Source: a virus
Lineage: Duplodnaviria; Caudoviricetes
DNA: 64,000 nucleotides
Strand: one strand, 5' to 3'
Virus record (IMG/VR): IMGVR_UViG_2840842423_000001
Location: 1 to 64,000 of that record
Part shown: in pieces, positions 1 through 64,000 of the stretch
Position numbering within the stretch: the first letter of the stretch is position 1
Layout of the letters: every line of letters begins with the position of its first letter
Made by a program: the position numbers and the translations under genes
The notes under the pieces: model-generated
What the model was told of the DNA's origin: nothing
Database searches by the model: none
The model's input: only the letters and a program-made list of their open reading frames with translations

Positions 1-1275
1 TTACTGATTCAACACTACGATCAATTTAGCTCTAGTTGACTTACCATAGCTTCCATCTTCTTTTAGCCCATGTACACTTTGAAATCTACGTACTGCATCG
101 GCGGTATTATTTCCATAGTATCCATCACAGCCATTATTCTTTGCGCCTTTTTCAGGATAGAAATAGACACTTGACAATGCTTTTTGAACAGCTAAAACAC
201 CACTATCATGAAACTGAGGTGATTTTACCCAGTAGGTAGCATTAGGTAAGTTGAAGTCATTTGCTTTAGGTTTGGATACAGAATTAGCAGTTTTCATTTT
301 GCTTTGAGATTTAGTACCGTAGTAGCCATCAACAACTAATCCATTATCTTTTTGAAATTGTTTTAAAGCTGCCAATGTATCATTTCCGAACACGCCATTA
401 CTTCCATAACTACCAACATCGTATCCTAATCTAGTTAAGTCTTTTTGTAGTTGTACAACTTTTGAGTTGTTATCACCTTTTTTAAGATACCAAGACTGTT
501 GCTTTTGAGGTTTTGACTTCTTATTCTTATCAGCAACAGCTTTCTTCATAGCTGCCTGAGAACCGTACCCATAGTATCCGTCTACCTGAAGGTCGTAATC
601 ATCTTGAAACTTGCGTAATGCTGACTCGGTATCGTTGCCGAAGACTCCATTATTTCCATAGCTTCCAACACTATAACCTAATGTGATTAAGTTGTTTTGT
701 AGTTCTACTACATCAGAACCTCTATCACCATTTTCTAACCAATACTTGTTGACAGGCTTAAGGGAAGGTTTAGTTTCGGATGGTTTGAAAGATGGATCAC
801 TAATCATTCTCTTAAAGTCATCCCAATCTACGCCATGTGAACCGCTACGTAAATTAGCAGGACAATTCTTTCCCCAGCTAGATGTAACATTGTGTTGTAT
901 CACATTTGTAGCAGGAATATCATATTTATCCATTAAGTGTCTAACTAATTCAACCGCATTCTGTACTGCAACTCTAAAATCACCATCTGAGTTTACGCAA
1001 ATTTCGATACCAATTGACTGTGTATTGCCTATACCTCGTCCATCGCCCGCATGATGGCATTGCACTGTGTCAGGATAAGATTGCCAAACCCCATCAGAAC
1101 CACAAGTGTAGTGCCAAGAAGCAGAGAAACCATTTCTTTGCAGTTTGGCGTGTACGTAAGCGTTCGCCCCATATGACGCATTAGCTGTTTCGTGAATCAC
1201 AATGTAATTACAAGGATTTGTTCCACTGTACGTGTTTCTTCTACTAGAGACCAACATTTGATTAATTTTAACCAT
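1..1275 (-). CDS. Endolysin: N-acetylmuramoyl-L-alanine amidase (Amidase_2) with three peptidoglycan-binding domains
   Basis: IVIHETAN, SWHY, HAGDG, SIGIEIC, KNCP motifs; repeated LxxGDxGxxVxxLQxxL...FQ...L.VDGYYG units. Confidence 0.95.
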   Translation of the reverse strand: MVKINQMLVSSRRNTYSGTNPCNYIVIHETANASYGANAYVHAKLQRNGFSASWHYTCGSDGVWQSYPDTVQCHHAGDGRGIGNTQSIGIEICVNSDGDFRVAVQNAVELVRHLMDKYDIPATNVIQHNVTSSWGKNCPANLRSGSHGVDWDDFKRMISDPSFKPSETKPSLKPVNKYWLENGDRGSDVVELQNNLITLGYSVGSYGNNGVFGNDTESALRKFQDDYDLQVDGYYGYGSQAAMKKAVADKNKKSKPQKQQSWYLKKGDNNSKVVQLQKDLTRLGYDVGSYGSNGVFGNDTLAALKQFQKDNGLVVDGYYGTKSQSKMKTANSVSKPKANDFNLPNATYWVKSPQFHDSGVLAVQKALSSVYFYPEKGAKNNGCDGYYGNNTADAVRRFQSVHGLKEDGSYGKSTRAKLIVVLNQ

Positions 1276-1311
1276 TATTTAATCATTCTCCTTTTTTTAC
1301 TTAATCAACAA

Positions 1312-1348
1312 AATAAGGACATATCTCATTTAATAGAGACATGTCCTT
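1312..1348 (-). terminator. Probable intrinsic terminator between holin and lysin
   Basis: AAGGACATGTCTC-loop-GAGATATGTCCTT followed by ATTTTGTT on the minus strand. Confidence 0.5.
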
Positions 1349-1363
1349 TATAATTATGATATA

Positions 1364-1657
1364 TTATTTATTATCTTTAGGTTTATCATAAGTTAATGCA
1401 GTTTGGCTATCCTTCAATCCTTTAACACTTGGATCATTCACAGCATTAAACACACTCACAACAATTAACCCTAATAGGTATGGATTACTATAAGCCGATT
1501 GAATCAAATCACCTATTGAGCTCCAAGTTGTTAAGTCGGCAAAGCTTAGCCCAACGTATGCTAATATTGGTGTTAATACTGCCAATAAAATTTGCGCATA
1601 GAACACTGGATTTTTAAAACGAATCTTCCAGTTAATACCCTTTTTTTGTTTATTCAT
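1364..1657 (-). CDS. Phage holin (phiLC3-like family)
   Basis: INWKIRFKNPVF start, two hydrophobic segments, NPYLLG..NDP motif; ATG at 1657 follows a GAGGAG RBS. Confidence 0.85.
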   Translation of the reverse strand: MNKQKKGINWKIRFKNPVFYAQILLAVLTPILAYVGLSFADLTTWSSIGDLIQSAYSNPYLLGLIVVSVFNAVNDPSVKGLKDSQTALTYDKPKDNK

Positions 1658-1703
1658 ATTTATCATTCTCCTCATATATTATTGTTTAACTACGTTTTAC
1701 TCT

Positions 1704-2141
1704 CTATTTTATTCCTGTTCTCTTAACCTCAGCTATACTAATCAAACTGAACACAGCCATGCCAGTAAAGATAACTGAGCCAATGGTGGGAAAGGTAATC
1801 GAATACGTTATAGCAAATACTGTATAAGCCAATACGCTAACAATCAATCCACTGATTCTCAAATACTTGTTATCAATTAGCATTCCAATTCCTTTTAGTA
1901 TTCCTGCTCCGAAGAATGTAAATGCCCAACATGGTTGTGGCATAATCAATAATAATAGTCCATAAAGACTGGACATACCATGAACTCCATCGCTCAACAT
2001 CTCAGGAAATAGGAAAAGCATAATCGCTAACACTAGGCTAATGAGAGTGATAAATACTTCAAAAATTGGTGGGTTTTTTGTAGGCTTATAATTATTAACT
2101 TTTTCACTAATTTCTTCTAGCTGTCTTTCTTTTTGATCCAT
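1704..2141 (-). CDS. Four-TM membrane protein in the lysis module
   Basis: Four hydrophobic stretches; AGGAG RBS; lies between holin-like genes. Confidence 0.7.
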   Translation of the reverse strand: MDQKERQLEEISEKVNNYKPTKNPPIFEVFITLISLVLAIMLFLFPEMLSDGVHGMSSLYGLLLLIMPQPCWAFTFFGAGILKGIGMLIDNKYLRISGLIVSVLAYTVFAITYSITFPTIGSVIFTGMAVFSLISIAEVKRTGIK

Positions 2142-2155
2142 CTATATCAACTCCT

Positions 2156-2434
2156 TTATGATGTAATCAACCACACTAGAAGCGAAGCGATAACTGTTGC
2201 AATTGCACCCAATATAGTTGTAGTGAATGTTTTTCTTATCCATTGACTGTCCTCTTTCATTTCTTCGATTGAGTTGAAGATTGTAATAAGCTTTTCAACT
2301 GTTGAATCCTTAAATGATTGAAAGGATGTCAACCGTTTATCATGTTCATCTAATCGTTCCTCATGCTTATCTGTCTTTTTATGTAAACTTTCAATCTCCC
2401 ATTTAGTTCTGTTATCCTCTGACAATATCACCAC
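2156..2434 (-). CDS. XhlA/haemolysin-like holin-associated protein
   Basis: Coiled-coil N-terminus with a single C-terminal TM after WIRKT; lysis-module position. Confidence 0.7.
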   Translation of the reverse strand: MVILSEDNRTKWEIESLHKKTDKHEERLDEHDKRLTSFQSFKDSTVEKLITIFNSIEEMKEDSQWIRKTFTTTILGAIATVIASLLVWLITS

Positions 2435-2662
2435 CTCTAATCTCCAAAATTGATCTTCCTGTTAAAATTATGTATTCCCATATAACTCTCTCCTAGATCC
2501 GTCTTTGAAAAATAATCTCCTTTCGATTCATAAAAGTGTTTAAACAGTTTTATTAATAAGTCTCACTACGTTTTTGTTCAATCAACCACTCAAAATATTG
2601 AGCTTGCTCTGACTTTTTATCCACCATTAAAATACCTCCATCTAAATTGTGTTATTGTTCAT

Positions 2663-4033
2663 CTATTGAAGAAAATAAAAAACCTCATCGAGAGGTTTCT
2701 TTAAATCTTCTGGATAAATAATTGTGTAATTTACATTGTTAGCTTTTAACATAGTTTCTTTTTCAGTTAATCCTGTTTTATACTTTTCTCTTATGTAATC
2801 ATCTTTGTATCTGTTGACCTTGGAATAATCTAACATACCAGCTACCTCTACATACCAAATCTCACCATTATGATTAATAGTGTAGTCACAATCTTTATGA
2901 CCGTCATAATCGTCAATAAAAGTGGAGTATAATACATCTCTTTCGTATTCGTAATTCTTATCTTTAAGAAAGGAAGAGACTTGATACTCAAATTTACTAT
3001 ATGTTGTTTCTCCATCATCGAACTCATAGATCATTCCCACACCCTCTCTATTGGGATAAAAACCAATAGATTCTATGTATTGTCCAATTGTCATGTTCAT
3101 CTCATGCTTAAAATATCTATTGTATGTGCCAGAGAATAAGCAGTCATCACATTCATTAATATCGCTGAGTGATATATTTCTTCGCCCTTCACGTTGATAT
3201 ATGTCATCGCACAGTTTCTGTATGTCTTGTTTTAATTGATCTATTGTCCTCTTCTTTGGCATCATGCTTTCTTGATTTATAGGCAAGCTTAAGTCTAAAA
3301 GCATATTGTTAAGTGTGCCCCAATATTTTCGAATGATGTAAAGCCCAACTTCACCATCTTTAGGATTTCTAAAATCATCATACATTAAATTCCTCCCAAG
3401 AGACTGATGTTTCAAGTGGATCAATTCTGTTGCATAATCTTTGTTTAGTTGCTTCTTTAAACCTAGATACTCTAAGAAATCTGAGCATGTTTTAACGTTA
3501 TTCTCTGGACAGTGTTTAATATACCACGACACACTATGCAGATTTTTATTGTTACTTAATTCTGTATGATTCAAAACTTTATTCTGTGAGTCACATTCCT
3601 GAATAAGTAGGCTGCAAGCCTCATCATAATATTTTTTGCTAATTATGCCTCGGGGATTATAACTGTACTCGGTAGTAAATTCTTCAAACCTGTCTCCACA
3701 AACCTTCTGAACAAATTGCCAACTTGGCAATCTATCATGATTATTACAGATTGTGGAATTTGGATAATGACCATGCTTATCTTTGTATTTTCCCCATACG
3801 TCTGTTAAATCTTCATATGTATTAATCATGTATGATAATTGATATGGGATGTAACCCAATCCGAGAAAATGTTCATAATATGTTTTATCAAATTTTTTCT
3901 TAAATATAACCAACATTGTCCTTTTTGAGGGGAAATTAGATTGAGAATAGAAATGAGTTAGGTTTGGAACATACCCTAATTCCTCTATTTTATTGCGAAC
4001 TCTTTCATACACCTCACTATAATTCCAGTTCAT
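2663..4033 (-). CDS. Putative free-standing endonuclease: repeated helical DNA-binding units plus C-terminal PD-(D/E)XK-like domain
   Basis: Repeats such as LGYVPN, HGHYPN...LPSW and IRKYWGTLNNML; C-terminal SKFE...DCDY...YVEVAG. Confidence 0.6.
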   Translation of the reverse strand: MNWNYSEVYERVRNKIEELGYVPNLTHFYSQSNFPSKRTMLVIFKKKFDKTYYEHFLGLGYIPYQLSYMINTYEDLTDVWGKYKDKHGHYPNSTICNNHDRLPSWQFVQKVCGDRFEEFTTEYSYNPRGIISKKYYDEACSLLIQECDSQNKVLNHTELSNNKNLHSVSWYIKHCPENNVKTCSDFLEYLGLKKQLNKDYATELIHLKHQSLGRNLMYDDFRNPKDGEVGLYIIRKYWGTLNNMLLDLSLPINQESMMPKKRTIDQLKQDIQKLCDDIYQREGRRNISLSDINECDDCLFSGTYNRYFKHEMNMTIGQYIESIGFYPNREGVGMIYEFDDGETTYSKFEYQVSSFLKDKNYEYERDVLYSTFIDDYDGHKDCDYTINHNGEIWYVEVAGMLDYSKVNRYKDDYIREKYKTGLTEKETMLKANNVNYTIIYPEDLKKPLDEVFYFLQ

Positions 4034-4052
4034 AAAGCTAAATCACTCCAAC

Positions 4053-4083
4053 AAAAAAGAGACCAGCTATAAGTTGATCTCTT
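4053..4083 (-). terminator. Intrinsic terminator
   Basis: AAGAGATCAACT-loop-AGCTGGTCTCTT followed by a T run. Confidence 0.6.
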
Positions 4084-4107
4084 AAATATATTTATTTATA
4101 TTATTAT

Positions 4108-4461
4108 TTAATTATCTACAGTCCCTACCATCCAACTCTTATTTGAGGCTAAATACTGTCTAATATCCAGCGTTGTGATTTGCACAGTTGCTTTCTTGGT
4201 AAATTTATTAAACATTCTAAGCTCAATCAAATACCCTTTTAACGTTTCAGCACTTAATCCTTCCAATTCCCTTGCCGATAAAAACATCTCAACTTTTTCT
4301 GGAAAGTCGTCTTCTATTTGTGTTTCTGTCTTTCTGTGAATCTCGTAATTATTTAAAACCTCTTCTAGTCTCAATTTCATTTTTACCTCGTCAACATCAG
4401 GAGACAGAACTGATGTTATAACATTCATATCATTCATCAATCGACTTGTATCATTTATCAT
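4108..4461 (-). pseudogene. Truncated tyrosine recombinase (N-terminal SAM-like domain only)
   Basis: FLSARELEGLSAETLKGY...ITTLDIRQYL is typical of integrase N-domains; stops after 117 aa with no catalytic domain; has its own RBS and promoter. Confidence 0.8.
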
Positions 4462-4505
4462 TTATTGTTCCTCCTATTGGGGTTGTATTTTTTGTATCTA
4501 AATAC

Positions 4506-4534
4506 ATTATAATACGACCCAATAAGAAAGTCAA
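4506..4534 (-). promoter_or_regulatory. sigma-A promoter of the truncated recombinase
   Basis: TTGACT-17 nt-TATAAT. Confidence 0.75.
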
Positions 4535-4596
4535 TAGATAAATAATAATATATTGGTTTAATTATTCACAACATCACAGTTATGTCCGAATGCGAC

Positions 4597-6510
4597 TTAA
4601 AAAGTGTCTGCCACTTTATCCATTCCTTCAAACCAGCTCTTTAATATTAGTTCAGTTTGAGAATCTGTTATAATTGATAAATTAGGAGAAGTTCCTCCAC
4701 AATTTATTAAAATAGCCTTGGCAATTGTTGAACCAACGTCTGTAGTAAATTGATAAGAATTACCTCTACTCGTTGTTAATACACTATCATTGGATTGAGT
4801 GTCGATTAAAACGCTGTAACAACCATTAACATCTGCAACAACAGGCCCTCTGCTTTCTCTGTAGTCCCCTAAAACTCTCAATATGCTTATCCCGCCGTGT
4901 GCGGTAGAACAATTGTTGTTTACATTCGTATCACGAAGTCCATTTTCATAACTTTTAATATTATATTCAAAAACAAAACAATTCCTTCTTTGATCCAAAG
5001 GAATATCGGGATAATGATAATTTAGACCATCTCTTAAAGCTTCATGCGTTGTATAATTAAACACATAAGTTTCACCTATATTTTTTATATTTAGATTGTT
5101 GGTGTTATCGCTTTCCCCGACTTCGCTGTTGTCTATCGCAAAAACAGAATTAATATTACCTTCCACAATTAAACCATACGTATTAAAAATATCTAATCCA
5201 TCAATAAATAACACAGAATCAGGAATGTCAAAACCCATACCTAAAGCTTTATAATCCGCAACCAATACAACATCTCCCGTTGGTTGTCCTCCATAATTAA
5301 CATAAACTAAACCTCCATCTATATAAGATGAATAAGGTGTATTGATACATTCACTGACACTGCCTGCAGCTTCAAACTTTCGATATGCACCATTAAAATC
5401 TTTTTGTGACATGTCTAAGAGGTGTGAAATGTTTGTTCTTTCAACGACATAAACACTATCTTGATGATGTTCCCATGTTATTGCTGTAGTCTCTTCCCAA
5501 ACTTCTTCAGCGTTTTTGTAGACGTAAGGCCTATGAGAACTATATCCTTGTACAACAGGAACTCTTTCATTATTTAAAGTTGTTATAACAACGTGTTTAT
5601 TTGAAAAGTTTGTTAGTTCATCATACGCAATATTAAACTCATTTAATAGAACCATTTTGCCTTGTATTATTATTTTAAATCTTGATAGTGCCGATGATTG
5701 TATAGATTCAAAAGACTTAGAAGGTGTTTGAAAAGGGTTGCCAACAGTACCATCACCATTATTATTATCTCCATTGTCCGTATCGATATAAATTTCTAAT
5801 TCAATGTTATTGTTTATCCATCTTTTATCTAAATCAATGTCATGCACAACTTTTCCATTATTTTGCCTGTACAGTTTAAAATCAATAGGGTAAAAGTCAT
5901 TCGGTAGTTTTATCTCACCATATTTAAGCGCAATTTCTGCCAACTGCGACGAAACTGTATTAAATGAAGTTGATGTTTCTTGCTTAAAATTATCATAATC
6001 CATCTTTGCAGGTGTCGTATTTTTAACTTCATTTATAGCATTGACTGTACTAGACTTATCAGATGTCTCCAATATGGATGTATTACCAATCTTATTGTCT
6101 AAATCGGACACATCTGTATTCTTCCATTGGTCTATAATATCTTGCAACGTTTCGTTTGGAGGTGTGTTGTCGCCCGTGGTGTTGACCCTGTGAGCTGGCA
6201 TTGAAACATACCCAGTTCCAGTGTAGTTAGCTTCTATCTCTTTACCGCCCATATCTTCATGGAAAAACATAACTCCTTGCGTATAATCTACTTTATACTC
6301 TCCAGAGTTTAATGTGGTCTTATTGATATCGACTTCAGTTAACGAAGTACCTGACAAATCAATTGCAGACACTTTATCTATATATCTAGGAACCTCCCTT
6401 AAAACCACTCTGAAATTTATAATTTTAATAATTTCTTTTAGTTGTATGTATTCAGCTTCTTTTCTTTGATATAGATACACTGGATCTACGTTTGGAAAAT
6501 AAAAACTCAT
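4597..6510 (-). CDS. Tail fibre / receptor-binding protein with beta-helix-like C-terminal part
   Basis: N-terminus resembles that of the neighbouring tail protein (VLxEVP, VDYxxGxxxFHE, YxGxG); SSQLAE junction; YIDTDNGDNNNGDGTVGNPFQT motif; ATG at 6510 after AGGAGG. Confidence 0.75.
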   Translation of the reverse strand: MSFYFPNVDPVYLYQRKEAEYIQLKEIIKIINFRVVLREVPRYIDKVSAIDLSGTSLTEVDINKTTLNSGEYKVDYTQGVMFFHEDMGGKEIEANYTGTGYVSMPAHRVNTTGDNTPPNETLQDIIDQWKNTDVSDLDNKIGNTSILETSDKSSTVNAINEVKNTTPAKMDYDNFKQETSTSFNTVSSQLAEIALKYGEIKLPNDFYPIDFKLYRQNNGKVVHDIDLDKRWINNNIELEIYIDTDNGDNNNGDGTVGNPFQTPSKSFESIQSSALSRFKIIIQGKMVLLNEFNIAYDELTNFSNKHVVITTLNNERVPVVQGYSSHRPYVYKNAEEVWEETTAITWEHHQDSVYVVERTNISHLLDMSQKDFNGAYRKFEAAGSVSECINTPYSSYIDGGLVYVNYGGQPTGDVVLVADYKALGMGFDIPDSVLFIDGLDIFNTYGLIVEGNINSVFAIDNSEVGESDNTNNLNIKNIGETYVFNYTTHEALRDGLNYHYPDIPLDQRRNCFVFEYNIKSYENGLRDTNVNNNCSTAHGGISILRVLGDYRESRGPVVADVNGCYSVLIDTQSNDSVLTTSRGNSYQFTTDVGSTIAKAILINCGGTSPNLSIITDSQTELILKSWFEGMDKVADTF

Positions 6511-6540
6511 GTAATACCTCCTTGTTGTATTAGACAAAAT

Positions 6541-6566
6541 AAAAAAGAGTAGAATATCTACTCTTT
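6541..6566 (-). terminator. Intrinsic terminator
   Basis: AAAGAGTAGA-TAT-TCTACTCTTT followed by TTT. Confidence 0.65.
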
Positions 6567-6595
6567 AATTCGGTGAAAAATTAATTAAACTGTGG

Positions 6596-8281
6596 TTATT
6601 GAGAGTTTAACGCTTTTCTTAGGTAGGTAATCTCATCCTCCAATAATTCAACCCTATCAATTAACTCCTGAGTACCTCTGAAGTTTGTGGCAATAGCACC
6701 AACTATGTCCACACCTTCACCACGTTTCATGAAATTTGGAACTTCCTCATGCATAAACCCTAAGTGGTATCTATCTTGTAGTGATGTAAATGAATCCGTT
6801 GATTTTCTTTTGAAAGTATATACAGGAGTATTTTTAATATTATCTAGCACACTTTTGTTGTACATATTGATATTTTCTTTAGTTTTTCTCTGTGAACCAG
6901 TCACAAACTCACTGGCATGTATTTCAGCATAACCATCATCACGCCCATTTCTCACTTGCAATGCAATTGTGTCACCATTTAAAAACTTCAATATCGAGTT
7001 TCCTGATGTAATTGTCCTATGATTATGACCATCAACAGGATCGTAACCAAACGAAAACATGGGTATTCCACCTACAAACATATTGTGGATTCTATTTGAG
7101 TACTGTCCACCCAATTCTGCACCATCCGCCCTAACAGCATAGTATGTATATCTATCCTTTTGAAGTCTCATAAAAGGCTCAATATAATCAATCCTACCGT
7201 CAAAGTTGTCAACATTGTCATTACCAAAGTATATCTGTCTATTTGTACCATTCATAATCAGAGTGTTAATTTCACCAGCATTAATAACTCCAAGTTCACC
7301 AGTAATATCACTTAACACATCTACTGCGCCAACTAATTTAATTTTGTTAGAGTCTATAACAATTTCTTCTGGTGATAAGTTAATTGATGAAATGACATCG
7401 TCAGCATTGACCTTTAAATCGATTTCTCCCGGAATCACTGAAATACTGGATTCAAGAACAGAGACCCTTCCATTATACTCCTCTTCTACACCTTTAACCC
7501 TCAGTTCAAATTCACCCGGAAGTAGCGTCATAGTAGTCTCTAAAGAGGTGATTCTGTCATCTAATCCTGTAGTGATTTGACCTACTTCAAAAGATATTTT
7601 TCCCGGAATTAATTCAAACTCTGCCCAGATGTCAGTCACAGAATCGTCCATGTCATCTAGTCGTTCTTCATGTGCCAATTGTATGGAATCAATTCTTGCC
7701 TTCAAAGAAGGATGTCTAAATGCCTTAGTATCAACATAGGCATCTTCTATCTTCTTTTGTTCTGCATTTATCCTATCTCTTGCAACATCAAATACAGTTC
7801 CATTTCTATCAATACGTATATCAACTAATTCACTAGGTTGTGGGTTTTCTCTTATTAACGTATCGACACGATTTCTTTGTTCAAGAATACCTCTGTCAAC
7901 ATCATAAAATTTATCTCTTACGTTTGGAAATTCTAAGTCGTTTGTGAGGTATATTCTAGAATCTGGGAATAACAGTACACCTTCACCCATGTATTCAAAG
8001 TCTAAAGTTTTTCTTGTTTGAGACTCATGGAAGTAAACAATGCCATTAACATAGTCTACATTGAATGTATTCTCGGATAAAAACTCGTCCTCAACCTCAT
8101 ATAAATCCACATTATTGAAAGAAACTTTAACTCTTTCAAACTTAACAGGAACCTCGGAAAGAATTACATAGTGTTTTTCAACAGCTAATGATTCAAATTT
8201 TTTTCTAAACGGGTCAATATGTGTTCCTTTTCTTTTTTGTGATATTATAGGATCACCATAAATTTTTCTTGTGTCCACCAA
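6596..8281 (-). CDS. Tail protein/fibre (YomF-like position) with C-terminal intramolecular chaperone (peptidase S74)
   Basis: PSELVDIRID motif, ISSINLSPEEIVIDSNKI, C-terminal SQRKTKENI...GFMHEEVP...coiled coil. Confidence 0.8.
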   Translation of the reverse strand: MVDTRKIYGDPIISQKRKGTHIDPFRKKFESLAVEKHYVILSEVPVKFERVKVSFNNVDLYEVEDEFLSENTFNVDYVNGIVYFHESQTRKTLDFEYMGEGVLLFPDSRIYLTNDLEFPNVRDKFYDVDRGILEQRNRVDTLIRENPQPSELVDIRIDRNGTVFDVARDRINAEQKKIEDAYVDTKAFRHPSLKARIDSIQLAHEERLDDMDDSVTDIWAEFELIPGKISFEVGQITTGLDDRITSLETTMTLLPGEFELRVKGVEEEYNGRVSVLESSISVIPGEIDLKVNADDVISSINLSPEEIVIDSNKIKLVGAVDVLSDITGELGVINAGEINTLIMNGTNRQIYFGNDNVDNFDGRIDYIEPFMRLQKDRYTYYAVRADGAELGGQYSNRIHNMFVGGIPMFSFGYDPVDGHNHRTITSGNSILKFLNGDTIALQVRNGRDDGYAEIHASEFVTGSQRKTKENINMYNKSVLDNIKNTPVYTFKRKSTDSFTSLQDRYHLGFMHEEVPNFMKRGEGVDIVGAIATNFRGTQELIDRVELLEDEITYLRKALNSQ

Positions 8282-8366
8282 ATCATCTCCTTTCTTAATT
8301 TATTGCAAAAGAAAAGAGACTAAGAATTACTCTTAGACTCTTTATAGTTGTGTTGCTATGTATTGA

Positions 8367-8597
8367 CTAGGCGGTTGATACCGTTAGTTTATCTACAACG
8401 AAAGTTCTTATCAAGTCATCAATTGTGCCATCTATACCAGCCTGAAAATATTCTGTAACAGGAACCTTAGGGATGTGTCCATTAACATCTAGCTCCCGTG
8501 CTGGATCAATTCCTCGAAAATATACCTTCCTAAATTGCTCACCGTTTTCTTCTACTGGCATAGAATTTGTCTCGCTAAATTCATACTTCTCCATCAT
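8367..8597 (-). CDS. Small tail-module protein
   Basis: 76-aa ORF with AGGAG RBS between tail genes, followed by a terminator-like hairpin at ~8310-8343. Confidence 0.7.
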   Translation of the reverse strand: MMEKYEFSETNSMPVEENGEQFRKVYFRGIDPARELDVNGHIPKVPVTEYFQAGIDGTIDDLIRTFVVDKLTVSTA

Positions 8598-8631
8598 TTA
8601 TTTTCTCTCCTTAGCTGTGAATTTTAATTAG

Positions 8632-11600
8632 TTATCTTGATTCTTCTAGGATTCTGATTCGCTCTTTTAGCGCTTTTATTTCTGATTTATAGTCTTCATG
8701 AAACTGTTGAACCCCTTTTGTAACTAAGGAGACCATTGCGTAAGCTGAGATACCTTCCCCTTTATCAGTAATTATTTCAAGTGGTGCTTCATCAACAATT
8801 ACACCTAATCGCTTACGTTCCCAATCTTCGTCTTCCTTTAAGTTGTAACATTGAACATTAATATCCAATATTTCCTTTAAGGCATTTCCTTGGTATAACT
8901 CAATGTTTTTCTTTAGCTCTCTCTGTGACCGATCAACAATATCAGAACCGGAAATTACACCGCCAGTAATCCCTGTATACGCTGTGTCTGCTAAATTCCG
9001 AACTTGCATCTGAGAAGAAGAACCGTTTAACATTTTCAAGCCTGTTTTTCCCATAGTCATCCATCCATGATCATACGATTCTACTGTAGTAAACCTTGCA
9101 AACAAATCTCCTGATTTGTAAAACTGAACATCCCCCAGGTAGTTCTGCATGATATAGTCTGAGTTAGTTCTTCTCCACCTTGCATTGCTACCTGTATTAT
9201 CTATGGATGATCCATTGGCGAAATTGATAATATTACCGCCTAATAGTGATAGTTCAGGAGATCTTATGCGCAATGGTGTGGTTGTTTCTATTTCATTACG
9301 TCTAATAAACATGGCCTGACCGCCAATTTCCCCTCCATTGTCCTGAACAAGGGAGACAATACCACCAAACATATTAACTTTTTCGGATGTTCCAAACATG
9401 GTAACAGGGCTTGATGATGTCACGGTATCATTTTCAATGGTCACAAAACCAGTCGGCCCTGATGTAACTAAACTACCAACAAACTCACCTGATACACCAA
9501 CTAGCTCGCCTGTGATAACGGCATTTTCTATAGTCGCATCAACAATTGTAGCTTCATCGAATGTGCCTTTTAAGATAGTAGCATTGGCGGCAGTAAGCGT
9601 ACCTGTTACTGTGCTGCTCTGCAAAGTTGCACTAATAGCTGTCATGTCTCTCATTGTAGCAGACGTAAACGTTGCATTAGCTGCACCAATAGTCCCAGTT
9701 ACAGTCGCATTTGCTAAAGTAGCTCGATTTGCGATTATGTCATTAAAGGTACCTTTCGAAATAACAGCCGTTGCAGCAGAAAGTGTTCCTGTGACTGTAC
9801 TATCCTCAATCGTAGCATCAACAATCGTGGCTGTATCAAACGTGCCATGCAGTATCGTCGTATTCGTAGCAGTCAAAGTACCAGTAACTGTGCTATTTTC
9901 AAAGGTGCTACTAATAGCTGTCATACTCTGCATAGTCGCATTATTAAATATCGCATTGTCGGCTCCGATAGTGCCTGTGACAGTCGCATTTGCTAAAGTA
10001 GCTCTGTTGGCTATGATGTCGTTAAAAGTACCTTTTACGATGACTGAGTTAGTCGCTGTGAGCGTGCCTGTTATTGTTGAGTCTTGGATAGTCGTTTCAA
10101 TCGCTGTCATACGTCTGGTTGTCAGGTCAAGGAATGTTGCATCTGGTGCCGATATGCTACCTTTTATAAGCGTATCGCCTGTAATCTCTACGTTGGCTCC
10201 ATTGATTCTGTCGTCTCCGATTCGGATTCCTGCGATTAGTTCATCATCTTTCACATAAGATAACTCAATCGCATCTTCCAGTATTTTAACTTGTGATCTG
10301 GTATAGCTTGCGTGATCTTCAGGTGCAGGTGTCCAGTCTGTGGCTTTGTTTCCTTTTTCAATCTGTACTTTAGGTATTTTATCACTTTGATTAGATAAAT
10401 AAAGCAACATGTAATTTCCGCTGTTAGGTACTGTAATATTTTCAATTTTTAATGAAGTATCCCTAGTAATTGCACCACCTATATACTCAACGCCATCATC
10501 TGGTTGTTGTTCAGTAAATACAACTCTGAATCTATTGTTACTTAGGTTTTCTCTTGATATGGAATATACCTCACCAGCGACAACGGGCAGCGTGTAGCCC
10601 CTATAAGCACTTGATTCAACAACTGTTCCAGATAACGCTAGGTTATTAACTAATGACGGTCTGAAGTAGTTCCTTCCACCAATCTCCAAATCCCCAATAG
10701 CCCCATCAATATCAGCCTGTTCGACCTTTAAAGTGATATCATTTTTCAAAGCATTAATATCGACTGTAGCTGTACTAATCCAAGTCTGCTGCCCTTCCAC
10801 AACAGAGCTTTCAGCCTTTAGTTCTACTTGACCCGCGATTGTGTTAATGCGACCCTCTGCGCCTGTCATACGCCCTTCAAGCGCATTGTAAGTCTCCTCT
10901 GTTACTCTTAAATTGATAGCATCCCATGTTTGGGATATGTTTGTTTCGTAGTTTACAAATCGCTGTACATAGTTGTCTTGGTCAGTCTGATATGCTGTAA
11001 GCGATACGGTATTATCAAACATGTCGTCAATGTCTGCTTTGATGTAGACATTATCTAAATCAGCCTTGATGTCGATGTCTGCGAATATATCTTCTGGTGC
11101 TGGCGTCCAGTCTGTGGCTTTGTTGCCTTTTTCGAGTTTAATACCTTCTTCATAATCCCCAGCTGGACTTTTTCCGCTGTACCGAACAAAACGTGTATTC
11201 TCCCCCAAATTATAAGTAAATACTTTCCCGCTATTGTTACTTATCCTTCTTATAAATTGTCTGTTTTCGTCATATTCGCTTATGGCTGATGCGGTGGTTA
11301 TTTCGGGATGCGTTTGGGTGGAAGTAAGAGTACCTTCACCTTCAACCGCTATAAGCCCAGTAGTAAAAGCGTTGTTTTCAGTAACTACACTTCCATCTGA
11401 ATTTATCCATGTCTGCGGTTCAACGTCATCCGCTATTACTAAGTTCCTACCGCCGATTTCTATATCATCAATAGCAACCCTTAACCTGCCATTTACCCAA
11501 TCCCCATCAACTTTAGAAGCAATATCATTCGTCAAATCAGTTATTTTGGAATTATAAATAGACAAATCAACCTTATCAGCTACATCATCTCTTACATTGC

Positions 11601-14391
11601 CTAAGTCTGTTTCCAACGTATCTAAATCAGTCACTGCGGTATCAATGCGCCCTTTTGCAGTAATAATATCCTCTTTCGCAGTACCTAGATCAGTTTCAGC
11701 GTTGCCTAATCGAGTTTCAGCACCTGCTAAATCGTCACCTAAATTAATCAAATCCTGCTCGGCAGTATCTAGCCTTAAATCAGCATCAATTAACTCCTGT
11801 TCAGCATCACCAATACGTATTTTCGCATTATCAATCTCAACGTTCGCTTTCCGCAATTCTTCATCAAGTACACCTAAATCTATATTGGCTTGATCTATAA
11901 TCAAATTAGCATTTATCAGTTCTTGATCAAGGCGTTCAAGCTCCTCAATTGCTTCACCAATTCTTTTGTCGCCTTGCTCAAGCTCGTCTTCAGCCTCCTT
12001 GATTCTATCCTCAGCATCTCTAATTTCTCTTTTTGCGTCTTCGAGTTTTTCTAATGTCTCTTCGGACATCTCTGTATTACTGTTTATAATATCTTCTATT
12101 CGTGTAATTTCATCACCAAGCTCAGTATCAATCGACCAATTCTCTCCGTCCCAAATCCTAGTCTTAAAGTCTTGCATACTAATCCATACATCATTTACAT
12201 TGGGGAGTTCAGGCTCATCTCCAACTGTATACTTGGAGCCATTTATTCTACCAATCACATTTACATCTGTGCTAGGTTGATAAGGAATAGAGAGAGGGTC
12301 ATTAAAATCTTGATTGGAGTTGCTTGCTACATTGCTGGTTGTCGAGTCTAAAGAAAAGAGAGTGCCGGGATCAGATTCCCCATCCTCTTTTTCCACCCCA
12401 TTAAAACGAACGATGTCAGAAAATAAAATACCGTCTCTGTTGATATCCTCATCAACACGACGGTAAGCTTGAATTCCTATTGTATAGTATAGATTTGAAG
12501 GAACTGAAGGGAACGAAAGTGATCTCGCACCGTAAGACACGTCCTTCATTTCTTCTGTGCCCATTTTTGAACCAAATTGATACGGCTCATTGTCTGTATC
12601 ATGGTGCAAGTAGATCACAAATCCATCAATATTATCTTCATTTTTATCAGTGTCACTGTAATCTGGAAATTCCCACTTCAAATTTAAGTTAACTGAACCA
12701 TCATCATTCTCTTGGTGCTCCAAAGAAAGGGGAGTGGGTCTAGTTGGTTTTTCTGATATTCTATCATTGCGCAAATTGAAATTATACGCTGCTTTATCCC
12801 AGTTAATCTTGCGTTTATTGGTATCTGTTTCCACTTTATCAATAGTATATAACACTCTATATCCTTGATCCTTATTTTGATTTAAACGTTTGGTGTTTGA
12901 GATAGTTACATTGATAGCAGCATTCTCAAAATCAAATTCAATTTTAGATAGCGTAGCTTTCACATCAATTCCCAATTTTGCGTGATTAATTCTAATAATA
13001 TCTCCAATAGAAAATCGATCCCAGTTGTGTGATTCACTCACCATTTGCAAGAAATTAACCAAACTAACCGTAATATCAATAGGCGGGCTATTCTTATCAG
13101 CTAGTTCTTTTAGTCCAGCTTCATACAAATCACTTTCGTCATATAGATTGCTATCTGTCCATTCTTCTTCTTGTACAAAGTTGGATAACTCTGTCATTTG
13201 TGACATGGTTAGATGATTTTCCATTTTTAGCAGGTTGCTCCATTTTTGGATTTCTTCATCTACATTATTGATTTGACTATTGAGGCTGTCCACTATTTGT
13301 TTTTTGTCGCTTATTTCAGTGTTCTTTAGGTCTCTCTGTTTCTTTAAATCTGTTGTTGACTGATTAGTTTCTTTTGCTACTTGAATACTATCCAAGATAA
13401 TCTCTAGATCTAACTCCAATTGAGTTAATTCATTTTCTTGCTCTGTTCTATTTTGTTGAAATCTTCTTTTTTCCTCCAAAAGATCTCGAAACGTATCTTT
13501 GTTGTCCGAAACAAATTGGTTGTAATGTACCAATGACTTAGCCAAGCCGTCTTCCATGAAATCACTATGAGATGTGATTTTACCTTCATCATCCATACTG
13601 AAAGGATACAGAAAATATGAAAAATCATCTATGTATCTTTGTCCTGTAGGATTTACCGAGTTAATGGTTAGTCCTTCACTGCCATAGACATGTAAGCGTG
13701 TTACAATCTCACTGGCATCAATATGTTCCTCAACGTTTTGAATATATTTTCCGTAACCAACTGAAAACCCCTTATAAAAAGAAATCTCTTCTTCTTTGTA
13801 GAAGTTGACTGTTTTGTTTACAGAATCAAATCGAATAATAGCATCAAATGTCTCTGCAATTTCATAAAGAAAATCTAGTTTGGATTGACTGGATACGTCA
13901 AACTGTCTCCAAACTAGATTGAATTCAGGATTTATATATCCCGGTTTCCAATCTTCTCCTCTTAAGACATCTTGTGTCACCATAAGACAGTTTTTACTCC
14001 TGCCTAAATATCCAATCATTTTTTTCTTAGTGAGTTGGTGAGCCAGCGAATAACAAGTAACAATTAAATCATCAGATTCATTAGATGATTTGGTGATCCT
14101 GTGTACAACAAACCATTCAACCTTCTTATCATAAATTGATTTAACTAGAAATTTTTCTTTAATTTTGTCTATGACTGGATTTTTAACAAGCCCGCTATTC
14201 ACATCAAGCTCAACTTCAAAAGGGACAGTGAAAGTTATTACATTGATACTATCATTATGATCAAGAGTTAATGTTTCGTTTTTAATATGTTTTGTTTTCT
14301 TGTTGGTAGTTAATTTGGCTATCTTTGTCTTATCTGGTTTAGCTAACCATAAAGACAACTGTTTTGGCTCAATCTTATCTATCGTATACAA
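8632..14391 (-). CDS. Tal/tail-spike protein (YomG-like): endopeptidase-like N-domain, FN3, coiled coil, two carbohydrate-binding modules, beta repeats, S74 chaperone
   Basis: IVTRLHVYGSEGLTINSVNPTG; two IGGRN...EKGNKATDWTPAPED modules; TVTGT repeats; SQRELKKNI. Confidence 0.85.
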   Translation of the reverse strand: MYTIDKIEPKQLSLWLAKPDKTKIAKLTTNKKTKHIKNETLTLDHNDSINVITFTVPFEVELDVNSGLVKNPVIDKIKEKFLVKSIYDKKVEWFVVHRITKSSNESDDLIVTCYSLAHQLTKKKMIGYLGRSKNCLMVTQDVLRGEDWKPGYINPEFNLVWRQFDVSSQSKLDFLYEIAETFDAIIRFDSVNKTVNFYKEEEISFYKGFSVGYGKYIQNVEEHIDASEIVTRLHVYGSEGLTINSVNPTGQRYIDDFSYFLYPFSMDDEGKITSHSDFMEDGLAKSLVHYNQFVSDNKDTFRDLLEEKRRFQQNRTEQENELTQLELDLEIILDSIQVAKETNQSTTDLKKQRDLKNTEISDKKQIVDSLNSQINNVDEEIQKWSNLLKMENHLTMSQMTELSNFVQEEEWTDSNLYDESDLYEAGLKELADKNSPPIDITVSLVNFLQMVSESHNWDRFSIGDIIRINHAKLGIDVKATLSKIEFDFENAAINVTISNTKRLNQNKDQGYRVLYTIDKVETDTNKRKINWDKAAYNFNLRNDRISEKPTRPTPLSLEHQENDDGSVNLNLKWEFPDYSDTDKNEDNIDGFVIYLHHDTDNEPYQFGSKMGTEEMKDVSYGARSLSFPSVPSNLYYTIGIQAYRRVDEDINRDGILFSDIVRFNGVEKEDGESDPGTLFSLDSTTSNVASNSNQDFNDPLSIPYQPSTDVNVIGRINGSKYTVGDEPELPNVNDVWISMQDFKTRIWDGENWSIDTELGDEITRIEDIINSNTEMSEETLEKLEDAKREIRDAEDRIKEAEDELEQGDKRIGEAIEELERLDQELINANLIIDQANIDLGVLDEELRKANVEIDNAKIRIGDAEQELIDADLRLDTAEQDLINLGDDLAGAETRLGNAETDLGTAKEDIITAKGRIDTAVTDLDTLETDLGNVRDDVADKVDLSIYNSKITDLTNDIASKVDGDWVNGRLRVAIDDIEIGGRNLVIADDVEPQTWINSDGSVVTENNAFTTGLIAVEGEGTLTSTQTHPEITTASAISEYDENRQFIRRISNNSGKVFTYNLGENTRFVRYSGKSPAGDYEEGIKLEKGNKATDWTPAPEDIFADIDIKADLDNVYIKADIDDMFDNTVSLTAYQTDQDNYVQRFVNYETNISQTWDAINLRVTEETYNALEGRMTGAEGRINTIAGQVELKAESSVVEGQQTWISTATVDINALKNDITLKVEQADIDGAIGDLEIGGRNYFRPSLVNNLALSGTVVESSAYRGYTLPVVAGEVYSISRENLSNNRFRVVFTEQQPDDGVEYIGGAITRDTSLKIENITVPNSGNYMLLYLSNQSDKIPKVQIEKGNKATDWTPAPEDHASYTRSQVKILEDAIELSYVKDDELIAGIRIGDDRINGANVEITGDTLIKGSISAPDATFLDLTTRRMTAIETTIQDSTITGTLTATNSVIVKGTFNDIIANRATLANATVTGTIGADNAIFNNATMQSMTAISSTFENSTVTGTLTATNTTILHGTFDTATIVDATIEDSTVTGTLSAATAVISKGTFNDIIANRATLANATVTGTIGAANATFTSATMRDMTAISATLQSSTVTGTLTAANATILKGTFDEATIVDATIENAVITGELVGVSGEFVGSLVTSGPTGFVTIENDTVTSSSPVTMFGTSEKVNMFGGIVSLVQDNGGEIGGQAMFIRRNEIETTTPLRIRSPELSLLGGNIINFANGSSIDNTGSNARWRRTNSDYIMQNYLGDVQFYKSGDLFARFTTVESYDHGWMTMGKTGLKMLNGSSSQMQVRNLADTAYTGITGGVISGSDIVDRSQRELKKNIELYQGNALKEILDINVQCYNLKEDEDWERKRLGVIVDEAPLEIITDKGEGISAYAMVSLVTKGVQQFHEDYKSEIKALKERIRILEESR
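9520..10080 (-). repeat. Intragenic duplication of a ~93-codon unit (279-nt offset) made of ~30-aa TVTGT repeats
   Basis: cagtcgcatttgctaaagtagctc at 9702 and 9981; KGTFNDIIANRATLANATVTGTIGA occurs twice. Confidence 0.85.
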
Positions 14392-14418
14392 TATTTTTAC
14401 TCTCCTTTCTTTGCCGAC

Positions 14419-15207
14419 CTAAGAAAACAGGTATCTATATCTGAATTGAAATCTTGCATTATTTGTTAAAGTTAATAAGTTTTTCCCATATACTAACTCT
14501 AAATAGTTATCATTGAAATCATCATACCTGTGTTCTCTTTTTTTATTGGTTGTAATAATTTCATTGGTGCAATCCACAAATAATGTTTCACCTTTGTCTA
14601 TATTCTTAAATGTAAATTCTTGATTTCCATTTGTGCGGTTAAAAATCGTTATATCTCCATCTCCTACTTTCTCGATCCAAATATCTGGATAAGTGGAAAA
14701 ATGTCCGTAATTATTTAACTCAATATTTGTGCTTTCTGTTAGTTCATTTGAGTCAGTTGGATATACGGGCGTGGTAATATCATGACTATAACTCTTACTG
14801 GAATTGCAACGCATAGTAAGATTCAAATATCCTTGTTTTAATCCGTTGTGAATTAATTCTATTCCATTGACAGGAATCACATAGAAAACCCTGTCTACAT
14901 CTGCACTGAAAAACAATGGTTGGTAATAATCAATGTTTAGCCATCTAATCACTTCATCAATTAATCTGTCATCCCATGTTCTGGAAAATGCAAAACGCAG
15001 TTGTATTGTCGTTGGTTCCTCTGTTGTGTCTACAAAATAAGGCTCTTTTCTACCCCTAATACGTACCTCATTGATATTTTTTGATGCTACTACTTGCTCG
15101 TTATACATGCCACTTGCTATGGATACATTACGAATATCAAAATCAGTTGATTTTCTCCCTGCAAAATGAAAATGTTCGCTTTCTCTAATCAATGTATAAA
15201 ACACCAC
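14419..15207 (-). CDS. Distal tail protein (Dit, YomH-like)
   Basis: Between tape measure and Tal; FHFAGRKSTDF start and YLELVYGKNLL end typical of Dit. Confidence 0.85.
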   Translation of the reverse strand: MVFYTLIRESEHFHFAGRKSTDFDIRNVSIASGMYNEQVVASKNINEVRIRGRKEPYFVDTTEEPTTIQLRFAFSRTWDDRLIDEVIRWLNIDYYQPLFFSADVDRVFYVIPVNGIELIHNGLKQGYLNLTMRCNSSKSYSHDITTPVYPTDSNELTESTNIELNNYGHFSTYPDIWIEKVGDGDITIFNRTNGNQEFTFKNIDKGETLFVDCTNEIITTNKKREHRYDDFNDNYLELVYGKNLLTLTNNARFQFRYRYLFS

Positions 15208-15258
15208 CTACAATTTTAAAAGAGCCAGCCCAAATAGACTGACTCAGTATTCTTATAT

Positions 15259-18200
15259 TTAAAATTTAATGCCTTTTCTATTTGCTTCTTCTATAACTGC
15301 TGCCCAAGTGTCTTGTGTCTCTTTCTTAGACGCACTAGAATTAGCAACATGAACAGTGATATTGGTTTCGTTGCTTGTGTCTCCGTCAGTTCTATTCAAC
15401 CTAGGAACATTAGGTGTGTTGAATTGTCCTATTAAATCTCGATTAATTTTAACTGAGTTAAGAATATTCTCAGTGTCGTCTGGTTTGAGTACAAACTCAT
15501 CATCGTGAAGTACAGCTAAACCACCGTCTCTACTCTTAACTTTTACTCCTCCGCCCCCGTCAAATTCAGGTATATCTATACCCTGAGCATTGGGGAAGTA
15601 GGCGTTGTTAATTTGAGAGATAGCACGTTGTAAATTCTTAACAACACTTTTACCAAGTTGATCAGTCATTGTTCCAATATCTTTATAGAATGCATCGAGT
15701 TTCTTTTTAATATTATCTGTATTGCCTTCTATGACCTGAGATCGCATATCCATAAATGCCTGCTCATCATTAATCAGATCATCATAATTTTTCTCGATTT
15801 CTTCTCTTTCTTCATTTAATGATTTCTTTCTATCCTCAATAGCTTTATCACGTTGAGTATTATCAATTTCCTCTTCTGATTCTTGTAGCGATTCATTTAA
15901 CTCTTTGATACGTTTTTTAGCAGCATCTGAGTCATCTATACCTAATTCAGCTAGTTCATTTAATATCTCTTGACGATTATCTTGTTGATCTTTGAGACGT
16001 TTTTGATATTCTCTCTCTTTTTCTTTATCGTCAATCTCACTAATTAAATCATCTACGGCTTTTAAAGCAACTTCTTTTTGTGCTTCAAGTGAGCGTTTAA
16101 CCACATCTTCTAATCGTTGATACATGCTGATGCGCTGTTCTAGAATTTGTTGTTCCATATTCCACATTTCAATTTGACGCTCACGTAATGTATCATCTAG
16201 TCGCATCTTTTGAGCGGCAGTAAGATTCTTATTGGATTTGATTTCTCTTTCTAGCCATTTAATAGAGCTCTTTTGTTGTTCAATTTGTTGCTGCATGAGT
16301 TTTTCGCGTTTGACTTGTTGTTTTGCCCATGCGTTAGAATTCTCATGATATCTAGACTGAAAATAATCTACTTCTGCTAATCCTTTATTGAGTTTTGCTT
16401 TAGCATGGTCGAATGCAGCTAAGTGCGATTCAACAATAGCAAAATACAGTTCTTCTATCTGATCATCTATGGAAAGCATGTCGCCTTGCAAACCTACCAA
16501 GGAAGATCTAGCATCTTCTACATTTCCTCGACTTTGTGCAGCCGTTTTAGAGAGCTCTTCTAGGTATTTCATTGGATCAATAGATTGCCCATTACGATCA
16601 ATCTGCAAGTGTAGGTGTGCTCCTGTTGAGTCTCCTGTACTACCTACTCGTCCAAGTTGTTGTCCTGCATCTACTCTTTGACCTTTTTTAACACGCAAGT
16701 CACCAAGCATATGCATATATTTAGCAACAGTGCCATCATCCTGTTCAATAACAACCCAGTTACCAGCAGATTTATCATATCCAGCAATTGTAACTTTACC
16801 ACTACGCAAAGCTTTAACAGCATCACCAGATCTTCCATTTGCCAAGTCTACCCCATGATGCATTCTGTTTGTGCCTTTTGTGGGGTGCTTACGCATACCG
16901 TAGCCAGAAGTTGTTGTAAATTGGTCAAGATAGTAATTTGCAGTTTCATTCATTTTAGAATTGCTAGACTTTACTTGTGCAGTGGTGTTTCCTACCGCAG
17001 AGCCAAAACTTTCAAGATTTGAATTTACTTTTTTGACGTAATTTTGTGTCTCTTCAAATGGAGGAATACCTCCATATTTACGTACATTTCCAGCACCAGC
17101 ATTATAGGCAGCTAAAGCTTTGTTTAAATCTCCACCAAATGCCTTTAATTGTTGTGCTATGTATTTAGTGCCGCCATCAATGTTTTGAGCAGGGTTAAAT
17201 GAATCTTTAACACCTAGTTCTCTCGCTGTTGCAGGCATTAATTGCATTAATCCTCTTGCGCCTGCACCGGACACAGCTCTAGAATTGAAACTGGACTCTT
17301 GTTGTATAATGGAAGCAATTAAAAATGGACTAACACCATACTTTTGTGCGGATTTGTTGATCTCGTTAGCATATTTTCCAGTGTACGTTCCACTAGCGTC
17401 GCTACCAGTGACAACTCCAGTTTGTCTAATATTCCCAGAAGCAATCTGACTTCTTAAATCATCAGCTTGTTCTTTGGTTAAGGTTTTCTTTTCCTTGAGT
17501 AACTCCAATTCTTTCTCAAGTGCTTTTCTATATTGATTTGAGTGTTCAGGATATTTCGATTGAATAGAGTTTTGTTTCTCTAATTCCAAGTTTAAGTTTT
17601 CTAAAGCTAAAGCGTATTTGTCTAATACATAAGTAGTGCTCTCATACTCTTTTGCCATGTTTTTAGCTGATTCAGAGGCTTTATCGGATGCCTCAGATGC
17701 TTTACTGGACGCACTATTTGACTTAGCTAAAGATTCATTCACTTCGCCTAGTGCGCCAATTTGGCTTTGATATGATGGCATTAATGCATCAATGGAAGAT
17801 TTTAATTCGGAGATTGTGCCTCTGGCTTTAGAGGCAGCTCCGCTACTGTGAATCATCTCCATTTCAGCCATCTCACGTTCCATTAATCCAACATTGGCGT
17901 TTGCGGCTTCTTTATAGGCTTTTTGAGCTTCTTCATGTGCCTGAATTACTGCAAATTGTGCCTGAATTTCCTTTTTCATACTTTCCATTCTTGCACGAGT
18001 GCCCATTGCTTGAGCAACAGTCTTAGCATCTTCCGAACTTAGTTTTCCTTTTGCTAGTAAGTCAGTAGATTCACTTAAGACTTCATTTGCAGCTATTTCG
18101 TTCTGCATTGCCTTAATATTTAAATTTGAGCCTTCGACTAAATGAGGAAATTGTGCGATCAGGTTGTCTTTGACATTCTGATATTCTTCCTCTTGAGCAG

Positions 18201-21200
18201 TGGTTAGTTCAGTTTGTTTACCGAGTTCTTGCAAAATTTGATATGAATTAAGTAATGATTGATTCACTTCGTTGGTGTCAGAGCTAATACCAAGCATGGT
18301 TGTCCTAAAATGGTCAGCGTAATCAGACGCATTTTCTAATGAGTTTGCAAACCCTTCTGTAGATTCTTCTGCGCCATCGGCAGAAATAGAGGCTTTGTCC
18401 AGTGTGCCAGAAAGAATGCCAATAACTTCATCGGCTTCTTCTGCATCAAATTCAGCACCAACTAGAGAGGCTCTTAGTAAATCCCAAGATTCCTCCGATT
18501 CAATTGCACCAGTTGACACTGTGCCAATCACTTCATTTAATTTTTCAAGTTGGTTAATATCTAATCCATCAAGAGAGTAACCATCACCTAACTCTTTCTT
18601 TAAGGTGGATACTTTATTAGCAAAATCTCCAATTTCATCTTGGGCAATTTCTGCTTCCTTGACCATGCTTCCAAGCCAAGTAATCTCTGAGTTGTTTAAG
18701 TCTACATTAGCTAGTTCAGCTTGTTTATACACAATTGCCTCGTAGGCTTCTTGGATTTTCTCTGATTCTCCGGTTACAGTGTCTCTATACTCTTGCATAT
18801 CGACTTGCACACCAGCAATCATATTATCCCAGAACTCAGCATCTTTCATGCCTTTGTTAGTGCCTTTACTTACAGCTTCAGCCATTTCTTCTCGGTAGTA
18901 GGCTAAATCTTCCTCTAGCTTTTTCATTTCTTCTCTGGCTTGCTCAATATTTTCTGTGCTAAATGCTATATTGGTCTCAGCCGATTCAGCAGCCAAATCT
19001 CTTTCGAAGGCTATTTGCTCTTCTAGTGCGGAGATGTGTTCTTTTACAATTCCTGTGTTCTCTAGGATTCTATTTCCCTTTTCATCCTCATATTTGACAA
19101 CAGTAGGGAGAAGATCACCTAATTCGTTTTGTAATTCTACATAACGTGTTTCTTGTTCAATATTTCTATCATTTTCTCCAACATTCTCTAATTTTTCATA
19201 TTCGCTCACAAGTTGAGAAATGTTGTCTTTTTCACTTTGTATTGATTTGATGGACTGATCATTGGATCTTTGATAATCATCTATTGCTTTATTTCTATCT
19301 GCAATCTTGCCACTGACCCAAGAAATTGCAGCACCAAGCGCCATAAAACCAGCGATAGGTAAAGCAGCACCTGCGAGGAAGCGCAATGCTCCTGCGCCAA
19401 CTTTAGCGAAGGAGGAGAAAGCTCTACTAGAGCCATGAATAGCAGTTTGCATCATTCCATGGGATTTGACATGTGCTCCTATAGCAATGTCTCCTGCTCT
19501 CATACCTTTAATCAAATCGGCTATATAAGTACCACTAGTTATTGATGCGGTTCTGAGTTTGGAGCTGAATGCTAATATTGCTACACCTGCTACACCAAAC
19601 ACTGGTGCTAAAAGTCCTATAGTATCAATCATTTTAGTAAAAGTATTAAGTGTTGGAATAGCTGCGTTTGTAAAGTTGGTTATTGCGTCTCCAAGTACAT
19701 CTTCTTCTAGACCGATTATTGCTTCTGTCCATGCGTTTTTAACTTTGTTAATTTTAGCTTCATATGAATCTAGGTACGCTTCGTTTTCTCGCATAGCTGA
19801 ACCATGTGAGTCTGTTGCGGATGCCGATGCTGCTGTAGCTTGGTCAAATTGTTCCATTAAAACTAAGAACCGACTCAATTGATACCTCTGCTTTACTACG
19901 GTAAAGTAATAAAGTGTTCTGTTACTTTCACTCTTTACGAGTTACTGACCATAGCTAATATGGCGACCAACCATTTCTGATTGGTTCTACACCTTACTGT
20001 TAGATTATTGTGTAGTTCGGACTTTCCCTTTTTCTTCACCATGATGTGTTAAGAAAGTGTATTAAAGTCTCTGCACGTCTCCTTTAAAAAAGGGTTTCGC
20101 TCACGATTGTCTGTCTCCAGAGTTTTCCTGAATTTAACACGTTGTTTACTAATCATTTCTGACTAGGCTGGCAGGTTTTGTTTACCAGCTATTTTCAATC
20201 CTAGATTCTGTTGCTCAGCCTTCGATAATGTATCCCATTTACCTGCTAAATCAGCTAAGATATCATCTACGGTACGCATTTCACCAGATGATTCTTTAAC
20301 GTTGACTCCAATTGCAGCCATTGCGTCAATTGCAGGTTGGATGGATGTGATACGGGAAGAAATGGATTTTAAACTATTCAGTTCTGTTACTTTCGCTTAC
20401 TTTAAGTAAGTTACTGACTATACAGTGTTATTCATATAGCGGTAAGGCACTTCAACCTTACTCTCTATGTTTCCATAGATGCTCAGACTATCGCTTACTG
20501 CAACAATACGCTACAGTCCCTTATGTTTAGTCGTTCACGCTGCACAAATATATAATTTTGCTTGCGCCCTGTCATCCTCAGCACCATCTGTTAGGAGTTC
20601 CAAGTCAATTAAAAAGGGTTTAAACTCGGCAAATTTTACCGATGATATTTCCACTTTCCCTTGTTACTTGCCCGATGGCTGTGGTGTATCCTACGAGATT
20701 GGACAATTCTATCAATATTGTTACTCTTCTAATAAATAGAAGGGACAAGTCATTTCTGCTTGTCTCAACGCCTTCTGTTAGATTATGTGACGTTGTTCGG
20801 AACATCCCTTCATCATCATCATTACATGTTAAGATGGTGTATTATGTTCTCTGCACCTCTCTGACAACGGTCAGATTTGGCTCACGATTGCCCAATCTCT
20901 GGGGTTCTCCTGAATTTAACACATTATTCACTAATACATTTCCATATTAGGCGGCACTGAGTTTACCGTATGTCCCCGCGGCTCCAGCGGACTTTTGAAT
21001 CGATTGTGCTAGTTGTTGGGTCGTAACACTATAATTGTTCAATTTATACCCTGTCTTTCGACATATTTGTAGGGTTTAGACTATCCCACGTTCTCATAGA
21101 GAACTCGCTATTATAGTCGTTGAAGCTTCCTCTATTATGTAGAGACTTGCCTGCGGATTTCCTATGTATCTCAATCTTTTTTACTATACCTGAATGATTA

Positions 21201-22759
21201 GTTCAGCCCCTACTCGTGTTTCCACAATAGGTTAGTAGATTGAGCTTTAAGGGTTTCCCGTCAATTTAAGCGATTTGCAATATATCATCACTGACATATG
21301 GGACAATAAATTTATCCACTTCATTGAGTTGATCAACTATTCTTATACTATCTTCAGCTTCAATATTAAAACCTTTCATTGCAGCCGTTAACGCACTTGC
21401 AGAGTCATCTACAGTTAAATCTGATACGTTACCCATAACTGTTGCAACTTCCGTTATAGCGCTCAGATCGGTTCCTCTGTACCCTTGTCTAGCAAATGCA
21501 ATTAAGCCTTCATTTACCTCGCCAATCGTATTACCTAATCTTTCAGCTATATCGATACTGCTCTCCATAGCATCATTAATCTGAATTGTTCCATTAGATA
21601 CACGCTCCAACACAGTCATCTGTGAATCTAGCTCAACAATCTGTCGTAGAGCATCTCTCAAAGCTATTATAGGAGCATACATTGCTGCCATACCTGCGGC
21701 ATATATAGGAATACGTAGCATTGCTGATGCAGTTTGACCAGCAAATCGAGACATACCTGCGTCAGCTTTTCTAACATCAACCGCAAGCAGAGAAAACTGT
21801 CTGCTCAATGCCTTGGTTTTGTTCATGACATCAGGTGTTAGTGAGTTCAATCGATTATATTGTTTAGTCAGATTAGTTAATTGCTCGGTATGCTTGGGTG
21901 ACATATTACCTGCTAAACCTTGAGTTAGTTTTTGGGTGTTTGTTTCAAATTGTGCTCTAGCATTGTTTACTCTGGATTCCAATGCCCTCTGTGCTTGCAA
22001 GCTTTTAGAGGATGCTTCCACTCTCTTAAGTTGTGTTTCTAGTTTGTTAAGTTGTGCTACAGATTTAGCTGTGTTGACGGAATTTCCCATTCTAGATAGT
22101 GATTGTGCGCTAAGTTGTCCTTGGTTACCCATTTGTTGTAATTTGAGTCGTAAACGTTCTTGTGTAGCTATCAATTGCTCAGCAATAGATTTAGATTTTA
22201 ACGCTTCAGCTTGTTGTCTTTTTTCAAGTTTGAGATGATTTTCTGCAATATTATATCTAAGGAGTTCATCCTTTGGCGTTTTTGTAACAGTTAGTACATC
22301 TTCACTGTTAGGTTTACTGTACTTTTGGGTGATTTCTGCTTCACCTTTTTTATTGTACTTTGTGACTTCTTGATTCAGTTTCTGCCAACCACGCACAACC
22401 TCAGAAAGTGATTTCTTCTGCTTACTCTGAGCACCAGTAACTCCTTCAACAGCCTTCTTCTGTGAATCACCCATTTGAGAGACAGATTTTTTGAGATTGT
22501 CTATTTCTTTTTGACTCTTCTTTGTGTTAGGTGTGAGCGATTTGTTGACTTGTTTGCCTGTATCAGTTGCGGTGTTTCTCAGGTTTCTCATTTCTTTGTT
22601 GAATGTTCGTATTGATTTTAGTGCTTTATCATCCATGTTAACTTTAATTCTGATTGGTTTGAGTCTTTTAGATATTGCTTTGAGTTGACTTTGAATACTA
22701 CTGCCATCCACTGTGGTGGTGAGTTTAATTCCGAAAGAATCCATAGTTTGAGTTATCAT
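15259..22759 (-). CDS. yomI: Tape measure protein with lytic transglycosylase and M23 peptidase domains (CwlP/YomI-like); 5 exons: 22759-21314, 21039-20965, 20712-20638, 20378-20184, 19887-15259; about 2139 aa spliced
   Basis: Joined exons stay in frame: DQLNEVD|NNYSVTT...AAGTYG|IELSNLVGYTTAIG...SGNIIG|NSLKSISSRI...LKIAG|RYQLSRFLVLM; SLT motif ESSFN...GLMQLMP; M23 motifs HHGVD and HLH. Confidence 0.9.
19888..20183 (-). ncRNA. Group I intron, TMP intron 4 (296 nt, no ORF)
   Basis: P1 GCUGGU/GCCAGC with U.G at the splice site; AAAUUCAGGAAAAC, CAAUCGUGAG, GCAGAGACUUU/GGAAAGUCC core; ends in G; P10 ACCU/AGGU. Confidence 0.9.
20379..20637 (-). ncRNA. Group I intron, TMP intron 3 (259 nt, no ORF)
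   Basis: P1 UCGGU/GCCGA; AAUUGACUUGGAAC, GUGAACGACUA and GAUAGUCU core; terminal G. Confidence 0.9.
20713..20964 (-). ncRNA. Group I intron, TMP intron 2 (252 nt, no ORF)
   Basis: P1 CGGU/GCCG; AAAUUCAGGAGAAC, CAAUCGUGAG, GCAGAGAACAU/GGAUGUUCC core; 3' end inferred from frame and TMP consensus. Confidence 0.85.
21040..21313 (-). ncRNA. Group I intron, TMP intron 1 (274 nt, no ORF)
   Basis: P1 GGAU/GUCC; AAAUUGACGGGAAAC, AAUCCGCAG, UUCAACGACUA and GAUAGUCU core; terminal G. Confidence 0.9.
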
Positions 22760-22980
22760 TCCTTTCTGTTTTGAGTTTGGTTATTGATGTTGATGCAATG
22801 TTGTTTGTGCAGATTAAATTGCATAGGCTATTGAGGATCAATATCAAAAGAAAAAATATTGTGTTGTTGTGAGGTGGTTGTAAGTGGTATGGTGAGACGG
22901 GATTAATAAAGGAGAGGGTGAGGATGGATATTTTGTTGTATAATATTTTTTGTTTTGATATTGATCATCTTAAGCAAATC

Positions 22981-23010
22981 AAAAAAGCAATCAGAGGGAC
23001 TGACTGCTTT
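22981..23010 (-). terminator. Intrinsic terminator after the recombinase gene
   Basis: AAAGCAGTCAG-TCCCT-CTGATTGCTTT followed by TTT. Confidence 0.65.
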
Positions 23011-23023
23011 GTGTTATATGGTA

Positions 23024-24049
23024 TTATTTATCTTTAATCTGTTCCTCGTTTTTCTTCTTTCTTAATTCGGCAATTTTAGCCCTGACATCCGCTTTAGTTT
23101 GAGGCTTAATATATGCGGATCTAGTGGTTTCTACGCTTTTATGATTCCCCATAGAGGCTGCTAATGACAAATCTCCCGTAGCTTCGTAAATATTGTTGAG
23201 AGTTGTTTTACGAATGCTGTGACTTCGAAAATCATCTATCCCAAGTATATTTCCAATACGTTTGATTCTGGCTTGGATAGTTCCCTTAGTCATCGGTCTG
23301 TACTCACCTTTATATTTAGTTATAAACAGAGAGTCCACTTGAAGATCATCCATTTCTTTTCTCATTGCCAACCACTCTTCAATTATTGCTTTTGTGTATT
23401 CTTCGAAAACAACCTCAACTCTGTATCCTCGTTTTTCTCTTATGTCTTCAAATAACATATTGTCCAAATCTAAGGATGATAAGGTTAATAGAGAAATTGC
23501 TCCCACTCGGTTGGCTGAGTCAATCATAATACCCCAGATAAGCCTATCTTGAATATCGTATTTTTTAGTTTCCTCATCCAAAGCTAAGGTGATTTCCATA
23601 ACTTGCTCTTCATCTAAGTAATGTGAACTGATTATCTTTTCGTCTGAAGCGCCTTTCATACGATCTAATTGCTTGTCGAAAGGATGTTTGTCAACCAACC
23701 CTCTTTTTAGACTCCATAAGTAAAAGCTAGAAACAGTAGATAGTTTAGTATTTATTACCTTCTTGTTGTTATATAAGACTTCCTGACAGAAAGCAATAAA
23801 CCCCTCCATAATGTCTACAGCATCTTCCATGAACTCTTCACTATAAAGATCAATATTATCCCATTCTTCGCATAGGTATACTAGGAAGTGAGACATATAG
23901 TTTTTATAAACCAAATAAGTGCTGTTAGCTACTTCACGGTTTTTTATAATTGAGCTTCGTAAATACTTTTCGTATTTCTTAATGTTCTCAGGATTTATTT
24001 TATCTCTTTTCTCCTGAGTAAAATACTTCACTCGCTTAACTTTTCCCAC
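23024..24049 (-). CDS. yomM: Tyrosine recombinase in the tail operon (YomM-like)
   Basis: Catalytic set R (SANRVG), HSIR, H (GNHKS) and Y (TRSAY); synteny with SPbeta. Confidence 0.85.
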   Translation of the reverse strand: MGKVKRVKYFTQEKRDKINPENIKKYEKYLRSSIIKNREVANSTYLVYKNYMSHFLVYLCEEWDNIDLYSEEFMEDAVDIMEGFIAFCQEVLYNNKKVINTKLSTVSSFYLWSLKRGLVDKHPFDKQLDRMKGASDEKIISSHYLDEEQVMEITLALDEETKKYDIQDRLIWGIMIDSANRVGAISLLTLSSLDLDNMLFEDIREKRGYRVEVVFEEYTKAIIEEWLAMRKEMDDLQVDSLFITKYKGEYRPMTKGTIQARIKRIGNILGIDDFRSHSIRKTTLNNIYEATGDLSLAASMGNHKSVETTRSAYIKPQTKADVRAKIAELRKKKNEEQIKDK

Positions 24050-24090
24050 GTCAATCTTCCACCTTCTTCAATATTCAGTTCAATCTACAA

Positions 24091-24606
24091 TCAAAACGCG
24101 CTCAATCCTCTGGCTCGCAACCCTTTTTTAAGCACATCTACGGCTTTTCCACTTTCCTGCAATTCTCTCAATGTTTCCTTTTGAAATGGGCGGGCTTCCA
24201 AATACTCTCCAGAACCATCACCTTTGTGTTTATATTCTTTTCCATTGGTGTTGTCCCCACCTTCAACTAAGTCGGCAATCTGCATATCTGTATCTTGCTG
24301 TCCAGTAGTAGTGTTAGTAACTGTTAACTCTACACCTGTTAATGTGGGTGCGGTTTCTGCCTTCATGTTTTCAATATCACCCAAGCCGCCGCTGCCCTTG
24401 TCTGTGCCTCTCCGTTGGTATGTCCAAGGCTTACCTTTGGGGCTAGGTTTATATCGGTTGTAAACCTCTTTCTCGACCATATCTGACTCAGTTTCCTTGA
24501 CAACTTGTGCAAGCTCCTGCTTCATTACTGAACTCAACTGAGTCTTCAAATATTCATTCAACTCAGCCAGATTACTTGCTGTTTTCTTAGCCATTTTATC
24601 ACTCAT
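24091..24606 (-). CDS. Tail/neck component (HK97 gp10-like, YomN-like position)
   Basis: VYNRYKP...YQRRG...GGLGD...ARPF motifs; synteny. Confidence 0.6.
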   Translation of the reverse strand: MSDKMAKKTASNLAELNEYLKTQLSSVMKQELAQVVKETESDMVEKEVYNRYKPSPKGKPWTYQRRGTDKGSGGLGDIENMKAETAPTLTGVELTVTNTTTGQQDTDMQIADLVEGGDNTNGKEYKHKGDGSGEYLEARPFQKETLRELQESGKAVDVLKKGLRARGLSAF

Positions 24607-24667
24607 TTCAGCTAAATTTATCCGTTTTACATATCAAGATAAAATCATCCTTTTATATCATTTAACA

Positions 24668-25240
24668 CTACTGAATATTGTTATTTACTCTACTTCTAAT
24701 AGCTTCTTTACTCAACGTGTTAAACATTTCCTGATTCTTTAATTCTAATACTTTTAGATTTTCTTTTGTGTTATCTTCAATAGAAGCTAAAAATTCATAT
24801 CTGGATCGCAATTCTGCCATAGCTTTAGCTACTTTATCTATCTCACTTTGCGAAAATACTTCATTTAGGATCTGTTTGTAATATCCTGCGTCAATTAGTT
24901 GACTCATTTGTTGCAATTGCTCCTCAAATTTATCAGAAATCTGTGGTTTTAAATCTGTGAAATGTTTGATTGTTAAGAGGAATACGTGTTGACCTAATTC
25001 ATCATCAGTGATATCTTCCCCGATTTCGTTTAGGTAGTTGAGGATGTTTTGCACCTCTTGTAATAATTCATGGATTTTGGATTCTGGAAATGTTGGATAG
25101 AATTTGATCGCAACATCTTCGTTTAGCTCATAAGAAGACATTGTATTGACTTCTTTTGCTGTACGTTTAACCTTTGCCATAGTTAGTTTTTTGGGTGTGG
25201 GTTGTTTAGTAGTTTTAACTTGCTTATTATCTTCTGACAT
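24668..25240 (-). CDS. Putative tail assembly chaperone
   Basis: Position downstream of the major tail gene; AGGAGG RBS. Confidence 0.55.
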   Translation of the reverse strand: MSEDNKQVKTTKQPTPKKLTMAKVKRTAKEVNTMSSYELNEDVAIKFYPTFPESKIHELLQEVQNILNYLNEIGEDITDDELGQHVFLLTIKHFTDLKPQISDKFEEQLQQMSQLIDAGYYKQILNEVFSQSEIDKVAKAMAELRSRYEFLASIEDNTKENLKVLELKNQEMFNTLSKEAIRSRVNNNIQ

Positions 25241-25467
25241 TTTGTTGCCTCCTTGTTATTCTTGATAATTTATATATCACTATTTAATTATTGGTTTAAC
25301 ATCTGCGCATAATGACAAACCTTTCACTCTATCTGGTTTAATATAACAATAGAGAAAGAGAATAAGAATCTTCTCCTTGTCAGTTAAGCTCATGACTTCT
25401 CAACCTATCTCTGCATTCGTTATATAATATTTATTTCTTATTATCTTTTAAAACTAACAGTGTCTTA

Positions 25468-26199
25468 TTAAACAGTGCGAGGAACCTGCACAACACGTCC
25501 AATTTTATCTTCGTCGTCACCTGTTAAAGCTTCCATTGTTAAAGCAGGAGTCAATGGAGTCCCAGCCTCTAGAGCCATTTCAAATTCAGTGTTGAAGACA
25601 ACATTGTCAAAGATGAAATAGATGTCATTGACTACTGTGTTAGTTTTCGTATCATATTCAATTGTTCTATACTGAATTTCATAACTCTCAGAAAACTTAC
25701 TAGCATCGATGTCAATTACTTTACCTTGTGCTTCTTCTTTGTAAATAGCAGTTACTTTATCTCCCTCTTCTGCAAAACCTTCGGGCACGGAAACACTATC
25801 AGTAGCTACGGCTACTTCTACAGATTCTCCACCGTTGATCAAAATAGCAGTAGAATCAACTGGGGTTCCTGTAAGAGTAACTGAAAGAGCATCAACGTCT
25901 GATTGTACAATTAATCCCGTTTCTGTTTTTTTTACAGTAGCACTGCCATCTGCAATTTCAACTCCTTGGGTCATTGCTAAATAGTTGAGATCAAATACTA
26001 CATCTGTGATATTTAATTCAACAGTCTTAGAGTGGTTATACCTGTAAACAGGTTTAACTCCTATGCCTCCTCGTTGCGTTTCTGACTCACCAGTAATATT
26101 GAATCCAGCAGTGCTGCCAGTTCCCATGAATACTGTATGTTTGTCAGACTTTCTAGTTACTATGGCTTCTGCCACATCAATTATATAAGTCTTATTCAT
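25468..26199 (-). CDS. Major tail tube protein
   Basis: Acidic beta-rich 243 aa with RGGIG motif; strong RBS; synteny. Confidence 0.75.
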   Translation of the reverse strand: MNKTYIIDVAEAIVTRKSDKHTVFMGTGSTAGFNITGESETQRGGIGVKPVYRYNHSKTVELNITDVVFDLNYLAMTQGVEIADGSATVKKTETGLIVQSDVDALSVTLTGTPVDSTAILINGGESVEVAVATDSVSVPEGFAEEGDKVTAIYKEEAQGKVIDIDASKFSESYEIQYRTIEYDTKTNTVVNDIYFIFDNVVFNTEFEMALEAGTPLTPALTMEALTGDDEDKIGRVVQVPRTV

Positions 26200-26228
26200 T
26201 TTGTGTATTCCTCCTATTATAATGTTTA

Positions 26229-27032
26229 TTAATTATTGTTGAACACCTTATTTGCAGTTTGGTCAAGCTCTTCTTTTGTTATTACATGCTTATTTTTCTC
26301 AGCTATCTCATGGTTTTTAGACCAATTTGAAATATCCACTTTCTCCGCAACTGTTGCGAATAATGTGGATGTGTCATAATCCTTGAAGCCAGCTATTCTT
26401 CTAAACGTCATATTTAGTTGAAACACAGTGTAATTATTAATCTGTGCGTAACTTGCCCCTTGACCAACTGCAACACTGGTCATTAACGTTGTAAAACCAA
26501 TGCCTTCGCCTGATTTAGACTTTGCAGCCATATCCAAAAAAGCTTGAATTTCTGGGTTGGGATTTGTTTCGGGTAATGTAATGCCATTCATCTTAGCTAT
26601 CAGTTCACGGTAATAGTTAAAGTTTTGCTCACTGACCTTCTTCCAAGCACCATCATCTCTGAACAGTACGGAAAATAACTCTTGGTACGCCATATCAAAA
26701 TTCGGGAGTTGTTTTATTATTTTAAACGTTGTTCCTTGTTCAACTACTTCTATACTCGCTATTAAACTTTTTAAATGTTCACCTGATGCTTTTTTCTTTT
26801 GTTGATGCATATCTGCCATGATTTTGTTCTTATCGTACACTAGCACAGAGAGTTTTCCGATCATCTCAGAATAATCTTTAACTTTGATAAAGTGGCAAAA
26901 TCCTATTTCTGTTTTAATAGGTGAGCCTTGAATATAAAAGTCTTCAATGTCTTCAATGTGCTCAATTGCTTCTACTTGTTCTACAGTATCTGAATCTACA
27001 ATCGTACTTTGCTTTCGCTTATCAAAATTCAT
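26229..27032 (-). CDS. Conserved tail-module protein (YomV-like)
   Basis: FYIQGSPIKTEIG, NPEIQ, INNYTVFQL motifs; synteny. Confidence 0.6.
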   Translation of the reverse strand: MNFDKRKQSTIVDSDTVEQVEAIEHIEDIEDFYIQGSPIKTEIGFCHFIKVKDYSEMIGKLSVLVYDKNKIMADMHQQKKKASGEHLKSLIASIEVVEQGTTFKIIKQLPNFDMAYQELFSVLFRDDGAWKKVSEQNFNYYRELIAKMNGITLPETNPNPEIQAFLDMAAKSKSGEGIGFTTLMTSVAVGQGASYAQINNYTVFQLNMTFRRIAGFKDYDTSTLFATVAEKVDISNWSKNHEIAEKNKHVITKEELDQTANKVFNNN

Positions 27033-27559
27033 CTTTTCGACCTCACTACTTGGTAAATGTGCCTATATGCTATGTATTCTTTGGGCGCTGTAAAGTCATA
27101 CCCATTTGCATAATCGATTGTTCCTAAACCAGTCACTTGATTATTCATGAGAAGTTGATGTGCTCTATCTCCAATGCGTTCCATGCGTTGATCCACACTA
27201 AATGAGTTGTGACAGAATATATCTACAACAATTTCTTGTCTGGTTGTGCTTTTATTTGTTGCATGAGGTCTTGATTTACCCGCATAGAGATATATACGAC
27301 ACAAATAGTTATTTTCTAGATCATCGCTTTTCGAGGTTCTCTCGATGTGTCTGTTAATAATCTCCCACATTTTCAAGCTCTCAGGTGTTGGTGTTTTAGT
27401 TATGTCCTGCTCAACAACTAAATTAGGCAAGGATTCATCCAATGGGTTAGGTTGATTATTAGGAATACTAGTAGGTGGGTAGTAAAGAAGTCTGAGCAAT
27501 TGTTCATCTGCATGTAAAATATTATAAGCGTCATTCATCATATTCGCTAATATGCTCAT
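27029..27559 (-). CDS. Putative tail terminator/completion protein
   Basis: DEQLLRLLYYP and EIVVDIFCH motifs; synteny. Confidence 0.6.
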   Translation of the reverse strand: MSILANMMNDAYNILHADEQLLRLLYYPPTSIPNNQPNPLDESLPNLVVEQDITKTPTPESLKMWEIINRHIERTSKSDDLENNYLCRIYLYAGKSRPHATNKSTTRQEIVVDIFCHNSFSVDQRMERIGDRAHQLLMNNQVTGLGTIDYANGYDFTAPKEYIAYRHIYQVVRSKR

Positions 27560-28206
27560 TCTTTGTCTACCTTCCTTTCAACAATAATCTCTATTACTCC
27601 AACCCCATTTATAACTTTTGTATAGTCAATGTCAGCCACTATATAACGTTTTTCATACAATACATACTCCTCATTGGTTTGAATGTTTGAATCAGGAACA
27701 TATTTGGTATACACGCTTAATTTTCCTTCAGGTAGTGGCAACTGAGCATTATCATTAGAACTGTAGTATTTACTATCTATAATACAAGGAACATCTTCAT
27801 ATTCAATCTCAGTTGTATAGTAAGGTTGACCATTATGATCATACCCTGCAAACACTTTTGTTTCGCCTACTTTAACAGGAATAATATAGTTGCATTTCTT
27901 CATTACTCCAAAACGATATATATCATCCTCATCTGTTTCCATCAACAAATACTTATTGTCTTTGTAGGTAACGACACTGCCAACAAGAGGATTGTAACCA
28001 TGTCTAAAATTCACAAGTTTCTCATCATACTTGGTCTTCTTGTTGATAATTGTATCTACCATTACACCATCAATATCCACACTGTAATAGGATGGGGAAG
28101 TATTAAAGTCTCTCTCAAAGGATTTAATTGCTTCATTCAACTGAGCTTCAACAGCACTCTTACCACTCATATTCAGACGCTTCACATATCTATCTAAGTA
28201 ATCCAT
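27556..28206 (-). CDS. Putative head-closure protein
   Basis: Overlapping start/stop within the head-tail module; synteny. Confidence 0.55.
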   Translation of the reverse strand: MDYLDRYVKRLNMSGKSAVEAQLNEAIKSFERDFNTSPSYYSVDIDGVMVDTIINKKTKYDEKLVNFRHGYNPLVGSVVTYKDNKYLLMETDEDDIYRFGVMKKCNYIIPVKVGETKVFAGYDHNGQPYYTTEIEYEDVPCIIDSKYYSSNDNAQLPLPEGKLSVYTKYVPDSNIQTNEEYVLYEKRYIVADIDYTKVINGVGVIEIIVERKVDKE

Positions 28207-28505
28207 TACGTATCACCAGACTCAAAAAATTTATCCAGCAAACTCATATGACCAAATATCTCTCGTCTGATAGTAGCTAAATCTGGCTCAGGTTCTAGAC
28301 TGTCAGAATACATGTGTTCCAAATCAGATATAAGAGTTTGTAACATACTATCTTGTACAGGATTTACTCTGTATCTCAATCCTTCTAACTCATAGATAAC
28401 TGAGTGAATATATGTAGTTAATCCCTCATTCTCACCTTCAAACAGATACAACACTTTGAATATTTTATTTTTCAATTTATCTACATGGGTTTCAGTAACA
28501 AACAT
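28206..28505 (-). CDS. Hypothetical head-tail module protein
   Basis: Translationally coupled 99-aa ORF. Confidence 0.6.
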   Translation of the reverse strand: MFVTETHVDKLKNKIFKVLYLFEGENEGLTTYIHSVIYELEGLRYRVNPVQDSMLQTLISDLEHMYSDSLEPEPDLATIRREIFGHMSLLDKFFESGDT

Positions 28506-28933
28506 TACATCCCCTCCATGTAGTAATATTGAAGCATGAGTGTATTAGTTCTCTCTTCTTCTAATGCTCTAAGTTCTTTTAGTTGACCCAACAGATTGCC
28601 GGGGGAGAATATTTGGAAGTCTTTCGAACCTAGTTTTTGTTCAAACATTTCTGTCCTCAATAGTTTAGGCGACATATATTCAACAACCATGAACCGAGCA
28701 AGAATTTCTTTTTCTGTTGAAGAAAGGGATATAGTAAATTGCTCGTTTGTGTCGTCCATTACATCTTCAAATTTAATTGAAGCGTATGTAAAATGAGGGT
28801 GAGCGCTTTTGAGATAATCGAGTAGCATTTCTTTGGCAAAAGTTAAATCAGTCTGGATTTCATTGAGCAAATCGTAATCCTGTATTTTACTGAGAAACTT
28901 TTCGTATATTTCGTTGTAGGAAGTTGTATTCAT
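28505..28933 (-). CDS. Putative head-tail adaptor
   Basis: TSYNEIYEKFLSKIQDY and KDFQIFSPGNLL motifs; synteny. Confidence 0.65.
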   Translation of the reverse strand: MNTTSYNEIYEKFLSKIQDYDLLNEIQTDLTFAKEMLLDYLKSAHPHFTYASIKFEDVMDDTNEQFTISLSSTEKEILARFMVVEYMSPKLLRTEMFEQKLGSKDFQIFSPGNLLGQLKELRALEEERTNTLMLQYYYMEGM

Positions 28934-28947
28934 TGTGGAAACCTCCC

Positions 28948-29382
28948 TTAAATGATATCCTCATCAATTGCATCAAAGATTTCAACATCATAAAGATCAC
29001 CAATTACTTTTAATTTCGCTTGGGATAAATCTTGATCTTTTTTAGCAACATTGATTACTTTATCAATAGCATGTTTTGCATCTAACTTTTTCAACTCAGT
29101 TTTCATTTTTCCAACACCTAGCTTTAGGATCGCAGCAACTTCTTTTTCGGAAACAGTATTAGCATTTTTCTCTAGATATCCCATTTTCTCTAACATACCT
29201 TGATCCTCTGTGAAAATAACACCTTTACGAAACAGTTGACTTACTGCATCCACATAAAGAATGTCGTCTTCTTCCATATGAATGAATGTACGAGGCATGA
29301 TAACCTGCTCACGATTTGAGCTATCGTCATATCGAATACCCACTCTAAAACCATTATTGTTGTGTACTTTATATTTAGCCAT
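28948..29382 (-). CDS. Head-module protein (YonA-like position)
   Basis: ORF with RBS directly after the capsid gene. Confidence 0.6.
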   Translation of the reverse strand: MAKYKVHNNNGFRVGIRYDDSSNREQVIMPRTFIHMEEDDILYVDAVSQLFRKGVIFTEDQGMLEKMGYLEKNANTVSEKEVAAILKLGVGKMKTELKKLDAKHAIDKVINVAKKDQDLSQAKLKVIGDLYDVEIFDAIDEDII

Positions 29383-29465
29383 ATTAATCTCTCCTTATTA
29401 TTCAGTATTAGAGATGTATTAAATCAATAATACATCTCATATGTATAATACTATTTATCTTTAAA

Positions 29466-30452
29466 TTACTCACTTAGAGTTGTATCTTCATACACGCCAA
29501 GAAGTTTACGAGCGCCAATAACACCAGCACCAATATATTGATCGAAACGGAACTCAACTTGTTTAGAATCAATGCTAACAGGTGCATCAGTAGTCTGAAC
29601 CCCACCAGCAAATTGAACTTTTATTGGCTTAAGCCCTTCTTCAACGTTAGGAATTACATAAACCAAGTCTTTTCGTAGTTCAGTTTCAGTTAAAGAGCCA
29701 GCTTGGAATGGGTTGTTCAATTTAACCAAAGAAGAACCGTTATATTTACCAATCATTCCGTTCTGGTTATGTTCTGCTGCTAGATCGGCAGGTACATTAC
29801 CATCAAATCCAGTAAGAGCAGTGAATTTAGCCAATGCTTCAGTATCCCCAACAATAGAAGTGCTTCCACCTGCACGAGCCATAGCAAATAAGATAGGGTC
29901 AAAAGCCTGTTTAGCAATACCTGAACCACTAGCATAGTTAACACCAGTAGTGCCTTTAAATGCCGCGTATACTGAATCTTGTATACGTTTAACAATAGCA
30001 AGCTCCATTTTAATTGCAGCTTTTTGAGCCAAGTCAGTCAAATTAGCCTTACCTGTTTGCAACTCTAAAAAATCAACAACTGGACGAATAGAAACTTCTT
30101 CTGTATCTAAACCAGTGTATTTAGAGCTAACTTTTGAGCGCTCAGTGGTTGCAGACTTAGCTTGGAACATGGCTTTAAGTCCGTCAATTTCAGTCTTGAA
30201 TCGTGCTTTTGTATCAATATCAGTACGCTTAACATCAGCAATTAAATCTAAATAATTTACACGTTGACTTAACCCTTCGTTGATTACAAATGACATAATC
30301 TGTGCAATTTCATAACGATTATTAGGATTTGGATTTGAAGCCAACTCCTTAATATATTCGTGTGCATCTTTCAACTCATTTACTTCAATTTTACCTTTTA
30401 ACATATCTGTAGAGAATACCTCTACGATACGTGATTCTTGATTAATGTTCAT
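29466..30452 (-). CDS. Major capsid protein (YonB-like)
   Basis: 328 aa, strong RBS, position after scaffold and decoration genes. Confidence 0.75.
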   Translation of the reverse strand: MNINQESRIVEVFSTDMLKGKIEVNELKDAHEYIKELASNPNPNNRYEIAQIMSFVINEGLSQRVNYLDLIADVKRTDIDTKARFKTEIDGLKAMFQAKSATTERSKVSSKYTGLDTEEVSIRPVVDFLELQTGKANLTDLAQKAAIKMELAIVKRIQDSVYAAFKGTTGVNYASGSGIAKQAFDPILFAMARAGGSTSIVGDTEALAKFTALTGFDGNVPADLAAEHNQNGMIGKYNGSSLVKLNNPFQAGSLTETELRKDLVYVIPNVEEGLKPIKVQFAGGVQTTDAPVSIDSKQVEFRFDQYIGAGVIGARKLLGVYEDTTLSE

Positions 30453-30523
30453 ATTATTCTTCCTCCATTGTTTTGTTTTATTTTTTATTATTCCATACTG
30501 TATTATTTACTTTTTGATATTGA

Positions 30524-30943
30524 TTAAAGTGCCAACAGACGTGCAGTAGGAACACCGTATTCACCAGTTAGTTCTTTAACTACAAATTGAGCTGTTCCAT
30601 CAACTGGAGTTTTAACAACCTGACCACCAGCACCCACAGCTACTTCATCACCCTCAGCTAAGCCTTCAGCAATAACAGTTGTTACCAAAATTTCGCCTGC
30701 CTGTGGCTTGTGAGCACGTAAAAATTTATCTGCTTTAACACGGAAGTCAATAGTGTCAATAGCTTCTTCTTCAATATAATCTAATTCATTTGCAACAAAA
30801 TAAACGTCTACTGCTCCTGCTGCTGCTAATGAACCTGTTTTTGCTGCATGATCTAATTCTACGAATGCCCCGTTTTCTACTTCACCTGTGCTTTTGTATG
30901 TACCAATATATTGGTCGTTGCCTAATGCAAGAAATCCTGCCAT
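30524..30943 (-). CDS. Capsid decoration/cement protein (YonC-like)
   Basis: Small Ala/Gly/Val-rich protein with VENGAFV motif, between scaffold and capsid genes. Confidence 0.6.
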   Translation of the reverse strand: MAGFLALGNDQYIGTYKSTGEVENGAFVELDHAAKTGSLAAAGAVDVYFVANELDYIEEEAIDTIDFRVKADKFLRAHKPQAGEILVTTVIAEGLAEGDEVAVGAGGQVVKTPVDGTAQFVVKELTGEYGVPTARLLAL

Positions 30944-31039
30944 AATAAATCATTCTCCTTTTAATTTGTTTTATATTTGTTTAGTTTTAACGTACTAAGA
31001 ACGTTTTTATTTATAACTGTGTATAATGTTTCTTACCTA

Positions 31040-32521
31040 TTAAGAGCGTGGTGAAGCCCAGTAAGATGCATCTTTATCATATGTAATTAAATCTTTACCT
31101 TGAGTTGCTGCAATAACTACATCTTTATCTTTAGTTGACGCTGTTTCTAAATCTGTTTGCTTTTGTTTAGCAATTTCTTCTACAACAACCGAATTCAACT
31201 CAACAGAGTCTAATTCCTCAATAGCCTTAGTTACACGCTCAGAAGCAAACACTTCTTTAGTGATAAGCTTAGAGTATTTCTCTGTTAGTTCAGCAGTCTC
31301 TTTTTCTTTCTTGGCAGTTTCAACTTGTTCCTTAAACGGAGTTAGCTCATCAACTGTCCCGCTTAACTCAGTAATAGTAACTTCCAAAGCTTGTTTAGCT
31401 TCTTGTTCAGATACAATTGTCGCATTTAATTCAACAACTTTTTCCTCTAATTCTTTGATTTTTGCTTCATTTAACTCAACATCAGTTTGCTTTTCTTTTG
31501 ACATTGTTTCTAATTCCTCCTTCGTTTTATCTAATTCTTTATTTAGCTCTACTAATTTAGCGTCGTGATTAACTATAATAGAATTCAGTTCAATTCCTTC
31601 TGGAATAAAGCCATAACTTCCAACTTGCCAGTCTTCCTTGGGAGCGATAGTGATAGTATCACCATCAATTTCATATGAAGCTTTATATAACACATCAAAA
31701 TTGTCCCAGTCTTCCAGAATTAAGTAGGACGTAAAAAGCTCCATGATCATGTAATTATATTCACGCTCATCTTTTTCAGCATTGTACGGATTAACTAAAT
31801 TAAAAACTTTGTCTCGCACTTCATGCCATTTTAAAGCTGATGTCTCTAATACACCATGATACTTAACTTCCACACCTTTGTTGAAAGTTTCAATCTTGTC
31901 TTGCTTGTTATTGTTAGGCATAATAACATCTCCTTTCTGATTTTTGATATCTTGCTCATACGCTTCAGCAATAAGAAGTGTTCCTTTAGCATTTACATCT
32001 GCCGGATTCGACACTAAACATGACGCAAATAGAGCATTTCTACCATCATTGTAATGAATCTTGCGAATTCCATCATCAGTAATTTCTTCGTATCCTTGTA
32101 CCAAGATTTCGCAACTGGTATTAAGATTGCTTTCAGAAAATAGTTCAACTATTGCCTCACAAACACGGCTGTAGCGTTTCATGACTCTGATTTGACCACA
32201 TAGATATAAGGTGTCTCCATCTTCCTCTTGCCAAAAATCCACAAAACTACCAATTTGATCTGTTCCCAATTCTCCATCGGCAGTGAGATTGTGTGACAAC
32301 TGTGTAAAATCCCCTTCTTCGAGTCTATCTCTATCTACTACAAAGGGGATTCCTATCAGTTTATCCTTGTTTTGCACATTTTTCTCTATGAAATCGGATG
32401 TAAAAACAGCACCGTTTAAATTGGGTTTATTACTCAAAATTCTTATGTTTAAAGTCATATAGATGTCATTAGTGCTTTGCAAATCTAAAATCTTAGGCTT
32501 TACAGAAATCTGTTCCTTCAA
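31040..32521 (-). CDS. Prohead protease/scaffold (YonD-like)
   Basis: N-terminal PNLNG...IGSF...TSCEI...NPA domain and an acidic coiled-coil C-terminus. Confidence 0.7.
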   Translation of the reverse strand: MKEQISVKPKILDLQSTNDIYMTLNIRILSNKPNLNGAVFTSDFIEKNVQNKDKLIGIPFVVDRDRLEEGDFTQLSHNLTADGELGTDQIGSFVDFWQEEDGDTLYLCGQIRVMKRYSRVCEAIVELFSESNLNTSCEILVQGYEEITDDGIRKIHYNDGRNALFASCLVSNPADVNAKGTLLIAEAYEQDIKNQKGDVIMPNNNKQDKIETFNKGVEVKYHGVLETSALKWHEVRDKVFNLVNPYNAEKDEREYNYMIMELFTSYLILEDWDNFDVLYKASYEIDGDTITIAPKEDWQVGSYGFIPEGIELNSIIVNHDAKLVELNKELDKTKEELETMSKEKQTDVELNEAKIKELEEKVVELNATIVSEQEAKQALEVTITELSGTVDELTPFKEQVETAKKEKETAELTEKYSKLITKEVFASERVTKAIEELDSVELNSVVVEEIAKQKQTDLETASTKDKDVVIAATQGKDLITYDKDASYWASPRS

Positions 32522-32552
32522 ATTTTCTCACCACCCTTCAAAGTGTATAATA

Positions 32553-32705
32553 TTATTTATTACCTTCTTCATACTTACACTGACCATCTTTACAATCACA
32601 TGTCTGTTGAACAGCGCCCAATTCTAAAAATGAATCATTGCGTCTATTGAATACTTCAACTTGGTTCTTACATTTGTCTTTTAGGTTTGGTTGATAACCT
32701 TTCAT
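32553..32705 (-). CDS. Small Cys-containing protein (50 aa)
   Basis: ATG at 32705 after GAGGTG; fills the portal-protease gap. Confidence 0.55.
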   Translation of the reverse strand: MKGYQPNLKDKCKNQVEVFNRRNDSFLELGAVQQTCDCKDGQCKYEEGNK

Positions 32706-32718
32706 ATATATCACCTCT

Positions 32719-34290
32719 TTATTTAGCGGCTCTCGGAGTATTATTATTATTGTCTGTTTTTGATTTCTCGGTGTTTTCGTTCGATGGTGGATTGCTATTT
32801 GGGTTCTGTAAGTCTTTGCCACTGCTCGTATGTGCATTTAGCGGTGGAGTAAACCAAGTAGCTGTATCCAATGTTTCTTTTTCATATTTGGATTGATTAA
32901 TCATTGCGTTTAGTGATCCACTTCCAAAAATCGCATTTAACCAAGGCTCAATCACTCCGGTTTGCTGATAAAATTCTTTAAATTTTTCAATTTCTGACTC
33001 TTTTTCCAAGATGGTCGTTCTATCCAAAACCAATTTACACCTTTGGTTTTTAGGTAATACCATCTTAATGTAATCATTTAACACAGTTTCAAATTGCTCT
33101 AAAATCGTAGTAATGTAGCTAAAGAATTTGCTATGGTTTACATTGGCAGAAGCGTAGTTACCTTCAAGACCTGCCAGTAAACTTGGACTTACACCTAAAT
33201 TTTGGTATATGTCATTATTCATTTTGCTGTACAACTCTTCCTTAAACAGTGTAGTATCCATTTTTACCGTGTCTAACTCTAAGAAATGAGGAAGAGCTAT
33301 TAGCCCGTTGCCTCCTTCATTTTTCTGGATTCTACCATCGTCTTTTTTAGTAATTATTTTGCTCACTTCTCGGAAATAAGCTTGCAATACTTCTTTTGGA
33401 ACAGGCTTAGTTTGCTCTTTGTCGATGTGACTCGCCTGTAAAACCAAAATTTGCTGGAGCAGCCTATTTGAAACTGATCTTTCGACCTTATTGATAACTT
33501 CTTTTTGTAAAATTGATTGCCACGCACCTAATGTTAGGGGAAGCCCAAAAGGTTGTCCCCTCCGCACTCCAATATTCAAAACGTGACAATTGCTAATTTC
33601 TACATATCTATCTTTCTCTTTATCATTGCTATTTCTGTATGCGTTGTAACTTTGTACCGTAACTTCATTAGGTAAAGAATTGATTTTTATCATTTTATCT
33701 TCCATGTTTCTAATAGAGTCTAATGTCTTAAAATCAAACTCAACTATCCATTTTCCATTCCTTTGTTCTCTAATCACGATGTCATCTAAATCTAAAAATT
33801 GTACGTACTGTCTATTCCGCAAGCAAGTAACTATAGTTCCTAACTCGGAAATTTCAAGCAGTCCATCTCTGAGCACCTGAACCACATCAATATCATCCAA
33901 AAAATCCTGAACTTTCTTCTCATGTTTCTTATTACGCTCTACGTCATCATAGTTAGACCAAATAAGATTATATTTCAATGTAGGCAAAGACTGCACCATA
34001 CGTAACACATCTTTCAATATTCCATGTCTATTAGTCAAATAGGTAGAAGCATTTCTAATTTGCTTAATGTGAGCTTGTGGATTCATCAGATACTTATACA
34101 AATCTGTAATCTTGATATCTGCTGAACTTGCATAACTGTTTCCAAATTGCGAAACATAATCTGATAAACCTGCTAATTCCATCCATGAATCAGAGTAGTC
34201 ATTGAATTCAGTAGATTGTGTTTCTGTATTGTTTTCTGTTTCTTTAGTAATAATAATTACCTCCTTTCGTTTAGTGTATATGTCTAACAT
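32719..34290 (-). CDS. Portal protein (YonE-like); true start probably an ATT near 34251-34254
   Basis: Follows terminase; IYQNLGVSPSLL..GNYASA motif; AAGGAGGT RBS is followed only by ATT codons. Confidence 0.8.
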   Translation of the reverse strand: MLDIYTKRKEVIIITKETENNTETQSTEFNDYSDSWMELAGLSDYVSQFGNSYASSADIKITDLYKYLMNPQAHIKQIRNASTYLTNRHGILKDVLRMVQSLPTLKYNLIWSNYDDVERNKKHEKKVQDFLDDIDVVQVLRDGLLEISELGTIVTCLRNRQYVQFLDLDDIVIREQRNGKWIVEFDFKTLDSIRNMEDKMIKINSLPNEVTVQSYNAYRNSNDKEKDRYVEISNCHVLNIGVRRGQPFGLPLTLGAWQSILQKEVINKVERSVSNRLLQQILVLQASHIDKEQTKPVPKEVLQAYFREVSKIITKKDDGRIQKNEGGNGLIALPHFLELDTVKMDTTLFKEELYSKMNNDIYQNLGVSPSLLAGLEGNYASANVNHSKFFSYITTILEQFETVLNDYIKMVLPKNQRCKLVLDRTTILEKESEIEKFKEFYQQTGVIEPWLNAIFGSGSLNAMINQSKYEKETLDTATWFTPPLNAHTSSGKDLQNPNSNPPSNENTEKSKTDNNNNTPRAAK

Positions 34291-34333
34291 GTATTTAATA
34301 TAATATTGTTTAATTATTGAAGATGTATATAGA

Positions 34334-36784
34334 TCAGAACCCAGATTGCATGAAAAACATGTAGTCTGACATATCTTCTTGTTTTCCGCGCAACATTTCT
34401 CTCTCCAATTGATTAGCTATATAGTTAAAATACATCGTACTAGAGAATCTATCCTTCCTAGCTGATCTCTGTTCTTTAAGTTTAATCAACCCACTGTCAG
34501 AATTACGCTCACCTTCGAGATTGATCATTTCATTAATCAACAGTGTAGTTTGCGCATACGGTAATTCCATTTCTGCCTGCACTTCTGGTGGCAACTTATC
34601 AAACCCTTTAATCTTTCTTAAAAAATCTCTACCTTCATTATCTGGAACAAGCAATCTAACTTTTCCACGTTGTAGTCCATCCTTTAATGAAATAGCAGCT
34701 TCACTGTTTAGTTGAGCATTGCCTTTAATAGAGTAGATAACTTTTTCTGCATCTGAATATGTACAACGTATAGCCATTTTTTCATCATTTATACATGAAA
34801 TTGGCTCATATTCTGTTCCTCTTTCATCATCAAGCAATGGAACAACTAATTGATCATATACACCTAACCCTACGCCCATAGTATCCAACACAATATAGTC
34901 TATATCAAAGTCATCGTACATTTGTCTGATACGTACAGCTTGTGCTTGTGTATGTCCACCCTCTAAAGATTCCATATAAGATATTTCTCGTGTATAACCG
35001 TTGGCTGTTGGAATTAGTCTTGCCACAGTAAAAATACTAGCATCATTACGGTTTCCTGCCATTGCAGCAATGTCACAGCTTAATATTCTAATTTCATCTT
35101 TCTTTTTGGTATCAGGTTTGAACTTTTTATCTCTAAGCAAATCATATGTATTAGGTGGGTAGAGTGGTCTTGGTATTTTTCTGTTCCTGTGTAACTCTTC
35201 AAAATTGTAGTATGCTTTTTCAGATTCACCATAGAATAGGCACTCCATTTCTATTGAAAATTCAATCCTATTAAAATCGCTTTCAGCCATTTCATCTTCT
35301 ATTTGGTTTCTATCTAAAAGATTCTCTTTGATAGCTAATTGGTAGGGGAGACCACAAACAAAATATTTTCTACCTTCCATCATGGAGTCAAAATAGGCTT
35401 GCATACGTTTGTAAGACCAATGGAACTTGTACCATGCAGAGCTTAGATATAACTCTTGGTTACGTTCAATAAGGTGGGCGTATTCTGGTTTCTTTAAGTA
35501 ACCCGGGTTTCTTGGAGCCGACAAAAATTTACGTAAAACGCTGGAAATGACACTTATGTCAACCATCCTAAATTCCGTTTTTAGTCATATAGAGGCGCTA
35601 ATCTCTATACAGTTCGCTTATGAACTTCTACATGTTTCCATATAGTCTAGACTATCTCATCATCCACATAGAGGGATGCTTCCTGTTTCCACTGTCAAAA
35701 GCTTACAGTGTACGCCTTCCGGCTAGTCGTTGAACCTTCTCCTTTAAGGAGCTTGGCTGCTGATTGTCCTCAACATTACTTGTTAGGAGTTCCCAGCAAT
35801 TTAAGAAGTTTTCGCTATTGCATCACTGTCAATAGGGGACTAATTATTAATCCACAATTAGGATGTTTGCTCTCTTTCCTCGCGCACCATCGTTCGCTGC
35901 TACAGTTTTAATCCAACTACCATTATGGAATAAAACTTGCGGATCTTTTGAGCCTGTGTTTATATCACTTATTTCTCTTTTTAATCCCGGAGAGTCATGT
36001 CTAATTTCCTCTATCTTTTCAATTACTTCTCTGGATTGGCTACGCAAGCCAGCAGCTATGACTATCTTCGAATTCGGCTTAAGAACCGAAACTACGCAAC
36101 AGTAAATAGCTGTCAAAAAGGTTTTTCCCTGCAATTTCGTGTTTATATTAAGTCGCCAGTCTTAATACAGATTTTAATCTCTTATGCTTTCACACAAGAA
36201 CAGACTATTTCTTCATCCTCAGCATTATCTGTTAGGAGCAACCCGCTTCCACCACCAGTGGCTTGTGATGTACTTCCTTTCGGAATAGTCGTTGAACGTT
36301 TCTCTATTCGAGACTTCGCTGCATGAACATCCATTGTCTCAACAATTAGGATTTTGTCCGTATGTTATCCCTTTACTTTTTTCTGCTTTCGCTCCTTCAC
36401 GTCTAGGTTTCTTTCATCCTTCCGTTGTGGCAAAAGGGCTTTAGGAGTTGCCTGCAATTCAAGTTGTGCTCTGTGCATGTTTCCATACACACGGGGCAGA
36501 ATTAGTTACCCCCTCGACGCAAAATACATAAAATAGTTATTAAACATCATCATCATAATCAATATCTGTTGGAACATTTTCAGTTTAATTCCAAAATAGT
36601 CCTCAACAAATCGATGTGGATTGGCTCTATAGAAACTCGTCCACACTCCCACACCTTCCATTAACCGTTCTGACTTTGTTAAATTGTCATTATGTTTGTT
36701 AACATTTCTTCCAGCTTTAAATATGTTGTTACCTTTGTGGCGTTTGTTTCTCTCGGTTTGAAAAGGAACTTGGTTGCTACTCAT
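34334..36784 (-). CDS. yonF: Terminase large subunit (YonF-like); 3 exons: 36784-36509, 36131-35850, 35575-34334; about 599 aa spliced
   Basis: Joining restores Walker A ASRG|QGKT and Walker B ILIVD|EFR; nuclease motifs [19 protein letters not shown]. Confidence 0.9.
35576..35849 (-). ncRNA. Group I intron in terminase Walker B (274 nt, no ORF)
   Basis: P1 GGAU/GUCC; AAAUUGCUGGGAAC, AAUCAGCAG, GUUCAACGACUA, GAGAUAGUCU; terminal G. Confidence 0.92.
36132..36508 (-). ncRNA. Group I intron in terminase Walker A (about 377 nt, no ORF)
   Basis: GAAUUGCAGGCAAC, UCAUGCAG, GUUCAACGACUA, GAAAUAGUCU core; terminal G before CAG GGA AAA; 5' site ambiguous by 1 nt. Confidence 0.88.
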
Positions 36785-37689
36785 TTATCATCACCATCAT
36801 AACTAGGTGGTGTCACAGTATATTTACTAGTTTCTTTATCATAGTCATCTTTAGTGTCATTCTCATGACCCAACATTCTACTCAAATGCCCTTTAAAGAA
36901 CACGTCTATATATTTCTTAATCTTATTAACATCTTTCCATTCTGGATCTGGCTCCGGAATTGGTCGCTCATCTTCAAATTTTTTAATCAATGTGCCAAAT
37001 GTAGCTTGATCCGTTGCGTTTGCACCAGTCTCTTGCATTGGCTTAATATTTGCAGATGTGAATATATCTTGTAGTGTTTTCAAATCCTTATCTACAGCTA
37101 CACCTTTTTCTCGATTCTGTTTAATTGTTAATCGTTGATGTGCAGCTTCTTGGAATAGTACTTCCATAGTATAAGAATCAGCTTCATACGCATTAAGAAA
37201 TGTTTCATACTCTGTCTGCAAAAATTCATATTCTTCCAATGAAAATCCTCTACCCCAGAACTGGATTAATTGTCCCATCTCTTCTTCGGTAAAACCAATT
37301 TCGTCATGATTATAATCTGAAACCTTCTTAATTAACTCATCGCTATCTTCACCAAATTCGGAATCAACATAAGTTCTGCCTATGTTTTGTTTCATTCCTA
37401 ACAACCGCATATACTCACCAGTCAAATTCTTCTTCTCTGACTTCTTAGCAGATGAATACATTTCATGTAAGTATGGTCTATCTATAGCTCTCAAAGCTTC
37501 AATGAGAGAAGACTTGTTTTCAAAATCAACTATATCCCAAAAGCATTGCTTGCAAATAGACAGTCTTTGATCTGCGTTCAGTAGTGTATTTGCAGTCATA
37601 TAGAAATCTATTGTTGTTTTCTTTTCTATTAAACATTTGCTACAAACTTTGGATTTTGGCAATTTGAGTTCCTTCGTATCTTTAGTCAA
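36781..37689 (-). CDS. Putative terminase small subunit (YonG-like) with N-terminal Zn finger
   Basis: CSKC...ICKQC; [19 protein letters not shown]; overlaps the TerL start; TTG after AAGGAG. Confidence 0.7.
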
Positions 37690-37987
37690 ATTATAAAACT
37701 CCTTTCTATTCAAATTTAAACTAAAATAAGATTCTTAATCGCCCACCCGAAATATTCAGATGGACTCAAAGAATCTTATGATTCAAGTCAAACATAATAT
37801 TATTTACATATTAGATACTGCCCACATCTTTGCTTTAGGGGAATAGCATCCATAATATTATTTTTTCACATTACAACTATGCAGTTGTAATATGCCGTTA
37901 TGTCGGAGCACTAAGTATCTGCTTTAGCGCTAACTTTAAACCTCACACTAAATGGTGGTGAAACACCAGTCCATCCAATCATAAAAC

Positions 37988-38425
37988 TTACTCTGTCTCA
38001 GTCTCTGCCTCTTTTTTCTTAGCGTCTTTCTCATCGCTCAAAGCACTATACAGATACTCAAATGCATAACTTTCTCGACCATTCCATTCAACCTCTGACT
38101 CTTCTAATGATTGTTTAATTGACTTCAAAATCACTTGAGAATCTCCACTATCAATAACAATTTTTTCTTTTGTAAATTCTCCCATTGTCTTAAGATATTC
38201 TTCTTTATCCTTACATTTTTTATCTTCTATAATGGGGTTGCCATCCTCATCTAGTTCATAATATTCTTTTTGAATCTCTTTTTGCTCTTCAACTATGCGA
38301 GTTAACTTCTCACTCAATTCTTTAGCTAATCGTGTACGATGAATAGATTTCAAACCCTTTAAAGATAATTTATCTAACACATTAATACAATTTGCTACTT
38401 GTACATACTCAATTTTTAATTTCAT
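37988..38425 (-). CDS. DUF1617-like phage protein
   Basis: LSLKGLKSIHRTRLAKEL...YELDEDGNP pattern resembles tail-fibre-associated DUF1617 proteins. Confidence 0.55.
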   Translation of the reverse strand: MKLKIEYVQVANCINVLDKLSLKGLKSIHRTRLAKELSEKLTRIVEEQKEIQKEYYELDEDGNPIIEDKKCKDKEEYLKTMGEFTKEKIVIDSGDSQVILKSIKQSLEESEVEWNGRESYAFEYLYSALSDEKDAKKKEAETETE

Positions 38426-38512
38426 TTATAACATTCTCCCTTTTCTTCTTAGTAACATATATTATTATTTAATTATAAACGTTCCATTCCAATTAAACAC
38501 AAGTTTTATAGA

Positions 38513-38836
38513 TTAAGCTCCACCTGATCCATCTATCAACGCTTTCAACTCATCAATAGCAGCTTGAATATCTGTAGCAGTTAATCCACTAGTTGTATTA
38601 TCGTATGAATTCGTAATAAAACCACTATCATTACTCAAATCATTAGTGCTGCTTGGAATAGTAGGCTTGCTAGTTAAATCTCCATATGCGTGTGTATGGC
38701 TGGTGTCTGCATAGCTGCCCACAGGTTGATATGTGTCATCATGATTATGATCCGCTGAAGCATATTCATTATGACTGTGACTTACATTAGCCTTGCCATC
38801 TAAATCTGATTGTTTTGCAATTTGTATATCTGCCAA
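38513..38836 (-). CDS. Short fibre-like virion protein with HxH repeats
   Basis: HSH, HNH, HTH motifs; YGDLTSKPTIP..TNDLSNDSGFIT; ATDIQAAIDEL. Confidence 0.65.
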   Translation of the reverse strand: MADIQIAKQSDLDGKANVSHSHNEYASADHNHDDTYQPVGSYADTSHTHAYGDLTSKPTIPSSTNDLSNDSGFITNSYDNTTSGLTATDIQAAIDELKALIDGSGGA

Positions 38837-39052
38837 TTAATTCACCGCCTTTACAAAAACATTTCCGCTTGAATCACTGTACATGTAAGCATTCTTATTT
38901 TCTTGGGAATAAAATACATTTCCATTTGCGTCAATATGAATAGGATCAACTGGTGTAAATACAATATTTCCATTGCTATCTATTGCTACATCTTCGTTTC
39001 CACTTGAACCGTCTGAGCTAGCACTACCTAAAAAATATCCTCGACCTAGCAT
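38837..39052 (-). CDS. Small protein with IDxNGNxx repeats
   Basis: TAATG coupling to the upstream gene; three D(S/A)xGN repeats. Confidence 0.6.
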   Translation of the reverse strand: MLGRGYFLGSASSDGSSGNEDVAIDSNGNIVFTPVDPIHIDANGNVFYSQENKNAYMYSDSSGNVFVKAVN

Positions 39053-39312
39053 TAACTTCCACCAACCCAAAAGTATTCTATTCCATCCTCAAGAAATTTA
39101 AAAGAACTAATCATTGCATCGTTTTGTTCTGTAGAGAATCCCATTCCACCTTTTAAAAAGATGGGGTTGCTTCCATTGATACTTACTGTACAATCTGTTG
39201 AATTGGACACTGAAAATTTGTATATATTGACCTTATTGGGAATTATTTCCTCATTCGCTACACTAGTCTGAATTGAATCAGAACCATGGAACTGTGAGCC
39301 AAATTGTCTCAT
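39052..39312 (-). CDS. Small beta-rich hypothetical protein
   Basis: ORF with GAGGT RBS. Confidence 0.6.
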   Translation of the reverse strand: MRQFGSQFHGSDSIQTSVANEEIIPNKVNIYKFSVSNSTDCTVSINGSNPIFLKGGMGFSTEQNDAMISSFKFLEDGIEYFWVGGS

Positions 39313-39376
39313 TCTACCTCATCCTCCTTTAGCTATTAAGAGGATGAATATTAGACAATTACATCCTCATGTTTTA

Positions 39377-39976
39377 CTACAAAATCTCGTCCACAATTCC
39401 ATATTCTTTTGCTTGTTGAGCCGTCATCCACCACTCACGATCTGACATGGAATCATATTTTTCTTCTGTGATGTTTGTGTTGTCTACAACAAATCGTTTC
39501 ACTTGGTCGTCTTTTGCCTCCTGAAATCTAATGGTATCTTTTACTTTATTTGAACTTCCTTGTAAAAATGTAGAACCATCATGCAAGAGTATATTAGAGT
39601 GCTCATATGCAAATGTCTTATGAAATGCAATAGCCAATAGCCCACCCATACTTGCTGACAAACCTAGTAGATATCCGTGTACAGGGATCTTAGATTTCTG
39701 TATAACTTCAGCTAGAACCATACCTCCGTACAAATCTCCGCCCGGGCTATTTAAATAAATATTTATAGGTTGATTCTTTGGAATTTCTGCGTCTTCCTTA
39801 TTCCATTTCAAGATTTGCATGATTGCTCGCTCAACCAGTGAGTCATCTACTTGCTGATTGATAATAATTTCACGATTCTTTAAATGGTCAAAGAATACAT
39901 ACTCTTCAAATGAGCCAGTTTCATCTAACATAGCTATATAATCTTTACTGTACATTTCTTTACTCATCAACATCAC
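39377..39976 (-). CDS. clpP: ClpP-family protease
   Basis: YLNSPGG, SASMG (catalytic Ser), ILLHDG (His), WMTAQQAKEYGIVDEI. Confidence 0.9.
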   Translation of the reverse strand: MMLMSKEMYSKDYIAMLDETGSFEEYVFFDHLKNREIIINQQVDDSLVERAIMQILKWNKEDAEIPKNQPINIYLNSPGGDLYGGMVLAEVIQKSKIPVHGYLLGLSASMGGLLAIAFHKTFAYEHSNILLHDGSTFLQGSSNKVKDTIRFQEAKDDQVKRFVVDNTNITEEKYDSMSDREWWMTAQQAKEYGIVDEIL

Positions 39977-40058
39977 CGTTCCTTATTATAATATTTAATA
40001 GAACGGCATCGGACAACAATCAAGTTGTCATACCAGTTTGTTCCAATCAAACCCAACC

Positions 40059-40298
40059 CTAATTCAGAAACTCATCTTCACTAGGAGTCTGAGTTAACAC
40101 CTGTGTCTTAAACTCAATGTCATCTACCAATGCTGCTCTATAACCTTCTTGGTGAGCATCTTCATAAAGTCCTCGTAATATGTGACGCACTTCATCCTTA
40201 GAATCACTCTTTAATGCAATTTCTAGATGACTTTCTATAGTATGGCAAGTTTCACAATCACATTGTTCTTCCTCTTGAAACTTGAAAATATTACTCAT
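40059..40298 (-). CDS. Small acidic protein with CxCxxC motif
   Basis: AGGAG RBS; CDCETC. Confidence 0.65.
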   Translation of the reverse strand: MSNIFKFQEEEQCDCETCHTIESHLEIALKSDSKDEVRHILRGLYEDAHQEGYRAALVDDIEFKTQVLTQTPSEDEFLN

Positions 40299-40334
40299 TT
40301 GAAAACTCCTTTTGGTTTGGTTGTGTGGTATTGT

Positions 40335-41231
40335 TTAGCTATTATCATTGATATTAAACACATCTTCATTTACTAACTCTTCATAATCCTCTTTATACAT
40401 CCACTTAAATCCTTTATACATTTCCAATATACCAGTACAACACTGTCGAATTAACTGTCTAGTATAACCACTCTCTTGCGCTTGTTTCATAGAACTGTAT
40501 TCAACGATCAACTCCAACTCGCTAGAAAGTTGTACAACTCCTTGAGTTTTTTGATTGTTCTTCGTTCTATCTTTTATTAATTCATTAATGTTAATATCAG
40601 TATCGAACTTGTCTTTGTATAAAAATATACTTCCACCACATGTTCTATATTTACCTTTTAAACATTTCACAATGTTTGTAGCCAGTAAATCGTTCTCTCT
40701 GGCACAATGATTTATATTCTTCCAGTGAATAATAGTTTTATTCTTTATAGCTATTTGGGTAATGGGAATTTCTTGTGATTCATTGTATTCAACTATCATA
40801 TGATAATTCTTAGGTACTTTGCCCTTTAGAGAGTTACTTATATTCTGTTTATGTGATTCAGGAAGCTTCCTCCCTAATTGTATTGCTGAAATCTTCTGTC
40901 TAGACTCTTCGGTATGTTTTAATCCTAAACTCCCGTCCCCACCGAGAGTCATGTTGTAACCAAACTCTTTAATATTTGACTTATATTCATTTATGTAGTA
41001 CATCTCTCGCTCATTTACTATGTCTTCCGAACACTCTTCTAAGATTTCAAATGTAAAGTATTTTTCTCCGTACTTATTCCACGATCTTTGCAAATGTTTG
41101 TTCGGATGATAATCTTTTAGTAATGACGATCGATGCTCGCGTAACCTTTTATTAAGATGTACAGATTTACCGATATAAACTTTTCCGTTAACTGTGTTCG
41201 TTATTTTATATATGCCAGTCTGTTGAGACGT
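40335..41231 (-). CDS. Free-standing GIY-YIG homing endonuclease with NUMOD3/NUMOD1-like repeats; apparent ACG start
   Basis: Frame is open upstream of the ORF call: GIYKITNTVNGKVYIGKS..RLREH; GYN motif; HTEESRQKIS; GGAGG RBS 8 nt before ACG at 41231. Confidence 0.88.
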   Translation of the reverse strand, partial: TSQQTGIYKITNTVNGKVYIGKSVHLNKRLREHRSSLLKDYHPNKHLQRSWNKYGEKYFTFEILEECSEDIVNEREMYYINEYKSNIKEFGYNMTLGGDGSLGLKHTEESRQKISAIQLGRKLPESHKQNISNSLKGKVPKNYHMIVEYNESQEIPITQIAIKNKTIIHWKNINHCARENDLLATNIVKCLKGKYRTCGGSIFLYKDKFDTDININELIKDRTKNNQKTQGVVQLSSELELIVEYSSMKQAQESGYTRQLIRQCCTGILEMYKGFKWMYKEDYEELVNEDVFNINDNS

Positions 41232-41313
41232 TTGATTTCCCTCCGCTCATATAAATAGAGGGTAGTGGGCACTTAACCCCACAATGCGTCACCCGATATT
41301 ATTATAATATTGT

Positions 41314-42507
41314 TTAGTTCTTAAATTTGATTATGTATTCACATTCCATCCCAATCTCTTTATCAAACACAAAGAACTTTTGAGATGGTCTTCCACCATA
41401 TCTGCCTTGAGTAGCAAAATCATCATTTCCTATCATGGAAGAGTTGACACATACAGTAGTCACACCATGTTCTCTGGTATAGTTATGATGAATATGTCCT
41501 GAAAAAATGTAAGAAGGAATCACACCGACCAATTGTGGCAACCTAGTAACAGCTCTATCGGCTTGGTCAAAATTGCCATGTGTATAGATTACATCCTGAT
41601 CGAATATTTTGGCTACAATATATCCATCTTTATCGGTAATCATTTCAAGATTATCTAAATGGCTTAATCTAGCTTCTAAGAACCAAGGAACAAGGTACTC
41701 AAAGTTTTCAGTGATGCCGACTTCTGATTTCTTTCCTGCGCGACCATGGTTCCCAATCACATTATAGTAAACAATATTAGGAAACACATTGGCTAATTCA
41801 TTGATTGCTTCTGCTAGTCTTTCAGATACATACTTAATCTGTTCAATTAAATCTTCATTAGCTTGAACACGAGTAGATACATGAATAAAACCTGCAAGTA
41901 AATCTCCGAGTTGAGCAATATGTAGTGTTGAAATTTTATGCTGAATACCATGCTCAATAGTTTTATCAATCAACTCTCTAAGGCGTAGATTGAAGATATC
42001 CTTATTGTACCTGTTGGTATTGTTATCTATTTCCATTCCAAAATGCCAATCAGACCATAGAGACAATCCATGTTTTTCCTCATCTGAAACCATATGTATC
42101 GAGTTGTTCTGAGGAAGTGGCTTGACTTTCTCTAACTCGCCTACAGCATAACGTATGTCATCTTGAAGTTTCTCGAACCTAGCAGAGTTGCGAACCATCT
42201 TGCGATATTCACGTTTCTGATCTTGTTGACGAACCTTTTCTTTTTCTTGTTCAAGTCTGGCTTCTTCATATAGTTGTAGGCGTTCATCATCCAAGTTGTT
42301 CTGAAGTATGTAATCCCGCCATTTTTTGTATAGTGCATAATCCTTACGCCATTTACTCTCATCATAGCTCTTTCCAGAAGCCTCATTAAGTAAATTAGCT
42401 ATAGTATATTTGTCAATGTCGTAGTCATCTTGATTCTCAAAAAGACGAATGTGATAGCTATCAACACTTTCATCTTCACGTCTTTGCAAGTGCTCAGGTG
42501 TAATCAT
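41314..42507 (-). CDS. yonJ: Metallophosphoesterase (YonJ-like)
   Basis: SDWHFG, LGDLL, IGNHGR, THG, GHIHH motifs. Confidence 0.85.
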   Translation of the reverse strand: MITPEHLQRREDESVDSYHIRLFENQDDYDIDKYTIANLLNEASGKSYDESKWRKDYALYKKWRDYILQNNLDDERLQLYEEARLEQEKEKVRQQDQKREYRKMVRNSARFEKLQDDIRYAVGELEKVKPLPQNNSIHMVSDEEKHGLSLWSDWHFGMEIDNNTNRYNKDIFNLRLRELIDKTIEHGIQHKISTLHIAQLGDLLAGFIHVSTRVQANEDLIEQIKYVSERLAEAINELANVFPNIVYYNVIGNHGRAGKKSEVGITENFEYLVPWFLEARLSHLDNLEMITDKDGYIVAKIFDQDVIYTHGNFDQADRAVTRLPQLVGVIPSYIFSGHIHHNYTREHGVTTVCVNSSMIGNDDFATQGRYGGRPSQKFFVFDKEIGMECEYIIKFKN

Positions 42508-42716
42508 TATTCCACGTTTCCTTCGAGCACAACATCTTCCTTGATAGAGATATTGACTAAGCGACTAAGATCCTCCGTTGCAAACTCCCTTAAATGATCG
42601 GTCAATGAGAATGTTTCAGTTCCATCCTTTGTAACTTCATGAACTAAAATTTCTCCGTTTTCTTGAAATTCAATCGCTGCTTTTTGGAATGTAATATTGT
42701 TATTTAATTTCGCCAT
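42507..42716 (-). CDS. yonK: YonK-like small protein
   Basis: EVTKDGTETFSL...VNISIKED pattern; coupled to the yonJ-like gene. Confidence 0.7.
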   Translation of the reverse strand: MAKLNNNITFQKAAIEFQENGEILVHEVTKDGTETFSLTDHLREFATEDLSRLVNISIKEDVVLEGNVE

Positions 42717-42978
42717 ATATAATCATTCTCCCTTGTTATTCTAAGTTTATTTGACTTCATGTTTTTGTTATGTTATTATTTACTTTATAGTTCGCGTTTA
42801 ATGGTAGCGAAACACCAGTTTGAATCATCTGTTTTAATGGATGACAGAAAACCGCTTTGCAAGGTGTCTACTAAGGCAAGACCTCTCCACCTTATATAAA
42901 ATAAGGTAGTTAGAAAAACAATCTAACTACAACCACAAAATCGATATAAAGTCGAAAGTGGTGTAATACTATTTAGCT

Positions 42979-43629
42979 TTAAATCAATTCATCGGCATCG
43001 TTAGCCAAACGCCCTCTAAAATTCCAACTTAATTCACAAGTATGTGCATAATCTTTATTCTTAAAATGCTCTATGTAAGGTAAAAATCCACTATCTTGTA
43101 TTCTTTCTAGGTCGATTTGCCCCGTATGTCCGATCATAATTACAGTACAATCGTCATGTATCCTAGTTAACAATTTACGTAACTCTGATTTGGTAAAGTT
43201 TTGAACTTCGTCCAAAATAACTGTTTTATTTTTAATATTTGTACCTCTGGCGAATACATGCGACTTCGCTTCAACCCATGTGTTACCATTTTTAACGTTT
43301 TCAACATTTTCTTCCGTTGCAATAACCTTGTCTGGATGCTCGTTTATTTCAATCAACGCATCCTTGAGTGGTTGAATATATTTCATTTCTTTTTCTTCCA
43401 CAGACCCCGGTGTAAATCCAAGCGAATTTTCTTCCACTGGACTAAAAACATAAAGCAAATCTTTTCCGATAATCTTTGCACAAGCCACGGCTAATGTCGT
43501 TTTACCCGTTCCACTACGAGCGTTAACAATAGTCAGTTGATTATCTATAATTGAATCGACATACTCTTTTTGCTCATTTGTTAATTTATTTGCGTATCCG
43601 AATAGTAAATTATCCTTTGGTAGTGGCAT
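42979..43629 (-). CDS. phoH: PhoH-family ATPase
   Basis: SGTGKT, LGFTPGSVEEK, FARGTN, ILDEVQN, LLTRI, GHTGQIDL. Confidence 0.92.
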   Translation of the reverse strand: MPLPKDNLLFGYANKLTNEQKEYVDSIIDNQLTIVNARSGTGKTTLAVACAKIIGKDLLYVFSPVEENSLGFTPGSVEEKEMKYIQPLKDALIEINEHPDKVIATEENVENVKNGNTWVEAKSHVFARGTNIKNKTVILDEVQNFTKSELRKLLTRIHDDCTVIMIGHTGQIDLERIQDSGFLPYIEHFKNKDYAHTCELSWNFRGRLANDADELI

Positions 43630-43768
43630 ATAGTTGTCTCCTAAGTTTATTTAGGTATCAGTGAGTGGAAGGGGATTGTTTTTACCCCTTGCTTCCACTG
43701 TTAGACACTCTAGTTTGTATTGTATATTATCATATATTATTGTTTATCTATGGATTATATTTTATGTA

Positions 43769-44053
43769 TTATTTAACTAGTTCCTTCAAATGTTCTGAAG
43801 CCTTAAATTTTGGAGCCGTCTTAGCCTCAATTTGAATCTCAGATCCATCTTGTGGGTTCCTGCCTTTACGAGCAGCCTTCTCAACTGTGCCCAATTTACC
43901 TAGTCCACCCAACGGAACTTTTTTACCTTCCACAAGTGCATCTTCCACAGTCTCAAATACTCCAGCAATAACTTTCTCTGCCTCTACCTGTTTAATATTC
44001 AACTTTTCTGCTACTGCTTTCTTAAACTCATCTTTTTTCATGTTTACTGACAT
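43769..44053 (-). CDS. HU-family DNA-binding protein (YonN-like)
   Basis: GLGKL...AARKGRNPQDGSEIQIEAK..PKFKAS..LKELVK; ATG at 44053 after GGGAG. Confidence 0.92.
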   Translation of the reverse strand: MSVNMKKDEFKKAVAEKLNIKQVEAEKVIAGVFETVEDALVEGKKVPLGGLGKLGTVEKAARKGRNPQDGSEIQIEAKTAPKFKASEHLKELVK

Positions 44054-44134
44054 AATTGATCTTCTCCCTTTTTCTTCTAATATAATAGTATGTAACTCAC
44101 GTTTATAGACACCCACACCCGAGGGAAGTCATTC

Positions 44135-44176
44135 TGTCATGTCATGGAATCGAACCATGATACACCCTTCATAACA
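44135..44176 (-). ncRNA. tRNA-like minihelix (acceptor-like stem plus T arm), not a complete tRNA
   Basis: UGUUAUG pairs with CAUGACA, enclosing UCAUGG-UUCGAUU-CCAUGA; no D or anticodon arm. Confidence 0.55.
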
Positions 44177-44520
44177 TAATATAAACTTTCCAGCTAATCT
44201 GCCAAGCAGTACTCTCTGAGTCAACAAACAACCACTCATAGACTGTTAATCTTGGATTTTATCGAACTTATCAAATTTGATTCCTAAACTTTACATCAAA
44301 AGAGCTTTAATACTTAAACTTTAAGAAATGAGCTTGTAAACTTTGAGCTTTTATGCTCTTGGGTTTTTATTTGCCTTTATATCTCTGTTATCACACAGGA
44401 GTATAAAGCAAATACTATTTTAATAGACACTCTTCTCTAAAGTATGTAAGTTTTAGGACGTTGCCCACGCCCAAAGGGTGTTTTGATTTAGAAAGTTTCG
44501 ATTAACTGGAAGTTATATTA
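44177..44520 (-). ncRNA. Candidate structured RNA closed by a long terminal stem, with AAGYUY repeats
   Basis: UAAUAUAACUUCCAGUUAAUC pairs with GAUUAGCUGGAAAGUUUAUAUUA; internal long hairpin; seven AAG(C/U)U(C/U) units; no ORF. Confidence 0.6.
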
Positions 44521-44567
44521 AGTTAAATTTATATGTGTATAACCTATTATATGTTATTATTTATCTA

Positions 44568-45191
44568 TTATTCACTAACATTAATTGTAGTAATTGCGTT
44601 GCTCGTCGAGAGCACATGATCCACTTCCGTCAGAAAGTCTTCAATCTTCTGTTCCAACTTTTCAATCTGTGTCTTCAATCCAATAGGATCAATCAACTTA
44701 GCTTCATTTTGCTCCTTAAATGATTTCACTACTGAATCGGTTTGCTGCACATCAGTTTTAGCTTCTTTGCTAAACAAAGTTTCTAGATGCTTATCTAATC
44801 TACGATTCATGTCGTCATTAACATCATCTACACGACTAACAATTTGAGTGTAAGTATTTTTCAACCTATTTAACAAGTGTTCTTCATACTCAATAGAAGA
44901 TTTACGCTCAATTGCTTCTGCAACTGTGTATTTGACTCCTGCAATTTCAACCTTAGTAGTAGCGTTTGACATTACAATAGCTGATTTAACCTCATTTCTA
45001 CGTGCGATTAAATCATTGACTGAATCAAAGTCAGATTTAACCGTTTGTTCTAAATCCTCTTTTGTATCATATCCAGTCATTACCTTTTTACCAACTGAAT
45101 ATCCACCGAATATAGAATCACTGATTTTGCGTGAGATCCTTTTGTTGAGCATTTTGATTTCTGATAAGCTGCGTGTTATTGATATTTCCAT
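44568..45191 (-). CDS. Long coiled-coil protein, DIP1984/DUF6847-like
   Basis: ISITRSLSEIKMLNKRI, KSAIVMSNATTKV, TVAEAIERK, LIDP, EVDHVLSTSNAITTI; own promoter and RBS. Confidence 0.65.
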   Translation of the reverse strand: MEISITRSLSEIKMLNKRISRKISDSIFGGYSVGKKVMTGYDTKEDLEQTVKSDFDSVNDLIARRNEVKSAIVMSNATTKVEIAGVKYTVAEAIERKSSIEYEEHLLNRLKNTYTQIVSRVDDVNDDMNRRLDKHLETLFSKEAKTDVQQTDSVVKSFKEQNEAKLIDPIGLKTQIEKLEQKIEDFLTEVDHVLSTSNAITTINVSE

Positions 45192-45257
45192 ATAAAACAT
45201 CTCCTTTTTATTCTTTGAATTTTATTTGTTGATAAGCAACTATCTGATTCTATATAC

Positions 45258-45286
45258 ATTATACAATATTATTTACTTATAGTCAA
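45258..45286 (-). promoter_or_regulatory. sigma-A promoter
   Basis: TTGACT-17 nt-TATAAT. Confidence 0.8.
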
Positions 45287-45429
45287 CTAGATTTGAAAAT
45301 TCTTTTAAAAAAGTTTTGTGAGATGGTTTTGTGAGATAGCCTACTAATAATAGAGTAATCTCCTCTTCATATATAAATAATATATGAGAGTCGTTATTTC
45401 TTAGCAATATCAAGGAATTTAGAGCTTTC

Positions 45430-46245
45430 CTACTCCGTTACATTGCGATAACGACGGACTCTTTTTGCTGTTTTAATTCTTTCAATTTCTTTTTTACATT
45501 TATCACAATACTTTGTGCTATTAGATTTTACTCTGATGGGTACTTCGCATTCTTCACACTCTTTAACATTCTTCACACCCTTGTGTAAATCATAGTACAG
45601 ACCAATATTTTCATAATCTACAATCTTTAAAGATTCATTGCCACTTTCAGAAATCTCATTAATAAACACTAGCTTGATCATTCCTTGGTTTAATACTTCA
45701 ACCAAACCTAAACTGCTAAAATATCTAACAACATCATTGATATTACTGTAACCATCTTTCTTCATCATAGTGCTTGTTACTTGAGATGATTTAACCAGCT
45801 CATTGTATTTACGTAATGGATTCCCAAAAATATGTTCACTGTTAGGCTCTTTACCTGTTTTAATGTTATAAGATTCCATACTCAATTTATCCAAAACGAG
45901 TAAAGTAAAAATAATCTTCCTATATTTGTAATCTATTTTCAGTTTATCTATGTAATTCAATTCTTCTTTTGTAACAACTATTTTCTCAATTTCTACTAAT
46001 TTATTCTTCTTATTTGAAGCATGATTTAAAGCGGCGTTGATTGCTTGATAATACTTGACTCTGTTATAACCTTCAATGTTTTTCTCACAGAAATCATACA
46101 ATGCAATCCTACGATCTTTTCTCTCTTTATCCTCTACATCTCTGTAATACTTTGCAAGAACCCTCATTCCTGATTTTAAAAATTTTCCTTGAAATCCTTC
46201 TTTTAATATTCTTTCGGCATGTGTCTTTTGGTTATACTCATACAA
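45430..46245 (-). CDS. Hypothetical protein with C-terminal Zn finger, coupled to the RNAP gene
   Basis: CEEC...YCDKC followed by a basic tail; starts 1 nt after the RNAP stop. Confidence 0.75.
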   Translation of the reverse strand: MYEYNQKTHAERILKEGFQGKFLKSGMRVLAKYYRDVEDKERKDRRIALYDFCEKNIEGYNRVKYYQAINAALNHASNKKNKLVEIEKIVVTKEELNYIDKLKIDYKYRKIIFTLLVLDKLSMESYNIKTGKEPNSEHIFGNPLRKYNELVKSSQVTSTMMKKDGYSNINDVVRYFSSLGLVEVLNQGMIKLVFINEISESGNESLKIVDYENIGLYYDLHKGVKNVKECEECEVPIRVKSNSTKYCDKCKKEIERIKTAKRVRRYRNVTE

Positions 46246-46246
46246 T

Positions 46247-49033
46247 CTATAACTCCACCTTTCTTAGATTGTAACGTTTGTTTAAATATGTAAAACTTCC
46301 AGTCTCATCCTCTACAGGAACACAGATTTCCTTAGTATTACTCTTGATGTTCTGGTATATTTGTTCACCATATATATTCCACAATATATCTTTATTGAAC
46401 TTTCCTTCATCCACATAAAACATATAAATAAGATAGTCTACAGCTTCAACTACATTAGAACAAACTTCATTCATTTCCTTTTTGAATTTTTCATAATGTC
46501 CTATTATTGATATGTATTTTTCTTCGTCGAATCCGTCTTTCTTTGATGAACTATTTAGAAAAGCAAAGCTACTAACGTTGCTTCTGTATCGAGAGTATAC
46601 TTCAACTACTTTCTTATATTTGTCTTCATCTACTCCACTAAAATCACTACTCATCAACAACTGGTGATAAACTTCTTCATTTTTACTCACGATATTCTTA
46701 ATCTTAAAGTCAACTGTCTCGATATATCTACATAGATTGTTCATGACACACTCACTATCATTGACAGGAGAGTATTTTTCAAACAAGTGTAAGAAATCAA
46801 TTTGCTCTTTAGTCTTTCTTTTTAATGATTTAAGTTCTTCTAATGTCATACCAAATTTCTGTTGTGTAGAAACATCATATTTTTTATAATGAGTCTTATA
46901 TTTTCTTTTTGTGTCAGGATAGAGATACGTAAAGAAATATGGATGTTTATCAAGTAAAATACTATTCAAAAATTCCTTTTCGTCCTTGACGCTATCAACA
47001 TCAACACCATTCACCTTTTGATATTTAGTCCAAGGGGAGGGGATACCTTTCACGTTCTCTCCAATTTTTGCTTTATCTATCTGGGCAGACTGCAATTTTG
47101 TACACATGCGGATTCGGTTTAAAGTCACATCATACTCATCTGTGCCTTCTTTTAACTCTGAAAGTAATGCGTACCCAGATGTACTCTTATTTGTTATTGA
47201 GCCGATTATAGAACCGAAACTAAATAAATCTGACTTATATAACGCTTCTTCTGTTAAAATCTGTTTTTCCGGTTTAGGTGCTTCATATACAACAGGTAAT
47301 TCATCCTGATAAACTCCACTAATAACTGTTGGATCAGATGTTGTTGCTAAAATATCATAATCAAAATCCGATCCTGCCCACCTTACAGTTTCATCACCAT
47401 GTATGTTTACGAGGATTCCCGTATAACAATATTTGTACCATTCATTCAGATTTTTACTTTCTTTTAAATCCAACAAAACATGCTCGCTGCGATAGGTGAG
47501 GGGAGACCTCATCGAATCCACTTTCTTAACACCTTTTTTATTCCAGTAGTTTGAATAGTATTCTCCTGCACCCAACAATCCTGTAACATCATCATGACCA
47601 CAAACGTGTTGCATTTGAGCATAGGGATCGCTTACTATAACTTGGAAATTCCCATCTACAATGATGTCTCCAAGGCAGGCACGTTGGATCTTTCGTTTAA
47701 CCATGTCATGAATTTTACGTTTTATATATTTGTCGTTAATCAAGTTGTGGTTTAGCAATAATGATTTAACCCAATAGTTTTCACCATGATTTATTAATCT
47801 ATCAATTTTTTCTTCTGTAACATTCTCACCCATCAAAAACAGAAGGGTGTAGTATATATTTTCTGAGCTAATTCCTGTAATCCAATCCACAAACTTTTCA
47901 GATACTTTTTCTATGTCTTTTTTGTTTAAATTTAAAGTCTGCATAAACTGATAATTCATGGACAATATATCTTTATCTTGTTTAGGAGTATATAATGTAA
48001 CTCCCCATTTCAAATTATTATCTTCACAGTTCTTTTCATACACTTCAATAGAAGGAAACGAGTCCCATAATTTAAACTGACTTTCTGATAAAATTACATC
48101 GATGTCTCTAAGATCAGCGGTAATAGGATTTTCACCTTCGTCTTTATAGGATGTATTAATTGTGTAATTTCCACTATTTTCTTCTTCACAAAATTTATGT
48201 ATATCAAAAGTACAAAGCATTCCTTTAATGTAGTTTTGGCGTATACACCATTGAGCTGGTACATAGTCTAATTCCAACTCCTTTGCCCACTTCTTCGATT
48301 GTTCTACACTTATTAAACCTTGACCGTCAAAACGGTCAAATAACTCAGTGATTGTTGTTTCTTCCATAGTGTCATCTTTGTCCCAATCATCGTTTTCTGT
48401 TACAAAGTGCGCATTAAACTCTGTTTTGCTCTCGTAGTCTGGAACTAAGGCGAATCTCGGTGTAGGTACAACTTTAGTGCTTGAGCCAGCTAACCCCTTA
48501 TATGCATTAAATTTGCTTGGAGCCATTGGAATGGTTTTATCTCTACCATTGTCCATGATTCTGTGCAATTCCTTTACAGTTTTTTCTTCGCAAAAAGTTA
48601 CCGTAGAGGTTCTAGATTGACTAGCAGAAGAGTTAAACCTCTTATATATCTTCCCGTTTAGCCGCAAACCGTTTTTGTACAAGTGAGTGTAGTGGCTATT
48701 ATGATCCATTACAATTGTAATGTATTCCGGCATGTATAGAACTTTATTAATTTTATCTTGTATAGATTGAATTTTTGCAACATTGCTATCTGAATGTTCC
48801 TGTTTTCTTAAGTAGTTTCTTTTCTTGTGCAGTCCTTCTAAATTATCATAATCAATTTCTCTTTTATGTATATCTCTTATTGAACGCAATACTTGGCTAT
48901 CAAACAACGCAATCACTTCGTTATTCTCTTTTGCTTCGTCAAAGGTTAGGTTGATGTCATAATCGAATTCTTTTAACCTCGAAGACTTGAATTTAAATGT
49001 GTAGAATTGTCTGGTTTTCAATAATTCATGCAC
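46247..49033 (-). CDS. yonO: Single-subunit two-barrel RNA polymerase (YonO / eukaryotic RdRP-like)
   Basis: SASQSR, FDGQG, CIR...KGML, MRSP, GSDFDYD, IGSITN, QIDKAK motifs; position at the head of the late cluster. Confidence 0.88.
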   Translation of the reverse strand: MHELLKTRQFYTFKFKSSRLKEFDYDINLTFDEAKENNEVIALFDSQVLRSIRDIHKREIDYDNLEGLHKKRNYLRKQEHSDSNVAKIQSIQDKINKVLYMPEYITIVMDHNSHYTHLYKNGLRLNGKIYKRFNSSASQSRTSTVTFCEEKTVKELHRIMDNGRDKTIPMAPSKFNAYKGLAGSSTKVVPTPRFALVPDYESKTEFNAHFVTENDDWDKDDTMEETTITELFDRFDGQGLISVEQSKKWAKELELDYVPAQWCIRQNYIKGMLCTFDIHKFCEEENSGNYTINTSYKDEGENPITADLRDIDVILSESQFKLWDSFPSIEVYEKNCEDNNLKWGVTLYTPKQDKDILSMNYQFMQTLNLNKKDIEKVSEKFVDWITGISSENIYYTLLFLMGENVTEEKIDRLINHGENYWVKSLLLNHNLINDKYIKRKIHDMVKRKIQRACLGDIIVDGNFQVIVSDPYAQMQHVCGHDDVTGLLGAGEYYSNYWNKKGVKKVDSMRSPLTYRSEHVLLDLKESKNLNEWYKYCYTGILVNIHGDETVRWAGSDFDYDILATTSDPTVISGVYQDELPVVYEAPKPEKQILTEEALYKSDLFSFGSIIGSITNKSTSGYALLSELKEGTDEYDVTLNRIRMCTKLQSAQIDKAKIGENVKGIPSPWTKYQKVNGVDVDSVKDEKEFLNSILLDKHPYFFTYLYPDTKRKYKTHYKKYDVSTQQKFGMTLEELKSLKRKTKEQIDFLHLFEKYSPVNDSECVMNNLCRYIETVDFKIKNIVSKNEEVYHQLLMSSDFSGVDEDKYKKVVEVYSRYRSNVSSFAFLNSSSKKDGFDEEKYISIIGHYEKFKKEMNEVCSNVVEAVDYLIYMFYVDEGKFNKDILWNIYGEQIYQNIKSNTKEICVPVEDETGSFTYLNKRYNLRKVEL

Positions 49034-49056
49034 TCCTTTATTAAATATAATATTGT

Positions 49057-50889
49057 TTATCTATTTTGTTTTTGCTTACGTTTCTTTCTACATGACTTGC
49101 AACGTTTTGGTAAATTGAATCCCTTGTTTAGATAGAATTTTATCTCGCCAGCCTTTAATAGAATGTTTTTGTTACATTCTTTGCACATAATGTTGAGATC
49201 ATGTTGAATTAAGCTTAAAATCGTACTCATTAATTCCGACTCATAATCATCGATTTCCTTAATTTTCTCTCTGTCCAATATATTGTTCTCACCAATAACT
49301 GTTCTTCCGAAATACAAGTTATCTTTATGAATATATAAAATGGGACGGATTAAACTCAATCTATAATAATTGTCGATCAGCTTGTGGATTCTTATCTCTA
49401 TCAAACTCTCAGAATAATATTTACATTCCAACGAGTAGTTCACATTCCTACTTTTGATGACGCGTTTTCGTCTTTTACGTCCTGTTTTAGCTTTTTCTTC
49501 ATAAATGTCTATAAACTTTATTTTGCGACACATGATATCCATCTCTTGTAGTATGCCTTCCAATTCGTTTATGTTATCGAATTTATCTACATTGTTTACA
49601 TATCCATCTATTTTTTTATCATCAAGATATTCAATAATGGAAAAGTAATCATTTGAATGAGCAATTTCTTTAGGGATTTCAATACCAATTATTGTGCGTG
49701 AACCATAACAGAAGTCAGCACGCATAGTCTGAAAGTTTAATCGCAGATTGTATCTTTTGTCGATTTGTTTGTATTTCTCTTCAATATAGTTAATTGCATT
49801 TAGTAGCACGCTGTTGTTTTTGGAAATGGCAATATCCTTTTGAATTTGCTCTTTCTTTTTGATTTCAATAATTATATTTCTTACACTATCGTTAATTTCA
49901 TTAGCTGTATATTTCAAAATATCATAACCTTTATAAAAGCCACTTTCGTTGCGAATCTCAATCTTCTTTGTCCAGTATTTCGTAGCCCAAGAATTCACAA
50001 AACCAGACTTTTCAGCATAATAACCACTTTTTTCTGAGTTATATTCTCTTAGCAATTCGTTGAAAACTACTTCTTGTTTATAGTTTAAGTAATCTTTATA
50101 TACATTAGCGCAGCTTTGTTTATTTAGTATGTGATAAACCAAATCCTTTTCTTCACCATCAATTACATCAATAACCAAAGTCAAATGCTCAATATCGACT
50201 TCACCTTTCTTGTACCTGAAAACATCTTCCCAAAACCAATCCAACTTTTTAACTCTTTCTTTAGCATTTCTCCTAACACCACTGCTCATCAACTCTTCCT
50301 TATATTTACCAATCGTATTATAATAAGTATCATTTCTCTTAGTATTAAAACACTTTCCATTATAAAACAATGCCTTAAACTTAGGTATTTCATCTTGCTT
50401 CATCAAACTTTTTACATCTACTTCAACCACAATATTCTTTAATTCCAACCACATATCTAAATAATCTTTAACCTTCTTCTGATTTGAATAGTTCATCTCA
50501 AAGTATATTGTTTCTCCACATTCAGTCTCAATGGTCATATCAGGTCTATAAACACCATCTTCTACATCATGTGGCTGCTCTACAGACACATTTTTACACA
50601 CATATTCTCTTTCCTTATCTGCTATAACAGTGAATGTATCACCAGATTCTAAGAATCTATGCTTGAACCACCAGTGAATCATTGTCTCTGAACTACATTT
50701 ACTTGCATCCACATGTGCAAAATGTGGTGTAATTCGCTTTGATTCAATTGCTTTTGGCTTCAAATCTGATCCACATATTGGACAGTTATATGTATTGTGC
50801 TTGTTCTTTTTATCAACTTCATTTATCGTTATTATATTTTTTGCTTCATCTCTAGCAAACCATAGTTTTACATTTTCATAACTCAACAC
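49057..50889 (-). CDS. CoiA-like nuclease-domain protein with C-terminal zinc ribbon
   Basis: YNCPICG...PHFAH...SETMIH...K; VEQ...YRPDMTI...YFEM; C-terminal CKEC...EIKFY..KGFNLPKRCKSCR. Confidence 0.7.
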   Translation of the reverse strand: MLSYENVKLWFARDEAKNIITINEVDKKNKHNTYNCPICGSDLKPKAIESKRITPHFAHVDASKCSSETMIHWWFKHRFLESGDTFTVIADKEREYVCKNVSVEQPHDVEDGVYRPDMTIETECGETIYFEMNYSNQKKVKDYLDMWLELKNIVVEVDVKSLMKQDEIPKFKALFYNGKCFNTKRNDTYYNTIGKYKEELMSSGVRRNAKERVKKLDWFWEDVFRYKKGEVDIEHLTLVIDVIDGEEKDLVYHILNKQSCANVYKDYLNYKQEVVFNELLREYNSEKSGYYAEKSGFVNSWATKYWTKKIEIRNESGFYKGYDILKYTANEINDSVRNIIIEIKKKEQIQKDIAISKNNSVLLNAINYIEEKYKQIDKRYNLRLNFQTMRADFCYGSRTIIGIEIPKEIAHSNDYFSIIEYLDDKKIDGYVNNVDKFDNINELEGILQEMDIMCRKIKFIDIYEEKAKTGRKRRKRVIKSRNVNYSLECKYYSESLIEIRIHKLIDNYYRLSLIRPILYIHKDNLYFGRTVIGENNILDREKIKEIDDYESELMSTILSLIQHDLNIMCKECNKNILLKAGEIKFYLNKGFNLPKRCKSCRKKRKQKQNR

Positions 50890-50913
50890 TTTACCTCCTT
50901 ATTTATGGTATTA

Positions 50914-51126
50914 TTAATCTATTAGATAACCATACAACTCCCAATCAAACTCACTCACATAATCTTCATTATAGCTATCCCATCTAATACTACTTATACC
51001 ATTCTCACTTTTATCTTCACCAACCTCATCATCCCATCCAAATCTCTCATCCTCACACAAACCACTACGTCTCAAATGTTCTTCATATTTTTTATCAATC
51101 TCTAATTGTGAATCTTCCCAAATCAT
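50914..51126 (-). CDS. Small acidic hypothetical protein
   Basis: 70-aa ORF downstream of a consensus promoter. Confidence 0.5.
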   Translation of the reverse strand: MIWEDSQLEIDKKYEEHLRRSGLCEDERFGWDDEVGEDKSENGISSIRWDSYNEDYVSEFDWELYGYLID

Positions 51127-51239
51127 GTCGTACTCACCATATCCTTTTCCCCTTTTCCTCTATGTAGTATAGTATGTTATTATATATCTATTGGTCACTC
51201 AAATTTAATTAACTGGCTCCTAACATTCTATCTATATAC

Positions 51240-51268
51240 ATTATATAATATTATTTCATTATAGTCAA
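51240..51268 (-). promoter_or_regulatory. sigma-A promoter of the nuclease-yonO operon
   Basis: TTGACT-17 nt-TATAAT; nearly identical to the promoter at 45258-45286. Confidence 0.8.
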
Positions 51269-51584
51269 CCTATTTCACAAATTATTTTTAAAAGTTTAAA
51301 AACCTACTCCATCCCACAATATACTCAGCATTATCTACATCTATTATATAGGAAGAGACACGTTTCCATCTTGTATTACTCCGTCTGATCATCTCACACC
51401 CAGACACCACACAACCATCACAGGAGTCATTTACAGACCTCCTGAGACGTTCTATTTACATTTGAATACCTAGCCTACCAAATCACTCAATCAATCCACA
51501 ACACACCTTAAAACAAATATAATGTTATTTAGTTATTAATTTATCTCAACAAACCAACATTTTAATCTTATTTTTAATATGCAG

Positions 51585-51613
51585 TTGACAATAGACAATT
51601 AATATTATATAAT
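51585..51613 (+). promoter_or_regulatory. sigma-A promoter of recD2
   Basis: TTGACA-17 nt-TATAAT. Confidence 0.85.
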
Positions 51614-51656
51614 CAATACATATATTAAATATAATACATAAAAGGAGCGATTTAAT

Positions 51657-53900
51657 TTGAGCCAAGAAGAAATCATGGAACTTAATGTAACAATTAAACG
51701 GAAGCTATATCATAGCACTGAAAATATGTGGGGTGTTTTTGCTGCCATTCCAAACAACAACCGCACAATTGAGTTAAATTCATTTGGGAATATAGCAATC
51801 AGTGGTAATACGGCTGATTTATTAGAAGGAAATGACTATAATATAATAGTTGAACCGAATGATCACCCTAAATATGGCAAAGGATTCACCATTCTCTCTG
51901 TAGAGGCTAAACGTCCTGAAACAATCAAGGAGCAGCAAGATTATGTGAAAGCTTTAATCACAGACAAGCAATATGAATCAATTATAAAAGTGTATCCAAA
52001 TCACAAACTGCTTGATATGTTTGACAATGATGAGATTGACTATACAAAGATTCATGGGATTGGCGAATCTACATATGACAAGATTAAAGGTAAATTAGTA
52101 AACAACTTAGAAATCCAAGAAGCATTAGTTGAACTAAAAGAATTCGATATTACATATGAAGCAACTAAAAGACTAATCAATCACTTTGGTTCAGCATCGG
52201 CATTAGTACAAAGTGTGAGAAATAATGTATATAATCTATGTGCCGCAGATAATTTTGGATTCAAAAAGGTTGATTCCTACGCAATGCATAGAGGAGACGA
52301 CCCAACTAGTCCACACCGGATTGAATCAGCGATTAGATATACATTGGAGCAAGACGCTTCAAGTGGACACTCTTGGATCAGTAGAAGAGAATTAATTGAA
52401 CAACTAGAAGAAATGTTGAAGATTGAAGAATCATACATAATGAATACTATAGAGGAATTGGAAAATTCCGGTGTTAAGGAAACCAATTTATACATAAAGG
52501 ATAATAAGGTCGCTTTATACAAGAATTACTACTTTGAGAAAACTATTAAGGATAAATTGATGAGTATGTTGAATGAATCCTGTCCCACAAGCAAGGTGAA
52601 CAGTACAGATGTTATTGCTAAACAAGAAGAACAAGGTGGATTTGAATTTACCGACGAACAAAGAAATGCAATTCAATTAGCTATTGATAATAATGTACTG
52701 GCAATAAATGGGAAAGGTGGCGTTGGTAAAACCTTCAGTATTAAAGGGGTTTTAAAGGCATTGAAGGACTATTCCTACATGACAACAGCTCTCAGTGGGA
52801 AAGCAACTCGTGTCCTAGCTTCTCATGGATTGGAATCAATGACTATACACAGAATGCTTGGTATAGATAAGTATGGCAAATTCATCCACAATGATAAATT
52901 CAACCTCCCGTATGACATTGTGGTATTGGATGAATCTAGTATGGCTAACAACTTCCTCATCTATAGTGTAGTTATAGCCCTTAAACCGGGTGCTAAGATG
53001 ATATTCGTTGGAGATAATGGACAACTTCCATCGATTGGGACTGGTGCAGTCTACGATTCAATTTTAAACGAAGGAAGAGACATAATACCACAACAAGAGT
53101 TGACCAAGATTCAACGTCAAGCTGCTAAATCAGGTATTATATTGGCAGCAAATGATATTCGTGAAGGTAGACATATCACTGACAAATATAATTACAAACA
53201 GGAAACATTAGGCGAATTGCGTGACATGACAACCATCCCTGTTGATAAAGAAACAGATATTACTGATATGATACTTTCTATATGTGAACGTAATAAAAAT
53301 GCTGATCTATTTGAGTTTCAAGTGTTAACTGGGTTACGTGAACGAGGAGAGTTATCTGTTAAAGATCTGAACATTGAATTACAAAAGGTGTTTAATGATA
53401 CAGACAAACCATTCATAAGCAGAGGTGGCTATGATTATCGTGTAGGTGACAAGGTTATACATAATGGGAACAACTATGAAGCAGGAGAAAGCGGAAAAGT
53501 AAAAATATATAACGGAACACTGGGTAGAATTGTAGCGATTGAATTTGATGACGATAAGACAAGGCAGAATCACAGCGTTCATTTTCAATTTGAAGACATT
53601 GATGAAATAATAATATATGATATGAGTGAAATGATTAATGTTGAATTGGCATATGCTATTACAGTTCATAAATCTCAAGGTAGCTCGATTAAACAAGTTA
53701 TATTCACATTTGATTTCTCAGCATATCTTCTGTTGAGTAGAGAATTTGTATATACAGGAATCACCCGTGCCTCTGAAGGTTGTATAATGATAGCTGAGAA
53801 TAATGCGTTGCATTATGCAATTGAGCAGACTGCTGGTGGAAGTCGAAGGACATTTTTGGGCGATATGCTGGTTGAGGATGGGATTAGAGGGGCTAGTTGA
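51657..53900 (+). CDS. recD2: RecD2-like SF1B helicase
   Basis: N-terminal OB/HhH region, FGFKKVD, GKGGVGKT, TIHRML, DESSM, GDNGQLPSIG, YAITVHKSQGS, YTGITRA. Confidence 0.92.
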   Translation: MSQEEIMELNVTIKRKLYHSTENMWGVFAAIPNNNRTIELNSFGNIAISGNTADLLEGNDYNIIVEPNDHPKYGKGFTILSVEAKRPETIKEQQDYVKALITDKQYESIIKVYPNHKLLDMFDNDEIDYTKIHGIGESTYDKIKGKLVNNLEIQEALVELKEFDITYEATKRLINHFGSASALVQSVRNNVYNLCAADNFGFKKVDSYAMHRGDDPTSPHRIESAIRYTLEQDASSGHSWISRRELIEQLEEMLKIEESYIMNTIEELENSGVKETNLYIKDNKVALYKNYYFEKTIKDKLMSMLNESCPTSKVNSTDVIAKQEEQGGFEFTDEQRNAIQLAIDNNVLAINGKGGVGKTFSIKGVLKALKDYSYMTTALSGKATRVLASHGLESMTIHRMLGIDKYGKFIHNDKFNLPYDIVVLDESSMANNFLIYSVVIALKPGAKMIFVGDNGQLPSIGTGAVYDSILNEGRDIIPQQELTKIQRQAAKSGIILAANDIREGRHITDKYNYKQETLGELRDMTTIPVDKETDITDMILSICERNKNADLFEFQVLTGLRERGELSVKDLNIELQKVFNDTDKPFISRGGYDYRVGDKVIHNGNNYEAGESGKVKIYNGTLGRIVAIEFDDDKTRQNHSVHFQFEDIDEIIIYDMSEMINVELAYAITVHKSQGSSIKQVIFTFDFSAYLLLSREFVYTGITRASEGCIMIAENNALHYAIEQTAGGSRRTFLGDMLVEDGIRGAS

Positions 53901-53925
53901 CTAAGGACAAATAATATTATATAAT
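53897..53925 (+). promoter_or_regulatory. sigma-A promoter
   Basis: TTGACT-17 nt-TATAAT. Confidence 0.8.
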
Positions 53926-53966
53926 GAATACAAATAGGAAATTTCTAAAAGAAAGGAGGGTAATAT

Positions 53967-54047
53967 ATGTTCAACAAAGTAAAAATACTAATTCAAGATT
54001 GGGTAATACGTGTCCATATTATGGTTTTTGCCAAGCGTTTCAAATAA
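53967..54047 (+). CDS. 26-aa peptide MFNKVKILIQDWVIRVHIMVFAKRFK
   Basis: AAAGGAGGG RBS just upstream of ATG, directly after a promoter. Confidence 0.5.
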   Translation: MFNKVKILIQDWVIRVHIMVFAKRFK

Positions 54048-54100
54048 ATACAAAATAAACAATCAATATTATATACTTATTATAAGAAAGGGGAAATAAA

Positions 54101-55618
54101 GTGAAGGTAAGCAACTTAATAACAAACGATGACATACAAAATTGGGAAAATGGTGATGTAATTACGATAAAAGCAGGAACGGGCAAAGGAAAAAGTTATT
54201 TTATCAAAAACAACCTATACAACATAGCTAAAAATGAGAATAAAAAGATTTTAATGTTAATACATAGAAAAAATTGTGTTTATCAATTTGAAGAGGAGAT
54301 TCACAAAGATAAAAAATACGATGTTATAGATATAAAAACCTATCAGCATCTAGAACACCTATATAGCCGGAAAAAAGTATTCAACTTCGGAAAATATGAT
54401 TATATAGTATGTGATGAATTCCATTATTTCATTAGTGATGCCAGCTTTAATAAGAAAACTGATATATCGTTTAATCAATTAATGAAGCAAAAGAAGCAAA
54501 TTAAGATACTCATGAGTGCAACAGGAGATAGTGTAACGGATTACATAAATGAACATCAAATAACACAAACCATAGATTACGAAATACCTTTGGATTTTTC
54601 TTTTGTTAAGACACTAACATTCTATAATAAAGATGAAACCTTAAACCATTTCATGCAAGAATCAATCCAAAGAAAAGAAAGAACTATATTTTTCATAAAA
54701 TCAGCTAAGAAGGCTTATGAGCTATACAGTAAGAATCAAAAAAACTCGTTGTTTAATTGCAGTGAAGCAAACAAAAATTACTATAAATTCGTAGACGAAG
54801 AAAAAATCAACAACTTGCTTAAAAATGAGAGTTTTGATGAAACAGCTTTAATCACAACTATGGCTATGGATACTGGCGTTAACATCGTAGATAAAAAGTT
54901 AAAGCACATAGTTTGTGATATTGAAGACATAGGTGTGCTAATTCAATGTATAGGAAGAAAAAGAATAACAGACAAAAATGACAAAATTAATCTCTATGTT
55001 AAATCTGTATCAAATCAGAGGTTAGGAGGAATGGAAACTCAACTGTTGAAAAAGGCAGAAATGGCGCAGTATCTGAGTTCTTTTGGTACAAAAGACTTTA
55101 TTGAAGAATACTATCGTGAAAACGATCAATTTAATATTGTGTATGATGAAATAACGGAGGATGAGAATAAAGCAACGAAAAAAATAAATGAGTTAATGCT
55201 CTATAAGATAATGTGTGACCAAGATGATATGTCTGATATGAAGCGATTTGGTACATACGGATTTTCTAAGCATGTGGCAGATATACTAGGTTTTTATAAT
55301 CCAACCGAAGGATTCCAGTACAGATTGATTGAGGAAGATATCAATGATAGAAATTTAAGTCTATATTTAGATTCTATTACTGGAGTAAAATTGTATAGAG
55401 AGGAAAAAGAGGTTATGAAAGAAACATTTAAAAAGAATGGACTTAGTGCTAGAACATTGGGAATAAATACGCTCAACGGAAATATCAAGGATAGAAAACT
55501 ACCATACATTATTAACACGAAGAATGGAAAGTCATACCGAGATAAAAACAACCAAGTAAAGAAGGAAAAATCCTATTGGATTGTAGGAAAAATAACATTT
55601 AACGAAGATTGTTTGTAG
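54101..55618 (+). CDS. SF2 DExH-box helicase
   Basis: AGTGKGKS, CDEFH, MSAT, MDTGVNI, QCIGRKR. Confidence 0.88.
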   Translation: MKVSNLITNDDIQNWENGDVITIKAGTGKGKSYFIKNNLYNIAKNENKKILMLIHRKNCVYQFEEEIHKDKKYDVIDIKTYQHLEHLYSRKKVFNFGKYDYIVCDEFHYFISDASFNKKTDISFNQLMKQKKQIKILMSATGDSVTDYINEHQITQTIDYEIPLDFSFVKTLTFYNKDETLNHFMQESIQRKERTIFFIKSAKKAYELYSKNQKNSLFNCSEANKNYYKFVDEEKINNLLKNESFDETALITTMAMDTGVNIVDKKLKHIVCDIEDIGVLIQCIGRKRITDKNDKINLYVKSVSNQRLGGMETQLLKKAEMAQYLSSFGTKDFIEEYYRENDQFNIVYDEITEDENKATKKINELMLYKIMCDQDDMSDMKRFGTYGFSKHVADILGFYNPTEGFQYRLIEEDINDRNLSLYLDSITGVKLYREEKEVMKETFKKNGLSARTLGINTLNGNIKDRKLPYIINTKNGKSYRDKNNQVKKEKSYWIVGKITFNEDCL

Positions 55619-55770
55619 AAGAAATTATGTAAAAAGCTCTATATAGAGGTTTTGGTATGTTTTGGTTACAAATAAAAATCAAACAAATAACAACCACCCC
55701 TTGAACGCGACAGCGTGAAAGAAACGTTGGCGCAAGACAACGTAATATTGTAATTATATTTTGAAAACAG

Positions 55771-55799
55771 TTGACTATAAGTAATAAATATTATATAAT
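55771..55799 (+). promoter_or_regulatory. sigma-A promoter
   Basis: TTGACT-17 nt-TATAAT; the ORF track's TTG start is this -35 box. Confidence 0.8.
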
Positions 55800-55839
55800 A
55801 TATATAGATAGTATATTAATAGGAGGAGTTTTAAAAGTT

Positions 55840-57699
55840 ATGACAAAAATAAATTTCAATCCCGAGCAGCAGGTTGCTGTCGATCATTTTGATGGTGCAA
55901 TGGGGGTCATTTCCTCGGCGGGCAGTGGAAAATCTACGATTTTATTAGGCAGAATAGATAAATTGATACGCGAGCACAACATACCAGAAAAATCGATCCT
56001 TGCGATTAGTTTCACGAAGAATACGGCTTCAGAATTACAGTCGAAATTAAAAGCAATGAATCATAAATTCGTGAACGTAGGAACATTTCATGCTATATGT
56101 GGACGTATTCTATATCAAGAAGGGATACAAATAACTGGATACAACATGATTAAAGAATGGCAGGTTGACAATTGTTTTAAAAATATTGATAAAAATGCTG
56201 ACACTAAAGAGATCACAAATTATATTAGCTTCCAAAAAAATTTCATGGTATCATATGATGATGAATTCATAAAAAAAGAATCTGATTACACCATTAAAGA
56301 GCTACGCAAATTCTACAAAGCGTATGAGGACTTGAAGAAACAAAAGAAATTATACGACTTTGATGATTATCTATTATTATGTTTAGAGGTGGTCAAAAAC
56401 AACCCCGATAAATATACATATGATTACATACTTGTAGATGAGCATCAAGATTCTAATTTAGTACAAAATCATTTACTAAAAGAGTGGTGTCAGACTGGCA
56501 ACATATTCACCCTAAGCGACTACCGTCAGGCGATTTTTGAGTTTCGTGGGGGAACTACCGAATACTCCATGAATTTCGATAAGTATTGGAAAGACGCAAC
56601 TATACATAATGTATTTACAAATTACCGATCACCAAAGAACATTGTAGAACAATCTAATCACTTTATCCGTCAATACTACAGTGATTACGAGCATTATGTG
56701 GATGCAAAAGCCCACAACCAAGAAGATGGACACATAGAAGTAAACTCACACTTCAGTAGAGACGTGGAAGGTGTAGAAGTAGCCGATAAGATTGAACAGC
56801 TCATTGAAGATGGAGAGAAACTAAATGAAATAGCTGTTCTATATAGAATGAACGCTCATGCTGATTTCGTTGAGGCTGAGTTAAAAAGACGTAAAATTGA
56901 TTATGAGATTGCTAATGACAGCAGTTTCTTTAAACGTAAAGAAGTTGCTGGGATTCTTGCTATATTAAGATTAGTCCATAATCCACAAGACGATAATGCT
57001 TTTGAAGGTGCGTTTAAAGCCAGAAACTACCCATTAACATACATGAGCAATAAGATATTCAATGATATGCAAAATTACGCAACTAAACACAATACATCTA
57101 TGCTGGATGCAGCAACGGATATGCCATACAGTCAGATGTGGCAAAAAAAGAATATCACAGTATTCAAAAAGATAATCAATAACTTAAGAAAAATGAACGA
57201 AGACGGAGCAAATGTGATTTCTCTTATTGCTCATATAACAAAATCAACAAAGCTAGAAGAAACCATTAAAGAAAAATACAGGAATAAAGAAGAAATAGAT
57301 GAACGTTTGAATAGTATTGAAGTATTGAAAAGTTTCGTCAAAGGCAACAATTTAGAACAATTTATCACATACGTATACAGTAGTTTCACCAAGAAGAAAA
57401 GTAAAAAAGACGCTGTAAAGCTAATGAGTATACATAGAAGTAAAGGTTTAGAGTTTGATAACGTATTCGTTGTAGGTGTGGAAAATGATAAATTTCCACA
57501 TCACTTAAGCAGTCTGGAAGAGGAAGCGAGGCTCTTTTACGTGTCATGCACACGATCTAAGAAAAATTTGTTCATAAGTGAAATTGGTAGGAATACGAGA
57601 TTTATTGTTGAGTATGGGATGGAAAGCAATTCAAGTAAGCAAAATGGCGATCAACATGTCATTAGTAATGTTGACGAATGGATTAAGAATAACTTTTAG
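55840..57699 (+). CDS. UvrD/PcrA-like SF1A helicase
   Basis: SAGSGKS, SFTK, GTFHA, VDEHQD, QAIFEFRG, NYRS, SIHRSKGLEF, EEEARLFYVSCTRS; ATG at 55840 after AGGAGG. Confidence 0.92.
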   Translation: MTKINFNPEQQVAVDHFDGAMGVISSAGSGKSTILLGRIDKLIREHNIPEKSILAISFTKNTASELQSKLKAMNHKFVNVGTFHAICGRILYQEGIQITGYNMIKEWQVDNCFKNIDKNADTKEITNYISFQKNFMVSYDDEFIKKESDYTIKELRKFYKAYEDLKKQKKLYDFDDYLLLCLEVVKNNPDKYTYDYILVDEHQDSNLVQNHLLKEWCQTGNIFTLSDYRQAIFEFRGGTTEYSMNFDKYWKDATIHNVFTNYRSPKNIVEQSNHFIRQYYSDYEHYVDAKAHNQEDGHIEVNSHFSRDVEGVEVADKIEQLIEDGEKLNEIAVLYRMNAHADFVEAELKRRKIDYEIANDSSFFKRKEVAGILAILRLVHNPQDDNAFEGAFKARNYPLTYMSNKIFNDMQNYATKHNTSMLDAATDMPYSQMWQKKNITVFKKIINNLRKMNEDGANVISLIAHITKSTKLEETIKEKYRNKEEIDERLNSIEVLKSFVKGNNLEQFITYVYSSFTKKKSKKDAVKLMSIHRSKGLEFDNVFVVGVENDKFPHHLSSLEEEARLFYVSCTRSKKNLFISEIGRNTRFIVEYGMESNSSKQNGDQHVISNVDEWIKNNF

Positions 57700-57893
57700 T
57701 CGTGTAGATAAATAATAACATACATAGTTTAATATTAAAAAGATATGGCTAGAATCAATTTCAGACACCCTTGTGACTGTTTTACAGACAAAGCATAATA
57801 AATATATACAAATGTCTTAGAACATCTCATAGAGGTGTCTACGGGTTGAATATGAGATCAAAAATAACACAATAATATATAGGAGGAATATCA

Positions 57894-58469
57894 ATGAGTA
57901 AAATTAAAAATGGGAAACTGTATGAAGAAGTTGAATTCGGATGGGGTAATACAATAGAGGGTGTTGTAAATTTATTGTTAGAATATAAGATTAGAGGGAA
58001 ACTTGTCTATGGAGAGTTCAATCAACATTATCTATATTCGGATACAGTTGATATGGATGTAGCTTATAAGGCGATTACAGGTAAGACTAAGACTGAGTTT
58101 GATGAAGGTCAGAGGAAGTCTAGAGAAGATGTGGAGAGACGAGATAGAGAGCATGAGGATAAGATTCCAGAGTTGGAACAGTATTGGATGAAAAGAGGTA
58201 AAGAGGTGTTAGCAGAGGATAAATGGAAACTGTGGGACGAGATTGTGCCTGTTAGGCTGAGAGATCTATATCAAGGTATGGAGTTAGGTAACTGTTTGAG
58301 TATAGTGGAGATATTGGGTGGAGGACAGAAGGGGGATGTGGATACGTTGGAGGTTGCCAAGAAAGAGATTGATAGGCAGAATCATTCTGGTATGTCATAT
58401 GGATTAGTGTGTAGTATGGTTGGGGAATTTAGTGATAGAGGAAAAGAGTTTGTGGAGTATGTACAATGA
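57894..58469 (+). CDS. Hypothetical phage protein
   Basis: 191 aa with AGGAGG RBS. Confidence 0.8.
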   Translation: MSKIKNGKLYEEVEFGWGNTIEGVVNLLLEYKIRGKLVYGEFNQHYLYSDTVDMDVAYKAITGKTKTEFDEGQRKSREDVERRDREHEDKIPELEQYWMKRGKEVLAEDKWKLWDEIVPVRLRDLYQGMELGNCLSIVEILGGGQKGDVDTLEVAKKEIDRQNHSGMSYGLVCSMVGEFSDRGKEFVEYVQ

Positions 58470-58588
58470 TTGAATGGATAATTGATATGTTGTTGGATGG
58501 GATTAGAGATGAGGTTGGTGAGTGGAGTGATATTGATGATTGGGATGAAGGATGGAATGAGATAGATAGTTGGAAAGATGATTGGTGA
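58466..58588 (+). CDS. 40-aa Asp/Glu/Trp-rich peptide
   Basis: ATGA overlap with the upstream stop; GGAG RBS. Confidence 0.4.
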   Translation: MIEWIIDMLLDGIRDEVGEWSDIDDWDEGWNEIDSWKDDW

Positions 58589-59652
58589 GACAAATAATAT
58601 TATATGTGGATATGCGAGGTAGTTGCTAATATGCATCTACCTTTTTGTTTTGGATAAATTAGCCCCCGGTGGGTGATGGGATGTGTTGATGATTGGTTAT
58701 CGTATAGAGGGTGAATTGAATGATAGAAGATGGTGAGATTATGTAGGTGTGGTAAGGGAAAATTGAGGGACAGGAGATAGTTGTTGTGAGATGAGTAAAT
58801 GAGGATGTGAGATGTGTATCGAGATAATGTGGGAATGATGGGGAAAATTGAGGGTGTAGGGAAGGAGTGATGAGGGATTGGATAAGATGTTGGAAGATTG
58901 AGGGAAAATGGGATAGTGGAAAATGTGGATGAATAGGGAGAATATATCGGATGCGTTCGATGACATTTACGATGACGGAGAGGTGAAAATTGAGAGAAAA
59001 ATTGAAAATATGGGATAAAGTGGAAAATTAAGTTGGTGCGTGAATGTAGCTGCTCCCGGTTTAGAAAATGAGAACAAGTGATCCCATAGATGTAAATATG
59101 CCCCCATTACTGCCTTTTACAATGGTGGTATAATATGCATTATAGCACCATTGGAATATATAATCATGAATTTGCTGCATTTTGGATAATCAAAATTTCA
59201 CCCATGATAACAGGGAAAAATCGAAGTATAAAAAGTATATCGATTATTACAAAATTATATATAATGAAGTACTGTATCACTCACATAGTACACTGGTTAA
59301 CTAGTCAACTAACTAACCTATAGTTTTCCACACCTCATCACATAGTTTTCATAACTACATAGATAAATAAATAATACTATATTGTTTCACGTGAGACATT
59401 TTCCATATCCATAAATTGAAATAATAAAATATCAAAATATCAAAAAATAGAAAATCAATGTATCATAATATATCATAACATCCTAACTATATATAATCTG
59501 TATACTATAATCTATCCACAAAATAACATGCTGACTTCCACCATTTAATCTTATCCATACTATACACAATATGTCAACCAACAACCCACAATAACCAACA
59601 AACATATCCCAAAATGTTCACAAATTTGTCACATAATAATCCACCAAAAGAC

Positions 59653-59681
59653 TTGCACCAATAACTAATAAATGTTATACT
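59653..59681 (+). promoter_or_regulatory. sigma-A promoter (extended -10)
   Basis: TTGCAC-17 nt-TATACT with TGn. Confidence 0.7.
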
Positions 59682-59770
59682 ATAAGTATAGCAAATAAGA
59701 AAAACAACAAACACAGGCAACAAACATCTTATAATTAATAAATATTATACTAAAAACTTCACGAAAGTAC

Positions 59771-59799
59771 TTGACATACTAAACGATACATAGTATAAT
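59771..59799 (+). promoter_or_regulatory. Perfect-consensus sigma-A promoter
   Basis: TTGACA-17 nt-TATAAT. Confidence 0.88.
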
Positions 59800-60198
59800 A
59801 TAAGTATAAGGTAGAGAAACAACAAAGCAACAAACAAGTGAGATCAACCTCACACCTTGAAAACAAACTATATAAAACTTGCATAGAAAGGAATGTCTAA
59901 CAATAAACTGCAAGGAATGATATAGCAAGGTTTAGCACCTTGAAAACTAAATAACACCATACAGTAGTTACAAGCTTACTACTTTACAAAAAAATGCAGA
60001 CTACAGACTATACTGTCACACGTATAGTGTTAGACTATCGACAAGACAAGCCATGACATACTTTCCAGTATCGAGCTTGTAAGATCAATACATTTTAATA
60101 TGATATGAAATACATTTATCTATATGATCATACAATCTTACAATAGATAACAGTTTGATATGATATTAAAATAAATCATTATAAAGGGGAATGTTAAA

Positions 60199-60519
60199 AT
60201 GAAAAAAGAAATACTTGCAATAAAAAGGAACAGTTTTTATGAATTATTTGATTATTTAAAGAGAGATGTTACAAGAATATTATCAGAAAACGACGAACAG
60301 AAAAAACGCAGTTTAAGATATAAGCTTTCAACAAAATGCAAGGAATGGACTGAACGTTTGCCTATAAAGGTAGAGAATGGAATCATTACGCATGATGAAG
60401 CTCAGAACGTTTTCAACGAAACAATCGAAATAGCTAGACAAACGGGTTTAATCGTTGAAAAAGACAAGAATGGGGAAATTCACTTTTTTAATACATTGAA
60501 TTTACAAATAAATATCTAA
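60199..60519 (+). CDS. Hypothetical early protein
   Basis: AAGGGGA RBS. Confidence 0.75.
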   Translation: MKKEILAIKRNSFYELFDYLKRDVTRILSENDEQKKRSLRYKLSTKCKEWTERLPIKVENGIITHDEAQNVFNETIEIARQTGLIVEKDKNGEIHFFNTLNLQINI

Positions 60520-60549
60520 AATAAATCAATATAAAGGAGATCACAAACA

Positions 60550-60717
60550 ATGAACAAAACAAACTATATTTTTCAACTATCTGAACAAACTCAAAAGGAG
60601 ATCACAACCGAACTAAAACAAGTATTCGGCAAAGATGATAATGAAAATATTCAACTTGCATTAGATAGCAGGCTATGCGACTTGTCAGATACAATAGACA
60701 TTGAAAAGTACCTATAA
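60550..60717 (+). CDS. Hypothetical early protein (55 aa, absent from the ORF track)
   Basis: AAGGAG RBS; MNKTNYIFQLSEQ...IDIEKYL. Confidence 0.75.
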   Translation: MNKTNYIFQLSEQTQKEITTELKQVFGKDDNENIQLALDSRLCDLSDTIDIEKYL

Positions 60718-60793
60718 TATACATAACCAATTTGCTGCTTTTCACCATTTTAAAATTTTAACTACAAATTAACCACAAAGGAGACAACAAAAA

Positions 60794-61024
60794 ATGAACA
60801 GACTAATAAACTTATTCAATAATCGTAAAGATCACTATGATGCATTAGAGGTTACACCAACCATGCAAGAGTTATTTATGTTAGGTGAAACAATCAACCA
60901 AAACTACAAAGAAGCATATGATGACTATTTCAAACACTATCACAAACAAATAGGTAATAACAAACAACCATATACAATCTATCTATGGTTAGACATTAAG
61001 GAAGGTTTAACATTCGAATGGTAA
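60794..61024 (+). CDS. Hypothetical early protein
   Basis: AAGGAG RBS. Confidence 0.75.
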   Translation: MNRLINLFNNRKDHYDALEVTPTMQELFMLGETINQNYKEAYDDYFKHYHKQIGNNKQPYTIYLWLDIKEGLTFEW

Positions 61025-61130
61025 AATTAATTGTATGTTAAAGGATATAAGCTAAACGGTTTATATCCTTTATAGATATAATTAATAATCAATATCTAAA
61101 ATAATTCAATACAAAAGGGGAAATACTATA

Positions 61131-61373
61131 ATGAATTTTTATAGCATGGATATAAAGGAAATTGAGAACACTTTAAACATTAATCACATTACTAAAAGCA
61201 TACACGACAAAGAACAAGCAACAAGCACTATATTAGATGACTGGGAACAAGTTCAAAGCTTATTAAATCAATTCAAACAATCACATAATATTATAAGCGT
61301 ATACGGTTATGAACTAGTACACGACAACCATTTTATAAAATTGTACTACAAAGAAACATATTCCAATAGCTAA
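61131..61373 (+). CDS. Hypothetical early protein
   Basis: AAGGGG RBS. Confidence 0.7.
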   Translation: MNFYSMDIKEIENTLNINHITKSIHDKEQATSTILDDWEQVQSLLNQFKQSHNIISVYGYELVHDNHFIKLYYKETYSNS

Positions 61374-61446
61374 AATTTTAAAACGCCAAAGTGCAGCACT
61401 TTTACATTTTAAAATTCCAAAATAAATCAATACAAAGGAGAGCAAA

Positions 61447-61761
61447 ATGAAAACAATACTAATCACCTTATTATTGTCTAGTCAACTAATCGGAGGTTTT
61501 CAATCAATCAATACAAATCAAACAAACGTAGGCAACAAACAACCATATCAATATGAAATAACTAACATAACAAATAACACAATACATGGTATACCAATCA
61601 ATAAAGCAAGCCATGACAACAAAAGCATATTCTTATATGATCATGAAATATCTTTCAATGTATCTGTTGGTGACAAAATACAAATCGTATGGGGAAATGA
61701 GGAGGATATATTCAAAAGTATTACAAAAGTAAAATATAGTATCACAAAAGGAGATCATTAA
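61447..61761 (+). CDS. Hypothetical exported protein (OB-fold-like)
   Basis: MKTILITLLLSS signal-like N-terminus; VSVGDKIQIVW. Confidence 0.7.
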   Translation: MKTILITLLLSSQLIGGFQSINTNQTNVGNKQPYQYEITNITNNTIHGIPINKASHDNKSIFLYDHEISFNVSVGDKIQIVWGNEEDIFKSITKVKYSITKGDH

Positions 61762-61762
61762 A

Positions 61763-62119
61763 ATGACAATCACTAAACAAATTAACAACAAATCAAAAGG
61801 AATTTACTCAAGCAATTATGAGTGGGCAAAAGATGTTAAACAGGAAGATGCTTTAAACTGTTTTAACAGGCTTTCTCGTTCAACCTTACAATTAATGACT
61901 TACAATAACATTGACGCTTCAATCGCTTCATATCATGATTTGGAATCACTTGCTAAAGTTTACAATAGTCACTTATCAGATAATAAAGCTTTCTACTATG
62001 GTAATAATAAAGTAGTAAACTACTTAAACGATTTACAATCACAAGTTATAGATATTGTTGCATACACAGACAAACAACAATATGAAATATTTCTATCTAA
62101 CAAATCTAAGAATAACTAA
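61763..62119 (+). CDS. Hypothetical early protein
   Basis: AAGGAG RBS. Confidence 0.75.
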   Translation: MTITKQINNKSKGIYSSNYEWAKDVKQEDALNCFNRLSRSTLQLMTYNNIDASIASYHDLESLAKVYNSHLSDNKAFYYGNNKVVNYLNDLQSQVIDIVAYTDKQQYEIFLSNKSKNN

Positions 62120-62265
62120 TAAATACCATATTAATAATATTATTTTATGCTAGTTAGAAACAATCTATTTACACTCTAGTTTGTTTCTAACAATGGATAG
62201 CATAATATTATCCAAAGTGCTGGAATTGACCAATTTAAAATTTTAACTAAAAGGAGATATTAAAA

Positions 62266-62877
62266 ATGTTAAACACAAATAAAAAATATGCAATTGTAAT
62301 GTTTGAAAACAATGCAGAAGAAAAAGAATACATCTACTATGGAAGAACTGAAAATGTAAATCATATATTAATCAAATCAGATGCGAGTATAATTAATATT
62401 GTAGAAGTGAAATATTTTAACAACACTGATGAAATGGATCTGATTTTAGAAACTGTCAGAAATGACTTTACAAACGATGAAATTTTAGAAGATGTATCTT
62501 TTTACAACAGTGATTATTTTATAGAGAAAAATAATATCCATACAGAAAAAATGATTACACTATACGACTATAACAAAAATATTTACACTCTACTTAGAAA
62601 ATGGTTTCATGCTAAAAATGAGGTAAAAAGCAATTTAAATAAAGATAGTAAAGGCTATTACATTATAGAAAAAGGATTGAACTTATTCAATCCTAACAAA
62701 TTATACCTAACAGAAAAAGACGCTAAACAGTATCATAAAAAGGAATATTTAAATATAAAATTGAATGAATTAAAGAAGAACAAAAGCAATTGGATAATAA
62801 AAGAAACAATCACAGAAAAAGAATTTGCTAATAGATGTAATTTTTTAGATAGAATGAATAATGTAAAAATGATATAA
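62266..62877 (+). CDS. Hypothetical early protein
   Basis: AAGGAG RBS; 203 aa. Confidence 0.75.
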   Translation: MLNTNKKYAIVMFENNAEEKEYIYYGRTENVNHILIKSDASIINIVEVKYFNNTDEMDLILETVRNDFTNDEILEDVSFYNSDYFIEKNNIHTEKMITLYDYNKNIYTLLRKWFHAKNEVKSNLNKDSKGYYIIEKGLNLFNPNKLYLTEKDAKQYHKKEYLNIKLNELKKNKSNWIIKETITEKEFANRCNFLDRMNNVKMI

Positions 62878-62911
62878 AATAATTCTAAAATATGAAAAGA
62901 GGTACTACAAA

Positions 62912-63127
62912 ATGAATCCAATTTCATTATTAAAAACCATTGAAACTATGTCACATGAGGAAGTTTTCAACTATGCATTTTACCACCTAAACGGTACACA
63001 AATAAGAAACATTATAAATTATTATGACAATGAATTTTCCACCTTCTTACAATATGATGAAAATTTACAATCATTAAATGATAACATAAAAGATAAGATG
63101 CAAATTTTCAGAGATAGACTATATTAA
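62912..63127 (+). CDS. Hypothetical early protein
   Basis: GAGGT RBS. Confidence 0.7.
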   Translation: MNPISLLKTIETMSHEEVFNYAFYHLNGTQIRNIINYYDNEFSTFLQYDENLQSLNDNIKDKMQIFRDRLY

Positions 63128-63323
63128 AAGCTTATATCTAAAAAACGAATCATTTTAAGCTATCCTACACGCTTTAAAATATGATTATAACCTATAAATC
63201 ACGTATCACTCAAAAGCAGCATATTACGCTTTAAAATGATTTATAGGTTATTGTGATACTTTCAAGCATATAACCATACACAATAACTATATAATATTAT
63301 ATTAATAAATTTCAATATTCTTA

Positions 63324-63352
63324 TTGACATTATCCCATAATAGGTATATAAT
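63324..63352 (+). promoter_or_regulatory. Perfect-consensus sigma-A promoter
   Basis: TTGACA-17 nt-TATAAT. Confidence 0.85.
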
Positions 63353-63435
63353 ATTATATATCAAGTCAAACAGTATCAGATCAATCACAAATACATAAAC
63401 ACACATTTTTATAAAATATCACTGGAGGTTATCAC

Positions 63436-63912
63436 ATGAATATTAAATTTTTCAATCAATCAGTATCAACTATAAAGGAACTAAAACAAGCTTACCGCAA
63501 ACTTGCTAAACAATTCCATCCAGACTTAAACGAACACGACACAACCGAACAAATGAAACAAATCAATAAAGAATACGAATATCTATTTGCCACAGTAGAA
63601 ACTACAAAGGATAACAAAGAAGGGCACACAGTCAATGATAACTACAGATCAATCATAAACCAATTACTCAAACATGAGGGTATTACAATCAATCTAATAG
63701 GCACATGGATATGGTTAGAAGGAAACACATACCCAATTAAAGATGAAATTAAAAAGCTAGGTTTCAGGTTTCAAAGATCATCAAAAAAATGGTACTTAGG
63801 AGAATTTGACACTAAAAAGAAAAAAGGCAAATTATCATGGAATCAGAAAATAGAAAAATATGGGCAGGAACAATTACATTCTAAAGGTAATAAGCCTTTC
63901 CAATTGACTTAA
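63436..63912 (+). CDS. J-domain (DnaJ-like) protein
   Basis: ELKQAYRKLAKQFHPD...MKQINKEYE; C-terminal GNTYPIKDEIKKLGFRF...KKWY domain. Confidence 0.85.
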   Translation: MNIKFFNQSVSTIKELKQAYRKLAKQFHPDLNEHDTTEQMKQINKEYEYLFATVETTKDNKEGHTVNDNYRSIINQLLKHEGITINLIGTWIWLEGNTYPIKDEIKKLGFRFQRSSKKWYLGEFDTKKKKGKLSWNQKIEKYGQEQLHSKGNKPFQLT

Positions 63913-64000
63913 TAAAGTGAGATTTTTCTCACTTTAAAGGTTGCAAACTAAAACAACAAATTGCAGCTTTTAAAGTTAGAAAAATACAATTACAAAAAGG

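What the first reader, a model, noticed from the sequence alone, without database searches (positions are those of the whole stretch)
19888..21313. Four ORF-less group I introns packed into 345 coding nt of the tape measure gene
Seen: the 1.4-kb gap between the two TMP ORFs resolves into four introns (274, 252, 259, 296 nt) and three small exons (75, 75, 195 nt). Each intron has a P1 helix with U.G at the 5' site, a P7-type core and a terminal G, and all are in phase 0. Removing them gives a continuous ~2139-aa TMP. Known: phage group I introns are mostly reported in DNA/nucleotide metabolism genes and usually number one to three per gene. Inference: tail assembly needs four splicing events, and exon skipping would give in-frame shorter TMPs, so splicing could act as a checkpoint on, or a source of variation in, tail length.
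Basis: partly seen in the sequence, partly recalled or inferred. Interest (0 to 1): 0.85.

Follow-up and report, generated by a model that had tools for sequence, protein, structure and literature searches.

The report
Four introns in a phage tail-ruler gene
The tail-length "ruler" gene of a prophage in Virgibacillus is interrupted by four small self-splicing (group I) introns packed into its most conserved stretch, an unusually dense example of a kind of selfish element already known from such genes.

Summary
On the minus strand, 19888-21313 holds four ORF-less group I introns (274, 252, 259, 296 nt) and three small exons (75, 75, 195 nt). All four introns lie between codons. Each follows a U that pairs with G in P1, has a P7 helix and ends in G. 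Joining the exons gives a 2139-aa tape measure protein with no stop. It aligns without a break across all four junctions with intron-less SPbeta YomI and four other uninterrupted homologues. Rfam finds all four, but only one above its gathering score.

Group I introns in prophage tape measure genes were described in 2008. Exon skipping between similar phage group I introns is also in print. I found no evidence for a checkpoint or tail-length role, and skipping would change the protein length by only 1.2-5.4%.

The best reading is selfish introns that lost their homing endonuclease genes, sitting in a conserved hot-spot. In 16 of 56 related contigs the same region is interrupted, mostly at the same four sites. 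Some of those insertions carry endonuclease ORFs. Relatives have at most three interruptions, so four is the highest count seen here. No RNA data were available, so splicing is not shown.

The parts
21314..22759 (-). TMP exon 0 (482 aa), N-terminal part; its end enters the PF10145 core
   Evidence: ORF list. Pfam PF10145 profile positions 4-85, 38.4 bits. tblastn with YomI residues 7-472 ends exactly at 21314.
21040..21313 (-). Intron I1, group I, 274 nt, site 1 (after the codons for ..NEVD)
   Evidence: RF00028 54.8 bits, above the gathering score of 50. P1 GGAU/GUCC with U.G; ends in G. 5' and 3' ends 82-88% identical to the site-1 introns of Geobacillus virus E3, L036 and L037.
20965..21039 (-). 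Micro-exon e1, 75 nt / 25 aa
   Evidence: Open in one frame only. Aligns to YomI 473-497 and to four uninterrupted homologues without a gap.
20713..20964 (-). Intron I2, group I, 252 nt, site 2
   Evidence: RF00028 35.0 bits, E 9.6e-07, below the gathering score. 75% identical to I4 over 195 nt. P7 GAACAU/AUGUUC is compensatory relative to I4. Its ends match an ORF-bearing intron at site 2 of L031.
20638..20712 (-). Micro-exon e2, 75 nt / 25 aa
   Evidence: Open in one frame only. Collinear with homologues.
20379..20637 (-). Intron I3, group I, 259 nt, site 3
   Evidence: RF00028 35.0 bits, E 9.5e-07, below the gathering score. MFE z only -1.34. 78% identical over 203 nt to the site-3 intron of L033. 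RNAalifold on four site-3 introns gives 48 pairs, 20 with compensatory changes. Its ends match the LAGLIDADG-bearing site-3 intron of L005.
20184..20378 (-). Exon e3, 195 nt / 65 aa, end of the PF10145 core
   Evidence: Pfam PF10145 profile positions 136-201, 34.7 bits. tblastn with YomI 523-587 matches exactly these coordinates.
19888..20183 (-). Intron I4, group I, 296 nt, site 4
   Evidence: RF00028 45.1 bits, E 9.1e-10, below the gathering score. P1 has 6 pairs and P10 has 4. 80% identical over 261 nt to the site-4 intron of Lederbergia citrisecunda (L006), whose TMP is only about 34% identical in protein.
15259..19887 (-). Last TMP exon (1542 aa plus stop) with lytic transglycosylase and M23 peptidase domains
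   Evidence: Pfam SLT 114.8 bits and Peptidase_M23 92.8 bits. The YomI alignment resumes at 19884.

Best explanation
The tape measure gene of an SPbeta/YomI-like prophage of Virgibacillus profundi P3-H5 is split by four small group I introns without homing endonuclease genes. All four lie in the roughly 225-aa block that is the most conserved part of the protein, the PF10145 core.

Mechanism:
- Each intron should excise itself from the late mRNA by the usual two transesterifications. An external guanosine attacks after the U of the U.G pair in P1, and the freed exon end then attacks after the terminal G.
- An in-frame stop 6-16 codons into each intron would end translation of any unspliced RNA.
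- Only RNA spliced four times encodes the 2139-aa protein.

Origin and role:
- The introns are best seen as selfish passengers.
- They descend from mobile introns that home into conserved target sequences shared by distantly related tape measure genes, and they have since lost their endonuclease ORFs.
- I2 and I4 are paralogues that use guide sequences for different but similar ..GGU|A sites.

Shown here: the anatomy, collinearity with intron-less genes, presence/absence polymorphism, and conservation of the fold.
Inferred: actual splicing, the history of endonuclease gene loss, and neutrality.
For: 1. Ribozyme signature. There are 4 RF00028 matches on the coding strand. All four have U.G in P1, a P7 helix and a terminal G. 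In the I2/I4/L006 family 21 of 58 RNAalifold pairs carry compensatory changes. In the site-3 family 20 of 48 do.

2. Exact excision restores the gene. The spliced ORF is 2139 aa without a stop. SPbeta YomI aligns as one HSP (query 11-951) across all four junctions. P0023, P0024, P0025 and P0027 align without a gap across the stretch that spans all four junctions, apart from one single-residue gap in P0023 inside e3. Pfam PF10145 positions 4-85 and 136-201 flank a 50-position gap that equals e1 plus e2.

3. Presence/absence polymorphism. Of 61 related records (56 distinct contigs), 18 records (16 contigs) are interrupted in this region.
- Site 1 or a site 4 nt upstream: L001, L010, L011, L030, L031, L032, L036, L037.
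- Site 2: L011, L031.
- Site 3: L005, L031, L033, L034, L040, and L009 nearby.
- Site 4: L006, L032, L046.

4. Horizontal spread. The introns are more alike than their host genes. I4 is 80% identical to the L006 intron over 261 nt, while the two TMPs are about 34% identical in protein.

5. Homing origin. Long versions at the same sites carry endonuclease-like ORFs.
- L005, site 3: LAGLIDADG_2, E 3.3e-27.
- L046, site 4: homing endonuclease associated repeat, E 1.3e-12.
- L031 site 2 and L030 site 1: DUF559/Vsr-like, weak.
- The I2 and I3 ends match the ends of such long introns.

6. The introns lie in the conserved block. Mean identity is 0.33-0.65 over aa 426-650, against about 0.2 elsewhere.

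7. Precedent. HEG-less group I introns in prophage TMP genes, in-frame, with early stop codons and with related introns at different sites of one gene, are described in PMC2504315.
Against: - No transcript evidence: no sequencing run could be listed, so splicing is unproven.
- 3 of the 4 introns score below Rfam's gathering cut-off (45.1, 35.0 and 35.0 bits against 50).
- I3's folding energy is not better than shuffles (z -1.34, 20 of 200).
- P10 is only 2 pairs for I1-I3.
- Most interruptions in relatives got no RF00028 match. None was found in L010 or at L011's first interruption at E<=0.01. L011's site-2 interruption scored only 22.1 bits. In a 65-kb scan, 7 of 8 interrupted loci had no match at E<=0.01. 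L005 and L009 also had none.
- Their intron nature therefore rests on tblastn breaks, similarity to the window's introns and inspection.
- No free-standing or intron-borne homing endonuclease related to those of L005 or L009 is in the window, so present mobility is unexplained.
Confidence: 0.85

Rival explanations
1. The intron cluster has been put to use. Four tightly packed introns with cross-compatible guide sequences could produce exon-skipped, in-frame TMP isoforms. Alternatively they could make TMP synthesis depend on GTP or ongoing translation, acting as a checkpoint or a source of tail variation.
For: - All introns are in phase 0, so any skipping stays in frame.
- Sites 2-4 all end ..GGU|A. 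I2's guide pairs equally (4 contiguous pairs) with the exon ends of sites 2, 3 and 4, and I3's guide gives 4, 5 and 4 pairs.
- I2 and I4 are 75% identical over 195 nt.
- Exon skipping is documented for Twort orf142 and for the SIOphi polymerase gene (47.2% of transcripts), and a 'molecular on-switch' idea is in print (PMC11878797 discussion; PMC3073962 passage).
Against: - No RNA data exist for this locus.
- The skippable exons encode the most conserved part of the PF10145 core.
- The uninterrupted homologues aligned lack none of them, so skipped products are likely non-functional.
- The length effect is small: 25-115 of 2139 aa, or 1.2-5.4%.
- Relatives carry 0, 1, 2 or 3 interruptions in varied combinations. 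That pattern fits gain and loss of selfish elements better than a conserved regulatory device.
Confidence: 0.07
2. One or more of the four introns no longer splices. The tape measure gene is then a pseudogene in a decaying, non-inducible prophage.
For: - 3 of the 4 introns score below the Rfam gathering score.
- I3 has a weak folding z-score.
- P10 is short for I1-I3.
- No endonuclease genes are left in the introns.
Against: - All five exons are intact, with no frameshift or stop over 2139 codons.
- All four keep P1 with U.G, P7 and a terminal G.
- The weak-scoring I2 and I3 keep helices by compensatory changes relative to orthologues in other genomes.
- Neighbouring tail and head genes are long open frames.
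Confidence: 0.12
3. The interruptions are not introns. The tape measure function would be supplied by separately translated polypeptides, as the two-CDS annotation of Geobacillus virus E3 (GP42 and GP43) implies.
For: The public annotation of E3 lists an N-terminal and a C-terminal TMP as two CDS.
Against: - The E3 gap holds an RF00028 match of 48.7 bits, at the same site as I1.
- In the window, e1 and e2 are 25-aa pieces of one Pfam domain.
- Intron-less homologues encode the whole region as one chain.
Confidence: 0.02

Closest known systems
TMP-IVS1, IVS2, IVS3a/b: group I introns in tape measure genes of Bacillus cereus-group prophages (Tourasse & Kolsto 2008, PMC2504315; section 8 part 1 and passages read)
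   Same: - Host gene class (prophage TMP).
- Small introns lacking a complete homing endonuclease gene, inserted in frame, with early stop codons.
- Related introns at different sites of one gene with adapted guide sequences (their IVS1/IVS2 are 80% identical; I2/I4 here are 75% over 195 nt).
- A terminase intron in the same prophage.
   Different: - They report three sites, and the prophages named in the part I read carry two each. Here four sit in one gene within 345 coding nt.
- The TMP family differs: this one is YomI-like, 2139 aa, with SLT and M23 domains.
- I could not test whether any of their sites equals sites 1-4, because the figure with the site sequences is not held. A tblastn of 'plasmids' did not return pBWB404.
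[quoted passage not shown]
   Same: - Several similar group I introns in one phage tail gene (said to encode the tail tube protein).
- Transcripts lacking an exon were observed.
   Different: - Three introns, not four, and a different gene.
- Splicing and skipping were shown experimentally there. Nothing is shown experimentally here.
Group I introns of Bastillevirinae phages (Weglewska et al. 2025, PMC11878797; abstract, sections 15 and 19 read)
   Same: - IA-like phage introns, up to three per gene.
- Some have Vsr-type, HNH or LAGLIDADG endonucleases and some have none.
- Rfam models often miss parts of the introns.
- Alternative splicing was seen in one gene.
   Different: - Their host genes are DNA polymerase, terminase and nucleotide-metabolism genes; none is a TMP.
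- Their mean intron length is 802 nt, mostly with endonuclease ORFs. Here the introns are 252-296 nt and ORF-less.
Geobacillus virus E3 TMP (NC_029073, GP42 + GP43)
   Same: - Homologous TMP (about 33% identity to exon 0).
- Interrupted at exactly site 1 by a roughly 300-nt element with an RF00028 match (48.7 bits).
- Its intron ends are 82-84% identical to those of I1.
   Different: - One intron only.
- It is annotated as two CDS and no intron is noted in the record.
- A full-text search for 'Geobacillus virus E3' plus 'intron' found 0 papers.
SPbeta YomI (NP_046584, 2285 aa)
   Same: - Same architecture (PF10145 core, SLT, M23).
- Same neighbourhood, with an integrase-like gene upstream and Dit and tail genes downstream.
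- Collinear with the spliced protein.
   Different: - Uninterrupted.
- No RF00028 match at E<=0.01 in the 15-kb locus.

Membership tests
Group I self-splicing intron (Rfam RF00028) | Match to the covariance model at or above the curated gathering score (50 bits) | tested here: inconclusive
   1 of 4 passes (I1, 54.8 bits). I4 scores 45.1, and I2 and I3 score 35.0 each. These are below the cut-off but have E from 9.1e-10 to 9.6e-07 in a 2-kb scan.
Group I self-splicing intron (Rfam RF00028) | P1 helix between the 5' exon end and an internal guide sequence, with a U.G pair at the 5' splice site | tested here: met
   4 of 4: 4, 4, 5 and 6 contiguous pairs starting with U.G (also in the Rfam alignments).
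Group I self-splicing intron (Rfam RF00028) | Conserved core helices P3-P8, including the P7 guanosine-binding helix, kept by covariation | tested here: met
   P7 is readable in all four introns. In I2/I4/L006, 21 of 58 predicted pairs have compensatory changes, 3 of them among the 6 P7 pairs. In the site-3 family, 20 of 48 do. The samples are small (3 and 4 sequences).
Group I self-splicing intron (Rfam RF00028) | Terminal G (omega-G) before the 3' exon, and precise excision that restores the host reading frame | tested here: met
   All four introns end in G. The joined exons give 2139 aa, collinear with intron-less homologues.
Group I self-splicing intron (Rfam RF00028) | Guanosine-dependent self-splicing of the RNA | not testable with these tools
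   No run could be listed for the region. An in vitro assay is needed.
Mobile (homing) group I intron | Intron-encoded homing endonuclease | tested here: not met
   None of the three small ORFs lying mostly in the introns has a Pfam match. The window has no relative of the L005 or L009 intron ORFs. Endonuclease-like ORFs occur only in introns at the same sites in relatives.
Phage tail tape measure protein, PF10145 (PhageMin_Tail) core, YomI-like | PF10145 domain plus a long protein with C-terminal lytic domains, encoded next to Dit and tail genes | tested here: met
   PF10145 in exon 0 (38.4 bits) and in e3 (34.7 bits), both above the 33.2 cut-off. SLT and M23 in the last exon. Dit-like and minor tail genes lie downstream. 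YomI matches with E 3e-119.

The most novel reading that the evidence does not exclude
The four packed introns, three of which share ..GGU|A sites and interchangeable guide sequences, produce appreciable amounts of exon-skipped, in-frame tape measure mRNAs (lacking 25 to 115 codons). The phage uses this, or the need for four GTP-dependent splicing events, to time or diversify tail assembly.
Probability: 0.05. Interest if true: 0.75.

Novelty: new member of a known kind. Interest (0 to 1): 0.42.

Why it matters
Relatives have at most three interruptions, and the papers I read report at most three per gene.
- Across relatives, the PF10145 core of YomI-like tape measure genes is an intron hot-spot. 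It has at least seven group I sites and one group II site. One relative has a 19-nt micro-exon.
- The locus is a compact natural test bed. It could show how neighbouring ribozymes fold and choose splice sites without interfering with each other. It could also show how introns without endonuclease genes move between genes that are only about a third identical.
- There is a practical consequence. Such genes are annotated as fragments. Geobacillus virus E3 lists two TMP CDS, and many database proteins of this clade end at these sites. Rfam alone misses most of the introns.

Tried and rejected
- RNA evidence: the look-up of sequencing runs listed no run for 19700-21500 (none was listed).
- Whole-genome searches: no genome is held for the window or for its contig.
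- Near-identical DNA in the phage collection: none.
- Close relatives in viral contigs with the single protein as query: none. The alignment-based scans worked.
- Rfam on relatives was mostly blank.
  - I therefore did not call interruptions group I introns on Rfam grounds.
  - I used similarity to the window's introns and inspection instead.
  - L009_s3, L040_s3 and L010_s1 have no significant blastn match to the window's introns.
- Pfam gave nothing for the pieces of the second split gene.
- Testing whether the B. cereus-group sites IVS1-3 coincide with sites 1-4 failed. The figure is not held, and the plasmid collection search did not return that TMP.
- Landthaler & Shub 1999 could not be read.
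- Co-conversion test around site 4: the 30 nt on each side are 25 of 30 identical to L006, against 13-21 of 30 further out. This is suggestive only and I did not pursue it.
- Rejected readings:
  - Inteins, because each insert has in-frame stops.
  - Group II introns, because there is no such Rfam match in the window.
  - Programmed frameshifting, because the exons are 250-300 nt apart.
Full report
**1. What is at the coordinates**

All genes in this part of the window run on the minus strand. A 497-aa ORF (22759-21266) and a 1539-aa ORF (19878-15259) flank a 1.4-kb stretch without a long ORF.

A gathering-threshold Rfam scan of the whole window gave three matches, all to RF00028 (group I intron). 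One of them lies at 21323-21057. A more permissive scan of 19600-21600 returned four matches. All are RF00028 and all are on the coding strand:

| Position | Bits | E-value |
|---|---|---|
| 21323-21057 | 54.8 | 1.1e-12 |
| 20193-19997 | 45.1 | 9.1e-10 |
| 20648-20463 | 35.0 | 9.5e-07 |
| 20974-20806 | 35.0 | 9.6e-07 |

Only the first passes the curated cut-off of 50 bits.

**2.

- Each small exon is open in exactly one frame, continuous with its neighbours.
- Each 5' exon ends in T.
- Each intron starts AAA and ends in G.
- In-frame stops follow after 16, 6, 6 and 7 intron codons.

A script that searched for the guide sequence found P1 helices of 4, 4, 5 and 6 contiguous pairs. Each begins with the U.G pair at the splice site. 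P10 has 2, 2, 2 and 4 pairs.

Joining the five exons in a script gives 2139 codons with no stop.

**3. Intron-less homologues confirm the junctions**

- PF10145 matches exon 0 over profile positions 4-85 and e3 over positions 136-201. The missing 50 positions equal e1 plus e2. The last exon carries SLT and M23 domains.
- SPbeta YomI is uninterrupted, with no RF00028 match in its locus. It aligns to the window in five collinear pieces whose ends fall on the proposed borders.
- YomI aligns to the script-made spliced protein as a single HSP, residues 11-951.
- Four uninterrupted database relatives (P0023, P0024, P0025, P0027) align across the stretch that spans all four junctions. The only gap is a single residue in P0023 inside e3. 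Short conserved motifs lie on both sides of each junction.

**4. The fold is conserved**

- I2 and I4 are 75% identical over 195 nt.
- I4 is 80% identical over 261 nt to an intron at the same site in Lederbergia citrisecunda (L006). The TMP of that genome is only about 34% identical in protein.
- RNAalifold on these three introns predicted 58 pairs, 21 with compensatory changes. P7 reads GACUUU/AAAGUC, GAACAU/AUGUUC and GAUCAU/AUGAUC. This explains why I2 scores poorly in Rfam, since its P7 sequence differs from the consensus while the pairing is kept.
- I3 is the weakest on its own, at 35 bits with an MFE z-score of -1.34 (20 of 200 shuffles fold as well). It is 78% identical over 203 nt to the site-3 intron of L033.
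- An alignment of four site-3 introns gave 48 predicted pairs, 20 with compensatory changes. These cover P3, P4-P6 and P8.
- The other MFE z-scores were -3.72 for I1, -2.31 for I2 and -3.21 for I4.
- These alignments hold only 3 and 4 sequences, so the covariation evidence is supportive rather than statistical proof.

**5. Context**

A genome-collection scan identified the window as part of contig NZ_NPOA01000004.1 of Virgibacillus profundi P3-H5.

- Downstream of the TMP lie a Dit-like gene and a 1919-aa tail protein gene.
- Upstream lie an integrase-like gene and, further on, a portal gene. This resembles the SPbeta arrangement.
- The other two RF00028 matches of the window (35859-35628, 91.9 bits; 36540-36181, 52.2 bits) split a gene just upstream of the portal gene. 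Its pieces match phrog_15503 and, weakly, a terminase large subunit family. Pfam gave nothing for these pieces.
- This prophage therefore carries at least six group I introns.

**6. Relatives show a hot-spot**

I examined 61 related records with DNA, which represent 56 distinct contigs. Five records are the same contig held in two collections.

- By tblastn with the spliced protein, 18 records (16 contigs) have an insertion in this region. L006 was missed by the chaining but appears.
- 40 contigs have no insertion. A few short ones (L056, L058) do not reach all four sites.

Site occupancy:

| Site | Interrupted loci |
|---|---|
| Site 1, or a site 4 nt upstream in phase 2 | E3 (L001), L010, L011, L030, L031, L032, L036, L037 |
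| Site 2 | L011, L031 |
| Site 3 | L005, L031, L033, L034, L040, and L009 nearby |
| Site 4 | L006, L032, L046 |

Further points:

- L032 also has a second intron 19 nt after site 4, which leaves a 19-nt micro-exon.
- L036 has a further RF00028 match upstream (72.4 bits).
- L007 has an ORF-less group II intron three codons after site 1.
- No relative has more than three interruptions. L031 and L032 each have three.

Truncated database proteins of this clade end at the same places. Of 17 aligned relatives, 6 end at site 1, 6 at the site 4 nt upstream, 2 at site 2, 1 inside e2, 1 at site 3 and 1 after the motif that follows site 4. That sample is biased, because the length filter selects split forms.

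Among isolated phages the interruptions are rare. In a tblastn with an intron-less stretch, only the 2 rows of phage E3 were split among the 60 rows listed (144 matching records). None of 34 plasmid records was split.

**7. Limits of the comparative evidence**

Rfam did not recognise most of the relatives' insertions.

- There was no RF00028 match at E<=0.01 in L010 or at L011's first insertion.
- L011's site-2 insertion scored 22.1 bits.
- In a scan of 8 interrupted loci, 7 had no match.
- L005 and L009 had none.

I call these insertions introns on three grounds. The first is their position. The second is similarity to the window's introns. The third is visible P1 with U.G and a terminal G where I looked. 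L009, L040 and L010 lack significant sequence similarity to the window's introns.

**8. How it most likely works and arose**

The four introns should each self-splice. Only the fully spliced mRNA encodes the TMP. I infer this from the anatomy; it is not shown.

The introns lie in the most conserved block of the protein. Identity over aa 426-650 is 0.33-0.65, against about 0.2 elsewhere. This is the usual habit of homing introns.

Longer introns at the same sites in relatives carry endonuclease-like ORFs:

- LAGLIDADG_2 at site 3 in L005 (E 3.3e-27).
- A homing-endonuclease-associated repeat at site 4 in L046 (E 1.3e-12).
- Weak DUF559/Vsr-like matches at sites 2 and 1 (L031 and L030), and a Vsr-like match below cut-off at site 3 in L040.

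I2 and I3 match the two ends of such long introns, with the ORF falling in between. I therefore read the window's introns as endonuclease-less descendants of mobile introns, which fits the invasion-decay cycle discussed in PMC2504315.

How they moved between very different TMP genes is open. No related endonuclease is in the window.

**9.

Skipping would indeed stay in frame. The guide sequences of I2 and I3 pair about as well with the exon ends of sites 2-4 as with their own. Mis-pairing is therefore structurally conceivable.

Exon skipping has precedent in Twort orf142 and in the SIOphi polymerase gene.

Three points weigh against a functional role:

- The skippable exons are the most conserved part of the protein, and the uninterrupted homologues I aligned lack none of them.
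- Their loss would change the length by only 1.2-5.4%.
- The variable occupancy among relatives looks like selfish gain and loss.

I put a functional role at about 5-7%.

**10. Comparison with what is known, and novelty**

HEG-less group I introns in prophage TMP genes were described in 2008 for the B. cereus group. That work found three sites, paralogous introns at different sites of one gene, and a terminase intron in the same prophage (PMC2504315).

The papers I read report up to three introns per phage gene (PMC11878797; title of Landthaler & Shub 1999).

Three full-text searches turned up no description of introns in YomI-like TMPs:

- 'group I intron' plus 'tape measure'. It listed 25 of 38 papers, of which I opened five.
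- 'yomI' plus 'intron'. It listed 10 of 28 papers, and I saw only the listing.
- 'four group I introns' plus 'phage'.

Supplementary tables of these papers were not seen and may list further cases.

This is a new and unusually dense member of a known kind. It is not a new mechanism.

Noticed in passing
window 35628-35859 and 36181-36540 (minus strand): Two more group I introns (RF00028 91.9 and 52.2 bits) split a gene just upstream of the portal gene. Its pieces match phrog_15503 and, weakly (E 9.2e-06), a terminase large subunit family. Pfam finds nothing for them. The prophage thus carries at least six group I introns.
   Followed up: partly
L001 (Geobacillus virus E3, NC_029073) 8492-8795: The TMP of this published phage is annotated as two CDS (GP42 and GP43). 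The gap holds an RF00028 match (48.7 bits) at exactly site 1, so it is probably one gene with an unannotated intron.
   Followed up: partly
L007 (Saccharibacillus deserti) about 7550-8198: An ORF-less group II intron of about 650 nt (RF02004 104 bits; RF00029 62.1 bits) sits in the homologous TMP three codons downstream of site 1. The same hot-spot is therefore used by a different intron class.
   Followed up: partly
L032 1777-2313: After an I4-like intron at site 4 comes a 19-nt micro-exon. It is followed by a second, I3-like intron in phase 1. This is the shortest exon seen in the family. A truncated database protein (P0016) ends at the same place.
   Followed up: partly
L011 5816-6124; proteins P0003, P0004, P0008, P0011, P0013: A distinct insertion site lies 4 nt upstream of site 1 (phase 2, within the Val codon). 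It is occupied by a different intron whose 3' end resembles those of I3 and I4. Rfam does not detect it.
   Followed up: partly
L009 6640-8275 and L040 4776-6053: Insertions of 1.3-1.6 kb at or near site 3 carry ORFs with zinc-finger and Vsr-like or CapR/DUF723-like signatures. They have no Rfam match and no similarity to I3, so their nature (an intron with an unusual endonuclease?) is open.
   Followed up: no
window I3 and I4 3' parts; L005, L011, L030, L032, L046 intron 3' ends: A shared 3' module (a hairpin flanked by GUCAGUAAC ... GAAAGUAACAG) recurs in introns at different sites. I4 carries an extra 9-bp hairpin after it, before the terminal G.
   Followed up: no
L036 2178-2256: A skipping-rope sRNA match (RF02924, 50.4 bits, above its gathering score of 36.7) lies upstream of the TMP gene in this metagenomic relative.
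   Followed up: no
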